From contig JAUWKS010000093.1 in NCBI GenBank assembly GCA_030614005.1, positions 1 to 10,638 on the forward strand: 10,638 nt of DNA, written 5' to 3'. The notes beneath the pieces were generated by a model. That model was not told the origin of the DNA. It was given only the letters and a program-made list of their open reading frames with translations, and did no database searches. Every line of letters begins with the position of its first letter. The first letter of the stretch is position 1. This DNA comes from Candidatus Heimdallarchaeota archaeon. Its GTDB lineage: Archaea > Asgardarchaeota > Heimdallarchaeia > JABLTI01. The translations under genes were made by a program, and so were the position numbers. This document shows, in pieces, positions 1-10,638 of the stretch.

Positions 1-729
1 CAATATGTTTTATTTGGAGACAGACCAACAGATTATGAACACTATAAAACACCAGTATTCTTACGAATTGGTCAAAGAGAAACAATCTCTTTAACAAAAA
101 CCAATCTAACATCATTCGAAAATGTGAATCTACGTATTGGTTATTACATGTCTGATTTGGCATACTTTATTCAACCTTTAGTTTATTCACTAATTATCTT
201 CATGGCTTGTTTACTCTATGTTGGTGCAAGAACTCTCAGAAAGGATGTAATTGAGAAAGTAGTTATTACTTCCGATGATGAAGAAGAAGCTCCAATAGAA
301 TTAATTCAAGACTTCGTAGAAAAATATGAAGAAAAGACTGCTATTCAAACACGGATTACTGAGTTAGACGAAAACCGACGAAAGAAGAAAGTTAAAGCTA
401 AAGAATACGATCAACAAAGAAAGATTTTGGAAAGCAAACTCCGAGAAACTATTAAAACACTTGATACAACGAAACGAGCTCTTAAAGAAGAAGGTAGAAA
501 ATACCGCGACTCTATTCAAAAGATAGAAGTTAGTGAAGAAAAGAGAATAAGCGTTGAAAGAAGCATAGGTGATTTGAGAATAAGATATATTCGAGAAAAA
601 GCTATTTCCAAAGATGCTTACATCAGAATTCTCCGAGATTATAAGAATCAAATTGAGAAATTTGAAAGAGATATCGATCGAGAAATCATTAATCTGAGAC
701 TCCTTATAGAGCACGAATCAAAGAGTTAG
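1..729 (+). CDS. Ribophorin I (OST1/RPN1)-like protein, 5'-truncated by the window edge
   Basis: Frame +1 is open from base 1 (QYVLFGDRPTDY...), so the ORF-track start at 124 is internal. End of an extracellular domain (RETISLTKTNLTSFENVNLRIGY), one TM helix (FIQPLVYSLIIFMACLLYV) and a charged cytoplasmic coiled-coil (ALKEEG...ISKDAYI) parallel the C-terminal half of eukaryotic ribophorin I as recalled (RPVIVAYKKNL...QEPLLVV...RLKTEG...LKKDTYI). Confidence 0.75.
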   Translation, partial: QYVLFGDRPTDYEHYKTPVFLRIGQRETISLTKTNLTSFENVNLRIGYYMSDLAYFIQPLVYSLIIFMACLLYVGARTLRKDVIEKVVITSDDEEEAPIELIQDFVEKYEEKTAIQTRITELDENRRKKKVKAKEYDQQRKILESKLRETIKTLDTTKRALKEEGRKYRDSIQKIEVSEEKRISVERSIGDLRIRYIREKAISKDAYIRILRDYKNQIEKFERDIDREIINLRLLIEHESKS

Positions 730-730
730 A

Positions 731-762
731 TTTTTTCTTTCTCTTTCCTATTTTTTATTTTT
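731..762 (+). terminator. Oligo-T/pyrimidine tract, probable archaeal terminator
   Basis: TTTTTTCTTTCTCTTTCCTATTTTTTATTTTT directly after the stop at 729. Confidence 0.5.
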
Positions 763-824
763 CAACGAAAACAAGTGGATTTTGAGTTAAGCTCATATTT
801 TTTAGACAAAGAATGGTGAGTAGC

Positions 825-1412
825 TTACTTTACCCATCCTTTGAGTGTTTTTTCGCAATTTTCACAAGTGAACTTTGAATAGTCTCCATCATCTGACTTT
901 TCTTCAACAGAATACTTTTTCATACCACATTTGCAAACATATCCTCGTATTTTTGCAGGATTACCAAAAACAAGAGCATGTGGTGGAACATCTTTTGTAA
1001 CAATGCTGCCAGAGCCTATCATACAAAACTCTCCAAGAGTAACCCCACAAATGATCACTGCATTTGCACCAATTGATACACCATCCTCTACTTTTGTTTC
1101 AACGATTTTCCATTCTTGATTAAATGCTCGAGGATAGAGATCATTAGTGAAAACCATGTGTGGACCTAAAAAGACATTGTTACCAACTGTTACTCCATGA
1201 TAAACAGAAACTCGATTCTGAATTTTGACACCGTTACCAATTTTTACTCTGGAATCGATATACACACCTTTGCCGAGAATACAACCTTTGCCAAGCTCTG
1301 AATCTGAGCGAACATGTGCATGATGCCACACACTTGTGCCCTCACCAATTTTAGCTCCGTCTTCGACAATTGCTGTTTCATGGATTCTAACGTTTTTTCT
1401 TTCAGTTGTCAT
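825..1412 (-). CDS. wbpD: Hexapeptide-repeat sugar N-acetyltransferase (WbpD/WlbB-like) with C-terminal Cys4 Zn-ribbon
   Basis: IHETAIVEDGAKIGEGTSVWH, KIQNRVSVY, FLGPHMVFTND, SIGANAVIICGVTLGEFCMIGSGSIVTKDVPPHALVFGNPA match the WbpD family; CKCG...CENC at the C-terminus. Substrate not proven. Confidence 0.8.
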   Translation of the reverse strand: MTTERKNVRIHETAIVEDGAKIGEGTSVWHHAHVRSDSELGKGCILGKGVYIDSRVKIGNGVKIQNRVSVYHGVTVGNNVFLGPHMVFTNDLYPRAFNQEWKIVETKVEDGVSIGANAVIICGVTLGEFCMIGSGSIVTKDVPPHALVFGNPAKIRGYVCKCGMKKYSVEEKSDDGDYSKFTCENCEKTLKGWVK

Positions 1413-1430
1413 ATTATATTCATCGTCCAG

Positions 1431-1718
1431 TTACTTTTTGTTTGCTTCTTCTGTGGTATCCCATTCTTTCTCTATTTCAATTTTATCTTCAGTAGCTTCT
1501 TCTGTTCCGTCTTCAATAGTTTTTTTCTTTTTCCATTTACGTACCAAAAGAAATATCTCTAATCCCATAAATGCTAACAGGAGTACATCTGCAATTATGA
1601 ACAGATAAGCAATATTGGGTAATATTTGTAAAACTTTTATCTGCATATAAATCAGTGCAGGAAGTAATACAAAAAAAGTGATAATGCTACCAATTGTAAA
1701 AACTCTTTCAGCTTTCAT
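1431..1718 (-). CDS. Small two-TM membrane protein with charged C-terminal tail
   Basis: Two hydrophobic helices, then KKKK and an acidic tail; stop is 18 nt before the wbpD-like start, so probably co-transcribed. Confidence 0.7.
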   Translation of the reverse strand: MKAERVFTIGSIITFFVLLPALIYMQIKVLQILPNIAYLFIIADVLLLAFMGLEIFLLVRKWKKKKTIEDGTEEATEDKIEIEKEWDTTEEANKK

Positions 1719-1884
1719 AAGAAATCGTATTAGTGAACCTAGTTCTAATATTTTAATTCTCTGGAAAGTGATGATTATTTGTTTTAGAATGAACCAAAAT
1801 ATTCCCTTATATTTGCTTATTTTTGGAAAGGAAGTGAAATCTTTAATAAAGTAACTTTATGACATTGCAATAGTTGGTGGCAAA

Positions 1885-3174
1885 TTGGTCAAATTTTTCA
1901 TTGAAACATTCGGTTGTACAGCAAATGTCTCTGCTTCAGAATTAATGAGTTATTTATTGTTAGAATGTGGTTTTGAAAAAACTGCTAATAGAGAGCGTGC
2001 TGATTTTGTTATTCTAAATACGTGTGTAGTTAAAGCACCAACTGAAAATAAAATTAAAGATCAAATTATCAAATTAGCCAAAAGATATCCACTTATTATT
2101 GCTGGTTGTTTACCACAAGTTATGTCAGATTGGTGTAAAGTAAACATTCCAAAAGCAGCTCTAATTGGAGTGGATCATTTCTATAAGATATGTCAAGCTG
2201 CAGATGCGCTTATGAACGAACAAGAATTTAGCTCTATTTCAAGAAAAAGAGAATTCTCTCAAGAAACGAAAAGAGTAAGAGCAAGAGACTTAACTGGAAT
2301 AATTGAAATATCCAAAGGTTGTACCGGAGAATGTGCTTATTGTATCGTTAGAATAGCAAAAGGACCTTTAGTTTCAAAATCACCTGATTTAATTCTAAAT
2401 GAAGCATCTACTGCATTAAAGGAAGGATGTCAGGAGATTTGGCTTACTGCACAAGATACTGCCTCTTATGGAATTGACATTAAGAAAACCCTTCCTGATA
2501 TTGTAAAGAGAATCTCTGACTTGCCTGGAGATTTTATGATTCGCATAGGAATGATGAATGCAGATTACGCATTGCAATTTTTGCCTGAAATAAAAGAAAT
2601 GTTCAAACTTCCAAAAGTGTATTCATTTATTCATCTGCCTTTACAATCTGGAAGTGACAATGTTCTAACAAAAATGAAAAGAAAATATTCCGTGAAAGAA
2701 TATCTGTTTCTGATAGAAGAGCTTCGGAAAATAAAGAATTTAACTATTTCAACTGATGTTATTACTGGATTACCCGGAGAAACTGAAGAGGACTTTAATC
2801 AAACGAAGGAGCTCTTAGAAAGAATTCAATTTGATATTGTTAACATCTCCAAGTATGGAGATAGAAAAGGTACAGTAGCAAGTAAATCCAGAGAGAAGAT
2901 TCCTACAGAAATAGTCAAAGAACGGTCGATTATAATTACAAAATTAGTTCGTAAAATGACCTTAGAGAGAAATGAGAAATGGATCGGTTGGCAGGGAGAT
3001 GCTTTAGCTTTAAGGATTGATGAAAGAAATAATACCATTTTATTACGAAACAAATACTATAAATTGATTTCAGTAGATAATCCATCCTTGGATTTAGGAA
3101 AATGGTACAGAGTGAAAATTGAGAAAGCACGTAAAACTAGATTAATAGGTAGTATTACTTCTGTGCCCGAATGA
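1885..3174 (+). CDS. mtaB: tRNA t6A37 methylthiotransferase, archaeal/CDKAL1-type (MiaB-like radical SAM + TRAM)
   Basis: UPF0004 cysteines (GCTAN, NTCVV, AGCLPQ), radical SAM CxxxCxxC (CTGECAYC), EIWLTAQDTASYG, HLPLQSGS, ISTDVITGLPGETEEDF and a C-terminal TRAM domain. TTG start preceded by SD-like GGTGG at 1876-1880. Confidence 0.9.
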   Translation: MVKFFIETFGCTANVSASELMSYLLLECGFEKTANRERADFVILNTCVVKAPTENKIKDQIIKLAKRYPLIIAGCLPQVMSDWCKVNIPKAALIGVDHFYKICQAADALMNEQEFSSISRKREFSQETKRVRARDLTGIIEISKGCTGECAYCIVRIAKGPLVSKSPDLILNEASTALKEGCQEIWLTAQDTASYGIDIKKTLPDIVKRISDLPGDFMIRIGMMNADYALQFLPEIKEMFKLPKVYSFIHLPLQSGSDNVLTKMKRKYSVKEYLFLIEELRKIKNLTISTDVITGLPGETEEDFNQTKELLERIQFDIVNISKYGDRKGTVASKSREKIPTEIVKERSIIITKLVRKMTLERNEKWIGWQGDALALRIDERNNTILLRNKYYKLISVDNPSLDLGKWYRVKIEKARKTRLIGSITSVPE

Positions 3175-3221
3175 ACAATTTGAAATAGTAAATAGGAAGA
3201 AACAAGTGTAGGTTAACAAAT

Positions 3222-3938
3222 ATGGTTCGTTTTGATCTTCATGTTCACACCAATTATTCGGATGGAACAGATTCTACGGAAGAAATAATTAGACAAGCAG
3301 AAAAAATCGGTTTAGATGGTATTGGAATAACAGATCATGACACTTTTGGAGGGGTACACAAAGCTCTCGAAATTGAGACAACGCTCATTATTGTACCAGG
3401 TATAGAGATATCCACTTGTAAAGGACACATACTTGCTTATGGAATATCTGATGGCGAATTTGAGATAGGATTAACTCCAGCAGAAACTGTGGATCAGATT
3501 CACCGAGCAGGAGGAATAGCAGTCCCAGCACATCCGTTTGATTATATTCGTTTAGGGATAAAGGATGAAATATACAATATAAAATCTGATGCAATGGAAG
3601 TGATTAATGGATGTATAACTTTCGGACCATGGAATGAGAAAGCAAGAAAAGCAGCCATAGAGTTGGATTTACCAATGATTGCTGGAAGTGATGGCCATTC
3701 AACAGAAGAAATTGGCATTGCTTGGACGGATTTCATAAACGCACCGAAAAATTGGCAAGATGTCATTTCAATGATACTGAAAAAAGAAACAATTCCTGTA
3801 GGGAGGAGCCATCACGTATTGCCATCAAAGGTAAGACGATTTTGGAAAGCGTTTAAAAAACGAAATGATAGACCAACACCCTACCCATTTATCAAACAAC
3901 CAAAACAAAAAAACAATAAGAAAAGTGATGAAGAATAG
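3222..3938 (+). CDS. PHP-domain metal-dependent phosphoesterase
   Basis: DLHVHT, DG, ITDHD, GIEIS, GHILAYG, AHPF, EVING, GSDGH motifs; Lys-rich tail. Confidence 0.92.
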   Translation: MVRFDLHVHTNYSDGTDSTEEIIRQAEKIGLDGIGITDHDTFGGVHKALEIETTLIIVPGIEISTCKGHILAYGISDGEFEIGLTPAETVDQIHRAGGIAVPAHPFDYIRLGIKDEIYNIKSDAMEVINGCITFGPWNEKARKAAIELDLPMIAGSDGHSTEEIGIAWTDFINAPKNWQDVISMILKKETIPVGRSHHVLPSKVRRFWKAFKKRNDRPTPYPFIKQPKQKNNKKSDEE

Positions 3939-3947
3939 AACAAAAAA

Positions 3948-5039
3948 CTAGTCGAAATATTGTTTTAAAATTCGATCTTTTTGCATAAGCGGAATTAATA
4001 CTTCACTTGGTTTTTGCATTTCTGCTAATTTTGTACTTGTGTCAAGCCAATATTTTCGAGGTGTATCACACAATTTCTTAATTAACTTCTTAGTATCATC
4101 AATTGATTGTACAGAGAAACTTGGAAAACCTCTATCTTCAATAAATTTCTGGGGCTCAAGATGTCGCCAGAAATAAGTAATTGAGGGTACACCGAGAAGA
4201 GCAGCTTCTCTTGCCATTGTTCCTCCACCTGTGATAACAATCTCAGCATTTGATATTAAATTCAAGAAATAGAAACCGTTTGTGGGGATTTCAATTTGTC
4301 CCTCAAATTTTTCCAGTATTATTTCTCGCTGAATTTCATATCTTGGGAAGACAACTATCTTTCTTTGATAACATTCAATAATGTGTTCTAAAATTTCAAG
4401 ATAGGGTTTGCTATCCTTATCTTTCATATAGGAGGCAAAACTTTCTTCAGGGCGGTAAGCCAAATACATATTATCCTTTTCAATAGCTTTCTCTCTTAGC
4501 TTCAGAAATTTTTGTTGGTTCTCTCCTGCAATGTATTCAACTTCATCTACGCCATTATAATTGAACATTGTTTCTAGATTTGCACCAAGCCGGGTGAATA
4601 TTTCTTTAGGAATACAAGATGGGGTTAACAAGTAATTTGCTAAAGCAAAAGTAAGCTTAGCAACTGGTTTGGAATGAGCAGTATCGTTCATTAAAATTAA
4701 AGGAATGCCTAACCCAAAGGCAACTCGAGATGCATCTGGTGAAGAAAAGGATATTGCCACTGCAGGTTTGGTTGGCAAAGAGATAATATTTTCAGCAAGA
4801 ACAACAACTCTCCTGACACTTGCTAAGAGTTTATCCTCTAAAGATTTACCACCATAGTGACCAAATGAAACAGGTTGTATTTTGTGTGCTTTGAAAATGT
4901 CTAAAATGTAGTCATGATCGCGTGTTGTATAATGACAATTAAAACCAAATTTTTGCAACTCTTTACCAATAGCAAGAAAAAGCATTGCTTGTTTGGGCGT
5001 TAAAACTTCGAACCAAACTGTTTTTTCATTGTCATCCAT
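3948..5039 (-). CDS. DUF354 family protein (GT-B fold, UDP-GlcNAc 2-epimerase/glycosyltransferase-like)
   Basis: VWFEVLTPKQ N-terminus, YTTRD, SFSSPDASRVAFGLGIP, GVDEVEY, YRPEESFASY, ITGGGTMAREAALLGVPSITY. Start moved from 5123 to the ATG at 5039, where the family N-terminus begins and which overlaps the upstream stop (5032) by 8 nt. Confidence 0.8.
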   Translation of the reverse strand: MDDNEKTVWFEVLTPKQAMLFLAIGKELQKFGFNCHYTTRDHDYILDIFKAHKIQPVSFGHYGGKSLEDKLLASVRRVVVLAENIISLPTKPAVAISFSSPDASRVAFGLGIPLILMNDTAHSKPVAKLTFALANYLLTPSCIPKEIFTRLGANLETMFNYNGVDEVEYIAGENQQKFLKLREKAIEKDNMYLAYRPEESFASYMKDKDSKPYLEILEHIIECYQRKIVVFPRYEIQREIILEKFEGQIEIPTNGFYFLNLISNAEIVITGGGTMAREAALLGVPSITYFWRHLEPQKFIEDRGFPSFSVQSIDDTKKLIKKLCDTPRKYWLDTSTKLAEMQKPSEVLIPLMQKDRILKQYFD

Positions 5040-5328
5040 TTGATTCGTCCAACTTGTGATTATTATTTTCCCAATACTGCAAATCTTCCTTAAAGAAAGC
5101 CTTGATGAGTGTGTTCCAAACAATTAACCAAAATAGGAATAAAGCACCTGAAATAATAACTGAAACTATACCAAAAGAAAATCTATTCGCAGAAAGAAAA
5201 TAAAGAAGTCCACTTTCATCAAAAAAGATGAAATTAATGAATGCAATAATCATTATGAGGAAAATCCAAACGATAATGATAGCTTTTATTGGGCTCCAAG
5301 CAGCCATGAGAACTTTTTTGTAACGCAT
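5032..5328 (-). CDS. Small two-TM membrane protein (start uncertain; see frameshift finding)
   Basis: Two long hydrophobic segments; 3' end overlaps the DUF354 start, suggesting translational coupling. Confidence 0.65.
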   Translation of the reverse strand: MRYKKVLMAAWSPIKAIIIVWIFLIMIIAFINFIFFDESGLLYFLSANRFSFGIVSVIISGALFLFWLIVWNTLIKAFFKEDLQYWENNNHKLDESNG

Positions 5329-5486
5329 TTTAAAGCAAAATCCTTTGTAGCAGTGACTTTAATACTAATTGATTTACTTTTGAAAGTTTTTGTGTTCATA
5401 ATTAAATTTTCTAAGATGATACTCTTATTACAAACAATCAATTTAAATCTAATTACAACTAATCATTAATTTGAGGTTTATTTCTA

Positions 5487-6140
5487 ATGACAGAAGAAAC
5501 ATATAACTTACCCTTAATCGGGGATAAAGCACCAAGCTTTCATGCAAAAACAACTTTTGGAGAAGTTAATTTTCCAGAAGACTACAAGGGAAAATGGATA
5601 GTACTATTCTCACATCCAGCAGATTTTACTCCAGTATGTACAACAGAGTTCCTAGCATTTCAAGCAAGAAAGAAGGAATTCACAAAATTGAATACAGAAC
5701 TTATTGGGTTAAGCATTGACCAAATTTACAGTCACATTAAGTGGGTAGAATGGATAGCAGATACTATGAAAGTGGAAATCGAATTTCCAATTATTGCTGA
5801 TCATGGCAAAATTGGCAAATTGTATGGTATGGTTCACCCAAGCAAATCAGCAAGCACAGTGCGAGCTGTCTTTGTAATTGATCCGGAAGGAATCATACGA
5901 GCAATAATTTATTATCCACCAGAAATTGGCAGAAATATGGATGAAATATTGCGTATCTTGGAAGCATTCCATATCTCAGATAAACACGACGTAGCAATGC
6001 CTGCTAATTGGCCAAAGAACGAATTGCTAAAAGACAGAGTGATAATCCCACCCGCAAGTGATGTCAAAACTGCAAAACAAAGACCAAAAGACTATGATTG
6101 CTATGATTGGTGGTTGTGCCACAAAGAACGACCAAAATAA
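5487..6140 (+). CDS. Peroxiredoxin, archaeal Prx6 type
   Basis: [15 protein letters not shown] (peroxidatic C51), [32 protein letters not shown] and C-terminal CYDWWLC. Confidence 0.95.
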
Positions 6141-6173
6141 TATCAGCTTACTGCTAAAAAAAAGAACTAGTGT

Positions 6174-6198
6174 GTATCAGCATCTAAAATGCTGATAC
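6174..6198. repeat. Perfect 10-bp inverted repeat (terminator hairpin or operator)
   Basis: GTATCAGCAT-CTAAA-ATGCTGATAC, 33 nt after the peroxiredoxin stop, followed by a T-rich tract. Confidence 0.7.
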
Positions 6199-6315
6199 CT
6201 GCTACTTTTTAGTGTTCTTTATATTGCAAGCGACATAATTATAATTAGGGAGAAAAACATTATAAGTTATCAGCATATTAACAAAAATCTCAATTAACAA
6301 GGATAAGACTAAAAA

Positions 6316-6747
6316 ATGGCTGTAATAGAAGCAGGACTAATTATAAGTGGAATACCAATAGTAAGAAGTGAGTACGCTCCATCTGAGAAATTTGGAGACC
6401 CATTTATACGTATAGGACTTTTTACTGCAATACAAGCTTTTGCAGCACAAGCGTTCAGTGACGAAGCAGAAGAAATGAAATTCAAAAAATACGTTATTGT
6501 TATAAGAGATTTAAATCCAGGGGAAAAAATGCCAATATTACTATATGCTGTCGCAGAACGTGGAACAGATGCGTCCGAAATAAAAAATCGGCTTGAAAAT
6601 ATAAGCAGGACGATAAATATAGCAGAATTAATTCTTGATAGCCCAGCAAGTACAGATGAAATTAAAAAAATCAAAAGAAAAATCGATAGAGAGATGAAAG
6701 ATTTAAAATTAACACAAGCAGATAGAGCAAAATTCGTGTTTGGTTAA
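6316..6747 (+). CDS. Stand-alone longin/roadblock-like domain protein (Asgard-type)
   Basis: N-terminal beta-hairpin (AGLIISGIPIV), helix GLFTAIQAFAAQAF, strands YVIVI and LLYAVA, then C-terminal helices: a beta-beta-alpha-beta-beta-beta-alpha-alpha pattern by eye. T-tract at 6752-6761. Confidence 0.6.
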   Translation: MAVIEAGLIISGIPIVRSEYAPSEKFGDPFIRIGLFTAIQAFAAQAFSDEAEEMKFKKYVIVIRDLNPGEKMPILLYAVAERGTDASEIKNRLENISRTINIAELILDSPASTDEIKKIKRKIDREMKDLKLTQADRAKFVFG

Positions 6748-6810
6748 TAGATTCTTTTTTTGCAAGTAAACAGAAATCTTTAAAATAGCTTTTGAAAGAA
6801 AAGAGAGTGC

Positions 6811-6818
6811 TTATAGTA
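6811..6818 (+). promoter_or_regulatory. TATA box of the tRNA gene, with purine-rich BRE-like sequence upstream
   Basis: AAGAGAGTGC-TTATAGTA, about 30 nt upstream of tRNA position 1 (6846). Confidence 0.55.
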
Positions 6819-6845
6819 ATCAATCTATAACAGAACATTCAGCTG

Positions 6846-6984
6846 CTGGCCCTAACTCAGCTTGGCTAGAGTGCTCGGCTGTAGACTTAGTTCGCTCCAA
6901 TGAACCGTGATTTGGAGTCAGCCCGTATTCGACTGCTAGACAGTAACCGAGATGCCCCGAGTTCAAATCTCGGGGGCCAGACCA
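6846..6984 (+). tRNA. trnY: tRNA-Tyr(GUA), archaeal type, with a 61-nt intron at position 37/38 and encoded CCA
   Basis: Acceptor CTGGCCC/GGGCCAG (C1-G72), discriminator A6981, CCA 6982-6984; D stem ACTC/GAGT; anticodon stem CTCGG/CCGAG, anticodon GTA 6881-6883; variable loop ATGCC; T arm CCGAG-TTCAAAT-CTCGG. Exons 6846-6884 and 6946-6984. Confidence 0.97.
6885..6945 (+). ncRNA. tRNA-Tyr intron with BHB splice motif and internal K-loop hairpin; candidate H/ACA-like guide RNA
   Basis: BHB: CUGU (6879-6882) pairs with ACAG (6940-6943), with bulges AG^A and UA^A. Stem CUCCAA/UUGGAG is capped by U.U, tandem sheared G.A/A.G and loop ACCGU. The intron itself is near-certain; the confidence value is for the guide function. 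Confidence 0.65.
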
Positions 6985-6996
6985 TTTTCTATTTCT
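6985..6996 (+). terminator. T-rich tract after the tRNA
   Basis: TTTTCTATTTCT directly after CCA. Confidence 0.45.
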
Positions 6997-7029
6997 AATT
7001 GGTCTGTTTCAAACCTAAAATTAGCGTTA

Positions 7030-7047
7030 TATATTTAGCTCAAAATG
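7030..7047 (+). promoter_or_regulatory. TATA-containing motif upstream of Zn-ribbon gene 1
   Basis: TATATTTAGCTCAAAATG; 14/18 identical to the minus-strand motif at 9427-9444. Confidence 0.45.
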
Positions 7048-7140
7048 CTATCTTTTTGTGTATATTCTTCGATAAAATACTTTCAGATGAGTCTCAGAGC
7101 GTAGAAAAAGAGGATAGAAAAGGTTGAACGAAAATAGAAT

Positions 7141-7392
7141 ATGCCCGGAATAAAGAACAAACAGCAAGCAAAGGAAGAGATAGATGTATTGGATCGGTTA
7201 GTGGACTGGAGAAGAGAAGCGAGGGAAGAGGAGAAGAACCTGCGTTTCTGTCCACAATGCGGAAATTTAGTCAGAGTAAAACTAAAGGAACACAAATACT
7301 ATCAGAATTTTTACGGTTGTCCTATCTGTGGAGAAACAATCCTGTCAAAAGGAATGATACGGACTCCCAATAGTAGAGGATATAGAAGATAA
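7141..7392 (+). CDS. Small Zn-ribbon protein, paralogue of 9104-9385
   Basis: Charged helix, CPQC-x19-CPIC, C-terminal RTPNSRGYRR. Confidence 0.7.
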   Translation: MPGIKNKQQAKEEIDVLDRLVDWRREAREEEKNLRFCPQCGNLVRVKLKEHKYYQNFYGCPICGETILSKGMIRTPNSRGYRR

Positions 7393-7437
7393 AGAAAACA
7401 AAACTAACATTTTACTGATTAGAAATTTGAAGGAACT

Positions 7438-7513
7438 CAATAACGTCTCGTACTGGTGCGCTCGAAGAGCGACCACTTAAAGTGAGTGGTAGCACAGATA
7501 CGAATCGCCCACT
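7438..7513 (-). repeat. Degenerate integron attC-like stem-loop (solo site)
   Basis: Minus strand: AGTGGGC-GATTC-GTATCTGTGC...GCACCAGTAC-GAGAC-GTTATTG. Paired L boxes with an extra base at L'' position 4, two 5-nt spacers, R' starting GTT, and a central region with two sub-hairpins (CGCTC/GAGCG, ACCACT/AGTGGT). R'' has GGC instead of AAC. Confidence 0.45.
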
Positions 7514-7568
7514 AGGCAGAGCTTTGAGAGTATTCTAACATTGGTCTAATAATCATTACTTACAAAAA

Positions 7569-9014
7569 CTAATATTCAAGGATACTTTTCTTTGGACATT
7601 TTATTAAATCAAAAGGCGTAGATTTTCTTGTAGAACTTCCTTTCCTAATATAAATTAATTTGCTGGATTTAATTCGAACCCAAAACTCTTTGTTTTCATT
7701 TATATTTACAATAAACAATTGTTTTTTATCAATAGTTGTTGACTTCATTTGACAAATAACTGGTGGTTCAAGTTTATCACTACATAAATTTTGAATATGT
7801 GCGTCAAAATCACCTGGTGAATTGAATTGTGGTATTGGATTATACCCAATTATTTCTAAATCTTCATCTCTAACACCAAATATTATTAATCCACCAACAG
7901 CATTCGCTAACCCACAAACTTCTTGTATTATTTTTAGATCTTTTAAACTTTCAATATCATTTTCTTTTGCTGGATAAAATTGTTTGAATTCTGTTGTGAG
8001 ATCTTCACCATCGAGTATTCTCTTTCTTAGATTTTCTGGATTGTTAAGTAAAGGTTCTAAATTTTTATAATATTCAACAATTTTTTGAATCTTATTCTCT
8101 TCTTCAGAATCAGTATCATATAACCAACCTCGAATTTCATCAGGAATGAACTCTAACTCAATATCTTTCTCCAACTCATTCTTATTAAATTCAATATTAT
8201 AATGAGTGATTTCCAAAGGATCTAGTCTTTTAGCTTGTAGTTGAAGTAAGAGCTTCTCACTTTTGATTTTAACAATTTTAGTCTGTAATTTATTATCAAA
8301 AATATCAATCTTAACTTTCCCTCTATGTGATTTTGGAAATGTAAATAATAGTTTGTTTTTTAATATTGATCCATTTCCATGCAGATTTTTTTTAAATTTA
8401 TCAAAGACTAAATCATAAATAGTATAGTAGTAATTTTCCGTTATATTTTCTAACTCAATTAAACCATCTAAACTTATTTTACTCGCAGAAAAATCAATTA
8501 GATAATACATTGTTGTACTATCTTGTTCTTTAGAATAATCAATTGGACTTGTATATGAAGGCTTTAACTTGGTAAAACAGTTGAGATTATTGAGTAAGAT
8601 ATCATAATGTGCAATTCTACTAGAAGCTAAATCCGAATTATATAGAATTTTGAGAACTTCTTTTTCTTCATATTTAGAGAATATTTCCAGAATAGTCTCT
8701 TCATCTTTTTTTTCTTTCTGTTTCATAATCTGTACTTGTCGATAGTAATGACATATTGATAGGAATTTAATCAACTCAGATGTATCTATTAGTCTAGATA
8801 TAAACTGTAAATAATAAGGATAATACGTTTTAATTTCATTAGTGAGATTTAATTCATCTTTTTCTTTTATTGCATTAATCTCTCCATAAATAACATGATT
8901 TTTATCCAACATATCTAAATTTCTATGAAGTAATATTTTCAACCAAAACTTGAATCCTTCATCTCTAAAATTCCTAATCTCGATAATTAGATCATCTATT
9001 GTATAGTCTTCCAT
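7569..9014 (-). CDS. Protein with an unknown N-terminal region and a C-terminal Schlafen/AlbA_2 domain
   Basis: ILDGEDLTTEFKQF, EVCGLANAVGGLIIFGVRD and IYIRKGSSTRK are typical AlbA_2 motifs; E337, E342 and D383 are present. Confidence 0.85.
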   Translation of the reverse strand: MEDYTIDDLIIEIRNFRDEGFKFWLKILLHRNLDMLDKNHVIYGEINAIKEKDELNLTNEIKTYYPYYLQFISRLIDTSELIKFLSICHYYRQVQIMKQKEKKDEETILEIFSKYEEKEVLKILYNSDLASSRIAHYDILLNNLNCFTKLKPSYTSPIDYSKEQDSTTMYYLIDFSASKISLDGLIELENITENYYYTIYDLVFDKFKKNLHGNGSILKNKLLFTFPKSHRGKVKIDIFDNKLQTKIVKIKSEKLLLQLQAKRLDPLEITHYNIEFNKNELEKDIELEFIPDEIRGWLYDTDSEEENKIQKIVEYYKNLEPLLNNPENLRKRILDGEDLTTEFKQFYPAKENDIESLKDLKIIQEVCGLANAVGGLIIFGVRDEDLEIIGYNPIPQFNSPGDFDAHIQNLCSDKLEPPVICQMKSTTIDKKQLFIVNINENKEFWVRIKSSKLIYIRKGSSTRKSTPFDLIKCPKKSILEY

Positions 9015-9103
9015 GAAGAATAGTTGTTGGAATGAAGTTAAATAAATTTCTCTTACAAAATTCTAACAAATAATGGAAACTAGAAGAAAATCCCTCTTAC
9101 AAA

Positions 9104-9385
9104 TTATTTCCACTTCCTACTATCATTAGGAGTAGTCAGACGAGGGACTTGAATGACCTCACCACAACTAGGACAGGCGAAATGAAGGTAAGTAAAATCT
9201 CGCTTAACGTAGATGAATAGATTAAATTGACCACATTTAGTACAGAGGCGCATAGTTTTTTGTAACTCTCGAATTTCATACCGTAAGAATAATGCCTTCT
9301 TTTTTCGGTCGTCTTCCGTTTCTCTCCAAGGGGGATGATAGGAACCATGGGACATAAGTAGATCACATTTGGAAAATGGATCCAT
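9104..9385 (-). CDS. Small Zn-ribbon protein, paralogue of 7141-7392
   Basis: RELQKTMRLCTKCG...FACPSCGEVI...TTPNDSRKWK; start could be a later Met. Confidence 0.7.
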   Translation of the reverse strand: MDPFSKCDLLMSHGSYHPPWRETEDDRKKKALFLRYEIRELQKTMRLCTKCGQFNLFIYVKRDFTYLHFACPSCGEVIQVPRLTTPNDSRKWK

Positions 9386-9426
9386 CTCATTAAATTGGCT
9401 AGCTTAAAGAGATACAAGAAAGTATT

Positions 9427-9444
9427 CATTTAGAGCTTTAAATA
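9427..9444 (-). promoter_or_regulatory. TATA-containing motif upstream of Zn-ribbon gene 2
   Basis: Minus strand TATTTAAAGCTCTAAATG, about 42-59 nt before the ATG at 9385; matches 7030-7047. Confidence 0.45.
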
Positions 9445-9928
9445 GTTAAATACCATATACTCTAATGAAGAATGATCTATTCTTCAAATCCCTTATACCT
9501 CTCTCTATATAAATAAATAACTCCCTTTTCCTGTGACGGGGGCTCCTCTCTGCTCTCATCCTGTTTAAAATGCTCAAGTCAATATGGAAGTTACTTATTT
9601 GAGAATTGATCAATTATTGTCCATGTATGACTCTCCCATTTTTCCATTAAAAGACACTAATTGTGAGTGAGTATAATAGATGAAAAAAAATCTAATGAGA
9701 AACAGCGATATCCAAAAACAATTGAAAAACAGTTCATTAGTGGACGGGGCTTCTCAATCTGAAAACCCCATCCCATTTTTCCGTCTTCTTCTGTCGGGAG
9801 TGGAGAAGCGTGAAACATATTCACTTCTCACAAAGAAACACTAAGACTTTCCATTATTTGATATTCTCTGGAAAAATTCTGACAAAAATTAGAAGCTTAA
9901 AAAAATAAAGATAAGAAAAGATTTCTTA

Positions 9929-10585
9929 TCAGTAATAGAATGTAGTATAGAAATCTGCTTTCACAAAATCTATATGATTCGCACCAAAGTACATATCTGA
10001 AGTAGCAACGCTCCAAGTCGTATGCCAAAGAGCAATTGTACATTCCAAGTAATAATCGGTTGATGTTGATAGTGAAGCAGTGCTAACATAGTGGCTCACT
10101 GTTTGTGTATCATAATTAAAGCTGGAAGAATAAGAATATGTTTTTGACATGTCATAAATTTTAGATGATCCTGACATATGATAAAGTCCATAGCAAAAAT
10201 TTAAAACATTACTTTGATCTTTAGTAAATGTTCCACTGATTTCCCAGTAGACTTTCAATCCATAACTCTTGTCATAAGAAAACGTCCAAGGACTGTTGTC
10301 ATTAATTCCGCCATTGACGTAACTACGGGCTATTGCACTTGAGAGCCATCCACCAGTAGAAGTATACAATTTAATATTACTGACACTACCATGGGTTGCA
10401 TAAGCAATTCCACCCCATTCACTATTTGTATAATGGGCATGTGATGCATCATCATCCAGATATCGATAGAAATGTACTACTTCAGGAGGAGGTCTAGCTT
10501 GTACTGTTAAGGCTACAGTAAAGCTCGATAAAAACACTAATATTATACCAATTGAAAGTATTTGTTTTCTTCCCATTTTTTTCAC
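9929..10585 (-). CDS. Secreted hypothetical protein, Ser/Thr/Tyr-rich and probably all-beta
   Basis: Basic N-terminus, hydrophobic core ILSIGIILVFLSSFTVAL and VQA cleavage motif; no other TM helix. Confidence 0.75.
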   Translation of the reverse strand: MKKMGRKQILSIGIILVFLSSFTVALTVQARPPPEVVHFYRYLDDDASHAHYTNSEWGGIAYATHGSVSNIKLYTSTGGWLSSAIARSYVNGGINDNSPWTFSYDKSYGLKVYWEISGTFTKDQSNVLNFCYGLYHMSGSSKIYDMSKTYSYSSSFNYDTQTVSHYVSTASLSTSTDYYLECTIALWHTTWSVATSDMYFGANHIDFVKADFYTTFYY

Positions 10586-10638
10586 CTATATTCTTTTTCA
10601 AAGAATGTTAATTATAGATAATTGAAATGTGAATAAAA

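Follow-up and report, generated by a model that had tools for sequence, protein, structure and literature searches.

A conserved K-loop element in the tRNA-Tyr intron of Asgard archaea is a candidate H/ACA-like guide for pseudouridylation of its own precursor

The analysed stretch of DNA (the window) comprises 10,638 nucleotides of contig JAUWKS010000093.1 from the Candidatus Heimdallarchaeota archaeon assembly GCA_030614005.1. DNA sequencing runs holding the window stem from cold-seep and marine-sediment metagenomes. On the forward strand, positions 6846-6984 contain a gene for tRNA-Tyr(GUA) that has a single canonical intron at 37/38 and encodes the CCA end; it was read by hand, and ARAGORN with introns allowed (option -i) gave the same ends. 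Hand reading and the orthologues in relatives show a C1-G72 pair, A73, and normal D, T, and anticodon arms. The anticodon is formed by G6881, U6882, and A6883, G37 is located at 6884 and A38 at 6946, and the anticodon loop CUGUAG|A is split after G37 by an intron of 61 nt (6885-6945). Default ARAGORN and the Rfam tRNA model missed the gene in the window entirely, and ARAGORN with introns allowed recovered gene and intron but wrongly labeled the gene as Asn. This is of practical relevance, as the automatic annotation of such genomes probably lacks the tRNA-Tyr gene. At the start of the window, an open-ended reading frame (1-729) showed a weak match to Ribophorin I (E 6.6e-4, below the Pfam cut-off); it could be a eukaryotic-type oligosaccharyltransferase subunit, in keeping with an Asgard genome.

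The same genome carries a degenerate second tRNA-Tyr copy with an intron (L017:1501-1635, equivalent to contig C77, 21379-21506). This copy has the anticodon AUA, its 5' acceptor strand is missing and its K-loop stem is full of mismatches; a separate fragment of the tRNA-Tyr 3' end is located some 70 nt upstream of it, and the arrangement resembles a pseudogene or a recombination scar at a tRNA gene. In many orthologous tRNA-Tyr genes (L005, L007, L008, L011, and several loci of the families designated f2, f3, and f14) a second intron of about 30-45 nt is located in the T arm or T loop. It is absent from the tRNA-Tyr gene of the window, and some copies in relatives form hairpins of their own.

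The exon-intron junctions of the 37/38 intron form a canonical bulge-helix-bulge motif. Two 3-nt bulges (A36 G37|A6885 and U6944 A6945|A38) accompany a central helix of 4 bp (6879-6882 with 6940-6943), with cleavage after G37 and before A38. The 3' strand of this helix, ACAG (6940-6943), pairs with C32-U35 and contains the triplet ACA. Most members of the genus have GCAG or GCAU in the equivalent position, f3 has GCGG, and f2 has GUAG or GUGG. A further splicing helix, h', is formed by 6886-6891 and 6935-6939 (CUUAG/CUAG in the window versus CUUUG/CAAAG in the genus), whereas other families have loops of 4-6 nt such as GAAA at this place.

The intron also contains a hairpin (6894-6918) whose upper or "GA" stem consists of ten stacked layers (6894-6903 with 6909-6918) and is capped by a K-loop. 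From its base, the hairpin comprises the closing pair G6894.U6918, six Watson-Crick pairs up to A6900-U6912, a U.U pair, and above it the sheared pairs G6902.A6910 and A6903.G6909 with a loop of 5 nt. The K-loop (U-GA-ACCGU-GA-U, 6901-6911) is a putative L7Ae binding site. Directly 3' of the hairpin lies CAGCC (6919-6923; the 3' guide), the exact complement of the tRNA bases G30-G34 (6877-6881), and directly 5' of it lies UC (6892-6893; the 5' guide), which pairs with the first intron base A6885 (intron +1) and with G6884 (G37). The only unpaired bases in the resulting pocket are U35, the proposed target of pseudouridylation, and A36 (6882-6883). A variable linker follows (6924-6939) with a mini-hairpin CG-UAUU-CG (6924-6931) and a CUGC (6933-6936). 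In the minimum free energy (MFE) fold this region pairs locally once the guide helix forms, and CUGC can replace the anticodon loop as pairing partner of the ACAG strand, although the combination CUGC...GCAG is kept within the genus only. A first reading of the window, made from the sequence alone (the sequence-only reading), had correctly placed the hairpin, both flanks, the U35-A36 pocket, and the mini-hairpin, as well as the ACA at 6940-6942, 21 nt after the stem. No comparable K-loop hairpin was found in the other tRNA introns of the same genome (24-60 nt). The tRNA-Arg(TCT) gene (contig C59, 25690-25795) has a 28-nt intron holding GAUGAUCUGAG, with adjacent C-box-like and D-box-like motifs, which may represent a further small K-turn or K-loop of intron origin.

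The fold in which both guides are paired (the guide fold) and the splicing fold are mutually exclusive; in the former, the h' strand 6886-6891 doubles as the loop of the 2-bp cis helix. For anticodon arm plus intron of the window, the guide fold was the unconstrained MFE structure (-18.2 kcal/mol), and the best splicing-competent fold reached -17.4 kcal/mol when optimized and -14.9 kcal/mol as drawn. Among 51 homologues the guide fold was the MFE structure in 20, and the mean difference between structures with the guide fold enforced and those in which only the anticodon stem was enforced was 1.2 kcal/mol. Such near-equal predicted energies would suit a switch from modification to splicing.

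Orthologues retrieved by BLAST from the genus and the family all keep the arrangement UCGC-hairpin-GUCAGC. Of the 82 genomes of the class, 39 carried the element according to a covariance model built from 14 sequences (f1 10/11, f2 16/30, f3 9/22, f7 2/2, f4 1/12). A second model, built from 30 sequences, was applied to 151 genomes sampled across the phylum and found it in 42 of them; the matches outside the class fell into three families (f14 22/25, f22 1/1, f27 1/2), and f11 (0/26) and f17 (0/19) gave none. Divergent versions that the models scored weakly or missed occur in f4 and f6. The 37/38 intron itself was present in Asgard tRNA-Tyr of every family for which the sequence following G37 was read (20 fetched genes plus the element-bearing homologues), and every one of the 52 distinct copies of the element is located inside the 37/38 intron of its own target.

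In these 52 homologues the K-loop and both flanks are conserved and covary. U35 and A36 are free and the G37-C pair is present in all of them. Intron +1 is always paired with the base two before the hairpin (A-U 34, U-A 15, G-C 2, G-U 1), and all four states of this pair occur within one genus. The 3' guide pairs with G34 (GC 47, GU 5), U33 (U-A 52), C32 (C-G 51), G31 (GC 45, GU 7), and G30 (paired in 42), its changes being almost all C-to-U opposite G34, G31, or G30, besides one A opposite C32. CAGC is nearly invariant, and only the base opposite G30 is unpaired in as many as 10 of the 52. Three f6 species carry the guide CAGU where the tRNA has A31-U39, which represents a double compensatory change. 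The sequence-only reading had proposed that UC pairs with G37 and with the next A, being intron +1 in the precursor and A38 in the mature tRNA; G37 and intron +1 are borne out by the pair counts, but A38 is not, and this makes the precursor the substrate. Ribosomal RNA was considered as an alternative target. The assembly is devoid of rRNA genes, and the covariation with intron +1 identifies the precursor itself, not rRNA, as the pairing partner.

The closing pair of the hairpin is GU in 37, AU in 13, and GC in 2 homologues, six of its ten pairs covary with double changes, and the sheared G.A and A.G pairs are invariant. The covariation score of the whole structure was 0.378, compared to 0.136 after shuffling and at most 0.094 when the partners were slid. 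The upper stem has ten layers in f1, f2, and f3 (in some cases with one bulged base) and nine layers plus an unpaired base in the K-turn versions of f14, f4, and f6, the K-turn of f14 including a C-stem of its own. The introns of f14 and of some f2 members consist only of intron +1, a short loop, the two guide bases, the K-turn hairpin, CAGCC, and three further bases; here the lower stem is missing, and CAGCC also contributes to the splicing helix, in a shifted register with mismatches. Conservation with compensatory changes in 52 sequences from several families indicates that the arrangement is more than chance, and we consider it highly probable that the conserved element is a K-loop/K-turn hairpin which clamps its own precursor at the anticodon loop, around U35-A36.

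The tRNA-Tyr introns of f12, f16, and f24 (L236, L239, L241, L242) have no K-turn, but contain CAGCGGG, which is complementary to tRNA positions 31-34 and 27-29 and reads as a different way to unfold the anticodon stem. Its occurrence in families without a K-turn indicates that the anti-anticodon pairing is older and more general than the K-turn element.

Compared to canonical archaeal H/ACA RNAs, the element has the K-turn/K-loop in the upper stem (tandem G.A/A.G over U.U), an upper stem of ten layers (the equivalent of a 5-6-bp helix 2 plus K-turn; exactly ten in the window), and a target U that is unpaired together with the next base between two guide-target helices, both of which covary. 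Productive archaeal H/ACA guides have a GA stem of ten layers, any length change of which is deleterious (PMC4652768). It departs from them in three defining features. Firstly, the 5' guide forms only 2 bp instead of the usual ~5-8 nt, the 4-5 nt of the 3' guide being acceptable against 5-6 nt. Secondly, there is no lower stem of ~9 bp, since the 5-6-bp helix of the window is the splicing helix h', which does not exist in f14 and much of f2. Thirdly, the ACA of the window is 21 nt away instead of the 14-15 nt of an ACA/ANA box, is part of the central splicing helix, and reads GCA in most of the genus; across relatives the tail after the guide measures 3-23 nt and has no conserved box. From its sequence, the element is thus H/ACA-like, not canonical H/ACA. 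The sequence-only reading had interpreted the lower stem and the ACA as completing an H/ACA layout. This was rejected, as both are splicing helices that vary in relatives and are often missing, so that of the proposed H/ACA-like Psi35 guide the K-loop, both pairings with the precursor, the pocket, and the ten-layer stem are retained, whereas the lower stem, the ACA, and the A38 partner have to be given up. The CCA end of the tRNA as a substitute for the ACA in binding the PUA domain of Cbf5 was rejected as well: CCA is not encoded by the genes of f3, and the spacing within a folded tRNA does not fit. A box C/D guide of the pre-tRNA-Trp type would have RUGAUGA and CUGA boxes with guides of 10-12 nt, which are not found here. 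The intron has no terminal C/D boxes, and its UGA...UGAU is a single K-loop on a 7-bp stem with paired neighbors.

Genes of Cbf5, Nop10, and L7Ae were identified in the genome above curated cut-offs; a Gar1-like match scored 27 bits, below the Pfam cut-off of 29.3. An intron-containing tRNA gene (contig C1, 13901-14020) lies ~1 kb downstream of the Cbf5 match (C1, 12391-12732), and its ARAGORN label "Tyr(ata)" is almost certainly wrong. Two descriptor scans for canonical H/ACA sRNAs, against which the stem length could be calibrated, revealed no convincing case in the own genome, and the best descriptor match (contig C5, 41291-41350) was discarded because it lies inside a GTPase-like reading frame. 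Pus7/TruD was present in 142 of 151 genomes searched. The copy of the own genome is a 422-aa reading frame (L019:1456-2724, contig C20) with strong matches to solved TruD and Pus7 structures, and its DF-x-V-x-E motif reads DFKVEE. The catalytic Asp and the basic residue of motif IIIa (GG-x-I/L-K/R) are kept in Pus7 of every lineage examined, which led to the rejection of a defect of the Sulfolobales type. Motif II reads KDKT in the own genome versus KDKR or KDRR in most relatives, KDA-x in f3 and mostly KDKC in f14. Its pair after the Asp also varies in families that have no element and is canonical in f2, and hence does not track the element. Pus7 thus looks intact alongside the element, and no enzyme gap calls for a guide.

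Sequencing runs were also inspected for RNA evidence. Of 24 listed runs, 20 hold part of the stretch, and one of these is an RNA library, whose contigs showed no joints. One 151-nt contig, derived from a relative, covers 6861-6931 including intron sequence and could represent unspliced RNA or carried-over DNA.

The best explanation for these observations, which we regard as fairly probable, is that the intron serves as an H/ACA-like guide that recruits L7Ae and Cbf5-Nop10 for the formation of Psi35 on its own precursor, most likely in cis. From the sequences we infer L7Ae binding, Cbf5 as the enzyme, Psi35 as its product, and the following order of events. Before splicing, the anticodon arm would refold, with the intron's CAGCC pairing with G30-G34 and UC pairing with G37 and intron +1 in a helix of 2 bp, for which the first bases of the intron provide the capping loop. 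The two guide helices would abut the ten-layer stem that ends in the K-loop. L7Ae would bind the K-loop, and Nop10-Cbf5 (with Gar1) would dock at the distance fixed by the stem and convert the bulged U35 to pseudouridine. The RNA would then refold to the bulge-helix-bulge form and be spliced.

Several lines of evidence argue for this H/ACA-like reading. The pocket geometry matches to the nucleotide, with the target U and one further base free and both neighbors paired; both guides covary with their partners in the precursor; the stem length is maintained at ten layers (or nine plus a bulge) despite covariation, which conforms to the stem-length rule for productive guides (PMC4652768); the pairing scheme is that of the validated Sulfolobales trans guides for Psi35; Pyrobaculum provides a precedent for a guide that has neither lower stem nor ACA; and in the window the guide fold is the MFE structure, in a genome with Cbf5, Nop10, L7Ae, and Gar1-like genes. 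The distant ACA within a splicing helix and the missing true lower stem argue against it, as do the 2-bp 5' guide with a total pairing of 6-7 bp, which is below that used by trans guides, the intact-looking Pus7, the failure to find a convincing canonical H/ACA sRNA in the own genome, and the presence of CAGC(GGG) in K-turn-less families, where pairing alone does not imply an H/ACA particle. A further objection concerns the action in cis, which appears most likely from the sequences. The spacing between intron +1 and the 5' guide is 4-9 bases, with GAAA in some f2 genomes, and such short, hairpin-like capping loops argue for a cis fold in which the 2-bp helix stacks under the K-loop stem. In f6, however, the spacer is a single base, and the 5' flank is too near to intron +1 for this helix to form in cis.

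The main rival, which we judge rather unlikely, holds that the K-loop hairpin and its flank pairings stabilize a pre-splicing conformer and that Cbf5 is not involved. L7Ae would then serve as a chaperone or as a timer, delaying or checking the splicing reaction, or it would help to present the anticodon loop to a stand-alone enzyme, be it Pus7 for Psi35 or one acting on G37 or C32. A Pus7 that looks catalytically intact in all element-bearing lineages is consistent with this, as is the lack of the two features by which canonical guides anchor Cbf5, namely the ACA box and the lower stem. The mutual exclusion of guide and splicing folds at near-equal energy and the CAGC(GGG) pairing in Asgard tRNA-Tyr introns devoid of a K-turn also speak for it. 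However, such a conformer gives no reason why exactly U35 and A36 should be the sole free bases, nor why a stem length specific for H/ACA RNAs should survive many compensatory changes. As far as Pus7 is concerned, the guide fold base-pairs U33 and G34, which are part of its recognition sequence, and Pus7 of P. abyssi needs no intron (PMC2651775).

Alternatively, the excised intron, in linear or circular form, could be a stable small RNP that guides Psi35 in trans on other pre-tRNA-Tyr molecules, which appears improbable. The C/D guide in the tRNA-Trp intron, which has been reported to act in trans, is a precedent for such a mechanism. It would also account for f6, in which the 5' flank has retained its complementarity to G37 and intron +1 although a contact with intron +1 in cis is out of its reach, and in the genus of the window the excised intron can form a lower helix of its own. 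On the other hand, the guide-target pairing amounts to only 6-7 bp, the spacers separating intron +1 from the 5' guide resemble short hairpin loops (GAAA), which is what a cis fold predicts, and in the families with a 3-nt tail the excised intron would have neither a lower stem nor an ACA to stabilize a particle. Very improbable, and already disfavored, is an origin of the complementarity from the splicing motif, whose strand pairing with the anticodon loop would have been duplicated, or from chance beside an unrelated hairpin. In favor of this, 37/38 introns must carry a strand complementary to C32-U35, one f3 genome uses a second UCAGCC as this strand, and the 3-nt-tail families reuse part of CAGCC for the splicing helix. 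Against it, the pairing with G31 and G30 is kept (switching to U opposite A31) though splicing needs neither base, the covariation of intron +1 with its partner has no splicing role as intron +1 sits in a bulge, and the shifted register of CAGCC yields a mismatched, suboptimal splicing helix.

The H/ACA-like self-guide can be extended to a more far-reaching proposal, to which we hold only tentatively: the pre-tRNA-Tyr of many Asgard archaea may be a self-guided H/ACA substrate on which a minimal particle, built on the K-turn hairpin of the intron and free of ACA box and lower stem, forms Psi35 in cis ahead of splicing. The RNA-guided pseudouridylation described to date relies on separate guides acting in trans, the guides reported from tRNA introns direct C/D methylation only, and searches of the literature revealed neither an H/ACA-type guide encoded in a tRNA intron nor one acting in cis. 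If true, it would be the first pseudouridylation guide to reside in an intron as well as the first to act in cis, and a working guide of this kind would mean that Cbf5 can act on RNA lacking both ACA box and lower stem. The element also makes the old question of the function of the tRNA-Tyr intron testable in archaea.

Among known systems, the Sso1/sR115 family of Sulfolobales and Aeropyrum pernix shares the target, U35 of intron-containing pre-tRNA-Tyr (PMC2651775, PMC11077068). These trans H/ACA guides pair with the anticodon stem-loop upstream of U35, with G37, and with intron bases (PMC2651775), and deletion of sR115 abolishes the Psi35 modification (PMC11077068). As in the Asgard element, the 3' guide addresses the anticodon stem-loop just upstream of U35, the 5' guide addresses G37 and intron bases, and a K-turn or K-loop is placed at a fixed distance above the pocket. 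In contrast, Sso1/sR115 are separate trans genes with a full lower stem, an ACA 14 nt from the target, and longer guides, whereas the Asgard element resides inside the intron of its own substrate, has no ACA or lower stem, and pairs over 6-7 bp. Moreover, Sso1/sR115 occur where Pus7 has lost the lysine of motif IIIa, but the Asgard element coexists with an intact-looking Pus7.

Location in an intron is shared with the C/D guide in the euryarchaeal pre-tRNA-Trp intron and the C/D RNA in the tRNA-Met intron of Nanoarchaeum equitans (PMC3491384). Common to these systems are also L7Ae (putative here), complementarity to the own exons, and a guide fold that excludes the splicing fold, so that modification must precede splicing. 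However, the intron C/D guides direct 2'-O-methylation by fibrillarin-Nop5; in the Asgard element no C/D boxes flank the guides, and the stem capped by the K-loop separates two short guides, an arrangement known from H/ACA RNAs.

Similar features are found in the H/ACA-like sRNAs of Pyrobaculum (sR203-sR210; Bernick 2012 via PMC4652768), which likewise consist of a single hairpin with a ten-layer GA stem, a K-turn, and unstructured, single-stranded flanking guides. They have no lower stem, and their ANA box is degenerate, displaced, or often missing (PMC4652768). All of these traits recur in the Asgard element, but the Pyrobaculum sRNAs are stand-alone, trans-acting RNAs with longer guides, whereas all 52 Asgard copies are embedded in their substrate.

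A final comparison is with eukaryotes. Here, Psi35 formation in tRNA-Tyr requires the intron-containing precursor, and no other eukaryotic tRNA intron is as conserved as that of tRNA-Tyr. The eukaryotic modification is carried out by Pus7, a protein-only enzyme, and the introns have no K-turn. Asgard archaea are held to be the closest archaeal relatives of eukaryotes, and an evolutionary link between the two systems is a matter of speculation; if the Asgard self-guide is real, it could be an archaeal forerunner of both the intron dependence of eukaryotic Psi35 and the unusual conservation of the tRNA-Tyr intron.

Follow-up and report, generated by a model that had tools for sequence, protein, structure and literature searches.

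Introns in tRNA-Tyr genes are universal in eukaryotes and widespread in archaea, and it has long been asked why they are retained. For eukaryotes a single reason is known: without the intron, pseudouridine at position 35 (Psi35) cannot be formed. The maker of Psi35 is Pus7/TruD, both in Pyrococcus and in eukaryotes. Here we analysed a stretch of 10,638 nucleotides of a Candidatus Heimdallarchaeota archaeon, an Asgard archaeon (contig JAUWKS010000093.1; hereafter the window), which bears a tRNA-Tyr gene with an intron. An earlier note, made from the letters of the sequence, had recognized inside this intron a hairpin of the K-loop type that is bound by the protein L7Ae. This raises the question of whether the hairpin is genuine and of what an L7Ae site might do in a segment that is discarded by splicing.

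The tRNA-Tyr(GUA) gene occupies positions 6846-6984 of the forward strand and consists of a 5' exon (6846-6884), an intron of 61 nt (6885-6945) and a 3' exon (6946-6984) with an encoded CCA. Reading of the sequence shows that the gene is interrupted after nucleotide 37. The bulge-helix-bulge (BHB) geometry supports a canonical 37/38 intron, with a central helix formed by CUGU (6879-6882) and ACAG (6940-6943), bulges at 6883-6885 (AG|A) and 6944-6946 (UA|A) and an outer helix between 6886-6890 and 6936-6939. In archaeal BHB introns a 4-bp helix lies between two 3-nt bulges and the cuts fall after the second base of each bulge, and this arrangement was found here. When joined, the exons (6846-6884 and 6946-6984) form a 78-nt tRNA with C1-G72, A73 and the encoded CCA, which ARAGORN calls tRNA-Tyr(gta).

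Rfam searches at gathering and at permissive thresholds returned nothing relevant for the gene or its intron, and ARAGORN without its intron option detected no tRNA in the gene region. With the option, the gene was misnamed tRNA-Asn(gtt) and the intron displaced by two bases. In practice the gene is thus either overlooked or misnamed. ARAGORN with the intron option also labelled an unrelated tRNA on contig C1 'tRNA-Tyr(ata)', and the two errors together would lead to an automatic annotation in which the genome is without tRNA-Tyr. A second, degenerate tRNA-Tyr copy with an intron was observed on another contig of the genome (G000 contig C77, 21379-21513; locus L020). It has the anticodon AUA, lacks the 5' acceptor strand and has a broken K-loop stem, with ATGA and ATGATGA retained; it is probably a pseudogene. 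In the same genus, some tRNA-Tyr genes bear a second intron, of ~30 nt after the variable region (L006 and L008) or of about 25-30 nt inside the T-arm (L009 and L011), and this second intron is absent from the present genome.

DNA of the window occurs in sequencing runs from cold seeps and marine sediments, and among the listed matches to the 140-nt gene there was no RNA run. One oligo-dT RNA library of sediment (X20) yielded a contig of depth 2 on window positions 6861-6931, derived from a close relative and with one base missing at 6891. It is unspliced, running from the D-arm through the K-loop and intron into exon 2. It may represent precursor RNA or DNA carry-over and says nothing on circles or stability.

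The hairpin spans positions 6894-6918 of the forward strand and was delimited by sequence reading and conservation. Its 'GA stem' comprises 10 layers, namely six Watson-Crick pairs (6895-6900 with 6912-6917), U6901.U6911, the tandem sheared pairs G6902.A6910 and A6903.G6909 and, at the base, G6894.U6918. The pairs and the ACCGU loop (6904-6908) given in the earlier note, from C6895-A6900/U6912-G6917 up to the A.G layer, are all present. The features of a K-turn or K-loop are found one after the other: the tandem GA lies directly beside the closing loop, the 3b.3n position is U6901.U6911 and is followed by a regular helix of six covarying Watson-Crick pairs, and the last loop base is a U after a purine (G-U here; xAU, xGU or similar in nearly all orthologues).

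A hairpin of this class, defined as at least 6 pairs, an N.N position, tandem GA/AG and a loop of 3-9 nt, was contained in 0.22% of 200,000 shuffles of the intron, and the same class occurs at 0.006 per 61 nt in the present AT-rich genome. Finding one by chance is modestly unlikely (about 0.002-0.006 per 61 nt), which is suggestive only. When loops of up to 25 nt were allowed, such hairpins became common: the genome contains 2721 of them, which is no more than about 1.5 times what shuffling gives. Given this modest chance rate a single sequence is no more than suggestive, and conservation across orthologues is what decides.

Orthologues were gathered within the Asgard phylum by BLAST and with two covariance models. 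Matches to the covariance models in the pre-tRNA-Tyr region were found in at least 60 of 82 genomes of the same class. A second class, which is Loki-like, gave at least 110 of 151 genomes, and a third at least 3 of 19. These counts are lower bounds, since four genomes missed in the first model search turned out, when inspected, to have a K-turn or K-loop hairpin; a later model (R2) recovered three of them (G016, G026 and G047) and again missed G022. The matches listed from a scan of genome contigs with a 15-base pattern were all chance matches in bacteria.

A covariance model of orthologous introns had been suggested in the earlier note as a check, and the tandem GA motif proved to be kept without exception in the 62 distinct pre-tRNA-Tyr orthologues, which represent at least three Asgard classes. 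Position 2n is A in a few Loki-type sequences among them; a K-turn with that substitution has been shown to be bound by L7Ae (PMC3985660). In two families with 16 sequences in total, the tandem G.A/A.G never varies (16/16), and three stem pairs are changed on both sides. The stem covariation score for these 16 sequences was 0.283, against 0.076 in shuffles, with 0/500 shuffles reaching 0.283 and every slid register scoring worse; as the orthologues are related and not independent, such permutation figures overstate the significance.

The geometry is fixed as well. Over the 62 sequences the apex is either a K-loop or a true K-turn, the two forms interchanging between lineages; the true K-turn form, found in other classes, has a C-stem of 2-4 bp and a 3-nt bulge ending in U, followed by the GA. 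U is the last base of the bulge or loop in almost every sequence. The stem keeps its length while its sequence covaries: 40/62 have 10 layers, and the other 22 have 9 and a 1-nt bulge. Its closing pair is G.U in 57/62. Fixed geometry, conservation and covariation together make a strong comparative case for a functional K-turn, and hence for a predicted L7Ae site, in the tRNA-Tyr intron. By this comparison 6894-6918 is a genuine K-loop of the L7Ae type, to which L7Ae, the gene for which is present in the genome, is predicted to bind, so that the conserved tandem GA and the covariation bear out the first description of the hairpin. Its likeness to boxes C' and D', also remarked upon in that description, holds at the sequence level, as a sister family has the exact CUGA...RUGAUGA; the A-U pair taken to replace the usual C-G stands too, the sister family having C-G where the present genome has A-U.

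Conservation extends to both flanks of the stem. On the 3' side, the sequence CAGCC (6919-6923, forward strand) directly abuts the stem and is complementary to G30-G34 of the anticodon arm (6877-6881). Position by position, CAGC(C) is paired with G34-G31(G30) in 62, 62, 61, 62 and 48 of the 62 sequences, and 17 of the 18 substitutions in the four CAGC positions retain a wobble pair. This register is 88% paired, compared with 0-37% when the strand is slid by -2 to +2 and 63% for the strongest control (-3). Because G31-G34 are invariant, this key 3' pairing is beyond support by covariation; covariation of nucleotides 27-29 with the 3' flank was not significant phylum-wide in the 62 sequences.

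On the 5' side, positions 6884-6893 of the forward strand form a mini-hairpin that contains the 5' splice site, with the pairs G37 (6884)-C6893 and A6885-U6892 and a loop at 6886-6891. Every one of the 62 sequences has a C immediately before the stem, and this C pairs with G37. The second pair, which involves the first intron base, is formed in 61/62 (as A:U, U:A, G:C or G:U) and the third in 44/62. The mini-hairpin comprises 2-4 bp, and its loops are of 3-7 nt, several being GAAA. The two pairs that follow G37-C covary, and 0/5000 permutations of partners reach the observed pairing, a figure likewise inflated by kinship. U35 and A36 (6882-6883) are the only unpaired nucleotides of the resulting three-way junction.

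The family of the present genome has a further extension of the 3' flank, GUAUUC (6925-6930, forward strand), complementary to nucleotides 22-27 (6869-6874), that is the 3' strand of the D-stem, G26 and C27. All 6/6 pairs are formed in each of the 11 sequences of the family, and two divergent members show compensatory changes between the intron GURUUC and nucleotides 22-27. This pairing would need the D-arm to be opened. In the same family the BHB helix draws on a 3' segment of its own, and CAGCC is nonetheless unchanged. Since the conserved flanks pair with the gene's own exon (nucleotides 31-34 and G37, and in this family also 22-27), the comparison points to a role of the module in the unspliced precursor rather than after excision. 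In another family of the same class (locus L014) the tRNA-Tyr intron is built differently, with a GGC-CAAC-GCC mini-hairpin beside a K-turn-like hairpin and, in place of CAGCC, a 3' strand that is a repeat of the anticodon sequence CUGUAGAC.

The arrangement resembles a known type of RNA pocket. A 'GA stem' of 10 is found in all crystal structures of H/ACA ribonucleoproteins (RNPs) and in their productive folds (PMC4652768). In Sulfolobales, an H/ACA RNP pairing across the intron produces Psi35 in pre-tRNA-Tyr, as reconstituted in vitro (PMC2651775) and confirmed by deletion of the guide in vivo (PMC11077068). In the present intron the K-loop lies in an upper stem with 10 layers from the pocket to the second G.A (8-11 are expected, and 10 is productive). 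The helix between nucleotides 31-34 and CAGC and the G37-C pair leave U35 and A36 unpaired at the base of this stem, in cis. Relative to the target nucleotide N, the 3' duplex ends at N-1, the 5' duplex starts at N+2 and the K-turn lies about 10 layers above. CAGCC may thus act like the 3' guide of an H/ACA pocket, and the mini-hairpin takes the place of the 5' guide-substrate duplex. Genes for Cbf5 and Nop10 are present in the genome, together with a weak match to Gar1. The pocket geometry, the precedents in Sulfolobales and the four protein genes lead us to read the K-loop as the L7Ae anchor of an H/ACA-like element aimed at U35.

A lower stem of 7-9 bp and an ACA or ANA box 14-16 nt from the pocket, as in ordinary H/ACA RNAs, were not found in the intron. 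Its ACA at 6940-6942 lies 21 nt from U6918, belongs to the BHB helix and is GCA in most relatives. A canonical H/ACA structure using the outer BHB helix as the lower stem and this ACA was therefore rejected, for its spacing (21 nt vs 14-16), its very short 5' pocket strand and the poor conservation of the box. A K-turn between the anticodon loop and GUCAGC was also rejected, as C occupies position 2n, where G is required. What the intron does have, a K-turn hairpin with single-stranded guide flanks, corresponds to the atypical H/ACA-like RNAs. RNAs with neither lower stem nor ACA work with the ordinary proteins (PMC4652768; PMC11077068), and they are pseudouridylated in cis in their own 5' region after forming a duplex of 2-4 bp with their own 3' guide (PMC11077068). 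The proteins of Pyrococcus are reported to accept atypical guides (PMC11077068). The genome scan for bona fide H/ACA sRNAs was too noisy to provide comparators, its best candidate (contig C5, 41309-41333) lying inside the coding sequence of a GTPase.

In the mechanism that we propose, the hairpin would be the apex of a conserved module of Asgard tRNA-Tyr introns which, in the unspliced precursor, would adopt a fold alternative to the BHB. The 10-layer stem would stack on the helix between CAGCC and nucleotides 30-34 of the anticodon arm, while G37 and the first intron bases would form a small hairpin ending at the stem base. U35 and A36 alone would stay unpaired, as in a one-chain version of the substrate-loaded H/ACA pocket. 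L7Ae, Nop10, Cbf5 and Gar1 would assemble on this module, U35 would be converted into pseudouridine, the fold would then switch to the BHB and the intron would be removed, presumably in that order. With its K-loop and a fold-back that leaves U35 and A36 unpaired, the intron probably helps to modify its own tRNA. To the specific reading as a cis-acting, atypical H/ACA-like guide for Psi35 we assign a probability of about 0.5, L7Ae binding and modification being predicted from sequence. Several points weigh against it. The intron has neither a lower stem nor an ACA box at the usual spacing, the key 3' pairing is beyond support by covariation, the 5' duplex is just 2-4 bp and takes the form of a hairpin, a hypothetical arrangement for Cbf5, and Pus7, able to make Psi35, is present in the same genome.

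The pocket fold (nucleotides 30-34 with CAGCC) and the BHB fold are mutually exclusive. When nucleotides 27-43 were constrained to one or the other, the two folds were nearly isoenergetic (-16.6 kcal/mol for the pocket and -17.4 kcal/mol for the BHB), and the unconstrained optimum of the present genome (-18.2 kcal/mol) includes the pocket helix. Among the 62 sequences, 24 have the pocket helix in their optimum and 38 the anticodon stem. In short introns of 45-50 nt (L161, L163, L190, L192 and others) the central BHB helix must use GCCG of CAGCCG, with a U33.C mismatch, which amounts to the pocket pairing shifted by two bases. There the BHB strand overlaps the pocket strand, so that one strand serves both folds.

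This overlap favours a purely architectural role, in which L7Ae on the K-loop would stiffen and bend the intron for the endonuclease, or protect the precursor, and the conserved flanks would serve the splicing fold. K-turns with L7Ae are described as general architectural elements of archaeal RNAs (PMC5539422). The present family, however, retains CAGCC despite having a BHB strand of its own (6940-6943). In most short introns the C opposite U33 is a mismatch in the BHB register, whereas in the pocket register it finds a partner in G30. Moreover, the mini-hairpin puts the 5' splice site inside a helix and not in a bulge, and a mere clamp would need neither a stem of 9-10 layers nor a G.U closing pair nor an invariant C. 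We regard an architectural or splicing aid as the sole function as unlikely.

The presence of Pus7 suggests another use of the same fold. Its gene lies on contig C20 of the genome (G000, 51603-52871; locus L022, 1456-2724), and Pus7/TruD is present in 144/151 genomes of the Loki-like class. The protein looks catalytically intact: motif II reads TKDKTAHT, with the catalytic Asp kept and a basic pair K-T instead of RH or KR, and the basic residue of motif IIIa is kept, so that only the second residue of the motif II pair is lost. In Loki-class homologues the pair is K-Q, K-E or N-H. Loss or decay of Pus7 as a correlate of the module was rejected, given the TruD gene here and in the 144/151 Loki-class genomes and the conserved Asp. 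The alternative fold could thus expose U35-A36 as a two-base bulge to Pus7, with L7Ae as a clamp, as an archaeal counterpart of the intron-dependent Psi35 of eukaryotes. The near universality of Pus7 in these genomes fits such a presentation. We know of no Pus7 substrate that needs a K-turn, however, and the Pus7 consensus spans nucleotides 31-37, which are base-paired in the alternative fold. The observed spacing, with 10 layers and pairing up to N-1 and from N+2, follows instead the rules of Cbf5 RNPs. Eukaryotic Pus7 needs the intron for Psi35 in pre-tRNA-Tyr (cited in PMC2651775); the P. abyssi enzyme requires A36 and works without the intron, which speaks against an archaeal Pus7 in need of such a device. 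Presentation to Pus7 seems improbable to us.

Stable circles of excised tRNA introns and of guide RNAs exist in several archaea. The earlier note had favoured an intron that persists after excision, probably as a circle, as an L7Ae RNP. Such an RNP might act in trans, with rRNA or other tRNA molecules as its guide targets, for example. The module would outlast excision intact. Its flanks, on the other hand, are complementary to the exon of the same gene. The mini-hairpin covaries with the first bases of the intron itself and not with A38-C39 of the mature tRNA, and the pairing with nucleotides 22-27 covaries with the host tRNA. We consider this persistence in trans to be as improbable as presentation to Pus7.

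Archaeal pre-tRNA-Trp introns hold a complete C/D sRNA (C, D', C', D) that directs 2'-O-methylation of nucleotides 34 and 39. With this intron-borne cis guide as a precedent and with C'/D'-like boxes that are exact (CUGA and RUGAUGA) in the sister family, a half-guide recruiting Nop5 and fibrillarin to the K-loop for 2'-O-methylation of an anticodon-loop nucleotide might be envisaged, but it is very improbable: terminal boxes C and D are absent from all orthologues examined, upstream of the D'-like box lies, over 10 nt, a stem strand that covaries with its partner and therefore cannot be a conserved guide, and the only conserved single-stranded complementarity is of 4-8 bp and on the wrong side of the boxes. 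An ordinary archaeal C/D sRNA was rejected likewise, with no terminal RUGAUGA or CUGA near either intron end in the present genome or its orthologues and no guide of 10-12 nt upstream of D', and the membership of the hairpin in a C/D-type guide was not borne out. The likeness to the tRNA-Trp intron is of a more general kind: both have an L7Ae-binding guide module, here a predicted one, in a 37/38 intron, aimed at the anticodon arm of its own tRNA, and in both the guide fold and the BHB fold exclude each other. Unlike the tRNA-Trp guide, the present element has an internal K-loop only and an H/ACA-type geometry.

The reading as an H/ACA-like cis guide for Psi35 combines elements that are each of a known kind, namely intron-borne cis guides, H/ACA-guided Psi35 and atypical H/ACA RNAs. 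The Psi35 H/ACA sRNAs of Sulfolobales and Aeropyrum (Sso1, sR115) act on the same nucleotide in an intron-containing precursor, pair, in some cases extensively, with the part of the anticodon stem-loop that lies 5' of U35, and have a K-turn at a fixed distance above the pocket (PMC2651775; PMC11077068). In contrast to them, the present element lies within the intron of its substrate, is without lower stem or ACA and has a hairpin as its 5' duplex. The atypical H/ACA-like RNAs of Pyrobaculum and Sulfolobus islandicus, a type reported from Crenarchaeota only, are likewise single K-turn hairpins with single-stranded flanks (PMC4652768; PMC11077068). They are active with standard Cbf5-Nop10-L7Ae-Gar1. 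They are free sRNAs with mainly rRNA targets, whose self-modification is without known function, whereas the cis target proposed here is a functional anticodon base of a tRNA and the element itself is discarded by splicing. The eukaryotic system concerns the same tRNA and nucleotide and requires the intron (cited in PMC2651775), but its enzyme acts alone, and neither a K-turn nor a guide RNP is involved; an evolutionary link to it is speculation.

In the literature searched, the coverage of which was limited, we found no description of a K-turn, an L7Ae site or an H/ACA-like element in a tRNA-Tyr intron or in any Asgard tRNA intron, nor was such an element found described in a 2026 preprint on Asgard tRNA introns. 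Even without a role in modification, a K-turn conserved phylum-wide in a tRNA intron would be a new predicted client of L7Ae. Tentatively, and at somewhat less than even odds, we suggest that Asgard archaea install Psi35 of tRNA-Tyr through a self-contained H/ACA-type pocket in its own intron. If true, this would be the first intron-borne, cis-acting guide for pseudouridylation, a counterpart to the C/D guide of the tRNA-Trp intron, and a third route to Psi35 besides stand-alone Pus7 and the trans-acting H/ACA guide. It would also extend the atypical H/ACA RNAs beyond Crenarchaeota. Asgard archaea are closer to eukaryotes than any other archaea, and they retain an L7Ae-type module of precise dimensions that frames exactly U35-A36. 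The proposed guide would give the tRNA-Tyr intron a concrete function and explain its phylum-wide retention, and it could be ancestral to the eukaryotic situation, in which Psi35 of tRNA-Tyr depends on the intron.
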